From assembly GCF_025526975.1 (NCBI RefSeq), contig NW_026515689.1, positions 186,001 to 250,000 of the forward strand: a stretch of 64,000 nt of DNA, written 5' to 3'. Each line of letters opens with the position of its first letter. Positions within the stretch are counted from its first letter, which is position 1. Below are positions 1-64,000 of the stretch, piece by piece. The notes under the pieces are model-generated. The model was not told the origin of the DNA. It saw only the letters and a program-made list of their open reading frames with translations, and made no database searches. Made by a program: the position numbers and the translations under genes. Source of the DNA: Fimicolochytrium jonesii. Lineage: Eukaryota.

Positions 1-3000
1 GCTCCAAAACCAGCAGTTAAAGGTGTGTGTGTAAAGCTGCTTCTGGCGATCGGTACCCGCTTGAAAACCTCAATGGAGTGTTTTGTAGCTGCAGTTCCGA
101 AGAAGGTTACAAACGCAGAAAACGGAGGCTCCTCTCTATCACTCTCTGGAAGCGATTCAGGCCTCTCCGAAGTGGAAGTTTCCGAAGACGATATTGTAGA
201 CTCGAGTGACGATGAGGTCGCAAAGCCAACATCCAAGTCTCGCAACACCAAAAGCAATGCAGCCACCCGTGCAAACACGCCAAAGCCTAAGAAACCTAGA
301 GTGTCCAAAAAGAAAACAACGGCCGTTCCACCCGAGGGCTCGCTTTTCGACATTGTCTCGAATCATGAGGATGCCATTGAGGCGCAGATATCAGATTGGA
401 TCGCTGACTACAACGAGAATAAAGTAACGGCAATGGTTGAATTGATCAATTTCTTGATCGAGGTAAGTGTGATGAAGGTTCGCTTTAGCTACTGTTGAGC
501 GATTGCTAAATACGTGTCCGTTTGCAGTCATGTGGATGCTCTGGACGCGTAGATGCATCGGTTTTCGAGGACCAGGATAGCATTACCGAGCGGCTTACGG
601 AGTTGCAGGAGCAAATCGAGGCTGTGAGTTATTGTGAGCGAGCGGCTTTCAGGCGTATGCTGTCTCTCACTCAACGTGAATCACTTCACAGCAACCACAT
701 TCCGAATATCCGATTGTGGCGAAAGGACGTGGACGGGGAGGGAACAAGTTCCGCAAGCATTTTGGCGACTTCTGGTCCAAATGGATAAGCCGGCTGAAGC
801 ACAACTTTTTGTTTGGAGACGATGGATGGTGCTTCGAGACGGTCGTCGTATGGCTAGTTGCCATGAGCTCGTCGGTGTTCAGACCATTCCGACACACGGC
901 GACTGCCACCGCCTTAGTGTTACTGACGGGCTTGTGCGACATCGGGAAGCAGATACTGGACGAGTTGACGGTAGCGAAAAGACAGTTGGCTGCGGAGACA
1001 AAGACCGCGAAATCGAGGGTTACCCCGAAGCAACAGCAATTGGATGGCAGGGTGCAGACGCTGCACGACAAGAAAGTGAAGGTGGAGACCTTCATGGACG
1101 ATCTTTTCGACAGGTGCGAGGGAGCTGTCAAGAACGGAAGTTTGAAAATCACTCAAGTTCACATTCATATCCTTCGTCCTGTAGTGTGTTTGTGCACAGA
1201 TATAGGGACAGCGAAGCGATTATTCGGATGGAATGCATCCGAGAACTTGGCTCCTGGATATTGCACTTGCCAGAAACGTATCTGAGCCCTCAGTACCTCC
1301 GTTATCTTGGCTGGATGTTGTCAGACAAGGTGGGTAAAATAGTGGCATATGGTGGAAATGGCAATGCCTGACCAAGAGACGGCTGTAGAATGGGCAAGTA
1401 CGCCTCGAGGCGCTGAGCTCCCTATCCCGACTCTACGCAGTGGAATCCATGGTCTCGGGTCTCCGCGAGTTCACCGAACGCTTCAAGCCCAGAATCATGC
1501 AAATGGCCATCCGCGAAGCCGATCTACAAGTGCGCTCTCAAGCGGTGCATTGCGTCACGTTCATCTCCCAGTCCGGATTCTTGGAAGACGACGACACCCG
1601 TTCCCTGATGCCCTTGATATTCGACGAAGATGCCAAGATCCGCGTTGGATTGTCAAAGCTGGTTCAAGAGATTTACACTGAGGAGTACTTGCAGGCCAAG
1701 AAAGATGAGCTGCGGACTCTGGGGGACAATGCCGTGCCTATCGGCGCGCAGGACAAATGGGTCGAGATCAAAGCGCTTTGCAGCATGTTTGTCGAGTTTG
1801 GGGAGATGCTGGCGGAAAATGAGAAGGAAGTCCAAAAACAGCAATCGCCGGGTGCCGCTTCAGCAACGCAGACCCAGTCACAGAGCTTAGTTTATGCCAC
1901 GGAATCCCAGCAGCTAATGAGCCAGGAGGGCGACGACGATGACTTGACTGAGGAGGAATTGGAAGAGCGAGCCCAGCGGCTAGCAGACCTGAAAGGGTTC
2001 CTTCAATGGGTCTGCAAGGACGACACCGGCAGCGCCGCTGGACCCGACGCTATCGGGTATAAGAAAGTGGAAGCGGCCGTTGCGGCTCTGTGGAACCATA
2101 TTGACGTGGTGCAGGATTGGCAGGGGATGTGCGAATACCTTTCTCACGATCTCACCAAAGGCACTGGCGATACGCAATCACAGAACTTGGATTCAACGCA
2201 ACACCCATTGCAGCTCACCGATAACGAGGAGACGTGTCTCGTGTACCTCATCAACGCCGTCATTTCGCGATTCCTCCAAATCCATGCCGACGAAGCCGCT
2301 ACCGGGACGAAGAAGAAGGCAGCCGGGGACAAAGAGGACTCGAGGAGTGAAGTCAGCCGCGGGTTAATCAAGCATTTGCCCAATATGATAAACAAGTATG
2401 GGTTTGATTACACGAGTGGCGGGCAGAAGCGGGCTGCTGAGATTGCGATCCTGGTGCGACATGTGGATGTGGGATTGTACCTTGAGATGCGGATGCTAAA
2501 GGTATGTTGACCCGCAAGTCGGCTGGCTTGGTTAGGCGGAGTGGCTGACACGTGCGTTTTGGTTCTGTAGGCGTACGACAGCATGTTTGATAGCGTCAAG
2601 AAGTTGTTCATGAAGCAGTTCAGCAGGGAAGTCCTGACCGAATGCGCGCAGACCCTCCGACATCTTTCCGGTGAAGGTAGCGGGGATGGACTGGACACGA
2701 ACGGCAGCAGCGTCCTGCAAAACGGAACCGATGACGCGGCTGCCGCTAGCGTCCGCAACTCTGCTACACAGAAGGTCGAAGAGCTGGCAGAAGACGTCAT
2801 CAACAACCAACTCGCCGAGGCCCTCCGGACCCTTGAAACCGCCATGAGCGACCAGGTCGAGGTCGGCATGGACACTCTCTACTCCCTCCGCAACTCCCTC
2901 CGCCGCGCTTCCCAGCTCTCGAAAGTGATGGGGCTAGGCGGCATGACGAAGTTGTTTGAAGCCAAGAACGATTCGGAATGGCGGGGTCTGTTTGACTTGC

Positions 3001-5576
3001 TGCATGCTGTGCTCAACGTCTGCCTGGCTGCTGCGACCAAGCAGCCGATGGTGGATAAGACCGCGGAGGATGGGGAGAATCTTAACCTGGTTTTGGACGA
3101 TATCCTTGAAACCGCTCTCAATGTCATGTGCTACGATGTTGGGTGGGAGTTGCGGGAGGCGTTCAGCAAAGCTGTCGCTGCCACGGATGAGGATGGAGAC
3201 CAGGAGGAAACGGATAAAGCTATTCCACCCGTCGAGCCCGGCCTGGCAAAGGATCTCCTCTGCGGCCACGAAGAGAAAAGCAGCAAACTCCTCCCGCTCG
3301 CGGAAGCCATCGTCGCCGGCAGTGAGGAAATGATCAACTTCAGCATCGGCGTCCGCTTAACCGCGTTCCAGGTCCTCACCTACATGTACCGCATGGTGAA
3401 CGGCGACGCCGCGTTTGCCTTCCCGCAGATCCGTAAACTACCCCCGGACGACGTTCAAGCCGCTTCGGTCGCGTTGATTGGCGGTGTTGCGGATGCGTTG
3501 TGCAGGGATGCGCGTGCTTTGTACCTCAACGACGTGAACGCAAAGGAGGCAGGGTTTCCGGTCCTCAACGAGGTGCAGAAGGAAACCGCCCGTTTTGAAA
3601 TGTCCCGATTCGCCGCTGCGTTGTCGGAGCTGCTGTTGATGGGCTCGTATGACCCGCAGCATGCAGTGGTGCTCTGCAAGTACTATGGCCTGGAAGATTC
3701 GGACGCGCAGTTGGCGGCCATGCAGCCGTTTGGGACGCTTTGGAATGGGGTGACTGATGTGTGCTTGAAGCATTTGTTGGTGGATCAGATGGCAGATGCT
3801 GTGGGGGAGGTTTTGGAGAAGGGGGAGGAGTCGAAGCAGGGGAGGTTGAAGAAGTTTAGGGCGACTGTTAGGGGTATGGCTGATGTTGTTTTCGACGGGC
3901 TTGTTCAGGTACGTTTTTGCTTCGTTCAAGAAGTGGTTGAACAGTGTGCTGATCCAATCTCTCGCCGCATAGGCGACGGATCTCTACCTCCGCTCGATCG
4001 TCGCTACACCCGACAACGCCCTCACCCTCGCCAAAGTCCTCATCACGCACCTCAAAACCTGGCTCTCCACCGTCAAAAGCACCGCCGATCTCAAAACCAC
4101 CCATGGCATCGTAGTCGAGACCCTCCTGGGCCTTCTCAAACGCGGCGGCGACGAAATGATTCTCCGCGTGCAGGAATGGGGTGTTGTCCATGAAGGCGTC
4201 GAAAGGGACGACATGGACTTTGTGAGGCCAAGGGATGTTAGGGCAGAGTTGGGAAAGGTTAATGAGGCGTGGAAGGTTTGGGGCGCCATTGGGGGGGCTG
4301 TGCAGCAGATTGTGCTCGAGTTGGGGATGTTGAAGCGGCCGAAGGCGGATAAGGATGAGGAGACTATTGATAATGTTGAGGATGTGTAAGTTGATCTTTT
4401 CCGTTTCCATTTGTTTCCCTCTTCTGTGTCGGTTACTAATGAGCATGGTTTTGAACTTTCACAGCGTCGGTCATATCTCGTCCAGCCTCCTGGAGAAAGG
4501 GTTCAAACCTGTTGAGACGGATAAGGAATGGGCTGGGTACTGGACGTTTGTGAAGGCCTTGGAAAAAGGTGACTCCACTGTGCGCCGGCGAGGTCGCAAA
4601 GCCAAGGTTGTTGCGAGTAGAGGTGAGTTCTCGTTTGCAAAGGCCTTTGGCGCCGAGTGGAAGGCTGATTTTCGCCTGGTCCGCTATAGACAACTCCCCA
4701 GCGCGAAAGGCAAAAGGCAAACGTGGCCGACCCGCCGCGAAGAAGAAAACTGTCAAGCAAGCTGCGCAGGACGATGAAGACACCGAAACAGGCACACGCC
4801 CAAATAAGAAGGCCAAACGTGGCCGACCCTCCGCCAAGAAACTGACCAAACAAAAAGACAATGAAGAAGACGACGAAGACGACGCGGGTACACCGGCAAG
4901 AGCTCCACAACGTCGTTCTGCACGGGCCTCTGTGAGTGCCAAGAAGAACTACAGGGAAGCGGAGGACGAGGAAGCGGAGGAGGAAGAAGTGCTCGAGGCC
5001 TCCGGGTCCGAGCCTGCAGATGGAGGCGGCGCGTTGGCGGGAGGGTTGGATGTAACGTTGGACACATCGGATATTTTCAAAGGGATGCCGAACGCCATGT
5101 CAACGCCTTTGTCGACGTATAAGCATCGACACAATCCCAACTCTGCCCGGTCGGTCGGAAGCCGTCTCTCGTCGGTACACGTTCAGGATGATATCGACGA
5201 TGAGGAGGAGGAGGATGATGAGCCGACGCCGAAAGCCAAGCCTGTGAAGACTGGAAAGGCCGCCGGACCGAAAGCGAAAAAACCTCCACCCCCACCACCA
5301 TCCGATGACGACATCTCAGACGAAGATTCCGCAGACCCCACCACCGACGGGAAGCAGACCGAGAACCGCGCATTCCGTCCAGTCGCTGCAGCACGCGTAC
5401 CCGCCAAACGGACACGCAGCGACACGCAAACACCTCCACCGCGGAACCGTCGCGGCGCGGCAGGCGTGGATACGGGAAGTTCAGGCGATAAGGAGAACAC
5501 GAATGGGGACGAGTCGGAAACCGGGTTCGTTAGCTCGCCGGAGATCAGGGGGCCCAAGAAGAGGATCCGCATTTGA
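1..5576 (+). CDS. SCC3: Cohesin subunit Scc3/STAG (stromal antigen), 5' end upstream of the window, multi-exon
   Basis: Spliced ORFs give STAG motifs: 'AMVELINFLIESCGC', 'MSSSVFRPFRHTAT', 'VFVHRYRD..AIIRMECIRELGSWI...YLRYLGWMLSDK', 'FTERFKPRIMQMA'. Acidic/basic disordered C-terminal tail ends at TGA 5574-5576. GT-AG introns include 23-88 and 463-527. Confidence 0.93.
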
Positions 5577-6128
5577 AACTTGCAAGCGAGGATGGGGTTC
5601 CATATTGTGTATCGTATGGTGGCTTTACGCTACCCTTGCTGCTTTTGTGAATATTGTGTTTTGAACACAGTATGGTATCCTTTTTTCTTCGCTGGTTTTG
5701 GCCTCGTTGGGGCTTTGCTCTACGTACCACTTTGTATCATATCATTTTTCGAGTTTGCTCTGGCAAACTCAATCCAATAGACTGCTTTTCCGTTTGCCTT
5801 TCAATGGGGGTCATCCAGAACGCGCTCGGAACGTCAGAGGACTCAGAACTTAGAAGCTAGAAACATTGTGCTTTGGCAAATCGCAAGTTTCTGACGCCAT
5901 CGCCATAGGATGCAAGTGGAAGCATTATGCGGAGTCGACAACTCCTTCGAGAACGACGAATATTCTCGTACTCGCTTTCCTATGACACGGGGAATATACA
6001 TAACAACACATTTTGTGCTGTCCTCTACTGACATCCGAGGCATTATGACTGTCTGACGCCTCTTGTTCGGTGTCCAGCGGTGCCTTAAGCTGTTAGTAGG
6101 GACCCTTTCCAGCGTGAACCTACCACTT

Positions 6129-6330
6129 CTAACGCTGACACTTTCTACTAGTCCGACGATGTCCGACGATGCCACAGACACTGCACTTGGAGGGGACCCT
6201 TCTTGGTTTCTTAGCTACGGGTTCCCCTCCGAAGGGTCTTTGCAAGTAAGCAGTTGAGAGCGGCGGAGCAAGCGGTGCAACCGTTGGACCGGTAGCGATG
6301 CTCGTTAGCCCCATGGTGTACATCTCACTC
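6129..6330 (-). other. Orphan CCHC zinc-knuckle coding fragment (possible transposase C-terminal remnant or last exon of a small gene)
   Basis: Minus-strand frame ends '...KKPRRVPSKCSVCGIVGHRRTSRKCQR*'. No catalytic domain or TIRs recognised upstream. Confidence 0.35.
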
Positions 6331-7210
6331 ATACTTACAGGCGATCCGTGCACGGGGCTACCACCAAGCAGAACGTTTTGTCGGTACATCTGAACAGAAG
6401 GAGTACAAACGGAAGGTGAGAAAGGAAAGACCAAAAAAAACTAAACATACTGGTCTGGTGCTCAGAAGGGGGTTCTGCGTGGGAAGGCAATGTTCGTGAC
6501 ATGCACTTACAATTCTTGTAACGTCTTCACCGGAGCGTAATTCTTATGCAGGCAGATCACCGCCGCTAGGGGGCTGCCAGGGAGTGTCTCATCACATCGG
6601 TTCACATTCCAGGAAAGGAACGTCCCTTCCTTACTCCCGCATCTGCCCAGTAGTTGTTCGGTGGGCTCGCTTGCGTTTCCTGAACAGCGTACAAATGCGA
6701 TGCCTTCTCCCGTCGGACACCGGGATCGTAGCCGCCCACCCATCTCCTAGAGGTTGCGTTCCAAGTGTGAGGTGGAGGTAGAGAATTCGAAGTCATGTGC
6801 CACCTCCAGTCCTTTGCTGCCGAGTAGTATATCAGGCCACTTCGTTCCTTCTAGACGTCGATGTATGAGGGCTGAATGTTCCTCCAGATAATTGCCCATG
6901 GACTTGGTCGCCTCGAAACGCCAGAGGCTGAACGGCATACAAAGAGTAACACAGCTCATCGATGAGCAAAACCACCCACCGTCTTTGAGCATGGAGAACA
7001 CCGAAGTCCTTGCCGAGCAAGTTCTGCATTCCAGATGTCCCGTGTTAGATGTCGAATAACCGTGTCTAACCCAAGCATAAAATGAGGGCAGCAACAGGCG
7101 CGCTGGTGTTACGTTACAATCGGTCTCAGGCTTGCTTGTTGTTGAGTGAAGGGTTTGTTCGCTTTTTACCAATGTTTATCGGTCTCTTCTGGATGTAAAA
7201 CCACTGTGTT

Positions 7211-7220
7211 CTAACCCTAA
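7211..7220. promoter_or_regulatory. Telomere-like CTAACCCTAA motif about 115 bp upstream of RPL23 (possible Tbf1/telo-box-type site)
   Basis: Sequence ctaaccctaa (reverse complement TTAGGGTTAG) lies in a ribosomal protein gene promoter. Confidence 0.35.
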
Positions 7221-7333
7221 CAATCGAATTGGCAAAACGCGGACGCCTCTAATCCGTCGCTTGTTGCGGTTCTCCTTCCTGTCCTGCAACCTTTCCATAC
7301 CAAAGTCATTTTGGTCGAAACAGCAAAGCCAAA

Positions 7334-8327
7334 ATGTCTAAGCGAGGTCAGTAAGCCGCACCACGACGACGACACACAGGACTGCAGGGACGACGTACGA
7401 GCCATCAGAGTGGATGGATGGATGGATGGTTCGGGTGGCTGGATGGATGGATTTTTGGTGGATGGACAAGTGAGACCGACATGTCGACACTTCAATTCGG
7501 AGGAACTATGTCGAGACGACTATGACTGTGCATACGAAGGACGACGACGGGGGTTGCGTTGCGGAGAAGGAGACTGGCGCCATGGTGGAGGGTCTAGCAA
7601 CACTCTGCGGCGGAATGAATGTCGGAGCGGACCTCAACGACTTTCTCCGAAGTGCAACTGCTAACCAGAACTATCGCACTCCTTTTTCCTTTATCGCTAC
7701 TTGGAATGAACAGGACGTTCGGGAGGTGAGGACGACTGTGCAGTTTTTTTTTCGTGATGGGAATGAATTCGATTCTAAATGGGTGTATATAGCTTCCGGT
7801 AACAAGTTCAGGATGACCCTTGGTCTCCCTGTCGGAGCAGTCATGAACTGCGCCGACAACAGTGGAGCCAAGAACCTGTACATCATTTCCGTCAAGGGAA
7901 TCAAGGGACGTCTCAACCGTCTTCCCGCCGCCGGTGTCGGAGACATGGTTTTGGCCACCGTGAAGAAGGGAAAGCCTGACTTGAGGAAGAAGGGTACGCA
8001 GACGTGGAACTAGTTGGGCGGTTGGGAACGTAGGATGTGGAAGGCTAACATTTTGGAATTGTAGTTATGCCCGCCGTCGTCATCCGTCAAAGGAAGCCCT
8101 GGCGCCGTCGTGACGGTATCTACCTTTACTTCGAGGGTATGTATTTCAGTTTTCACCGCGGCATGGATATGGATGCGAGGCTAACGACGATCATTCCCAC
8201 AGACAACGCTGGTGTCATTGTCAACCCCAAGGGAGAGATGAAGGGATCCGCCATCACCGGTCCCGTCGGAAAGGAGTGCGCTGACTTGTGGCCCAAGATC
8301 GCCTCCAGCTCCGGTACCGTCGTATAG
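7334..8327 (+). CDS. RPL23: 60S ribosomal protein L23 (uL14)
   Basis: Exons 7334-7346, 7714-7725 (12-nt microexon), 7793-7993, 8065-8136 and 8203-8327 splice to [38 protein letters not shown]...[18 protein letters not shown]. Confidence 0.97.
7411..7467 (+). repeat. Interrupted (GGAT)n microsatellite in RPL23 intron 1
   Basis: tggatggatggatggatgg ... tggatggatggat ... tggatgga. Confidence 0.8.
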
Positions 8328-8900
8328 AGGCCCTGGGGTTACACGCATGTATCATAGGAGTAATATACGCTCATGGGCAAAAGTTTTGAAATGGCGGATG
8401 CAGTTTGGGGTTGGACCTGGGCTTGAGCTCGTTGGAGGAACGCAGAATGTAGGAGGGGGACCGCTGAAGCAGTGCAATGTGGACGTTGTGGGAACTGGAA
8501 AATAACTGGACGCCGGTGTCGGCATATATTGTGGTTTTTTGGTCGATGTCGGGAGTCGGGCTCACATCCATGTTGACTGTGACCTGGGTGTTTCCGCCGT
8601 CTTCCAGTCCCGTCCGGATGCCTGTTAGTCGCCGATTCTCGGACACACATCAAATGCGTGTTTCGATTGGTTTGTTGTTTCGGCAAGATCACCTCCCCAG
8701 GCAAATGCTATAGCGTAGTCTTTTACCCTTCCCAGGTACCCCGCTCAGCAAACAAACACAAATCTCCGTACACTGCCAGCAGCAACCCGCCAGCGTCACT
8801 CTTGCACTTTCTGCTACTCCTATGCAATTGTGAATTTCATCAGCGACGCGTTAGCTCGCAAGCAGGATTCTCATAGGTTCCGAGGAAGTAGGGAACAGCC

Positions 8901-11900
8901 ATGGAGGACCCCAAGGAAGAGCCCTTCGCCCAGAATGCTGTGGTGGTAGACCCACAGCTGCTTCTTCGCCACATCGAGAAACTACTTCCTTTAGTCATAG
9001 ATTACGACGGTTCGGAAGCATTCAGTACTGCCGACGCTATTGAGAAGGCAGGCCGGTTTTGCGCCGACTCGCAGACGCAAGTTCTGTACATCGTAAAGGA
9101 GAAAGGGGATACCACCGAGGGCGCCGATGAGGGTACATTGCCCAGATGCTCTATCATTTTGCAGTTCCGCTCCCGATGAACTAACGTGTGCTTTTCCAGG
9201 AGAGAACGAGAAACCGGCAAACCCGCTTTCGTTGGGGTTTGATTTGACATATAGCCCGAAACAGATCGCAGCAGTAGCTGTCATCAAGCGATACCCATAT
9301 CTCGATGCGACACGTTCGCTGCAGCAACAGCTGCAGATCACAAACCTGCCCGGCCCTGGGGAAGGGGGGAATCCGTACGAGATATTACACTCGTACATTC
9401 ATAATGCCATATCGCCATTCTTCGATGCATTCGCCGTTTCTAAGAACGCCGCCACTTCGTCGGAGAGGTCGACCCGGGATGAGAAGGAAGGGAGAACAGG
9501 TGGGAACATGTTGAGCTTTGTAGGGTGGCAAATGCGGCATCCCGTGGGACTGAACTTATGCCTGCAGGAATACCGATGGCGAAGAAGAAGATTGCAGAAC
9601 TGGAACTCTCATTGCTACAGCTTCAGCAGAATGTGGAGATCCCGGATGTGGTGCTGAACTACAATCCCATTGTGCAGCGCACCGTCGACCATTGTCATGA
9701 AAGTGGGAAGCGAGTCAATGCGGATGCTGTGGGGGACCTGGTGGACGATTCTGCATTCCTTAACAGACTGCAAGCGGATGTGAATGGCTGGATCAAGGAG
9801 ATACAAAAGGTGACGAAGCTGAATCGTGACCCGTCGTCTGGCACGGCGAATCAGGAAATCAGCTTCTGGCTGAATCTGGAGCGGAGTCTCAACTCCATCG
9901 AAGAGCAGCTCCGGAGCGATCAAGTGGTGTTGACCCTTGACATTTTGAAACATGCGAAGCGTTTCCACGCGACCGTTAGTTTCTTGGCGGACACGGGTTT
10001 GAAGGAGGCGATGGAGCGCGTGCAGAAGTACAACATCTTGATGAAGGATTTCCCGCTGAACGAGCTGCTAGCCGCTACCGACCTGAGGAAGATTCAAACA
10101 TCATTGGGAATGATATTTGGACACCTTACGAAGAAGCTCAAGCTCTCTCCATACCCTATTCGACGTGCTCTCCCGCTCGTGGAGGGGATATCCCAAGACC
10201 TGAACGATCAGCTACTTCGTGTTCTCAACAGCCGTCGATTGATGTACATGGACTACGCGGAGTTTGAGAGGATTGCGTTGGGTTGCGACGAACTGTTCCG
10301 CACCTGGGATGAGCAAGTGAAAGAGTTCACGAATGTCGCGAGAGACCTTACTCGGAAACGGTCCGAGAAGTTCTTACCGATTAAGCTCACGCCGATGCAT
10401 GTCAAGCTGCAGGAGCGAATAAAGTTCATTCATGCGTTTAGGAAGCAGCATGAGCAGCTTTATGAGACTATAGTGAAGGTCATGCGTACGGAGAAAGGCG
10501 CGAAGGCGAAAGATGGGATGGGCGGGAGATCGGCTAGCTTATCGGATGGCAATGCGCTGGATGACGTGCGGCTGGCGTATGATACCATGAAGACTGTCGA
10601 TGTGCTTGACCTCACACCTGGTATGGTACTTTTCGCCAAGTTTTCTAACCAGCGCCGAATTTGACATATCTTGTACAGATGGAACGGAGCTCTGGGTATC
10701 TGCGGAATCATCGTACAATGACAAAGTCGCACGGGTGGAGAACCAGATCATTGCACGATTACGAGACAGACTGGGCACAGCGAAAAATGCCAATGAGATG
10801 TTTCGCGTGTTCTCCAAATTCAACGCGCTTTTCGTGCGGCCAAAGATTCGGGGTGCGATCCAGGAGTATCAGACGCAGCTGATTGACAGCGTCAAGGAAG
10901 ATATCAAGAAGTTGCATGACAAGTTCAAAATGCACTACAGCAACTCGGAGGCTCACAAAATGAGTCAGCTACGAGATCTGCCGCCAGTCGCGGGTGCTAT
11001 TGTGTGGGCTCGGCAGATCGAGCGGCAACTCGGACACTACATGAAACGCGTTGAGGATGTTCTTGGAAGGGGCTGGGAGCTATATGCGGAAGGGCAGAAG
11101 CTTCAGATGGAAAGCACTTCTTTCAAGAAGAAGCTGGAAACCCGCCCAATATACGATGCGTGGCTCGCAGACATCCTCAAACGTGATGTCTCCGTCACAG
11201 GCCGCATTTTCACCATCACGAAGAATCGGGCGCAGGGAAACGCATTACAGCTCGCGATCAACTTCGACGGTCAGGCAGTCGATCTCTTCAAGGAGGTTCG
11301 AAACTTGATCTGGTTGAACTTCCAGGTTCCGCATACCATCACTAGCATTGCGAAGGACGCAAAACGTGTACATCCTTTCGCGGTCTCACTCACTGAAACC
11401 GTGCGCACTTATCTGCAAACGCTGCAGAAGGTTGATCGCATGAAGGATATCCCGCAGCTGGTCGTTGTGTATAGGCGGGACATACACGCGTTGATCTCGA
11501 AGGGGATTCAGCTACGATGGGATTTTTTCGTCAACGTGGTACGAGCCATGCTACGATTTCCCTGGGTAACTTTGCAATGGCCACTTACCAAGCTTGCGGT
11601 CGTAGTACGATGTTCGCGCGATGACCGCAAACAACATTGAGATCAAGGAGAACCGACACGTCGTTTTCGTCCGAGACTTTGCGAGCACGGTGTCGCTCTT
11701 CCATGACAAGGCTAACGCTGCTGTGCTGGTGTCCGAGGACGTCCAACAATTGATCAAGCAGTTGGAAGTATGTCCGTTCGAGCTGGCTGCGTTCCAAGAG
11801 CTCCTTGGCAAAGTCCAGAAGCTGGTAAGCGACAGGGTTGAGGGCTGAGTATGACTCGACCAAAGAGGGATCTGACATTTTCTCCAAGATCGATCAACTG

Positions 11901-14900
11901 AATATTGAGGGATACTCGAACCTTCGAACATGGACGCAACAACTCAATGACCGGATCGAGAGCGTGCTTTCCGTTCGCTTGGACGCAGCCATGCAGGTAC
12001 CGGTTGATGGTCACGTATGTTTGGAAACCATGGCCCGATTGTAATATTCGTCTCCAACGTTTAGGCGTGGATATCTGCGTTCGTCGGCCAAAAGCAAGAT
12101 GCCGCGATGGATACCAAACGGCGAAAGCTGCCCGGGGCTGGAAAAGATTCCAAAAATGTTCAGGAGACGGACAATGAAGCCAAGACGCGGTCCACGTATG
12201 CCCCGAACCTCGAGACCTTGGTGCATGAGATCATCCTCAAGGATCAAGTCATGTCCGTGTCTCCGCCCATTGAGGAAGCAAGGAAGAACTGGATACAACA
12301 GCTACATTCCTGGTTAGGTACGTGCCGGCCATATACTTTGCTGATTGTACGATCGGATCCCCTGTATCGCGGGATCGTTGACTGATGTCGCGTCTCTACA
12401 GCAAACGTTTGCTCGCTGACCTTCATCCAAAGCTCAACCTACGACATGGCCGTTGCTACAAAGACGAACGAGCCGTCGTCATTCGCAAAACTGGTGAGTT
12501 CCTCCCGTTCATTATTTGCTGACCGAAATCGTTACTTATCTGCCGTCAGTTACACCGAGTTTCCTCAAAAGTTGAACAATGTTACGATGCCATTGAGCTC
12601 AAGACGAAGGAATTGCGGGACTACTGCGATATCTGGCTCCAATACCAGTCCTTATGGGATTTGGAATCATTCTATGTCTTTGAATTCCTGGGGGATAATC
12701 TTCGGAACTGGCAACAGCTCGTGCTGGAGGTCAAGCGAGCTCGGTCAACGTTCGACACCTCCGAAACCTCAAAGTCCTTCGGATGGGCAGTTGTCGATTA
12801 CGAGCAGGTCCAGTCGAAGGTCAACACGAAATATGATCAATGGCAACGTGAGATCCTCAGCAGATTCGGAGCAAAATTAGGCACGAGCATGAGAAGCTTG
12901 TTTGACTCTGTGGCACATGCCCGAACAGAGCTTGAGCAGCACGCCATTGACGGGAGCTCCACGTCGGAGGCCGTTACGTTCATAACCTTCTTGCAGTCAG
13001 TTCGCAAAAACGTCGAAGACTGGGCGGACTCGGTATCCATCTTCAAATCTAGTCAACGGATTTTGGAGCGTCAACGCTTCCAATTTCCGAATGATTGGCT
13101 ATACTACGACAACATTGAAGGAGAATGGGGAGCTTTCAATGAAATTCTTCGTCGGAAGAATGATGCTATCAGGCAGCAGATAGGTACGTGGAGGAAGTGG
13201 TCACTCCTTGCGCAAAAGCTCCCCCTGACGAGTCGCTATCGTTGATGTAGGATCACTGCAGCAAAAGATCATAGCGGAAGACAAATCCGTCACCAAAAAG
13301 ATCAAGGAACTTGCTGCAGATTGGGAAGAGCGCAAACCTGTGCAAGGTCAACTCAAACCGGCCGAGGCGTTGGCTCTGCTGAACCTGATGGAAGTTCGTG
13401 TCACGCGAATCAAAGACGAGTACGATCAGGTGTATCGAGCGAAGGACGCTTTGGACCTCGATCGCAAGAAGGACCCTCGCCTGGAAATTGTTCTGGAAGA
13501 GCTTCGCGATCTCAAAGAAGTGTGGACTTCACTTTCCACGCTGTGGTCCGGAATCGGCGAAATCCGTGAAACTCACTGGAACGCTGTTGCTCCTCGCAAA
13601 ATACGTCAGCAGCTCGACCGGTTACTTCTGTCCATGAAGGAGATGGGCAATCGCGTTCGGCAATATGCTGCATTTGACTATGCGAGGAACATCCTTCAGC
13701 GCTACCTAGATGTAAATTCGCAAATCACGGAATTGAGATCTGACGCTGTCAAGGAGCGCCATTGGAAGCAATTGTTCCGTGACCTTGGGTTGGAGAGCCA
13801 AGTCACCCTTACTGACCTGACCATCGGGCATCTGTGGGATATCGACCTCCGCAAAAACGAACTAAAAGTACGAGATGTCTTGACAGTGGCACAGGGCGAA
13901 ATGGCCCTCGAGGTGTTCCTCAACCAAGTCAAGGAAACGTGGTCCGCATTTGAGTTGGAACTGGTGGCCTATCAGAACAAGTACCGGTTGATCAAAGGAT
14001 GGGATGATCTGTTCGCAAAATGCTCAGAAAACCTCAATTCTCTCGTCGCTATGCGGCATTCGCCTTATTTCCGAGTTTTCGAAGAAGAAGCTTTGGGTTG
14101 GCAGGATAAGCTGACACGCGTGCAAACGTTATTCGACGTCTGGATCGATGTGCAGCGACAATGGGTGTACCTGGATGGTATCTTCTCGAACAATGTGGAC
14201 ATCAAGCATTTGCTACCCGTTGAAAGTGCAAGGTTTCAAAGCATCAACACTGAGTTTATGACTTTGATGAAGAAAGTTTACAAGTCACCTTTCGTGTTGG
14301 ACGTCCTTAATATTCCTGGAGTTCAGAAGGCGATGGACCGACTGGCGGATTTGCTTGTGAAGATCCAGAAAGCCCTTGGAGAATATCTGGAACGAGAGCG
14401 ATCGGCCTTCCCCCGGTTCTACTTCGTCGGGGATGAGGACCTTCTCGAATTGCTCGGCAACAGCAAGGATATTATCAGGCTGCAAAAGCATCTGAAGATG
14501 ATGTTCGCTGGGATTTCAAGTCTGATTCTCTCTGAAGACACGCTGACCGTGGAAGGAATCAAATCCAAAGAAGGCGAAAGCTTAAGCCTTGTTCACCCCA
14601 TCTCGATCAAGGACAACCCTCGCATCATCGATTGGTTGAAGATGCTTGAGCACGAGATGCAAGTGTCGCTTGCAACGCATCTGTCGGAAGCGGTTGCAGC
14701 TCAAGCCACCTATTGCGATGGCACAAAGCTGGATGGACCTGCATTTTTGAAATGGATTCAGGCCTATCCGGACCAGTTGGTCGTTCTTGGAATGCAGATT
14801 TTGTGGACGAAGTTAGTGGAGGACGTCCTGCGAAGTTCCGGATCTCTCGCGCATACAGCTGGAATAATCGAGTCGGCTCTGAACATCCTCGCGGACTTGG

Positions 14901-17900
14901 TGCTTGAAGATTTAGAGTTGACCTACCGGCGCAAATGTGAGCATTTGATCACGGAGCTGGTGCATCAAAGGGATGTCATCCGGACCCTACTCAAGCGCAA
15001 AGTCACAAGCCATTTCGACTTCCAATGGCTCTACCATATGCGATTCTACTTCGACCCCAAAGTTGTAGAGCCGATGGCCCGCCTATCGGTGAGGATGGCA
15101 AATGCTAAGTTTTCTTATGGTTTCGAGTATCTGGGGATCACCGATCGCCTCGTGCAAACCCCTTTGACAGACCGGTGTTATCTGACACTCACACAAGCTT
15201 TGGCCGCACGTCTGGGAGGAAGTCCCTTCGGACCAGCTGGAACGGGAAAGACCGAGAGTGTGAAGGCGCTGGGTACTCAGCTTGGTCGGTTCGTTTTGGT
15301 CTTCTGTTGTGACGAAAACTTCGACTTCCAAGCGATGGGTCGCATCTTCATCGGCTTGTGTCGAGTTGGAGCCTGGGGATGCTTTGACGAATTCAACAGG
15401 TTGGAGGAACGCATCCTATCAGCTGTATCTCAGCAGGTCCAAACCATACAACTGGGCCTTAAGAGCGGCGCCAGCGTCGAGCTGGTTAGCAAGTTAGTCA
15501 CCGTGGATCCGAACACGGGAATCTTCATCACCATGAATCCCGGGTATGCAGGACGATCGAACCTACCCGATAACCTGAAGAAGTTGTTCAGAAGTGTCGC
15601 GATGACCAAGCCGGATAGAGAGCTCATCGCTCAAGTCATGCTATTCTCTCAAGGCTTCCGATCGGCCGAGCTTCTCGCGTCGAAGGTGGTACCACTTTTT
15701 GTCCTCTGTGCGGAGCAGCTATCTGCTCAAAGTCACTACGATTTCGGGTTGCGTTCTTTGAAAAGTGTACTCATCAGCGCCGGTAATTTGAAACGAGAGG
15801 CGTTGCAAGGTGCTGCACGTGGAGGGAAGACGATCGGAGCGTCTGGCGACGTATCCGACGCCGCTGGAGAGCAGTACCTGCTTATTCGAAGTATTCGGGA
15901 GACGATGGTTCCAAAGCTTGTAGCCGAAGATATCACGTTACTGCACAGGTGAGTGAGAGCTTCAAACGTCTCTCATGTGGTTCCCTAGCAACTGAAAGTG
16001 TTACTCGTTAGTCTACTCGAAGATGTATTCCCAGGAATCAACTACAGCCCATTCGCGTTGGACGAGCTACAGCTAGCGATCAAAGGAGCCTGTGCGAAAC
16101 GCCAACTGGTTGCCGAGGGACCTTGGCTGGACAAGGTCATCCAGCTCTACCAAATACACAATATACATCACGGGTTGATGATGGTGGGTCCATCCGGTTC
16201 GGGGAAGAGTACCGCCCATCAAGTTTTGCTGGAGGCGTTGCAGAAAATCGATGGAATCGAAGGTGTCTCGTATGTTATCGATCCGAAGGCGATGTCTAAA
16301 GAGTCGCTGTATGGAAATATGGACTCGACCACCCGCGAATGGCACGATGGTCTTTTCACGCAGATTTTGAGGAGGATCGTTGACAACGTGCGTGGAGAAG
16401 CCGCGAAGCGCCACTGGATCATCTTCGATGGCGACGTCGATCCGGAATGGGTCGAAAACCTCAATGCTGTCCTTGACGATAACAAAATGCTGACGCTGCC
16501 CAACGGTGAGCGTCTGAACCTGCCACCCAATGTCCGCATAATGTTCGAGGTCGAGAATCTGAAGCAAGCAACTCTTGCCACCGTCAGTCGATGCGGGATG
16601 GTGTGGTTCAGTGACTCCACTGTGGATATGGAATTGTCCATCGCCCACTACATGGAAACGCTTCGCACGGTGTCGGTCACAGACGCAGATGATACAGTCG
16701 CATTCGCTTCTACCCAAGTGGATACGCAAGCTCCGGCGCTGGAAGTGCAGCGCATAGTGGCCGATATTCTATCGGCTCACATGCAGAAGGACGGTCTTGT
16801 TCACCGTGCTTTACGGAAAGCCGAAGCTATGGAACACATCATGGATTTCACAAGAATTCGGGCCCTCAAAGCGCTGTTTGGATTGATCAATAGTTCGTTG
16901 CGGAACATTTCGGACTACAACCTGTCCCATCCGGACTTTCCCCTGACCGTGCAGCTTCTCGAAGATTACATCACCAAGCGCTTGCTGTTGGCTATCCTCT
17001 GGAGTTTCACAGGAGATTCGAAGCTGGAGACTAAGATTGAAATGGCGACGTACCTGCGGACTCTGACCGCAATAGATCTTCCCGGAGGAGGTTCTTCTTT
17101 AATCGACTTCGACGTAGATGTGGCCACAGGGGAATGGATTGCTTGGCAATCCAGAGTGCCTACGGTGGAAATCGAAACCCATAACGTTTCCGGTGCAGAT
17201 GTCGTTATCCCTACCGTCGACACAGTTCGACATGAGGAGACGCTTTACTCTTGGTTGTCTGAGCATAAGCCACTGATTCTCTGTGGACCTCCGGGGTCCG
17301 GAAAGGTAATTCTTTCAAATTTCGGTTTTCACTCAACGTTTCGGTCAATGACCTTCCGTCTTCCCATAGACTATGACTTTATTTTCAGCATTGCGAAAGT
17401 TACCGGAGATGGAAGTGGTTGGTCTCAACTTTTCCAGTGCCACTACTCCCGAGTTGATCATGCGCACTTTCGAGCAACATTGTGAATATCGCAAGACCCC
17501 TTCTGGCACAGTGTTGGCACCCTTAGCTGTGGGCCGCTGGCTTGTTTTCTTCTGCGATGAAATCAATCTTCCGGCCGCGGACAAATATGGAACGCAACGG
17601 GTGATATCTTTCATTCGGCAGCTCGTTGAGCACGGAGGCTTCTGGCGACGTTCAGACCATTCCTGGGTTCGCTTGGAGAGGATCCAGTTTGTCGGAGCAT
17701 GCAATCCGCCAACTGATCCAGGCCGAGTTCCCCTATCTCATCGATTCCTCAGACACGCGCCAGTACTTATGGTCGACTATCCAGGCGAGGCGTCGCTGCT
17801 ACAAATTTACGGCACGTTCAACAGGGCCATGCTTAGAGTTGTTCCAAGCCTTCGCGGCTATTCAAACCCCTTGACTGCCGCAATGGTCGAGTTCTACTTG

Positions 17901-20900
17901 ACATCGCAGAAGCGGTTCACGCCAGACATGCAAGCACATTATATGTATTCGCCCCGCGAACTTACTCGATGGGTCCGAGGGATCTTCGAGGCCATTAAAC
18001 CGCTGGAAAGCATGAATGTGGAAGGGTTGGTGAGAATCTGGGCTCACGAGGGACTTCGACTATTTCAAGATCGGCTAGTCGAGCAAAAGGAGCGAGAATG
18101 GACAGACAAGCTCATTGATACCGTCGCTGGACAGCACTTCCCCGGGATAAATTCCGAGGACGCCCTATCGCGTCCCATCCTTTTCTCTAATTGGCTATCG
18201 AAGGACTACGTTCCAGTGGCCGCTCAAGATCTTCGAGTTTTCGTACAAGCTCGGCTCAAAGTCTTCTACGAAGAAGAGCTCGATGTCCCACTTGTCTTAT
18301 TTGACGATGTTCTGGAGCACGTCCTGAGGATTGACCGGGTGTACCGGCAAATGCAGGGTCATTTGCTACTTATCGGCATTAGTGGTGCTGGAAAGACAAC
18401 TCTAGCGCGTTTCGTCGCATGGATGAATGGTCTCAGCGTCTTCCAGATCAAAGTTCACAACAAATACTCTGACCTTGATTTTGACGAGGACCTCAGAACC
18501 ATTTTGCGCCGAGCAGGCTGCAAGGGAGAGAAAGTGTGCTTCATCATGGATGAGTCGAATGTTCTCGAATCGGGCTTCCTGGAGAAAATGAACACCTTGT
18601 TGGCGAATGCAGAGATTCCTGGCTTGTTTGAGGGAGACGAGCTTGCGTCGGTTCTCTCAATATGCAAGGAAACGGCGCATAGAGAGGGAACGACATTGAC
18701 AACCGCGGAAGAAACCTACAAATGGTTCACAACACAGATCATGAAAAACCTTCACGTCGTTTTCACCATGAACCCGCCACAAGATGGCTTAGCCTCTCGA
18801 GCAGCTACATCTCCTGCGCTATTCAATCGTTGTGTTCTCGATTGGTTTGGCGATTGGTCCAACCAGGCTCTTTACCAGGTTGGGCAGGAGTTCACGCATT
18901 TATTGGATATTGAGCATCGACGCTACGAAGCCCCGCTCCCGTTTCCTATCGTTTACGAGGATCTTGCGATGCCGCCAATTTATCGCGACGCAGTCATCAA
19001 TGCCTTCGTGTTCGTCCATAGGTCACTGCGTGACGTGAATGAGAGGCTTCTCAAACGGCAGGGCCGAGTTAATTTTGTGACGCCTCGACATTATCTGGAT
19101 TTCATCAACCACTACGTCGAACTCTTCCGCGAGAAGCGTGAGGACCTGGAAGATCGACAGCGCCATCTCAATGTCGGACTTGACAAACTCAAGGAAACTG
19201 TTACCAAGGTGGAAGAACTGAGGATAAGTTTGGCTTCGAAAAGACGAGAACTCGAAGTGAAGAACAAAGAAGCGAATGAAAAGTTACAACGAATGGTAGC
19301 TGGGCAGCAGGAGGCGGAGCAGAAAAAACAGGCCTCTCTGGAAATCCGGGCTGAACTCGAGCGACAAAATTGTGAGATTGACCAACGCAGAGACATTGTT
19401 CTGGCTGACCTCGCCGAAGCGGAGCCAGCCGTGCTCGAAGCACAAAACAGCGTCAGCGGCATCAAGAAACAACATTTGCAGGAGGTCAGAACCATGAGTA
19501 ACCCGCCGGAAGCAGTCAAGATGGCTATGGAGTCCGTATGTATCCTTCTGGGCAACAAAATCGATTCATGGAAAGCTGTGCAACAGGTCATCAGAAAAGA
19601 CGATTTCATCCCGAGCATCGTCAACTTTGATACTGACAAGATGAACACGAGGCTTCGAGAAGAGATTGAACAAAACTACCTAACGAATCCGAAATTCAAC
19701 TTCGAAACGGTAAACCGTGCTTCGCAAGCTTGCGGGCCTCTAGTCCAATGGGCTATCGCGCAAGTGAAATACTCTGGCATTTTGGAGCGAGTTGGACCAT
19801 TGCGGAGAGAAGTCCAGCAGTTGGAGGCGAAAGCAGAGGTCGCCCAGCAGAGAGCGACTGCCATCGAGGCTATGATTCACCAGCTTGAGGAGAGCATTGG
19901 GAAGTACAAGGAGGAATACGCCGTTCTGATCAGCGAGACGCAATCTATCAAGACAGAGATGGAGACCGTCCGCACCAGAGTGGACAGAAGTTTGCGCTTA
20001 CTAGACGACCTCTCTTCCGAACGGGAGCGTTGGGAGTCGGGAAGTCAAACTTTTGGGGAACAGATGGCGACCATCGTGGGAGACGTCCTAATCTCAGCAG
20101 CCTTCATCGCGTATGCCGGATTCTTCAGTCAAGAGTACCGATCCTTACTGGTAAACAGATGGACGCAGCATTTGAAGCTGGCTGGGATCAACTTCAGAGA
20201 GGAGCTTTTCCTTCCGGAATACTTGTCAACTGTGGACGAGAGGATCGATTGGCAGACGAAGTCGCTTCCGGCCGATGGTCTTTGCACTGAAAATGCCATT
20301 ATGCTGAAGCGGTTCAATCGATACCCTCTGCTCATCGATCCATCGGGACAAGCGACCACTTTCCTCACAAATCATTACAAAGAGCGGCGTTTGACCATCA
20401 CCAGTTTCCTGGACGACTCGTTCCTGAAGGTGCTAGAGTCGGCCCTTCGATTTGGCAATCCGCTACTTGTCCAAGATGTCGAGTACTTGGATCCTATTTT
20501 GAACGCAGTGTTGAACAAAGAGCTGCGTAGAACTGGGGGACGAGTTCTCATCCGACTTGGGGGCCATGATATCGACTTCTCACCATCATTCACTCTATTC
20601 CTATCCACTCGTGACGCATCCGCCAACTTTTCTCCCGACTTGTGCAGTCGCGTAACGTTTGTGAACTTCACCGTGACGCGTGAGAGCTTGCAGAGTCAAT
20701 GCCTGCATGAGGTCCTGAAGGCGGAGCGTCCAGATACGGACCAGAAGCGCACCGATCTCATCAAGCTGCAAGGAGAGTTCCAGCTGAAGCTCCGTCATCT
20801 GGAAAAATCCTTGCTCAAAGCTCTCAATGACTCCGAAGGCAACATTCTGGAAGACGATCACGTCATAACGACGTTGGAGACCCTGAAGTTGGAGGCGGCG

Positions 20901-23811
20901 GAAGTCACATGCAAAGTTCGGGAGACGGAGACAATTGCGCAGGAAGTGGAGCACGTCACGAACATGTACACGCCGTTAGCTCAAGCCTGCAGTGCGATAT
21001 TCTTCATCATGGAACGCATGAGCACTTTGAACAGGTGCTATCAATTCTCGCTGGAATTCTTTCTGGAGATCTTTCGGAGTGCATTGTATAACAATTCCGC
21101 ACTGAAAGACGTGCGAGCCCCTACTCAGCGCCTGCCCATACTGACGGATGACCTGTTCACCATCGCTTTCCGGAGGGTTTCCCGCGCTCTTGTCAATGAC
21201 GATCGACTGGTCTTGGCCATATTGCTTGCACGGCTCAAAAGCCTTGGAGTGTCGAGCGCCTTGAGACCCGATGATTTCACAGAACTGTATGGAAGCATTC
21301 ACCAGGGTGGGAATGGAGCGATAGTTTCGGACAAGATATCTCACACTTTCGGGGATGATATGGGGAGAAAGATTGCGGCACTGTGCGCATCGCCTCGGTT
21401 TGTGGGCGTACGATCTCAAATTGAGGGCAACATCTCCGAATGGACAACTTTCCTACAAGACGACAATCCGGAAGTGGCAAGCTTGAAGATAGGAGATCGG
21501 AGCACCTCACAGCGTAAGCGTTTTGTGAAAGCCTTTCGAGTCTGGATGGTCACTGATAATTTCTGCGATTGACTAACAGTATCGGAGAAACTCGATCGAC
21601 TCCTGATTGTCAAGCATTTGCGACCGGACCGTCTGATACCGGCAGCCGCCGAGTTTGTCCAAGCGATTTTCGGTGGAACCCTAGAGCTGACGGCAGAGCA
21701 CGACGTCGAAGCGGTCATTGCGGAAACCGACTCCTCGGTTCCCGTAGTTCTATGCTCAGCCGCCGGATACGATGCAAGTGATCGCGTCGAAGCTCTTGCA
21801 GCTAAACTATCTCATCGCCTAAGCTCCATCGCTATGGGGTCTAGCGAAGGGGCCGCTCTTGCTGAAGCGGCACTGTCGTCGGCCAGCAGATCTGGGCATT
21901 GGGTACTATTGAAAAATGTGCATCTTGCCATCGCTTGGCTCTGCCAGCTGGAGAAACGGCTTCAGAGTCTCAAGTCCCACACAAACTTCAAGCTCTTTCT
22001 GACCATGGAGCCGCATCCGAAGGTGCCTACAAACTTGCTGCGCATGTCCAGAGTGCTCATGTTTGAGTCCCTTGCCGGCATCAAGGCGAACGTCTCCGAG
22101 TCATTTTCTTCCATCGCATCATCCACCATCAAAGCACCAAGCGAGCGGTTGCGCCTGCACTTTCTTCTCTCGTGGTTGGACGCCGTCGTCAAAGAACGGA
22201 TGCGATATGTCCCACTTGGTTGGTCCAAGACGTATGATTTCAACGACGCAGATCAGTCGATGGCGTTGAATGTTATCGATGACTGGGTAGATTCGATATC
22301 CCAAGGTCGCGCCAATATCGCCCCGGAGAATATCCCATGGGAAGCTATTCGAACAATCTTGAAGGAGACAGTGTATGGAGGCAAGATCGATAACGATTTC
22401 GATCAAAGACTGCTGGACACATTCGTCGACCGGTTGTTTACCCCATCGAGCTACAACGTCAATTTCGCCCTGGTCGATGCGGGCGAAAACCAAGCGGCGG
22501 TGCCAATACCGGATGGGATTCGCAAGGAGCAGTTCACATCTTGGATCAAAAGCTTACCGACGCAACAGCCTCCTTCTTGGTTGGGATTGCCGAACAATGC
22601 CGAGATGGTGGTTATGGCAGCCAAAGGTACGGGACGATTTGGCAGAAAGACTTCGTCCTTCTCCCAAAACTGACGCCTTGCATTCTAGGAGCGGATTTGC
22701 TGTCAAATGTTCGAAAGCTGGCGACAATCGAGGAAGACGAAAGCGGAGGTGCGCCGACACCTGGAACTCAAGCTGTCTTACACGAACAAGCCGCTTGGTC
22801 GAAGAGCTTGCGTAAATTGGTCGATGAATGGTTGAGCATCCTCCCGTCGGTAAGAACCGGAAGACCTGTGAACTCTGGTATACTGCAATGGCTAACATTT
22901 CGCGCAATCCAGACTCCGCCGGACCTTACGTACAGCAAAGCATCTGCGGCTGATCCACTTTTCCGCTTTTTTCATCGGGAAATCACCATCGGGAAGGAAT
23001 TATGGCGTATCATTCGCGATGACCTCTCGGAGTTGCGTAAATTATGCGAAGGACAGCGGAAACAAACCAATCATTTGCGTTCTCTGACAGCTTGTCTGTT
23101 ACAAGGTACAACGAGAGTTACTTGAGTGTGCTGACTTGATTTTGCACGTGTTGGAATTCACCGATTATATTACTCCAACTTAGGCTCTGTACCTCAGCAC
23201 TGGCAAAAGCACAAGTTTCCAAAGCGGTTGTCCTCCACTCAGTGGATCCATGACTTCGTCAAACGTCTGGAACATCTTAATCATGCTTCGAAATCAAGCC
23301 GGTACCATGAATTGGATATCTGGATCGGCGGTTTCTTCATGCCCGAAGCTTTCATCACCGCAACGCGTCAGTCGCTTGCGCATGTGCACAAATGTTCATT
23401 GGAAGAGCTGCAGCTGGATGTTGGAATAGTGAGACAAGGTCAAGCTACGTCAGCAATCAAGGACGAAACCAGATTCGTCCTAACAGGTACGCGTCAAGTG
23501 TTCATCGATGGCGGCCCTACATGTAGTAACCTTCCCGTTGCTTTTACATAGGGCTCGGAATTGATGGTGCAGATTGGGCACCAGAAGGCCTCGTTCTTTC
23601 TTCCAAGCCACAAACGCGGCCTGTTGCCATTCAAATCCAGTGGATCAAGAAGGGCTCCAAGGTACCTGCGACGGGTAGTGTCGTCTTACCGGTATATGTA
23701 GATGAAGACAGGAGCGCCACACTCTTCACAGCCTCTTTACCATGCAAGGCCCCATCCGACGCGCTGAACATGATTCAGCGCTCTGTAGCTATCCTAGCCA
23801 ACATATATTGA
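8901..23811 (+). CDS. DYN1: Cytoplasmic dynein 1 heavy chain, about 16 introns
   Basis: Tail motifs '[21 protein letters not shown]' and '[23 protein letters not shown]'. P-loops [24 protein letters not shown] (intron-split) and GISGAGKT. Stalk/MTBD '[20 protein letters not shown]'. Final exon ends '[12 protein letters not shown]' at 23811. Confidence 0.98.
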
Positions 23812-23858
23812 TCACCCTCTCATTGTATGTATATATACACACCGGCCGAATCTGTAAC

Positions 23859-25361
23859 TTATGGTAAATCATGGTAACTTATGGTATCGGCCTGGATTTC
23901 CAATTCCTCGAATTCGACCTTGCGACACAATGGACAACTTTGTGACGCTGCAAACTTTTTGATGCCGGCAAGACAGCGGGCATGGTACACGTGCCCGCAG
24001 CTCGTGATGGAAAGCGTTTTGGCTTTGGTCGTTGCTTGGGAGGTGCCGAGTAACGGCATGATGCAGATGGCGCAATCGTCCGATTTCACGGTTGCGCCGG
24101 CTCGAGTAAGGATTTGCTTCCAGTCCGTTTCGTGATGTGGGTCGGTGGGTGCGAGCTTGAGGCTTTCCAGCAGTGCACCGGTTCTGCAAGGGAGGGATTT
24201 CAGTGGGAGAACCGAGGCGTACCAACTTCCTGACATTTCATACATATCCATGGAGTTCCTGTTCTGCGACAGCTGCCGATCGACATTCGTAATCAAGTTA
24301 TGCACTTCCCGGTTCTCGGCCGCAAATCGAGCCTGCAGCTTATCGGAGTAGCGAGCCAATTTGTCCATGTGCCATTTCGCCAGCAATGCCGGATGTTCTG
24401 GCGGATGTGTTTCACAGTAGCGCAAGTACTTCTTCCGTTCGATGTAGCCTCGATAGGTTTTCTGGATGAGCGTGGCGCTTACGTGCTTGTGCTGTGGGCA
24501 AGAATCGTATCGGTTAGTACTAGAGTTTATGGAAAGGAGGAGGAGACATCGAAGGCACTTACATGCTTTTTCCCTTCGAAGATGAGTCGTTTCTCGTACG
24601 AATCGTCTCGACAGATGGGACAAGATGTCCGCTTGGCGTACCTCTCGAAGGAGTCGAGACATGCCCTATGAAAGGTATGACTGCAGGAGAGGAGGACCTA
24701 TAAAACGTGAGGAAAGTTTCGTACTGCATCCTCCTATACATTCCAAACACACCTGATCCTCGCAACCAAACGGCTCCTGACATATGGGACATCCACTCTC
24801 CATCTCGCCTCTTTCCACCGCCCTTTCCTTTACAACCTTCCAATCTTCCTCGCTTATGCGATCCTTCGGCTTTCCCACCAGTCCCATCTTCTGAGCCAAC
24901 GTCAACGGCGGCCGGGGTGGATCCAAGCTGCGTTCCTTCTCAATCGGGTCTAATGCGATGTCCGATCGAGCGAGTTGCGGTTTGGTATCGACGTTGGTAG
25001 ACCCCGCGGCGGGTGCGATGAGCTTTGAGTGGGCGGTGAGGCAGTGTGCGTGGGCGGTGAGTGCCAGCTGTCGTTCGCGCTGCCATTTCTGGAGCTGGCG
25101 TTTGTGTGGGTTGAGCGGAATCTGTGGAAGTGGAGCTTTGCGGAGTTGAAGGTGTGGTAAACTTGCTGAAGGGTCAGACGGCTCCGCTGTGGATGATGCA
25201 TGGCGTAGCGGATGAGATGGTAGCAGCGCTGGGATGGACGCCGACGAACGCAGCAGTGTATTCAGGTTCAGGGTTCGAACGAAGTGATCTTGCAGAGCTG
25301 CGCTCTTGTAGCAGTGTTCGGATGTTGAGACGGCATGCTTGCGATGTTTATGATTGGGCAT
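23859..25361 (-). CDS. RNF32: RNF32-like RING-IQ-RING protein
   Basis: 'PPLTLAQKMGL...EEDWKVVKERA', RING 'CPICQEPF...VLLSCSHTFHRACL', IQ motif 'ATLIQKTYRGYIERK' and a second RING 'CAICIMPL...SCGHVYHARCL...CPLCR'. Multi-exon. Confidence 0.85.
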
Positions 25362-25569
25362 GGCTTTTCTTCGTTTTCTCGCAGAATATCGAGCTCAGAA
25401 TCGTTGGCAGATCGTGCGGCAATGCGAAATGACAGCATCGGATGGAACTGACAGTTGGCCGAAACACGTCCGTCACAGCCTGTCAAAACCTCTTCCTCTG
25501 TTTTCCTGAGCGTTTCGCCATGTCCATCTTGTTCCTCCGTCAAGGCGTCTTATCCAGACTCCGAACTCG

Positions 25570-26436
25570 ATGACAGTCGACGGCAAAGCCCGCTTCGGTA
25601 CAGGCGCCATTGTCTTCCAGCAACGGGCTTCCGAGCTCGGTGATCCTTGGGCATTGGTATACCATTCCTTGTACTTAAGCTGTTGTCCAACCGTTTGGCA
25701 TGCTGAACCTCAATTACCCAGCGCTACGCAGGCCAGGATGTTTATTTGACCAAGAGGGTAGATATGCTTGTTCCGGGAAAGGAAGGAACGTCACAAGAGG
25801 AAGGTCGAACGGATTTGGAAAGTCAGTTCAGCAAGAAGTGACCCTGAGAACTCGAGCTGACATATATTCGCACAACTGCAGTGTACGAGCCAAAAGAGAC
25901 GGCTATATCCGATCCAGCGGAAGCCTCCGGCAAATATACCAGCACTTATCTCAGCATAGAGTTCCACGTGCTATTCTCCACAACATGGCAATGTCCAACC
26001 CTCTACTTCAACGCCTGGGACGAGTCCGGGAATATGCTTTTCCTATCCGATATGCAAACGGCGCTGCAGGGGAATGTTCCGATAGCGCTTGATGAGAACC
26101 ATCAGCGAACGTCGTATGACATGCCGGCGGTTACTCAGCAGGTAAAGCGGGCGTGTGGTCTAAATAGTTCTCTACATCCCAGCTGACAGAATGGCGGTTT
26201 GCGTACGACAGGAACATCCATATCTCGGCCTGCCATTCTTCTACCTGCATCCATGCCAGACCTCGACGATCATGAAGGAGATACAGGATGGTTTGCGAAG
26301 CAATGATCTGGGGCTGCTGACCTCGTGGATGAGTTGGATGAATGCGATGATTTACCCGTTGCCGTTGTTGCCGTGCGTTAGCGACGATGAGGGCCGAGTG
26401 AGCCTAATGGGGCCTGGTGCAGGCCTTGGCGAGTGA
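25570..26436 (+). CDS. ATG10: Autophagy E2-like conjugating enzyme Atg10
   Basis: 'EFHVLFSTTWQCPTLYFNAWDESG' and catalytic 'QQEHPYLGLPFFYLHPCQT'. N-terminal exon 'MTVDGKARF...FQQRASELGDPW' inferred from ATG 25570, so the start is uncertain. Confidence 0.85.
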
Positions 26437-26793
26437 CACCCATGCATGGCGGTGGGCCCATCGTTAGACATCCTCTGTCTCGAGGGATGGTGGTCGGATT
26501 CTGTGCCATCTAGTATCGTGCATTGTCGCGCCTGCGATCGGATCCGTTCGCCCTCTCCTTCGGGCCTTGGAGAGACGGCTCGACTTGGAGTTCGCTCGAA
26601 ACAACATGTCAGCCGTCTTCAACTCGCAGGCTTCTTCTTTGCTTCCTTCGCGACTTCGTTCCGTTTCGGCTTCGCAACCGGATCGGGTGTCTCCGCGGCA
26701 CCTTTCCCGGGTAACGCAGTATCGGTGCCAAGCGCCTCCTCATTCCCTTTCCGGCTTTCTTCCGTTTCGACTTTGGTGCCGTCTCCGGTGCCT

Positions 26794-28277
26794 CTATACC
26801 AATAGGATCGGCGCACCATCCGCCGCTTTCTTCCTTTTCGACGTGGACTTCGTCGCTGGGGCATTCGGCGCATTTGCTGCATCCGTTATCGACACTGCTT
26901 CTGCATCGACAAGTTTGTCTGACTTTCGCGCCTTCTTTTTCCCCTTGGGCGCTGGGGATCCCGCGTCCGCAGATTGAGGTTCCGATGCCGATATCCCCCC
27001 CTTCTTGAGCTTTTGCGATGCCTTCTTGCGAGAGGGTCTCTCTTTCAAAGCCCCAACAACGCCCCCGCCTCCCTCCTTGCTCGCATCCGCCTCCGGATCA
27101 AAATCCACCCGTTCCCCCATATAAGTAGCAAACCTCGGCACCCCACCCTGCGTCAACCCCATGTATCGGAACGTCACGATAGTCCCCTTCTCCGGCGGAT
27201 TCTCCCTGACATGATCGTCCAACCCACTGCCGAGAACCACGAGCCTCCCGTCCCTCATCAAACACACCAACGCCCCGACTCTGCCTGCATGCTTCCCTTT
27301 GCCCGCTGTGTAATCTAGCACCATGCATTCGTCGTCCATGAAGGTTTTGACTTTGAGGAGCGTTTTGGATCGTTTGCCTTCGTAGACGCTTTCCGCTTGT
27401 CGGAGCATGAGGCCTTCGCCGCTATTCTTTTCGACTTTTTTTAATTCGGACATCAGATGTTCTCGCGACGTGCATAATCGTTGCGGGACGAGACGTAGCG
27501 TCTTCTGATCCGGTGGGAGTTCCGCCATGAAATCTTGCAGAATGGCCATGCGCTTCTCGAAAGGTTCAGACGCATGGCTGGGCGTGTCGAAGATCTGGTA
27601 CGTCAGCGCTCGCCAGGAATCGTCGGAAACGGGCTTGATGGTCCGTCGGGCGATGTTGTCCAGCTCGGTTTTGACGATACCGGATGTGGTTTGGAAGCTA
27701 CCGTGGCCGCCCCAGAGTTCGCCATCGAGGGTCATGTTTAATGGAAGGTCTTTTTGAAAAGGAGAGGGTGGGGTCAGTGGTTGGGGTGGGTGGTGAGGTG
27801 GAAGGGAGGTGTCGCACCTTTGGTGAACCAGGCCGGCGCCTGGAAACGGTTTCCTAGCCGCGATACGAACGTTCGCTGGCTATGATCCCACAGCGCTCTT
27901 ACTCCATCAAACTTTTCGGACATGTAATAGCCTGTGGGGTCTGCTTGAGAGAAAACACAATGGAAAGTCAATCATGGTCAGAAGGTGCCCTCGACAACAA
28001 GACGTTAGTCCTTGTGCCTTCCAACTCTCCCCCTATACATATACACGAACCCACCTACTTTATCCGTCCACGTATGCGCCAGCAGAACCGCAGGTTTCTC
28101 TTTGGGCATGCCTGCATCGTCATCTAGCGGTGATTGCTTGGCGGCTAGTGACGCAGCGGAGCGGAATAGGAGTTCGGACAGCGAATTGATATTCTTCGTC
28201 CGAGGTATGTGTGAGTGGCGGAGGCATAGCATTACTGAGGTCGTGAAGCAACGAACGAGAGAGATGGGTCTGCGCAT
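26794..28277 (-). CDS. Minimal ATP-dependent DNA ligase (NTase plus OB domain; bacterial LigE/viral-like family)
   Basis: Spliced 'LLAHTWTDKVDPTGYYMSEKFDGVRALWD' (motif I KxDG), 'LDGELW', 'GEGLMLR', 'LLKVK' and OB domain 'GSGLDD..RENPP..GTIVTFRY'. Two introns and a Lys-rich C-terminal tail. Confidence 0.9.
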
Positions 28278-28524
28278 ACCCTCACCCTTATCTCTGGTAA
28301 TTTGAGCTCGCAGTTTCCAATGCTGCAGTGCCTGCCAGAGTGCCTGCTGTGCACTTCTTCCCACCGTCAAACGCGTCGAGGGTTTCCTCTGCTCTTCCTC
28401 ATCCCTTTTTTCCCCCCCATTTCCCGGCGACCCAGACAAGTCAAGGCATCGCTGCCAGCTACCCGACGAGGACGCCCGAGCAAACCTCCGACTACAATAT
28501 CCGCCGACTGCCAACCTCCACACC

Positions 28525-29076
28525 ATGCCCAACAAACCACCCCCACACAAACAACCCACCCCACCACGCCTCCCCAAATCCGGCTCCCTCCCATCCCTCC
28601 GCACCCATCGCCAACCCACACCCTACTCCTCCTCTCTCACAACCCTCGCCTCACCCTCCTCCTCTACCACACCACTCTCCTCCCTCCCCGCCCTCCCCAC
28701 AATCCAGACCTCCCTCTCCGCCGCCCCGCACCGCCGCACCCGCCGCCCCTCCCTCGTCTACATCCTCCCACCTTCGCCGCGCCGCCGGTCTGCTCCGCCG
28801 CTGTTTTTGGTTGATGGGAGGGGCCTGGGGGGCAGGGGTAAGGGGTGGATGTTGTTGGGGGTGACGGCGTGCTGGTTTGTAGGGGGGATGTGGGCTCTGG
28901 TGTGGCCGGGGGTTGGGAATGGAGGGGATGGGAAGGAGGGTGTGAGGATGGAGATACCGGTACCGATGAGCACGAAGATGTATTATGCGATGCTGGTGCC
29001 GCTGTTGCCGCCCGTGACGATCTTTTTTGTGTTTTTCAATTGGTTGGGGTTGAAGTTCTTCAGGCATAATGCTTGA
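28525..29076 (+). CDS. PIG-Y-domain protein (GPI-GlcNAc transferase subunit Y-like)
   Basis: Two hydrophobic segments 'GWMLLGVTACWFVGGMWALV' and 'YYAMLVPLLPPVTIFFVFFNWLGLKFFRHN', typical of the fungal PIG-Y family. Pro/Ser-rich N-terminus; start uncertain. Confidence 0.75.
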   Translation: MPNKPPPHKQPTPPRLPKSGSLPSLRTHRQPTPYSSSLTTLASPSSSTTPLSSLPALPTIQTSLSAAPHRRTRRPSLVYILPPSPRRRSAPPLFLVDGRGLGGRGKGWMLLGVTACWFVGGMWALVWPGVGNGGDGKEGVRMEIPVPMSTKMYYAMLVPLLPPVTIFFVFFNWLGLKFFRHNA

Positions 29077-29754
29077 TGATAGGGGGGAAAGCAAAGCCGG
29101 TGCAATTTTGGGATGCAATGTTATGGTTTTTGGATGAGAGATCATAACCAACACATGTATACAGTTAGAACTATTAGAGGGTATAGGGGATCGCAGTATT
29201 TGCGTGATGAAAGCTGTACAAATGCCAAACTTCAGGGCTAGGAGTCTGCGGGGGATGTTCGTGGGCCGTGCGATATTTTGGAACGAGGATTCTTCACGCT
29301 GGGGTGAAGATGCGCTCGACTTGAACTGCGGGTGTGAAATACAGGAAAATCGAATCCGTTGTGAGGGTGCGCAGAGGAATGCCAGGAGTCATCCATCGTC
29401 AATTCAGCACCTGACATCCGCTCGCTCAGAAGCAGTGGCCGAGATGCCTTCCCCAGCTCCTCAATCATGCGTCATGAAACCGTACCGACCGCACCGAATC
29501 TTGAGGTTTAGCGAAACGTCATGTCCTCTTCCTGCCCCCACTTAAAGACGCAGCCGATGGCGCATTGTGGTACTGTTAAAGCTAAGCAGCAGGTGTCGAG
29601 CGCATGGGATGGAAGGCATGGTATTCCAGGTTTGGGCGCATGTGCTACCTAAATGTGTGTGTTGAGCCCTTTTGCTGCCTCAAGCATCCATCGGAGTTGG
29701 ATACAGATGCGTCGGCGTCGAGGAGCATGAGACATATCGGGGCACGGGACGACA

Positions 29755-31473
29755 TCATACCGCGACCACCGTTTCCTTTGCCCCTTCCTTTTCCGGCTTC
29801 GTCTCCTCCACTGGCGCCGTCGATCTCCTCTTCCGCAGCCTATCTCGTTCTGTAACGTACTTCCGCTTGCGTACTTTCCCCGCCAATAGGTCATACCGAA
29901 GTTCACATTCGTGCGGGTTTCTCTTCGGAAACGCCTTCCTCAACTTTTCATAGCCCACTCCTTCGTTCTGAACAAGATCCAGCAACCGCTTATCAGCCTC
30001 CGTCGTCCACGGATTCGGGTTCTCGATGTTATGGGCCAGGAACTGCCTTATCCGAAGACGAACCGCTTCTGTGGCTCTGTGCGGGAAGTACTGGCGATGG
30101 ATGAGGCGTGATTTGTCGCCGTACTCTCTCATAGCGGCCTTCAAGGTTCGTTCCTCGGCCCTACTCCATTTGCCTTTCCTTAGCTCCGGGTTGTGAAGGG
30201 CCCACTGCTCCGCGAGCTGCTTGGGTGTGCGGTCCACCATCGTTTCGGCGATCTTGACCCATTTTTTGCCTGTTGCCGAGTACTTCTTGACCCCGCTCTG
30301 GACCAGTTGCATCTCTTCCTTCGTGAGCGAGCCGGGCTTGCCAAAATTTTTGTTGAGACGGTGGTAGAAATGGTACGAAATTTGCCATTTGGTCCGACCG
30401 GGGAACTCGCTCGTGAAGAGGGACCACTGCGGGCCCATTTGGTCATGGTAGGAGATGAGTTTCTGGTCCTCTTCAGGTGTCCATTCCGATTTGGGCACCT
30501 TTCGGAGCCATGTCCGCTTCTCATTCCGTAACTCTTGCGCGATTTCCCCAGCGATCTTTCTGAACGCCATGTTGCGGAACACTTCGGTCGATACGGCGCG
30601 GGGGTCCGTCTTTCCCAGCTGCTCCAGCCGTTCTACCAGCTCGGCCCTCCACCGCCGCGCGAACCGACCCGAGACCGAGCCGATGAATCTGTTCAAGCGC
30701 CTAGCCGCCCGCGCGAACGGGCTGTCCAGTTTTTTGGCCAACTCTTCAAGCAAAACCTGGTCTTCGCGGGGCGACCAGTACCCGGTCACAAGCCCCGGCA
30801 CGATCTGGGTGTATCGTTGGTTTAGATCTGACCTTTTTCGGCCGGGAAAGTGTATGGCTATGGCTTGCCAGTCAATGGTTCTCCTTTTCTTGTCTTCCTC
30901 TTTTTCTTTCATAAGTTCCTGCTGCGCTGCTACGAGCTTGAGCAGCTTTTTGTCTTGTTCCAGTGTAAAGTTGGATCTGGGACGACGTCCAAATCTATCG
31001 GCGACTGAGTCCGGTGTTGTTGCGGAGAAAGGGTTTTCGACTGCATGGTGCTGGTTGGCGGTTTGTCGTTCGCGCAACAGTGGGCTTTCGACTGCGTCGG
31101 GCAGGATGGGGGTTTGTTGTTCGCGCGATAGTTCTTTTTCGACTGCATCGGGTTGAGACGTGGTTTGTTGTTCGCGCACCAGTGGAATGTCGCCTGCATC
31201 GGTCTGGGTGGGGTTTTGTTGTTCAAGCAACGGGAAAGTGGTGCATATCGTCCGAATGACAGCTATGTGTGAGAGAAAGGTTAGTTTGGCTGTTTTTCAA
31301 CAGAAACCCAAATGTTTCCTGGCAACGGCCTTACTCTATGAAGTCTCCAACCCATACGCTACTTGCAGCAACGGAGACTTACCACAAGGGCGAGGTGCAA
31401 AGAACGCCGAACATGGTGAACGCCGCGGTAGCTGAACCCCAGCCCAGAGCACTCTTGAGTTCCGCAATACCAT
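29755..31473 (-). CDS. Six-repeat Myb/SANT-domain protein with a presequence-like N-terminus
   Basis: Repeats begin FTLEQD, WSPRED, WTPEED, LTKEEM, WSRAEE and WTTEAD. Exon 1 (31473-31383) joins across intron 31382-31263 (GTAAGT...ACTAAC...CATAG) in frame with ORF 29755-31230. Confidence 0.85.
31021..31224 (-). repeat. Four-copy 51-bp coding tandem repeat (17 aa) in the Myb protein N-terminal region
   Basis: Plus-strand 'tttcgactgc' recurs at about 31035, 31086 and 31137, with a variant at 31188. Protein EQQNPTQTDAGDIPLVR / EQQTTSQPDAVEKELSR / EQQTPILPDAVESPLLR / ERQTANQHHAVENPFSA. Confidence 0.85.
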
Positions 31474-32154
31474 GCCACCTATTCCCACGGAGGTGTCCGG
31501 AGTGACTGCGAGAGGAGGACGTTGTTATGAATATATATAGAGGAGGGTCTGTCTGGGAAGCAACAGGATGCCGTTTTGGAAAGTCGCAAAAGTCACCAAT
31601 GCAGTTCGGACGCGGAAGTCAGGATTCTTACGCAACGCCCCTGTTGAATGTGTTGAACTTGTTGAATGTTTGGCCCTGATAGCGGCCGCCCTTCCACACT
31701 CCCTTGCCACACGGCGTCCTCCACAAAACACACACAGCGCTCAGTCAACCTGAGCATACAAGGTCGCTCGCCACTCGTCCACTCTCGCTCGCCACTACTC
31801 GGGAAACAACACACGTATAGAGGTGAGTAAGAGGGCCGGCAGCTTTGCTGGCAGCGTTGGGTAGCAACACTCCGCCCGTGAAGATTGCTTTTTCGCGTTT
31901 GGGGGAACAAGTGGAGAAGCATCAGGCACACGAGCGGAAGGGTCGGTCGGGATACACTATAGGTGGCAAAAGTCACAGACTGTTAGGATTGCACGTATAT
32001 CAGTAGCGACTGGAAGGGGAAGGGGAGACCCGGCTTTCACCTCGCCCTGAATCTCCGCTAGCCACCCATCAACTTCTCAAGTTCCTACGCTCGCAATCAC
32101 TCACATCCAGCCACTATTCCCACAGCCATACCACAATCCCAAGGACCGCGTTGA

Positions 32155-32599
<445 letters not shown>

Positions 32600-33001
32600 T
32601 ACATCCCTGAGACATCCCGATGTTCCGACGGAAGACACTGAAAGAATTCGATTTGCGAAAACAGAATCAGTTGTACTATAAAATAATTTATGTTTCCTCT
32701 TTTCTCTTGGCTGCTGGTGTATCGTTTCGTGTTGTGGAAATCACTTAGCGAGTGGATCTGGAGGACTCCGGGATTTCTCCCGGTGCTGGGCTATGTTTGA
32801 ATCCCTCCCGCCTGTGAAGCTTCATTCCAACCACACCAGCTTCGTCTCAATCCAATGATGTACATGATTAAAAAGAGTAAATGAACATGACAAAATAAAA
32901 ACAAGTAAGGAACAAAGATGAATGCGCACATCTAATCGTGAGAACGGGATATCGCAAGGAGTCGAGGGAAGAGGGGTATCAAAAGCGTGGAACCAAAGAT
33001 G

Positions 33002-36000
33002 CTACCTAAACCCAGCAGCAACCCCCGCCGGCGCAGCCGCAGTCCCATTCCCGCTAACAACATTCGCCGCCTCCATCCGCATATCATCCGCAACCAACTT
33101 CCACACCTTCCCCTTATCCTTCCACCGCATCCGTTTCGCGTCCCGTTTCGCCACTCGGGCAAGTGCGAGCAGATCACCCGCCGGTGGTGCGGGTGGTGGT
33201 GCATGTCCCGCAGACAAGGCAGGCACGCTCCGCCGCCTCAGTTTCCACAACACGGGGCTAGAGGCCTTGAGCAGGGACGCAATCCCGGGGAAGATGTAGT
33301 GTTCCCCGGCCCAGGAGAGGGCCCAGTCGAGCATGGCCACGGTGAAGATGGTCATGCGGGCGGGGAAAGGGATGGGAATGAGGTCGAGGATTTTGGCGAT
33401 CGGGGCGGGTGGGGAGAGGGTGATGAAGGTGGCGAAGGAGAAGAGGGTTATGACCGTTGTTAGGAAGGGGACTGATGGGATGGGAGAGGAAGATATGATT
33501 CAGTTTACGGCGGAAAATAATAAGAATAACAAACCAAATACCCAACTATCCCGAAACTCACCATTCTTCCACATACTAGCCCGATAAGGCGGCCCGACAC
33601 AAAACGCGACCGCGACCGCAATATACTGAAAACAACTCAACAAGAACACCGTCGTATTCTCATAACTCTGATACTGGCGGTCATCCACATCCCCCTTCGG
33701 CTTCTCATAAAAAGGCTGTCGTCGGATCCACATAAACATCGCCAGTTGGAACCCGGCTTGGATGACGACCTGGCAAATCAGCGACGTGAGGACTTTGCGC
33801 GACACGAGGCTGGCGGTGGGGCGTTTGCGGAAGATCCGCGGGTGGGCGCCCGAGCGGCCCATGAAGACCGCGATGGGGATGATGAGGGCTAGGTCGATGA
33901 AGAGGAACTGGAAGTCGCCGAGGTTGCCCGCGAGTGAGTAGAGGAGGGAGACTGAGGTGAATTGGATAAGCGAGTAGAGGGCCATGTACTTGAAGCAGCT
34001 GAAGGAGGTGACCAGGGCCGCGCGGCCTTCGCGGATCACCCGGAGGACGCAGTCGAGGTCGGTTGAGCGCGAAGTGAAGGGCGCTGCGACGGAGGCTTCG
34101 GCTTCGGAGAGGGAGAGCCCGACGTCGGCGGCTTTGAGGGCTCCGCAGTCGTTGGCGCCGTCGCCACAGAAACCGACGCAGTAGCCTAGTTCTTGGAAGT
34201 TCTCGACTAGGAAGTGCTTTTGGTCGGGGGACATTCGCGCGTAAATCTGACCCTTGACGAGCATCTACAACGAGGCGGCTCGTCAGTTTTACAAGTCAAG
34301 TTGTGAAGACCGTAGTGCACATACCCTGTTGAAACTGTCATCCGAGCCACACTCCAACATCCACTGGAACACGTCTCCCGTAACAGCGAGATTGTACTCT
34401 CCAACCTTCGCAGCCACAGAATTGATATCCACTCTGAACTCATCAGTCTCGCTCCGGTTGGAACTACGGTCATCCACGTCGTTGTACGGCACGACGAGGG
34501 AGTCGTTGTTGGCTTGCCCCGGCTCCGACGGGGGTCGCGTTAGGCGTGTCGGTGGTAAGACAGGCTGGTAGACGGGCAGAAAGAATTATCATCAGTGCTT
34601 GTAAGAAGTTGACATTGACTCCATACCCATTTAACAGTAAACTTGTAAGGTCCCTTACCAAAAGCGTCTCAGGGTCAAGTGTAGCACCACTCCCATCAAC
34701 ATCTTCCCACACCAGCTTCGCATCCTCAGACGACGGTGGTATGCCAGGTAAAAAATGGGGCACAAATGTCTTTTCCGAAGGGTCCACTAGCCCACACTCT
34801 CGCGACACCGAGATGGCCGTCAGAACATTGTCACCTTTTCGAGCAAGCCACAGAGTTAACACTACTCCTTCACCATTCATCAGGTATCTCCAGACATCAT
34901 ACCTGTGCACATGACCTCCCTAATCCTCGCCCTCCTCAATGCATTCACAACCGGCGCAGTCCCCGGCTTAAGCTTATTCTCAAACACAATAAACCCAAGG
35001 AACTGCAATTCACACTCCACAAGCTCGCGTTTCATCCGCAACACTTTCGCATTTGTCAGTCCATCGATGCGGCGCCACGCACAGGCAATCACGCGATAGC
35101 CGTGGTGCGCGTAATCGTTCAGTTGCTGGTCATAATCGCCCGGTAGGGATTCGGGGGTGCAGATGGAGCGCATGATTTCGGGTGCGCCCTTGACAAAAAC
35201 CTCGAATTCCTTGTCGGCGGTCGGGCTGTGGGCCGTGCTACGGCCGTTGGCGGTAGCGGTGGGCGCTTCATCGTAGCGGAGACGGCGGACAATGACGGAC
35301 ATGCGGCGGAGGGTGGACACGAACTCGAAAGATTTGATGACTTCGAGTTCCGTGTAGGTCTTTTTTGTGGGTTTGTGCGATCCCGTGCCGTTGACGTCCC
35401 ATTCGGCGCGTTGGAATTCGACCGAGTCCGGCGGACGGACGATCACCCCGCCTTTTTGTTTGGCGGAGAGCGGCCGGCCACTGTTCAGTACTTCGACATT
35501 GCCGCCCTCGTCTATGTTCCAGCCCGTAAACTCAAACATTTTCAGGTCCATCGGGTCTCCAATCAGTTCGTCGTTCACTACCTTGATGGAGTGGCAGGTG
35601 GCCATGACGCAGACAATCAGTGGGTATGGGAAGTCCGGCTCGGAGCCGTTGGGATGGCCCGACGTCACACCCAGAGCGACGGACATGCCCGACATCGATC
35701 GGTCGAGGAGATCTGGCCGACTGCGTGTGAACGTGTCGTACGATGTCTCCACTTTGCGTCCGTGAAGGGCACCAGAGGGTATCACGTCAACTACGGCGCG
35801 GTACAGGGTTGAGAACCGCAGCGGGACTTTGACGGCAGCGTCTCCCCCCGTCGTGTTGGGGACAGTGAAACGGAAACCGAGGACATCGAGTCCTTCCTCC
35901 GTTAGAGTGCCAGTCTTGTCGAACGCGATAAGGTCTAGTTTCCCGCACATATTGACGCGCGGTGGGCTAGTGCAGTAAATATCGCCCTTCCGGAGGCGAC

Positions 36001-37915
36001 CGATGGCGAAACTGGTTCCAATAGCCATGGTAGCTGGCAATGCCGGCGGCACAACGATGGTAATCAGATCCAACGCACGAATGATGATCATGGCGGGGGC
36101 GACGTGGAGCAGGATGAAATTGTAGAACGAGCCGAGGAATCCGAACCCAGCGATCAGTCCCATGACGCCGATGAACCGGAAGGAATCTCGATAGAACTTG
36201 AACGTGTTGGGTTTGGGAAACATCATGGATCGGACGAGACTGCCTTTGGTGGTGTTGAACCCGGTGCGGACAGCAAGCGCGAGCGCGCCTGGCTCGGCTT
36301 GTGTCGCCGTACGTTGGAGGTTCTGGTCACTACCATTGGGTGTGGTAGTTCCCGACCGATTGTTGCCCGCGCGGACACGGATGATCTTTGTTCCCGCAAA
36401 GACGAAGAACCGAGACATTCGGCTGCTGCTCGCTGGATCTTCTTCCCAGATGTCCATCGTGCGCAGTTCCGAGTCCTTGATAGGGGTCTTTGAGACTGGA
36501 ACGCTTTCGCCCGTCAACATACTTTCGTTGACGATGCAGTCTCCCTGAAGTAAGACGCCGTCGCACGGGAAGACCGGCAGCATGCCGGGTGTAACTTCGT
36601 ATATGTCACCAGGCACGATATCGTCTGACTTCATGACGCGCCATTGGCCAGCACGGAACACTTTGACGTCGCAACTAAATCGCGACAGTTCGCGCAATCG
36701 CCGCATCGTTTCCCTCGTCTCGATCAAGGTCGCGATAGCAGACGTGGTGGATATCAAAGCGATACACGCCGCGTAATAGTAGTAATCATCCAAGCACCAC
36801 AGGATGATACTGGCGACTTGAAACACGTAGAAGGGGTTGAGCACTTCGTCCATGAGCAGACGGAAGACCGGCTTCTCGGCGATAACGACGGCATTATCCC
36901 CAAACACCTGGTGCCGTTGTGAGGCAGTAGGAACGTCTATGCCTCGGAGAGTCTTCTCCACTGATGTCCACCTGTGATCTCTCCAGTAAGAGTTTTGCGC
37001 AAATTGTCCAAGAATGGGGTTATAAATAAAGCGCATGTATCGGTAGTGGAACGAGATCAGTTGATGAAGAGGGCTAGCGCGCAAATCAACGTCGTTCGTG
37101 AGAGTGGTGGCTTGGCCCTCCCTGGAAACAGGCCCTTGTTGGAACACATCGGCGATCGAGCCATCGAAGTCCACGCATGCAACGGGGAGAACTTCCATCT
37201 GGTTCCATTGGTTTGTCACGGCGACGTGACTAGCCTCCACAAGTGGGCACTTGCGCATGGTGAAGGCCAGCTCCCATTTCGGTATCCAGCGACACAGCAG
37301 CCACAGTATTCCGGCAGTGAAGAAGCACAGCACTTTGTAAAGAATCCTTCCATAGCCAGAGACGCGATAGCCTTTGATGAAGATCCGAACATCCTCATCC
37401 ACTTCGTATTCCTGCTCACAGAGATGGGCAGCCGCGCCATCATTGACCTCTGATCCAGACAAGATCGCGTATCCATTTCCGGCGGCCTGGCCTCGCGAAG
37501 GGGTATCCGCTCGAGCGGTGCGACTGGCCATGGCGGCTGCTCGCTGTGGTAGACGTGCGGCCGCTTTTCCTTTGAGCATCTGCACTTTCGACTTTTGCTG
37601 CCGAACCAAATCCTCCTCGTCGTCATCGTCGTCGTCGCCTTCTCCATCATCTTCTACGTCCTCGGCAATGATAGGTGGGATATCGATAGGCGCTTCGTCG
37701 TCTTTGCCGTTTTCGTGACCTACACCATTCTCTTCAACACCAAGGGCGGCATCCAAGGTTGATTGGGGTGCGAAGCTGCCATACAGCAAGGTGTCAGGGT
37801 CCGGAGGAAACTCGTTTGAACGCGACGGAGTTATAGCCAGGTCCTCGAGGTACTCTAGTCGTTCCCCGTAGGACTCTGACCGAGACGACCGCCTGACTTG
37901 CGGAACCGGGCCCAT
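33002..37915 (-). CDS. YPK9: P5B-type ATPase (Ypk9/ATP13A2 family)
   Basis: 'ESMLTGES', P5B 'VPPALP', phosphorylation site 'FDKTGTLT', 'KGAPE', '[16 protein letters not shown]' and 'CFKYMALYS'. Several 3' introns; an extra 5' exon is possible. Confidence 0.93.
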
Positions 37916-38876
37916 TCGAAGGGCCTCTGTCGGACTGACTGCCGTTGTGATGGAACTGGGATGTTACAAGAGTTGGAGGTCCTTGCAAACTCACGCACAG
38001 TACCAATGCACGAAATAGAAGGTGTGCGGTACTTGAAGCTGATACTCGTCCTATAATGAGCGATAGTTGTAGGTATGGGTCAGTGTCAGTCGAAAATTCA
38101 CAATCGAGGATCTAGACAAGAAAAAAGCGACCCCCGGGCTGCTCATCCACCCGGTCCACCAAGGAGGTCTCTGCGCGTCACACACAAGTCTAAACTCACG
38201 GCCATACCTGAATAAAAGACAAAAGGCCTAGGAAATGGGCGGCCCAGTTGTCGACGAGGATAGTTGAGCAAGTGTAAGTGTGTAGTCACCGCATTTGTGT
38301 ATGCGACGAGGATGATCCAAGGGACTTGGAGAGTGAAAAAACACAGGTTTCGAGAAGCCGAAAACTTCGGGAAAGCGCTTCTTCAGATTCCTCTCCTGAG
38401 TCTCCTCAGCGTGTGCACTGTGCATGATAACGGATGACTCACTATGACTATATACACGGACCCGCTGCGCATGACATCGACAGGTGGAACCAATCGACTG
38501 ACAGTTTCTGCGTTGAAGATCAATCGAGATGGACGCAATACCCTCAGTGTATACAGTACGCTCGCTCGGTCTTCAGCGACCTTGCAATGCTAAATACGGC
38601 AACTCTTTCTAGCCTTGCGTCGCAAGGGATTTTAGCATCTGAGCCCGCCCGTCCGTGTGACTCCAGATATGAGGTTGCTCAAGACGAGTTGAAGCGGCGC
38701 TGGTGAGGCAGCGAAAAGACAGGCCCAAATCCCCATGCATCCGGCGAAATGTTCGAGATAAGTGACATTGGATCGCTCGACTATACTACCAATCATATTT
38801 TCAAAACATCACTACGCTTTTCTCATCACAGCCCGCTATAGCGCCTGGTAGCCTTGCGTGTCCCCGATCGGATTGT

Positions 38877-40019
38877 CTAATAACGCCTGAAGATAAAATC
38901 AAATTGGTAAGCGATCCATACACTTGCCTCATCTTCTAGTTTGACCCGAGAGTCCCTCAAGATCCAGTTCCTGGTAGAGCGTTCGACCATCTAGCATCTC
39001 CATTCAATGATGGCCGACAGCTCATCAAGCCCGGGTAGCTCCAGAGATGGGTCCACTGCCAGCTTCAGCTTAAGCTCCAGCGTTCCTAGCTGAGCTCTTT
39101 CCCAGGTCCGAGGTCCCAAGCCCAGAATCCCCGTGTCGAGTCCCAAGTTCCCCAGAAACGACTCCAGTCCGGATGCCAGACTCTCTTCCGAGCGACCACA
39201 GAAGACCATCATGCTATTGCGTACCTGGGGGATGCGGGACGACGAGAGTCGTATCCGTCTCGAGGTCCATCGCGTGGACCATCGCGTCCTCGAGGGCCGT
39301 CATCAAAGCGGCGCGGAGGAGAACGACCACCGTCCCTGTAGCCGCCTCCACCCCTAGGAGGCGAGTAATCACGGCGGCTACCAGATCGGGGTTCGCCACC
39401 GCGGTAGCCTCTAGGGGATGGAGAACGACGACGGGGCGGGGCACCACCAGGCGATCGAGACCTTGAGCGGCCGTAACGAGGAGGGGGGGAACGGTCCCTG
39501 TAACCACCACCACCACCGCCACCACCACCACTTTTGTGCAATAAGTTTTGAAAATGTTAGTCAATGCTATGAGCCAACACATCGGAATATGTGCCCTTAC
39601 CGGCAGTATTTGGCCAAATGACCAACGTTTCCACACTTGAAGCAACGACCAGAACGGACATCCAAGCCTTTATCCTGGTTCTCAGGGCATTCCCGCACCC
39701 AGTGGCCAGTGCCACCACAGATGAAGCAGCTAGAGTTGTTGGCAGATGACCTCCTTGAAAACTCTACGATGAGCCTCCTGCCTTCGAAAGGATGATCATG
39801 CAGATGCTTGACGGCGTCTTCGGCATCCCGCGGGTCGTCGTATTCCACGAAGCCAAAACCGGCCGGCTTGATCTCCACGTTCAGGATTCTTCCGTAGCGG
39901 GCGAACAGATCTTCGAGATCGCGAAGACTTCCGTGAGGGGAAATTTGGCCGACGTACAGCTTGACTGGACCAGGGCCCGTAGGGGCAGCGGGCGGCTCAT
40001 CTGAGCGTGGACGAGACAT
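38877..40019 (-). CDS. SR-like splicing factor: RRM, two CCHC zinc knuckles and an RS/RG-rich tail
   Basis: RRM 'KLYVGQI...GFGFVEYDDPRDAEDAV...RLIVEFSR', knuckles 'CFICGGTGHWVREC' and 'CFKCGNVGHLAKYC', tail 'RDRSPPPRYGRSRSRSP'. Introns 39600-39531 and 39224-38887; terminal exon 38886-38877. Confidence 0.88.
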
Positions 40020-40337
40020 AATTGCTTTGGGATTTGACGATGATCTGCTGGGGTCGTCACGGAATTAGCAAACCGTACTGAAGCTAGTGATGCGCAGTGC
40101 CGTTGTGATGTCAACGAGTGCCCCGTCCAAACTACCCCAAACTGAAAAATAAGACTAACCGTGAGTGACAGTGACAAGAGCAAGGTTCCCCAGGGATTTA
40201 TCGTTGGGAGGAGTGTGTTGTCCAAGTGTTGGGGAGAGCAAAAAGAGACTCGCAGGCAATTCCCTGGTCAGGTCGCGGAGGCACGTCTGGAAACTTGGAA
40301 CGCTTGGAATTTGCCAGGGAATTTGCACTTCTTCAAG

Positions 40338-40376
40338 GCTTCAGACTGGCTTCAGACAGCTTCAGAAGGCTTCAGA
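40338..40376 (+). repeat. Four copies of GCTTCAGA at 10-11 bp spacing in the divergent SR/RRP43 promoter
   Basis: Copies start at 40338, 40349, 40359 and 40369. Confidence 0.7.
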
Positions 40377-40521
40377 CCTCAAAGATTAGTTCTCTTTCCC
40401 ACATTACAGCACGGGCATAACACCTAGAATTTTGCAACTGCCAGCGAAGACTACGGGCATATTCCTTTGATATCCGCAACTACCTATAACCGGTACAGCT
40501 TTCCCACTAAAATAACAACCA

Positions 40522-42353
40522 ATGGACGTCGACAATTCCTCAGGGACGACCGCCAACGGGGCCGTCGCCTCCTCCAGCTCCGCAGGCGGATTCTCCTTGG
40601 ACGCAGACACGTTCAAAAAGATCCACCCTACGGAATATCACAGAAGATTTCTTTCGCAAGGGGTTCGGGCTGACGGCAGGGAGCTACTGAGATTCCGGAA
40701 GGCAATAGTCACTGTAGGTGCGTACAGTAGCGTGTATGTGCGAGGACTAGGCGATGGAAAGGGGAGAGGCAGCAACTGGGCGTCAACATGGGAAGGAGGC
40801 TGGAATGATATGGAGGGCGTTTGGAAGGCGGCGAAACCCGCCGAAATATCGCCCTACTTCGCGTGTTGACATTTTCCTGACTCATGGTCGTTTCGTAGGA
40901 GTAATCAGTACAGCGCATGGATCTGCAATGGTTCGCTTGGGTGATACTACGGTCATATGTGGTGTGAAAGCTGAAGTCACGGAGCCGAAACCCGCTGCCC
41001 CAAAGCATGGATTTTTGGGTATGTTGCAGGTTCCTTCTGTCAGTTCCCGCTTCGGTTCCCTAACTTACTTGATTCCACAGTGCCTAATGTCGACCTCCCA
41101 CCGATCTGCTCCCCAAATTCCCGACCAGGACCTCCTAGCGAGCTTGCGCAAACCGTTAGCGAGTACATCGATCAAGTCGTGAAGGGCAGCGAGCTTCTCA
41201 ATGCCCAAGATCTGTGCATCGAACCCGGGCACGCCGTCTGGGTGTTGTACGCCGACATTGTGTGTCTGAATCATGATGGGAACATTTTGGATGCTGCGTT
41301 GATAGCATTGGGAGCCGCATTGCGGCATGGTACGTGGAATGCGTTCTTGGTGTGCTTTGCGATATCCAACTCACTTCCTTCTTTTGCAGTACGACTACCG
41401 AAAGCAACCTATAACGATGAGTTGGGAGGGACAGTTCGTGTCGCCGAGGAGAAGACGATCGCATTGAAGATTAGGAGGTCACTGGTACCCGTCACGTTTG
41501 GCGTATTTGATAGGTATGACTCCTTCAGCAGGGCTTCACACGTGGTTGGCGAGAATGTGGCGAGAAGGTTGGCGATAAGGTTGCCAAGGGAGATTCGCGC
41601 GGGAAGACGCCGAACTGGAGGAAGGAGGCGAGGCCATGGCAGCCATGGCCAGAGGCCAGCTCAGAATAAGACCGAGGAGACGTCGAAGACTTCCATCTTT
41701 GTCGCAAACTTGCCGGAAAGCCTCGAGGAAGAAGAGCTAGCCTCCATCTTCGAAGACTACAGCGTCACCTCGGTCAACATAGTCCAGGTCCACATCGGCC
41801 GCTCCAGAGGGTTCGGGTTCGTCGACCTGGCGAATTAGGGAGCAACAGAAAGAGTTGCAGGAGCTGGTCATTAAGGTCGATATGGCTTGCCAGACCCCGC
41901 CCGCGAAGGATGGGGACGCTACATCTGCTGAAGATCGGGAGCGACGGTCTGGAGAGGAGGATGAGCCGGAGTCTTTGTTAAGATCAGGAGCAGCCTTCTG
42001 GGAAGGAGGAGGAGCCGAAATTTGCTGAAGATCAGGAGCCGTAGGCAGAAACCCTTTTATCAAGATGACTTACAAATCCTTACTTCTTGTTTTCCGTTTC
42101 GCACAGCATAACGCCGTTAGCCGACCCGACCTTCGATGAAGAACCGCACCTGTCCTCGCGCATCAGCTACATCCTCTCCCACCTATCTACCTCCACACCG
42201 TCAGACGCCATACAACTTGCTGGCTTGTACAACCCAGGCGGGGCACCCGTTACGCGAGCAACAATGACTACTTGCTTGGCGCAAGCGAAGAAGCGGGCAA
42301 AGGAAATCCTGGCGCTCGTTGATGAGGCGTTTACGGATGTCATTGGCGTATAG
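40522..42353 (+). CDS. RRP43: Exosome core subunit Rrp43 (RNase PH family)
   Basis: 'FKKIHPTEYHRRFL..GVRADGR', 'HGSAMVRLGDTTVICGVKAE', 'PNVDLPPICSP..RPGPPS', 'WVLYADIVCLNHDGNILDA' and 'LADPTFDEE'. Four introns, the last at 41514-42106. Confidence 0.93.
41590..41900 (+). pseudogene. Decayed RRM-protein fragment nested in the last RRP43 intron
   Basis: 'GGRRRGHG...SKTSIFVANLPESLEEEELASIFEDYSVTSVNIV...GRSRGFGFVDLAN*' (RNP2 IFVANL, RNP1 RGFGFVDL). After a stop and frameshift it continues 'EQQKELQELVIKV'. Confidence 0.75.
41926..42041 (+). repeat. Degenerate tandem repeat of about 48 bp in the RRP43 intron
   Basis: Motif tgctgaagatcRggagc at 41926 and 42023, with variant tgttaagatcaggagc at 41976, separated by similar GA-rich spacers. 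Confidence 0.65.
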
Positions 42354-42991
42354 ATGTCGTAGTTATGGAGCTGTATGTAGGGTGACTGCAGGGTCTCGCT
42401 GCCATGTCTTCCGTGTGAACGCTTTCACACTTATATCCTTTGCCTTTGACGACCAGCGCGTAATTTATGGATTGTTTAGAGGGACTTACCTTGTGTCGCC
42501 TACCGACTGAAAGCAGAGGGTGCTCAGGGAGCAAAGATTTGGAGACGCCGACCGACGATGGACATCATTTCCAACGTCGGATCCAACGTCTGGCAGACGT
42601 TCGTTCGCTTTTTGATGGGCAACTTGATCATTAAAACTGTGTCGGGTGCCTCACTGAAAGTCCATCCTCTCAATTTGCGACAGAGCGGAAATAGGATCTA
42701 GGGAATGTTCTGTGCTTACGTCACGGTCGCGGCGAGTCGTGGACTGGCGGCCTGCGATCGAACCGTGAAGGCAGAAACCACACCGCAATTGCTGTCCAAC
42801 GTTTCAAAGAGTTCATCAGGTTGTAAAGGCTCACGAGACGCATCCACAGTGGTAGGTTCAGACGCTTAGTTGTTCACCTTCATCGAAGCTTCCTGCTAAT
42901 GCGGTTGGTCTGCTCCGTTTTAGCACTGAGATCACTGAAGCGGAGTGGGAAATCCGTCGAAGCGGAGTCGATCTTGCGGAACAGACGAAGG

Positions 42992-44116
42992 ATGGGCGTT
43001 GTAACTAATTTAACGTTATTCGCGGAGATCGGGGTGGCCGCTGTAGCGGCAGTAGTGTCGCTGATATTAGCACTACGACTGGTATCGCCATCACCGAGGA
43101 GCGCAACAGAGGAGGAACTGCATTATGCAGACGTCGTCACCAACGAACGGCGGCGATTCCCCAACCTTCTCGAAAAGCAACCATTCAACGACGCAGCAGG
43201 CGCCACATCACCCAACCGGCGGGCATCCCTCGACATCACACTTTCCGTCATCGTTCCCGCATACAACGAGACCGTTCGGCTGCCGACCATGCTCGAAGAG
43301 ACGTTAACGTATCTGGATAAGCGGGCCACAGGGGATGCAACTTTCAATTACGAGATCGTGGTGGTGGACGATGGGAGTAAAGACGCGACTTCGGAGACTG
43401 CGAGGAAAGTCGCAAAGGCACATTCACAAAATTCTGGTGTGAAGGCACCGTGGGAGCGTCGGGAGTTGCGGGTGTTGACGTTACGGAAGAACAGGGGAAA
43501 GGGCGGGGCGGTGACGCAGGGGATGCTGGCGGCTAGAGGGAGGCTCCTGCTCTTTGCAGACGCGGATGGTGCGACGAAGTTTGCGGATATTGAGAAGTTG
43601 GAGGGTGCTTTGGAGAAGGTTTCTGAGAACGGGTTGGGAGTGGCTGTCGGTTCGAGAGCGCACATGGTTTCCGCTGCGGCTGTTGTGCAGGTGCGTAACC
43701 CTGTACTTTTTGCAAGTAGTCCGAAAGCGAGCAGTTTCATTGACGCCTTGTCCCTCCAGCGATCCTTCATCCGCAACTTCCTGATGCACGGCTTCCACAC
43801 CATCCTCCTTGTCCTCGGCATCTCCAGCATCAAAGACACCCAATGCGGCTTCAAGCTCCTCACCCGCCCCGCCGCGCAACACGTCTTTCCTAACATGCAC
43901 GCCGAGGGCTGGATCTTCGACATTGAGCTACTGCTCATCGCGCTCAGCTTGCGGATACCCGTCGTGGAAGTGCCTGTCAATTGGCATGAAGTGGAAGGCA
44001 CGAAGATGTCGTTGATGAGGGATTCGGTTGTAATGTTGATTGATTTGTTGGTTATTCGCGCCAACTATGTTCTTGGGTTTTGGAGGGTTAAGAGGCATAA
44101 AGTGAAGGATTCATAG
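42992..44116 (+). CDS. ALG5: Dolichyl-phosphate beta-glucosyltransferase (GT2)
   Basis: N-terminal TM helix, 'LSVIVPAYNE', 'VVDDGSKD', 'NRGKGGAV', 'LFADADGAT', 'DTQCGFKL' and 'WIFDIELL'. Intron 43691-43759. Confidence 0.95.
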   Translation: MGVVTNLTLFAEIGVAAVAAVVSLILALRLVSPSPRSATEEELHYADVVTNERRRFPNLLEKQPFNDAAGATSPNRRASLDITLSVIVPAYNETVRLPTMLEETLTYLDKRATGDATFNYEIVVVDDGSKDATSETARKVAKAHSQNSGVKAPWERRELRVLTLRKNRGKGGAVTQGMLAARGRLLLFADADGATKFADIEKLEGALEKVSENGLGVAVGSRAHMVSAAAVVQVRNPVLFASSPKASSFIDALSLQRSFIRNFLMHGFHTILLVLGISSIKDTQCGFKLLTRPAAQHVFPNMHAEGWIFDIELLLIALSLRIPVVEVPVNWHEVEGTKMSLMRDSVVMLIDLLVIRANYVLGFWRVKRHKVKDS

Positions 44117-44460
44117 AGTGGGGTGGGATTGGAGAATTGCGGGCCCATAGAGGATAGACAAAACAAGAGTTGGAGACAAACGATAGATGGAAAAGCATTT
44201 TAGACTCTGCTGGATACCACTTTGTACATCACTTCACATTAGCACATCGATTGCTCGTCTCATACTCGAAGGATACACCAAATCCGATTGATTGACGTTG
44301 GAAAAAAATCTATGTGACGATTCTGCCCCAAAGGCAAAGTATACAAAGGATAAAACATACCCCGAACAGGACGAAAGCTAGCCGTCCAGCGTACGCAGTC
44401 CCGGGGTCAACCACGACGACCTCAGCCAATGGGATCCACCCATGGACATGGACGTGGACA

Positions 44461-46439
44461 TCAAACCTGGAAACTCAGCCGATTTTCTCGTCGCTTGTGT
44501 CGTGGCCGATATAGTGTGTAGCAACCGGTCAGGAAAGCGAAGCCGAGGAGGATGAAGATGAAGGCATCGTAACCGTATTGGATTCCGCGGAGGTTTTGCA
44601 TTTGGACGCCGAATATTGCTGTGGGAGGGAATTGGGGTTTTATCAGCCGCAATCTTCGAGACAGCGTTAGAGGAGACCCCGGCCGTCTCCTTACATTGAT
44701 TGGAAGTATATCGCGCAAACTTTGCGAACGCCAACGTGCAGAATTGTGCCACCGACATAGAGCAAATGAGCACCACTCCCGTGTTGAAGACGATAGAGTT
44801 CATCAACGACTCGCCCACCCTGAAACGCACACAGAAGTCAACATCACCCATCCTCTCCACCACGCAACATCAGCAATCAGTCATACCTCAGAGGGTGAAT
44901 CGGCAAAAAGAACACCTTCATCCCCAACGTCGCCACGCCCTTCAGCACGCACGCAAGAAGGTAGAACGAGAATAGGGCGTAAAACACCGTTCCGACAAAG
45001 GGAACGTCGTTGACGGCGTTTAGGAAGTTGTTGAGGAAGGGGTGGTACGGGTTTTGGTGGAGTGCCCAGGGGATTAGATAGAGGATGATGTGGATGAACC
45101 AGACGAGGGAGAGGATAGAGCTGGGGGCAAGCCATCGTCAGTATGGAGGCGAGGGGTTTTCAGGGGCCCAAATGAAATAGCGGTCTCATCGAACTTACCC
45201 GATGATCCCCGCAATGAACAGTCCCAGCTGGAGCAAGAAATTCCCCCCCTGGTTCCTATAACAATCTTCTAACGTCCGATAATGCAGCTCCAAAATAATA
45301 ACATCCTTCCTGAACTCATTCTCCCTATTCTTCAGCCTCCTCCAGCTCCGCCCACTCAACCCACTCCGATTTGCCGCCCTCAACTCCTCATTTAGCGTTT
45401 TCCCAGCCTCCATGAGCAGTACGGAGTTTCGGCCGATTTCCTTTTTTGTCTCTTTGTACTCGTTCGCTGTGATGGGTTTTGGGCGGTGCAGGAACTGGGA
45501 GACCCAGTCGTGGGGCAGGGCGACGAGCCCGACGCCGCCGAAGATGGAGAAGAGCACCCAGCCGACGAAGGAGACGATGGCGACGATGTAGACTAGGACT
45601 GAGACGCTGGCGTGGATTGTGCCTGGTTGGCGATAACACTATAAAATACACATCGAAGGTGAGTGAAACTATATTAATTCCCACTGAAGGCTCTCGGAGC
45701 GCACCTGAGTAAAGCCCGTCAGCGCCACATTCGTGGTTCTCCCACAATACGCGACTGAAGCCGCAAAGCTCATGTCGGACCCGGGAGTCAGCACCCCAGT
45801 CAATCTCGTCGCTTTTACGTCCGCGTATCCCGAAAACCAGTAAAGAGCTGCGATAACTCCAGCAGAAAAGACAAGAATTGGTACGAGCCATTTGAGTGCG
45901 TATCCGAAGGCGGATGGCGTGGATCTGCATTAAGAGGCGTTTGTAAGCCGTTCAACTCCCGGCTATAATGAAAGGGCAGTCATGCGAAGACAACACATAC
46001 TTCTGATCCCCATCATCCTCGTCAGATCCCTCGTAGAAGAACACCGTGAACGGTACGATGACAAGACACCATATAACGGTGACGATGTAGAATGCTATAC
46101 TTATTTGCGTCATCGGTATTTTCCCTGGTGCGTCTAATTGTCCCTTTTGATTCGCGACGTCCAGTGGTAACAGGAAGATATTATAACATGCTATTGACAG
46201 TCCGAGGACCTGTGATTCGAAGGATGCAATCAATCGCTCGTTCACAGCGCCGATCACCCGAGGCAAGCTGGGCAGCTCAAGAAAAGCGCATCAGAACGTA
46301 CCACTATGACTTTTGGGAACCAGGCCACCCATTTGTCGTCCGGATGTTGAAAGTATACCAAGAAGTAGATCGACGCTATGATCACCAGTATGGCAAAAAC
46401 CACCGTCGTCAGGACGAGGACGACGTCAACGTGGACCAT
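44461..46439 (-). CDS. LMBR1/LIMR-family multi-pass membrane protein
   Basis: 'YFLVYFQHPDDKWVAWFPK', 'NIFLLPLDVAN', 'IVPFTVFFYE', 'FGGVGLVALP' and 'GESLMNSIVFNT'. Multi-exon. Confidence 0.88.
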
Positions 46440-47063
46440 TTTTGCTGAGGCCTGCCGTGTAGAGGCCTGTGGGCCTCAATGCTAGGGGATGTTCCTCAAA
46501 CCGACGGATTTGGTTTGGTCTAAGCACACGCCCAGAATACTGGGTGAAGCGTTCTAGTGAGAATTATAATAGCCGAGAAATCATCGAATGCGCTGTTGGT
46601 TCAATAATCTGCCACCCGTCCCAAAGTCTAATAGTATCTGATCTCGAGGATTGGGGGCACTGTCAAACCCAGTCCGCTCGCTTACCAAATATATTCGGCG
46701 CGATACTTTAAACTTAGTCCAAAACTCGTGGTCTCACGGGACTCTTGTGGCTTGTGACAAGGGCCTACCCCCGAGGAGATCGTCTGTCGGCGTATCTCTC
46801 TGTGCGGCGTCTCAGAAGAGGATGATTTAAGATGCGTCATCACCATGTAATCGCGCTATCTCCCATTGGCATGCGCGAGTCCCCCGTTCAGTTCCCAGCA
46901 CCACCACACGTTTTCTCTGTCTTTTTCTCGAGGGAGTTTCTCCGACCTTCATCAACCAAAAAGAAGGGAAATCCCTACTCTGTATATTTTAGCGCATCCC
47001 GTTCTCCGTCGGGCCTCTTGTCACACCGATCTCCTTCTGCCTCTTATTACGCTCTTTCGCTGC

Positions 47064-47094
47064 TGCGACTGACGTTTTGCGACTGACGTTTTGC
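47064..47094 (+). repeat. Perfect 14-bp tandem duplication (TGCGACTGACGTTT)x2 upstream of the CPA1 uORF
   Basis: tgcgactgacgttt tgcgactgacgttt tgc; each copy contains TGACGT. Confidence 0.75.
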
Positions 47095-47200
47095 TTCCGT
47101 CGCCTTTTACTTCCTTTTCCCAGCGTTCTTTCCCACCCGGCTGAACGCTCCTCAACTTACTTCAACTCAGCCCACCTTGCTTTGCGGTTCGCCATATCGA

Positions 47201-47414
47201 ATGTACTCCCACTCTGCCGAAAAGGTTTCAAGCGACTATATCAGCGACCAGGTATGTGCACCGCGACGACGGGGAGAGTGGGAGCTTTCACGCGTATTGT
47301 GACCTTGTCGGCCCACGCAATGACAACTATTCCAGCCTCCTCTAACGCCATTTGCTTTTCTTCACCTCCCTTTTTCCGTCATGCCAGGTTTACAAGACTG
47401 CCGAATACCAGTGA
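47201..47414 (+). CDS. Upstream ORF encoding an arginine attenuator peptide (AAP)-like peptide, 25 aa, intron-split
   Basis: Exon 47201-47251, intron 47252-47387 (GTATGT...TCTAAC...CCAG) and exon 47388-47414 give MYSHSAEKVSSDYISDQVYKTAEYQ*. The DYISD core sits at positions 12-16 and the stop is 112 nt before the CPA1 ATG. Confidence 0.88.
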
Positions 47415-47526
47415 ACTCCTTTGCTCAGCCAGTCATATATCTTTTTGAGATATAACGTTGGCCACATTGAAAATCGTCTAGCAACACCTACGAAACCAAA
47501 AATTCGCACTGGTTATTCTGTCAGAA

Positions 47527-49077
47527 ATGCAAACCGTAGTCAAAAAGGTTGCTCCCTCGACCCTCTTCGGGGTGTCCCGAGCCCTGATGCGTCGCAGCTG
47601 CACTCCTCTGGCTGTGACAGCGTCCCCGGTCGCCCTGAGCGGGACGCGTCTCCTTGCTTCCGTATCAGGAGGAAACCCTCGCCTCAAGGCCCAACTCGAC
47701 AAGACGGAAAAGGCCAAGAAACACCAGCAATACGTCGCCCAGTCTGTGCCAGAACCACCTCGCTTGCCTGCTACTTTGCGGTTACAGACGGGCCAAACTT
47801 TCGCTGCTACTTCTTTCGGTGCGCCTCTCAAAGGAAAGGAAAACAAGGTCGGAGGCGAAATCGTCTTCACGACGGCCCTTGTCGGTTATCCCGAGTCCAT
47901 GACCGACCCATCGTACCGTGGACAAATCCTCGTGTTTACCCAACCTCTCGTCGGCAACTATGGTGTACCTGGCCAAACCCGTGACGAATTTGGCTTACTC
48001 AAGCACTTCGAGGCCGATGGGATTCAAGTTCAAGGCATCATCGTCAGTGATTACGCAGCGAAATACTCCCATTGGAATGCCGTCGAGTCGTTGGGCCAGT
48101 GGTGCGCTCGTTACGGAGTTCCTGCGTTGACAGGCGTTGACACTCGCGCCGTCGTCACATTGTTGAGGGAACGCGGATCTACATTGGCAGAAATCTGCAT
48201 TGGTGACAACTCCCCGACAGACCTGCGGGAAAGTGCCCCTATTGAGACGAAAGACCCTAACGCGAAGAATCTCGTAGCTGAGGCGTCAACCAAGACGGTG
48301 ACATTGTACAATCCGGACGGCGATAGCACAATCCTGCTCATCGACTGTGGCGCCAAGCAGAACATCATTCGCTCGCTCGCCAAGCGCGGAGCCCGCGTCA
48401 TGGTCGTCCCATGGAACTTTGACATCGTTCGTCACTACAACGCCATTCAAGAGGCAAGCAGCACTTTTGCGAAACCTGGTGCCAACACCTCACACGCATT
48501 CGATGGTATCTTCCTCTCGAACGGTCCTGGTAACCCACAAGCGGCCTACCAGACTGCTCGCAACCTCCGTGCCTTCATGCAACTCCCACAAGCCAAGACC
48601 TTACCCATGTTTGGCATCTGCATGGGCAACCAACTCATGGGTCTGGCCGCCGGGTTCGGTTCGTACAAGCTCAAGTACGGCAACCGCGGCCACAATCAGC
48701 CTGCCATCAACCTCGTGACGGGCAAATGCGTCATCACGTCTCAGAACCACGGTTACGCCCTCGACGATACGAGCGTCGCGACCGGACACCCTGTTCCTGA
48801 AGATTGGATCCCCTTCTTCCGCAACGCTAATGATGGTTCAAATGAAGGAATTCGTCACGTCGCCCACCCATGGTCGTCCGTCCAGTTCCACCCCGAGGCC
48901 ATGGGAGGCCCTCTCGACACGGACTACCTCTTTGACGAGTTCTTGAGCGATGTCAGGGAATACAAGAAGCGCCGCAACCTTAACCGACTCATCCCGGGTC
49001 GCGAGGCTGAGATTGGTGCCACTCGCATCGAGGAGGAATCACAGCCGCTGTTGAAGAAGCGCGGAACTGTTGCATGA
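47527..49077 (+). CDS. CPA1: Arginine-specific carbamoyl-phosphate synthase small (glutaminase) subunit, mitochondrial precursor
   Basis: Intronless ORF with 'GEIVFTTALVGYPESMTDPSYRGQIL', 'LSNGPGNP', catalytic 'FGICMGNQ', 'TSQNHGYA' and 'QFHPEA'. N-terminus is R/S/A-rich. Confidence 0.97.
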   Translation: MQTVVKKVAPSTLFGVSRALMRRSCTPLAVTASPVALSGTRLLASVSGGNPRLKAQLDKTEKAKKHQQYVAQSVPEPPRLPATLRLQTGQTFAATSFGAPLKGKENKVGGEIVFTTALVGYPESMTDPSYRGQILVFTQPLVGNYGVPGQTRDEFGLLKHFEADGIQVQGIIVSDYAAKYSHWNAVESLGQWCARYGVPALTGVDTRAVVTLLRERGSTLAEICIGDNSPTDLRESAPIETKDPNAKNLVAEASTKTVTLYNPDGDSTILLIDCGAKQNIIRSLAKRGARVMVVPWNFDIVRHYNAIQEASSTFAKPGANTSHAFDGIFLSNGPGNPQAAYQTARNLRAFMQLPQAKTLPMFGICMGNQLMGLAAGFGSYKLKYGNRGHNQPAINLVTGKCVITSQNHGYALDDTSVATGHPVPEDWIPFFRNANDGSNEGIRHVAHPWSSVQFHPEAMGGPLDTDYLFDEFLSDVREYKKRRNLNRLIPGREAEIGATRIEEESQPLLKKRGTVA

Positions 49078-49646
49078 GACTCCGTGTGTCTCTTCCTGGC
49101 CTACGTCAGTCGCCTTACGTCGATATGTAGTGCTCTATCCTCTCCCTCTCTGTCATGTGATCCTTCATCATTCGTTTCTTTTGCATCACTTTCTACTGCT
49201 AGTCAGTAGCTTTGTCTTCCTCCTTGTGCATGTTGTCATAAGAAGCTCATGTCTTCACACTTTCTGGTCAAAGTAATAAAGCTTTTCTTGGTCCATATCG
49301 ATGCTTGTGATCCCACCGGCTGTGTCGCTCAGTTGGACTGCCACGACACCCACCACAGAAGGAAAAAGGAACTCGATGGCACACCAGTCCTTCAAGATTC
49401 GACTGAGAATAAATATGACGTCTAGGGTATACTCAAAGAAATGCACAAAAATCCTTGAAAATCCAAAAAAGAAAATGGAAGCAATCGTCCTAAAACCGCC
49501 AGCAGTGAACGCCAGCGCTATGAGCCGACGATTGCTAAAGGATTCTCATCCCATACGGGGAGCTATACGGAGGGTTCCCGTAAAAAAAAACCAGTGCGCC
49601 ACGCCCCGTCGTTGCATCTATAGTGCGCCCGTGAGAAAGACAGGCG

Positions 49647-52699
<3,053 letters not shown>

Positions 52700-53576
52700 G
52701 AAAGCAACTCGGAGTGACTTGTGCTTACGCGTGCAGATCGGGGGATGCTCTCCTGGCTAAATGTACAGTATGAAGACGGACACTCACAACGTGCACAAAT
52801 CGATACGCAGGAGGTACAGTACAGTACATATACACATGCGAGCGACTCGGCGACCTGCCACACCACTGCTGCTATATATCGCTTTCATGCGATATTGTGT
52901 GCTTCGGGACTCACATCACAACAACTCCGCTGGTTTGCCACTTTCGAGCGTTCGAGGCTTTTGCATTTCACAAGAGCCTCGGAAGATCGGCATGGACTAG
53001 GCCCCTTTCATTGTGTAGAAACAAGGTCGAGGAAAGTTAGAGGGCTATTAGGGTGTGCTGTGGGAGCTTCCAAAGATTCTTTTGAACGCTTTTCCAGCGC
53101 CCACGGGTCCCCTCAGCCAACGGATGTACGCCCGGAGGACAATGGCACTCCTGCCGAGACTTAAGTTGCACAAGCTATACGCAGAAACAGTACATAGTGT
53201 TTAGCCTGGGTTCGAGACCATCGACAAGACTACCAAAAAGATAAAGAACGCGCAGATCCCTGCTGCCCCTGCCCCAGGTCCCAACCCGCACGAGAGGTTT
53301 TGAAATGGATGTAGGTTACCCAGCGCCATCAAGGAATGTGGTTCCGACCCTCAAATGACATTTGTTTTAGTCCCACAGGCCGTAACTGCAGGGGACTCAA
53401 GGCTACCTAGTGAGTGAGTTCGATGCCACAGATGCGCCAGGAGAAGCGATAAGGAATCCGCTGTTTCTTTGACCGCGACAGTGCTCAAATTCGACCGTTA
53501 TATTTTTCATATAAGAAATAAGAGAATTTTGTTAATATGCCATGGTTTCGCCGAGCATGCCACGGTTCCAAAATAA

Positions 53577-53762
53577 ATGACAGAATGCCACTCTTCTGCG
53601 CCGCAGCTTCCTCCTGCATTGAAGAGGCCGCGTAGGCCGAAAACCAGGCGTGTGGAGAGTGGAAGTCAGGCAAGCCAGGCAAAGGCATTGGCGGGCACAG
53701 GTAGCTCCCAGAACCTCTGTTCAACCTGCGGACAAGCTGGTCATAACCGTAGAACCTGCTGA
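53577..53762 (+). mobile_element. Mutator (MULE)-like transposase C-terminal remnant
   Basis: 'LPPALKRPRRPKTRRVES...CSTCGQAGHNRRTC*' fits the PP..GRPK..R plus CxxCxxxGHNxRTC tail typical of MULE transposases. No DDE domain or TIRs were seen. Confidence 0.55.
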
Positions 53763-54148
53763 GAAGCACATTCCTGATATGTTCTGTTCACTTGTAAGCT
53801 TCCCACTTTCATATTGGTGGTATGATGAACCTTCCTGATCTCAATTTGCCTGCATTCTCCTGGTTTCGGAGCATCCTCCTCTATGTACCGCTTTTGCATC
53901 CTACCGTGGGAACCCAAAGAAACCCTTCAAAGTTGGGGTAGTCGGTGGGTGCGGGACCCGCGGACATTGACGGCTGGCTGTTCCGCACATATCTTATACG
54001 TATTTCAAGGTCTGTAGAACTGTGTAATTGGGATATGTATCATGCAGAGCGTAACAGAAAGATGGCATGAGAAGCGATCGGAAAGGAACAAATGTACACA
54101 TGGAATGGATGGGATATCAAACCACGATGAAACGAGGTGCCCAGTGCT

Positions 54149-56322
54149 CTAGAGCAGCATGGTTAACGGGTTCTCCAGGTAGCTCTTGAAAACACCCAAC
54201 CATTTGGCGCCAACGGCGCCGTCGACGACACGGTGATCACAGCTGAGCGTCACGTTCATGACCTTAGAGGTCCTGAAACCCTTCTCGGTGGTGTCATCAA
54301 GAACCAGTTTGTCCTGGGCACCGCCGACGGCCAGGATAGCGGCATGTGGTGGGTTGATGATCGCGGTGAAGTGCGAGATGCCGTACATGCCCAGGTTGGA
54401 GATGGTGAATGTTCCGCCCTGGTATTCGTTGGGCTGCAGTTTGTTGGCGCGTGCCTTCTCGGCCAGGGCCTTCACCTTTGCGGAAATGTGGGATAGCCCG
54501 ACGCCCTCGGCTCTGTGGACAATAGGCGTGATCAAACCGGTTTCTGAGAAGTAAATCAAACGTGAGCATCCCTGCAAGAACCGCTATGATCTCGAACAGG
54601 AGTTTGATGAGAATGCGTACCAGTAGCAACGGCAACAGCAATGTCGGCGTTGGTGAATCTAAGGAATTGCCCGATCAGCTCATGTCGAAAATATACCGAA
54701 TAGCATTGCAACATGGTGCTTCAGTCCACTCACTGTCGGATAGATGTTCCTTGCCACGAGCTGTTAACTTCTGGGACAGCCTTCAACGCCAAGGCAGAAG
54801 CCTTGATGACAAAGTCATTCACGGAAAGCTTGTACTTTCCGTTGGCCTGGCTGTTCAACAGCTCACGAAGCCTTGATTGTGTGCAAAAGGGTTGAGTTCA
54901 TCCGTCCACTGGCCGTCACGGAACTGCTGATTAAGTCTCACCTCAGAATCTTGTCCACGTTGATTTCTTGTGTCAGGTAGTAGTGGGGGATTTGTTGCTT
55001 CGATTCCTGGAGGCGAGAGGCGATGACCTATGCGAACCATCTGGTGAGCTACCGTTTCTCTACAAAGGCTGGGCGAGACGATACCCACCTTGCGAACGTT
55101 CGAGAGAGGGATGTCAACGTAGCTGGCCCCGGGAGCAGGAGCAGCAGGGGCGGACGTAGGCGATGCCGCACCAGGCTTCGTTGCAGCGGAAGCTATATCA
55201 GGATCAAATCGGTCAGTACCCATCTTTCCAAACCGTCATGCGCATTCTCAAAACCGCATGCTCACGTTTGAAGTTCAGCACGTCATCCTTGACGATGCGT
55301 CCGTTAGGTCCGGTTCCCTGGATGCTGCCAAGATCTATCCCCTTCTCGGCTGCCAGTTGTTTTGCGAGTGGACTGGCGAAGATACGATCTGGACACAGAG
55401 TCAATTGACGTGTTTTGACATTCACAAGGCATCTCGATGGGTACATACCACCAGAGCTGGCAGGTTTCGAACTTGGAGCAGTCGCGGGAGCGCTCTCCTC
55501 CTTCGTTTCCCTCTTCACCTCCTTCTGCTCGTCCTTGGCCTCCTTCTTTGGCGGGCTTTCCACCTTCTTTGGCTCCCCTGGGGCATCAGAGCTCTCCTCA
55601 AGCTTGTACTCAGTAAACTTGCCAACATCGTCCTTGTTCTCCACAAGGATAGCGATCGGCTATCAATTCCAAGGACCTGAAGCGTGAGTTCCTTCGCTTC
55701 CGCAACATATATGATAACAGAGCCACTCCTGACCTTGTTCACATCGACATCCTTTGTGCCAGCATCGATGAAGATCTTTGCGAGGAAACCCTCGTCTTGA
55801 CATTCAAAGTCCATGGTGGCCTTGTCGGTCTCGACCTCCACGAGAACATCCCCAGGCTGAATCTCGTCCCCAATCTTCTTGTGCCACTGTCCCAGGTTTC
55901 CAGCAGTCATAGTGGGTGAAAGTGCAGGCATGTTCAGAATCGTATGAGGTGGGTATGCTAAATACATCACAGTTAGCATTGCAGACCACAGAAAGTACCA
56001 TCTACATACACTTACAGTCAGATGCATAGCCTCGGCGGGCATTGCTGAAGTGCAGCTCGGAGGTAACAGCCCTTCGTAGACGACGGGAAGTGGCCACGCT
56101 AAACCAGGAGACGAGCAAGTGAGCACTTCTGTCGCAGGAAAGTAATACCGAAATGCCTGAAAGCACTTACGTTGCAATGCTGTATGCTCTGCCATTTGGC
56201 GTAGGCACCCGCGAGCTGGAGCGAAGAACAGCGGTAGCACATCTTGTTGCGCTCCTCAAGCTGAGCAGGGGCTTTGCGCCGGCCGCTGACCGACACACAG
56301 CACGGCTTATGATAGGTTGCAT
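54149..56322 (-). CDS. LAT1: Pyruvate dehydrogenase E2, dihydrolipoamide acetyltransferase, mitochondrial
   Basis: Presequence [15 protein letters not shown]..., lipoyl domain '[11 protein letters not shown]...[10 protein letters not shown]', PSBD '[10 protein letters not shown]...GTGPNGRI' and catalytic '[11 protein letters not shown]'. Many introns. Confidence 0.96.
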
Positions 56323-57375
56323 GTTGTCTCAATACCGGTCTGTCGACTCGCGATGGGTGTGGGAAGCGATGTCGTTGCAAGGAGACCGAAGGCAGATTTA
56401 TCGCCGACCAGCTAAAGAAAAGCTTCAAAGGTTTGGCCTCGCATTTTAAGGCGCGTCGATCACAATCACATCGATCACATCATCGATTACGCTTGCAAAC
56501 GTTCAACATGGTAGCGTTCTTCCCACCGTCACCATGCAGACGACTACTGTATATCAAACCGGTGAGGGAATACAGCCTATACAGGGACGATTAGATCAGA
56601 CCCTAGAGTAGCAGCAAAAACGCCGAACCCGCAATCGCTCCCTTCGTGGAAGTGCTGAGGGAGTAAGCGATCCTGGGCACCAGTATCTCCAGTGTTCAAG
56701 TCGCCGAACATATGGGCGACCGCCGACATTGAGATTGATATATATCCGTCGCATACAACGAAAGGACGAAGGATCGCTCTTCGTTGCGAACAACTGGCAC
56801 CTCGCGAAGGTGGCGATCTTTTGGCCAGTAATTTAAGATTTAAGATGGTCAAGCTCGCAAAGGAGAGGCCACCCGAAATTTCGATCGCTCTGGAGCCACG
56901 AACGAGAGGTCACACTAGGCAATCAAGCAAGCCCCACTCTCGTTACGACCCCTACCAACATGCATAGTGGTATGGGTACACCGCAATGTCCATAGTGAGT
57001 ACTGATAGTCACGGAATACTGCCCGATTGTTGGTCTTGCCGGAATCGAGGGAGAAGTTGGGAGAAAAGTTGCGAGAGGTCCGGGCATTCATCATACATGG
57101 AGCCCTGCAGCCGTTTGGGCGCGTTTTTGGCAGCACTCACACTTGCCCTCATCAGCTTGCCAAATGCCCTCCCTAACCTGTCCGATCGTCGATTGTATAA
57201 GTATCCAAACCGGGCTGTATGAGGGACGGGAAACTTGAAAGGGTACGAAGAAGCTGCACGCGGAGATGTGTTGAATGATTACATAAGCGCGAATTCTTTC
57301 CCACCGACCTTTTCTCGTCAAAGTCCCGTTGCGAGTTCGACCACTTCTTTCATTCACCAGGACGCTCCAGAAACA

Positions 57376-58630
57376 ATGCCACCAAAACGCAAAGCACCCC
57401 AACGTTCAAATCCCCGAGACTTCTCCTCCAAGAAGCGGCGGATAAAGCCCAAACACACCCAGGACGACTATGTCTCCCCCAACGAAGACGAGGAAGAAGT
57501 GGCCGACCTCCTAGAAGTTAACGACGCGGAATTGTCCAGCGACGACGAGGCTGGTGGGGTTGTTATTGAGGGACTGGAGGCCCTTGACGACGGAGGGGAG
57601 GGGGAGGAGAGCGAGGATGATGAGGGGGCTGACGGAGGGGATTTTGGGTTAGGGCATTTGGATGACGGGGAGGAAGAGCCGGTGGTGGAATCGGAGGAGG
57701 AGGAGGAGCAGGGCAATGTCAAGTCGAAATCGTCGAAAATGGCTAATGCCATTGGAAAGATTCTGGCGGCGGATTTGGGTGGAAAAGATGCACAGGTAGG
57801 GTTTCCTCTTTGCGGTGTGACATGAAGGAGGTTTCTCCTTGGTCTTGCAAAGCCGAGCGGTGGAGCGGTGAAAGAGTGCCGACGCTCACCCCGGTATACT
57901 TCCTTTTTTCCCTTCCTTAGCGCCCAATTCTAGCCAAACAAAAACATATCGAACGCCAAATCGATAATGACAAACTAGAAGCAAAAGCCCGCAAAATCAT
58001 CTCCGCCGAGCGAAAACAGAAAGCCGATGTGGGACACGTTACGCTTGACCATTCGACGACCGATTATGAGAAGCGGTTGAAGAAGGTGGCGACGAGGGGA
58101 GGTGCGTGGTGTGGTTTCGATCTAGGGTGTGGGAAAATGGGGAGCAGTGGGTCTGACGTTTTCGATGCGCTCATTGATATAGTCGTGAAGCTTTTCAACG
58201 CTATCCGGGTTGCACAAAAAACCGCTGAGGAGACGAAGCTGGAAGGAATCCAGAAGAACAAAGACGCTGGTTAGTGGATGGTTTTGGCGTACTTAGGTTG
58301 CGTTGGAGTGTGTTTGGAGAACCGCCGTTGATCGTGACTTGGGCTTTGCAGCACCGGTAATCACAAAAAATACGTTCATGGATATGCTGAAGGCGCAGGA
58401 GAAGCCAGCGGCAGGGAAGGGCGCGGAAACAAAAGCTGAGGAGCAGAAGGTAGTTCTCCGCCCTTGCGTCAACAAATAGTGGGAAGTAGATGCTTACCGT
58501 GCTGTCCTCACAGAAAACCGCCGCGGTGACCGATGCAGGTCCATCATGGATTAAGCAGGACTTCATGATGAAGGCCCCGAAGCATTGGGACGAAGAAGAT
58601 GAAGACGAGGGCGACGGCGACGTAGTATAG
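57376..58630 (+). CDS. RRP15: Pre-60S biogenesis factor Rrp15
   Basis: Acidic N-terminus, 'MANAIGKIL', 'KLEAKARKII' and 'EKRLKKVATRG|VVKLFNAIRVAQK'. Ends '...KHWDEEDEDEGDGDVV*'. Confidence 0.88.
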
Positions 58631-58831
58631 AATTGTTTTTTTTTGGCTGGAAATTTCCTTTTATCTATTCTCCCCATTCCCACAATTCATTCACACGATA
58701 TACAACTTCCAAAGGGGTTTCAACCACACTTGACGGAGGTAGCTTTCACAATATAGCACAATATAGCCTATAGTTCGGCCTCGATTAAAGTTCATATATA
58801 TATGGCCCATGAAGGGTCGGCTCTCCGCTGA

Positions 58832-59941
58832 CTATCCATTCAAGCCTTGGTTGCCGAGTCGCGGAGTCGCACCGTCCGGCGGAGAAGTAGATGTGAGCTT
58901 GGATGGAGCCTGCGCGATCCAGTCTGGTCGGCCCGGTGCGATGCCATGCTGCCACTCTAACAGTCTGTACAGGACCGCTTCGTAGCAGAAAGCGAACTGC
59001 TCGATCATCTGGACCGCGGCGATGCGGGATTCTCGTAGCTTCTCGACCGTCTTCCTGATGATATCTTCGTCGATATCCGAAGGGGATTTGGTCTTCTCCA
59101 GCAGTCGCAGAACACCGTCGATGGCGCAGAATGTGCCGGTTCGTCCACACCCCGCGCTGCAGTGGATAACGACCGGTCCTGTTGCCCCAGCGCTTGCGCC
59201 TTGCTTCTGAAGTTCGCGGGACAGGTCGATAACGGAGAGGACGCTTGCGGGATTGCTTGCGCTGTGATCCGGCCAAGCCGTAAAGTGAAGCTGCCACAGC
59301 TCTCGAGACTTGCCTCCCGATGAGATCGTTAACCTCCGAAGAATGACTTCGCCGTTGGAGTGTGATTCTTCGCTCTCCATTTTGATCAGGATCTCACCGA
59401 GGTTGGCGCAAGTCAAAGTTCCTCCAACAGATTCAGGAACGTATCTGCTACACTTCACCCTTCCCCGCTCTTCTTCCTTTGTCAGCATCACAATCAGACT
59501 GCTGTTTTGCTCCCAGACCATCTGCCAAAAGTCGCCGATTGTCTCAGGAAGCGGCCCTTGAGAGAAGATGCAGGGGATCGTTCCTGGCAGTCCGTGTACG
59601 TGGCTAGCATTTATATAGTCGGACTCTTCGGGTTCTAAAGGCGTCATCAGGACGACCCGGGTGCTATCGTAGGGAACAATATCTGAGTAGCGATTGCGGG
59701 ACTCATTTCCGGGTCCCCATGCCGCCGAAAACTCGAAAGCGCCGCCTTCATCCTCCGCGTCGTAGGCCTCTTGTATTCGTGCGGCTTCTACTTCCTGAAT
59801 GTTTCTGTAGGAGCTTCGCAGATATTCACTTATGCCGGGGCCTAAGTCCACAACACCCCGCAGCCACGTAGGCATGTTGGACCCGAGAATGAGTTTCCCA
59901 ACGGAAATAATGCCCTCCCCGAGGTGGTTTCCAGCGGTCAT
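58832..59941 (-). CDS. Classical protein tyrosine phosphatase
   Basis: 'NRYSDIVPYD..RV', 'DYINAS', 'QGPLPETIGDFWQMVWEQ', 'WPD', 'HCSAGCGRTG' and Q-loop 'VQMIEQF'. First ATG is at 59941, but the frame is open to about 60214. Confidence 0.92.
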   Translation of the reverse strand: MTAGNHLGEGIISVGKLILGSNMPTWLRGVVDLGPGISEYLRSSYRNIQEVEAARIQEAYDAEDEGGAFEFSAAWGPGNESRNRYSDIVPYDSTRVVLMTPLEPEESDYINASHVHGLPGTIPCIFSQGPLPETIGDFWQMVWEQNSSLIVMLTKEEERGRVKCSRYVPESVGGTLTCANLGEILIKMESEESHSNGEVILRRLTISSGGKSRELWQLHFTAWPDHSASNPASVLSVIDLSRELQKQGASAGATGPVVIHCSAGCGRTGTFCAIDGVLRLLEKTKSPSDIDEDIIRKTVEKLRESRIAAVQMIEQFAFCYEAVLYRLLEWQHGIAPGRPDWIAQAPSKLTSTSPPDGATPRLGNQGLNG

Positions 59942-60537
59942 TCTATTCGTGGGATATATGCTCGGAGCGCGAGAGAAACCGGTAGATATCAAGCGGAGGT
60001 GCTTGTGTGCGGACCGAAGTCGAGTTTCAAGTAGACGCTGAGTTTGAGCTTGAGTTGCAAATGCTGCAAACTCACTAGTTGCGAAAGTGGAGCAGCCGCG
60101 ACGCAATGCTTCTTTTGCAGTGGAAAGATAATGACCTGCCCGTGGGAAAATGTGGCCCCGGATCTTATGACTTCGCACGTTCGACAAAACGGCTCTCCTT
60201 CCAGGCAAGTAGGTCTAAGCGTTTTGACCGGAGGTGCAGATCGGGGCGTTGAGAGTATGCACACGAAGCTGGTGGAAGACAACGAAAGACGCGAAGGGTC
60301 CAATCATGTCCAGGATCATGTCTGCCTCTGTCATAGCTGTCTGTCATGTCCGAAGGGCGGCTTCGCGACGGTTTCCAACTCGGCCACTGCATTCCATCCT
60401 TCCATCGGGAAACAGCGACAGCAGCGAGTCCTTCACCCTCCCACAGATACCAGGCGAACGCTTGGTGAGTACAGCATTTCACTCTCTAGAGATCGATTTG
60501 CGCTCACTGTCCCTTGACCCCGACAGAGTTTGCGAGG

Positions 60538-61437
60538 ATGACAACAATACAAACAGAGGACCAAGTGCGGCAGGACAAAGGCGTTTCCCTCATGGGCACC
60601 TATCTACTACAGGGCTGGGTCATGACAGACAGCCCTTGTCCCTCCTCTGGATGCAACCTGCCCGTGATGCGAACAAGAGACCGCACTCGCAGTCTCTGTG
60701 TGCTATGCAATGATCCCAAAGACCCTTATCCCCCCGCCTCCGTGGATGTCGCACCCACGGCACCAGTAGTGATTGGACAACTGAACGCTGGTGAACTCTC
60801 CGGGCCAGCTCACCACTTTGAGGTGACCCCTGAGGAGGACGCAGAACTGGAGGCTTTCCTCAAGACTGAGAAAGACGCTGAAATTTCAAGCCACGCGCCG
60901 ACTACCGCTCGCAGCGAACGAGCGCAGAGATCGGACCGTGCAAGCAAGTTGCTTGGTGAAAAGCTGCTGGCCGGGTGGAGCTTACTCGACGTTGTGTGCG
61001 ACGATTGCGGCGGCGTCCCGCTGATGAGGAATCACCAGAAGAAGAACGTCTGCGTAGGTTGCGGTGCTGGTTCTGGAATCCCGACAACCACTACGCTGCC
61101 CTCCGCGAACGTGTCAACCTCGGTTCCTTCCAAAGTAGCCCCATCCCCTACTCATATCGAGAAGACCCCACGTTTGGACGACGCGATCCAGCGGGATCTA
61201 CCCGAAAGCAAGCGACGCAAGACGGACTCTGCCTCACCATCTGCACGATGCGACTATGAACACATATCTATCCAACTGGCCAAGACATTGACAACCATAC
61301 GGAAGCGCATGGAGGATTTTAGACAGTCCATAGAGAGCAGTGAGGATGTTGAAGGCATTAGAGCTCTGTGCGAAGGTATCGAGAGCTGCGCGAAAGCTAT
61401 CAGTGCTCTGGAGAGTGCTAGAAAGGCAACGAACTGA
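60538..61437 (+). CDS. Protein with two SSSCA1/Auto_anti-p27 zinc-ribbon domains (ZNRD2-like)
   Basis: 'SLMGTYLLQGWVMTDSPCP..GCNLPVMR...CVLC' and 'SKLLGEKLLAGWSLLDVVCDDCGGVPLMR...CVGC', followed by a C-terminal helical segment 'IRALCEGIESCAKAI'. Confidence 0.85.
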   Translation: MTTIQTEDQVRQDKGVSLMGTYLLQGWVMTDSPCPSSGCNLPVMRTRDRTRSLCVLCNDPKDPYPPASVDVAPTAPVVIGQLNAGELSGPAHHFEVTPEEDAELEAFLKTEKDAEISSHAPTTARSERAQRSDRASKLLGEKLLAGWSLLDVVCDDCGGVPLMRNHQKKNVCVGCGAGSGIPTTTTLPSANVSTSVPSKVAPSPTHIEKTPRLDDAIQRDLPESKRRKTDSASPSARCDYEHISIQLAKTLTTIRKRMEDFRQSIESSEDVEGIRALCEGIESCAKAISALESARKATN

Positions 61438-61777
61438 GATTGGCAAAGTCAGGACCTACCTGGTCCATCTAATTTGAATACGTACATACATTGAACGATC
61501 AGACCCGCTGCTTTTATCAGCTGCTCTCGTCGATTCACCTCTCCGGGAGGCGGTCGATTATTATGACTATCACGTGACGCCATGTGGACGCGCACTCACT
61601 AGATGTGTGTTATTGCGAGGAGACAAGCAACACTCACTACCCGAGCACCGATCAGCGACCGATTATCCCCGCCGAACTCTGTACTTCGCAGCCAGCCTCC
61701 CATCTTACGTTCCCACCGCAAAACCGATACGCAGAGTCCCCTCCGTTCTGTTGGATTGAAGATAAATCTGTCCCAAA

Positions 61778-62352
61778 ATGAAACTCGTCAGGTAAGGACC
61801 ACCTCAATCACACAGACGCTGGCTCGCTTATGAGAATCACGCCGGCACCAACGGCTGTGGACTGTGCGGCCACCTGGACCTCGGCGCGACAATGCTATGC
61901 GGCTTGCAGAGGGGAACTTTCTTGATGGAAACTGTGACGCTTGAGGCAAAGTATGGAATCTGACGGTGATCTCCGTGTTCTTCCTTCGTGACTTCCCCAG
62001 ATTCCTTATGAAGTGCAACAATGAGACGGTAACCATCGAGCTGAAAAACGGCACCATCGTCCACGGCACGATAACAGGGGTAGACATGCAGATGAACACG
62101 CATCTGAAGACAGTCAAAATGACCGTCCGGAACAAAGACCCAGTCAACCTCGAAACGCTCTCGATTCGTGGAAACAACATCAGATATTTCATTCTGCCCG
62201 ATTCGCTGCCACTCGACACCCTGCTGGTCGACGACTCGGTGAAAAGCAAAGGACCGAAGAAGGAAGGAAAGCCGGCTGGAGGACGCGGACGTGGGACTCG
62301 AGGACGGGGCGGAAGAGGTGGACGGGGTGGAAGGGGACGAGGAAGGGGTTAA
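61778..62352 (+). CDS. SMD1: Spliceosomal Sm protein D1
   Basis: Exons 61778-61791 and 62001-62352 give [23 protein letters not shown]...[21 protein letters not shown] plus an RG tail. Confidence 0.97.
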
Positions 62353-62852
62353 GCGGTTCTTGGGATACCCGGGGAAGTGTCCGAAGGCGGTAATGTTTCC
62401 CCAGGGTCTTTTAGTTGTAGGAGAGAACTGTCCGTCCGCGAATCATGCGTCTTCTGGAGAGGGCATATGACAACCGTATGCCATTGGCCCAGCTTAACCC
62501 TTTCTTTGGCGGCCGCTATGCCGCAGGAAAGCTGGAGTTCCATATCCTGCGAAGAGCATCCTTGGTTCCGCCTCTTGTGCATGTAGCTCACATTCTAGGT
62601 GCAGGATAGCGTCTTTCTCCTCTTGTATATTGTTTATATATTCTCCCTGAGCGTTGATTCGGATGTTCAACACTGTGCGTACCATGGCATACTCGGAACT
62701 CCCAGTCAAGCATGATTTGCTTTTGCAGAAGCTTTTGAGAGTTTTCCGACTGAGGATTTACTCCTTTGTCCGTCCAGCTGGGTCGATTTTTTCCTACAAC
62801 TAATTACGGGCTAATTCTGCAACTATTCTACGAAGTCGAATGGTATGAAAAT

Positions 62853-64000
62853 CTATGCACTGCTATCCGAGATTCTAATCCCAAACTCTTTCCGCAATGC
62901 CCGTCGCACATAATTCTTGATCTTGATCGCATCTACCTCACTCTCCCCGCCATGTCCACCTTCCCCACGCAATTTCGACCGTCCCGCGAGCCTGGAGATG
63001 CAATCAAGGTCGATGATCTGCTCCAACACCACGTCCAACTCCTCGTCACGATGCAGCTTGGTGCGAAGCATCGCGTCAAGGAACGTCTTTCGCACGCTCA
63101 AGACCGCGGCTTTTCCATCGGCAACCCAATCCAATCTGTGCACGTCTCTTCTCCGAGGCCGGGTGTTGGGTGTGATCATATACTGCCAAGATGTGTTGGG
63201 CTGCTCAATCTCGATGATCCGCGGAACATAGCGACCTTGCTTCCTAGCCAACTTCGCGATATCCACCAAATGACCGATGGTGGAACTTTTCTTCATCTGG
63301 GCCCACGTCTGTGCATCGAATGTCCGTCGCCACACATGAAACCTGTTAAGCGTGTGTTCCGCAGCTTCGAATGCCGCCGGGTTGGTGAGGTCGGAGATGT
63401 GGTAGTAGCGACTGCGGGGGCCGAAGCGGGTCCAGACGGCGCTCCAGACTTGGTAAAGAACTGTGAAGATGCGGTACTGGGTAAAGATGCGGAGGGTTTC
63501 GGCTGGAATGCTTTGGGACTTTTTGGCAGTCCTGGACGCCGCGATCACTGGCGTTGGTTTCGAGACTTCGGCTGTCTGAGTCTCTTCTGCGCCAGCAAGC
63601 GGCAGGGGAGGCTCTTCCATCGGTAGCCTCTCTGAAGTTCCCGTCGCCTTTTGGGGTTCACTTGCCGACTGCATCTTTTTTAGAGCTACTTGGAGGGCTT
63701 CCACCTCCAACAGAGCGCTATCGAGTTGCGCAGAGAGAATCTTGTTGTACTTTACATATCTAGCGGGTATCGTCCTTATAACGTGCAGCATTGCTTCTAT
63801 TCCCATCGTCAGCTCATCGAGAGACTTCTCGACAGTCGGTGTCGGCGTAGTGTAAATTTTCAGGGCAGCGGGGTTCGGTTGTTCATCCGGTTGTTTCCTC
63901 GACCTGGGTTCAACATCCTCTTTCTTCTTCGGTGCTTTCCACGAGTCCTGTTTATCTTCCCATTGTACTCCGTCTACACAGTCCAGTTCATACAGGCCCG
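62853..64000 (-). CDS. Hypothetical protein, partial (frame open to the window edge)
   Basis: About 380 uninterrupted codons from 64000 to 62853 with protein-like composition. No domain recognised. A further 3' exon near 62500-62790 is possible. Confidence 0.55.
   Translation of the reverse strand, partial: GLYELDCVDGVQWEDKQDSWKAPKKKEDVEPRSRKQPDEQPNPAALKIYTTPTPTVEKSLDELTMGIEAMLHVIRTIPARYVKYNKILSAQLDSALLEVEALQVALKKMQSASEPQKATGTSERLPMEEPPLPLAGAEETQTAEVSKPTPVIAASRTAKKSQSIPAETLRIFTQYRIFTVLYQVWSAVWTRFGPRSRYYHISDLTNPAAFEAAEHTLNRFHVWRRTFDAQTWAQMKKSSTIGHLVDIAKLARKQGRYVPRIIEIEQPNTSWQYMITPNTRPRRRDVHRLDWVADGKAAVLSVRKTFLDAMLRTKLHRDEELDVVLEQIIDLDCISRLAGRSKLRGEGGHGGESEVDAIKIKNYVRRALRKEFGIRISDSSA

Follow-up and report, generated by a model that had tools for sequence, protein, structure and literature searches.

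INTRODUCTION

The arginine attenuator peptide (AAP) is the product of a uORF (upstream open reading frame) and is described as stalling ribosomes at its own stop codon when arginine is in surplus (PMC7969011). The substitution D12N is described as abolishing this stalling, D12 being in contact with uL4, and on plant ribosomes, too, the Neurospora crassa peptide is described as causing arginine-responsive stalling (PMC7038982). Trp-19, which lies near U2609, is called important for stalling (PMC3299997). For the uORF of Saccharomyces cerevisiae CPA1 the residue given as critical is D13 (PMC7969011, PMC8370653). Both leaky scanning and nonsense-mediated decay (NMD) figure in the account of AAP control (PMC11550727), uORF occupancy and NMD are reported for the Cryptococcus orthologue (PMC7049704), and the relevant passages of further papers describe a look-alike in Toxoplasma and a homologue in Coprinopsis (PMC5587730, PMC8370653, PMC12230235).

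Here we analyse a locus of Fimicolochytrium jonesii, contained in a stretch of 64,000 nucleotides (contig NW_026515689.1, positions 186,001 to 250,000; hereafter the window), in which a uORF split by a predicted intron precedes CPA1. Like the arg-2 AAP of N. crassa (P22702, PDB 2xl1; Pfam PF08252, Leader_CPA1), it is a uORF of 24–25 codons before the small subunit of the arginine-specific carbamoyl-phosphate synthetase (CPS), it carries D12, Y13, S15 and D16 in the same register, and its weak AUG is followed by a stronger main AUG. The Neurospora-like loci likewise have an intron within the core codons, although theirs lies inside codon 16 and that of the window after codon 17, in phase 0. Unlike the N. 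crassa peptide, however, the window peptide has a Y2-x-H4-x-x-E7 N-terminus and Q17-V18-Y19, and the two are identical at 6 of 24 residues. With the S. cerevisiae uORF it has in common its 25 codons, the gene that it precedes, the proposed stalling at the stop codon and the link to NMD (PMC7969011, PMC8370653).

RESULTS

A predicted spliced uORF directly upstream of CPA1

The features of the locus are collected in Table 1. The preliminary description had placed a uORF directly before CPA1, with its ATG at 47201, a splice junction at 47251/47388 and its stop ending at 47414. These coordinates proved exact, the splice signals conform to consensus, and the stop codon lies 112 nt ahead of the ATG at 47527.

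Table 1. Features of the CPA1 leader and coding region (positions are those of the window)
Feature	Position	Strand	Description
AUG-free pyrimidine-rich stretch	46872–47200	+	probable transcript start region, predicted from sequence
uORF exon 1	47201–47251	+	codons 1–17; Y2-x-H4-x-x-E7 motif and core D12-Y13-I14-S15-D16-Q17
uORF intron	47252–47387	+	136 nt, phase 0, GT-AG; junction predicted from sequence
uORF exon 2	47388–47414	+	V18, Y19, K20 to codon 25; TGA 47412–47414, predicted stall site
Spacer, uORF stop to CPA1 start	47415–47526	+	112 nt, AUG-free
CPA1, arginine-specific carbamoyl-phosphate synthetase small subunit	47527–49077	+	PF00988 and PF00117

The nearest protein to the window CPA1 is the public F. 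jonesii model P0001 (95% over 84% of the query). This model starts at the ATG at 46871, its first 37 residues matching 46871–46981 of the window exactly, skips both the uORF and the N-terminus that begins at 47527 (47527–47745), and runs past the end of the open reading frame (ORF) towards 49206; it is likely to be a mis-model. The first 60 residues encoded from 47527 are basic (nine Arg and Lys, one Asp or Glu), with a charge like that of the Geranomyces and Gaertneriomyces N-termini, and would resemble a mitochondrial presequence. Trees were built by quick IQ-TREE searches with SH-aLRT as the only support measure, the larger from 58 homologues (out of 120) together with 31 of the 80 loci, the smaller from 30 homologues and 15 loci. 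They place the window CPA1 in a Spizellomycetales clade (SH-aLRT 99), so that the host, previously described as an apparently early-diverging fungus, is a chytrid.

The uORF AUG is in a weak context, with C at −3, and the CPA1 AUG has G at −3. In this the window fits a wider pattern, since a pyrimidine occupies −3 at 16 of 16 uORF AUGs tallied and a purine occupies −3 at 14 of 16 main AUGs. The uniform weakness of the uORF start contexts fits what leaky scanning needs. In the spliced leader the uORF AUG is the sole AUG between 46881 and the main start, against four in the unspliced leader; further upstream there are ATGs at 46588–46871, and the ORF from 46832/46871 ends at 47086. The upstream region is common to CPA1 and a divergent minus-strand gene that starts near 46440. 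No Gcn4-type TGACTC site was found in 46441–47200. A perfect 14-nt tandem duplication, with TGACGT within each copy, is present at 47064–47091, probably in promoter or leader.

Exon 1 ends in DYISDQ, and exon 2 supplies eight codons, beginning with VYK, before the TGA, giving a spliced uORF of 25 codons. The intron has a GTATGT donor and a branch-point motif CTAAC at 47342–47346, the last 40 nt are 80% pyrimidines, the acceptor is the first AG past the branch point, and CCAG/GT flanks both ends. Acceptors at 47335, 47396, 47411 and later positions were rejected for their lower matrix scores, 47335 lying in addition upstream of the branch point. On paper, exon 1 could also be joined in frame to CPA1 by way of the AG at 47480–47481, a form that was set aside as unsupported. 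The scoring matrix described below selects the junction only weakly by itself, because other splices from the ATG at 47201 reach 38.9 bits; the assignment thus draws chiefly on the splice signals and on comparison with relatives, among them an uninterrupted uORF of a Rhizophlyctidales relative (L003) that reads QVYK at the same positions. As had been noted previously, retention of the intron replaces the residues after V18, and the retained form is computed to be a 33-aa ORF. Three AUGs lie inside the intron (47254, 47320 and 47381). On 46500–49400, coverage by the one RNA run used (6% of words found) is confined to portions of the CPA1 coding sequence, including one 217-nt piece with three differences, and 46500–47760 is uncovered.

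The uORF encodes a homologue of the AAP

A scoring matrix was derived from 12 uninterrupted Trp-type environmental uORFs, excluding the window and L003, and was used to score intronless or one-intron ATG ORFs of 18–40 aa on both strands of the window (64,308 models). The spliced uORF ranks first of the 64,308, with 42.7 bits. The best of the 64,278 models that start from other ATGs reaches 7.8 bits, the null distribution having a mean of −21.5 and a standard deviation of 6.2. A profile of 11 non-Dikarya rows, which include the two exons of the window, finds the AAP entry 2xl1 as the best of 177,635 PDB sequences (E = 0.002). This is the profile on which we rely, a second one that contains two Neurospora-like rows reaching 2xl1 at E = 1.3e-9. 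With an HMM of 13 Trp-type uORFs the scores are 49.0 bits for the N. crassa AAP, 34.0 for the spliced peptide, 32.6 for the retained form and 27.3 for L003.

The residues identical to those of the N. crassa AAP (P0128) are M1, S10, D12, Y13, S15 and D16, and across positions 9–20 the two peptides match at 5 of 12. The window has Q17-V18-Y19 where the N. crassa AAP has H17-L18-W19. Both the register and the identification as an AAP homologue given in the preliminary description are borne out by these comparisons. At the level of residues the window peptide is presumably also like the yeast CPA1 uORF, in the KT that follows position 19.

Judged on its sequence, then, the window uORF is a homologue of the fungal AAP. 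It shows the position before CPA1, the D12-Y13 register and the weak uORF start that are features of the family; Trp19 is absent, Tyr standing in its place, and we therefore class the peptide as a variant AAP and not as a plain member.

The Trp-type uORF of L009, which is identical to the window peptide at 16 of 22 residues, scores 21.1 bits with PF08252, above the cut-off of 18.5, and among seven early-fungal Trp-type uORFs two pass (L009 and L023), two fall below the cut-off and three give no match. PF08252 gave no match for L003, for the unspliced form of L004 or for the unspliced stretches of the window (the 33-aa retained form and the 20-aa exon 1 form). Single-sequence searches of the PDB gave none for L003 or for the 33-aa retained form. 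Residues 1–18 of the Paraphysoderma model P0103 look AAP-like by eye and score only 4.7 bits, which makes them a lead and not evidence; word-index searches with this N-terminus and with the small-peptide alignment brought up no new relatives.

Distribution of residue 19 among relatives

CPA1 relatives were sought by scanning metagenome contigs; of the 313 obtained the best 80 were kept, many of these loci being near-duplicates. Among the best 80 of the 313, the uORF has Trp19 at 70 loci and Tyr19 at two (L003 and L004), it is degenerate at one (L061), and at seven an AAP was not found; several of the seven have short upstream sequence and two give weak partial matches. The Trp19 uORF is uninterrupted at 29 of the 70 loci, and at the other 41 it was obtained through an intron picked by the Trp-weighted matrix, so that these are less independent. 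AAP uORFs are thus present at a large majority of these loci.

When 1.84 billion proteins were searched with a profile, 19 matched; two of these (P0122 and P0138) are repetitive proteins and were dropped as chance. P0131, from Cladochytrium tenue, has Tyr19, and its accession adjoins that of the CPA1 of the same species on a 3,355-nt contig. Two further predicted proteins, candidates for uORFs of CPA1, are P0135 from a Chytriomyces species, with Tyr19, and P0134, with Phe19. In some gene predictions the exons of an AAP uORF have been joined to CPA1 (P0126 and, weakly, P0103) or to a neighbouring gene (the C-terminus of P0135), and such fused models are a route by which AAP peptides enter protein databases.

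Six sequences in all have Tyr or Phe at position 19, namely the window, L003, L004, P0131 and P0135 with Tyr and P0134 with Phe. Asp16 is replaced by Glu in four of them (L003, P0131, P0134 and P0135), and D12-Y13 and the aromatic-Lys pair are kept in the five Tyr-type sequences. The CPA1 of L003 groups with those of Rhizophlyctis and Borealophlyctis (SH-aLRT 99). Its uORF has no AUG within 205 nt upstream and is identical to the window peptide at 14 of 22 residues, and it ends in EQVYK; 7 of these 14 common residues are encoded by different, synonymous codons. L004, a chytrid-side locus, has Tyr19 through a putative intron.

By grouping, the Trp19 loci include Neocallimastigomycota (L001), Mortierella (alpina; L009), Rhizopus (L006), Glomeromycotina (L019 and others), Zoopagomycota (L030, with weak tree support) and the Neurospora-like group. 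No Trp-type uORF was found in the core chytrids sampled, a small set of five Tyr-type sequences and L061. Tyr19 is seen in three chytrid orders. The natural Trp-to-Tyr variant first noticed in the window is therefore common to several orders, and it looks like a lineage trait and not decay. Trp19 is probably ancestral and Tyr19 derived within the chytrids, as Trp is retained both in the outgroups and in those anaerobic gut fungi that were examined; the sample behind this comprises five Tyr sequences and one Phe sequence, L004 being unplaced.

The degenerate uORF of L061 (39–122), on the Rhizophydiales side, keeps the N-terminal half (EKVSNDYI) and continues into a hydrophobic, non-AAP C-terminal half, for which decay, frameshift or assembly error are possible causes. 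Such a case would mean that chytrids can lose AAP function. In anaerobic gut fungi CPA1 falls into two clusters (P0020 and P0044). Close to the first is L001, where a Trp-type AAP that carries Val16 lies at 577–663; in the second, an AAP was not found before CPA1 in L002 (1–450) or L005 (1000–2000), and L005 may be chimeric, with an ABC-transporter-like coding sequence (recognized by eye) reaching almost to CPA1. At seven Glomeromycotina loci (L007, L011, L012, L014, L015, L018 and L020) the core reads DYIDIQ, with Asp15 and Ile16 for Ser15 and Asp16 and with Trp19 kept. By its sequence this is a second lineage-specific AAP variant.

The introns of these uORFs also vary in position. At 37 loci the intron interrupts codon 16 and at four loci codon 18, whereas that of L004 follows codon 16 and that of the window follows codon 17. 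Across fungi, four positions within the AAP core thus fall within seven nucleotides (window, L004, L014, L016, L017, L022, L025 and others), which suggests intron sliding or repeated gain.

An N-terminal motif of early-diverging fungi

The Y2-x-H4-x-x-E7 motif is common to the early-fungal uORFs, and the Neurospora-like ones are without it. In the alignment of non-Dikarya sequences, conservation is 90% or more at each of Y2, H4, D12 and Y13; the Y2/H4 pair is missing from the Neurospora-like and Glomeromycotina sequences. The Trp-type early-fungal AAPs (L009, L006, L030 and L001) are like the window peptide in their Y2-x-H4 N-terminus and in Q17, but all have Trp19 where the window has Tyr19.

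A wider, and rather speculative, proposal is that the core chytrids have a distinct Tyr19 class of attenuator. It would be built on the early-fungal scaffold with an N-terminal Y-x-H-x-x-E module that was lost in Dikarya, it would answer to another arginine threshold or effector, and the Neurospora and yeast form would be the derived, trimmed one. We hold this to be conceivable though doubtful. If true, the supposedly essential Trp19 would be a replaceable contact.

DISCUSSION

Proposed mechanism and alternatives

The reading that we prefer, with a probability of about 0.78, is that the two exons encode a 25-residue Tyr19 homologue of the AAP that likely represses translation of CPA1 by stalling at its stop codon in high arginine, a mechanism carried over from the Neurospora and yeast system. 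Splicing of the intron would be constitutive, so that from 46881 on the leader would contain no AUG but that of the uORF. At low arginine most scanning ribosomes would leak past this weak AUG and initiate CPA1 at 47527; at high arginine the nascent peptide would arrest the ribosome on the TGA at 47412. Its D12 would then be at the uL4 constriction and its aromatic residue 19 closer to the peptidyl-transferase centre, Tyr19 replacing Trp as the aromatic contact. The stalled ribosome would block scanning and may trigger NMD.

It is unlikely, in our view, that the Tyr19 peptide is instead a retuned sensor, one that still stalls but at a markedly different arginine threshold, in response to another effector, or exclusively on chytrid ribosomes whose tunnel has changed to match. 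What speaks for retuning is that six sequences have Tyr or Phe against Trp at 70 of the best 80 loci, that four of the six also have Glu for Asp16, and that the N-terminal motif of the early-fungal uORFs is missing from the Neurospora-like ones. The exchange is nevertheless of one aromatic residue for another, and there is no departure from the Trp-type in D12 and Y13, in length, in position or in the AUG contexts. The N. crassa AAP, moreover, is described as stalling plant ribosomes with arginine (PMC7038982), which argues that the tunnel contacts are not lineage-specific. A second alternative, that sensing was lost along with Trp19 and that the uORF is now either a relic or a constitutive damper of CPA1 that is blind to arginine, would agree with the importance ascribed to Trp19 (PMC3299997), with the fall of the Tyr-type peptide tested below the PF08252 model, and with the degenerate L061. 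We consider it very improbable, as the peptide is conserved between orders through synonymous codon changes, and the five Tyr-type sequences keep D12-Y13 and the aromatic-Lys pair, neither of which a sequence-independent damper needs.

The preliminary description had also raised the possibility of a splicing switch, in which regulated intron retention turns the attenuator off or alters its output. The part of this that stands is that the residues past V18 do change in the retained form. There is in addition a 13-nt inverted repeat across the donor, pairing exon 1 47206–47218 with intron 47272–47284, and repeats of this kind are infrequent, 3 of 299 window tiles of 214 nt having one. The case for a switch itself fares badly. 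Donor, branch point and pyrimidine tract are all consensus, the fold of 47195–47300 is no stabler than those of shuffled sequences (z = −0.75), and retention would add three upstream AUGs, so that repression would rise and the main AUG would not be freed. The intron is, furthermore, at four positions among relatives and not at a shared one, so that no conserved switch is evident. We give this explanation hardly any credence and keep to constitutive removal of the intron and stalling by the spliced Tyr19 peptide as the preferred reading.

Age and significance of the Tyr19 form

The AAP system itself is known, and the Tyr19 form of the chytrids is a natural variant of it. The suggestion made at the outset, that AAPs are older than Dikarya, agrees with the presence of AAP uORFs at most of the 80 CPA1 loci, non-Dikarya included, but is likely not new. 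Hood et al. in 2007 and Spevak et al. in 2010 reportedly listed AAPs across fungi, non-Dikarya among them, and are said to have noted varied intron positions, and that the system is so old has probably been published already. Our literature search found no account of a chytrid AAP or of Tyr19; its coverage was limited, and so it does not show that the variant is unpublished.

The gain is incremental. On the side of annotation there is a gap, in that neither the uORF nor the likely presequence is part of the public gene model, and PF08252 misses the Tyr-type peptide that was tested (L003). For the peptide family, the role of position 19 in arginine sensing has been left open by low-resolution structures. 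A lineage-wide natural substitution at a residue described as important for stalling, together with the N-terminal motif of the early fungi, provides ready-made variants with which to address it.
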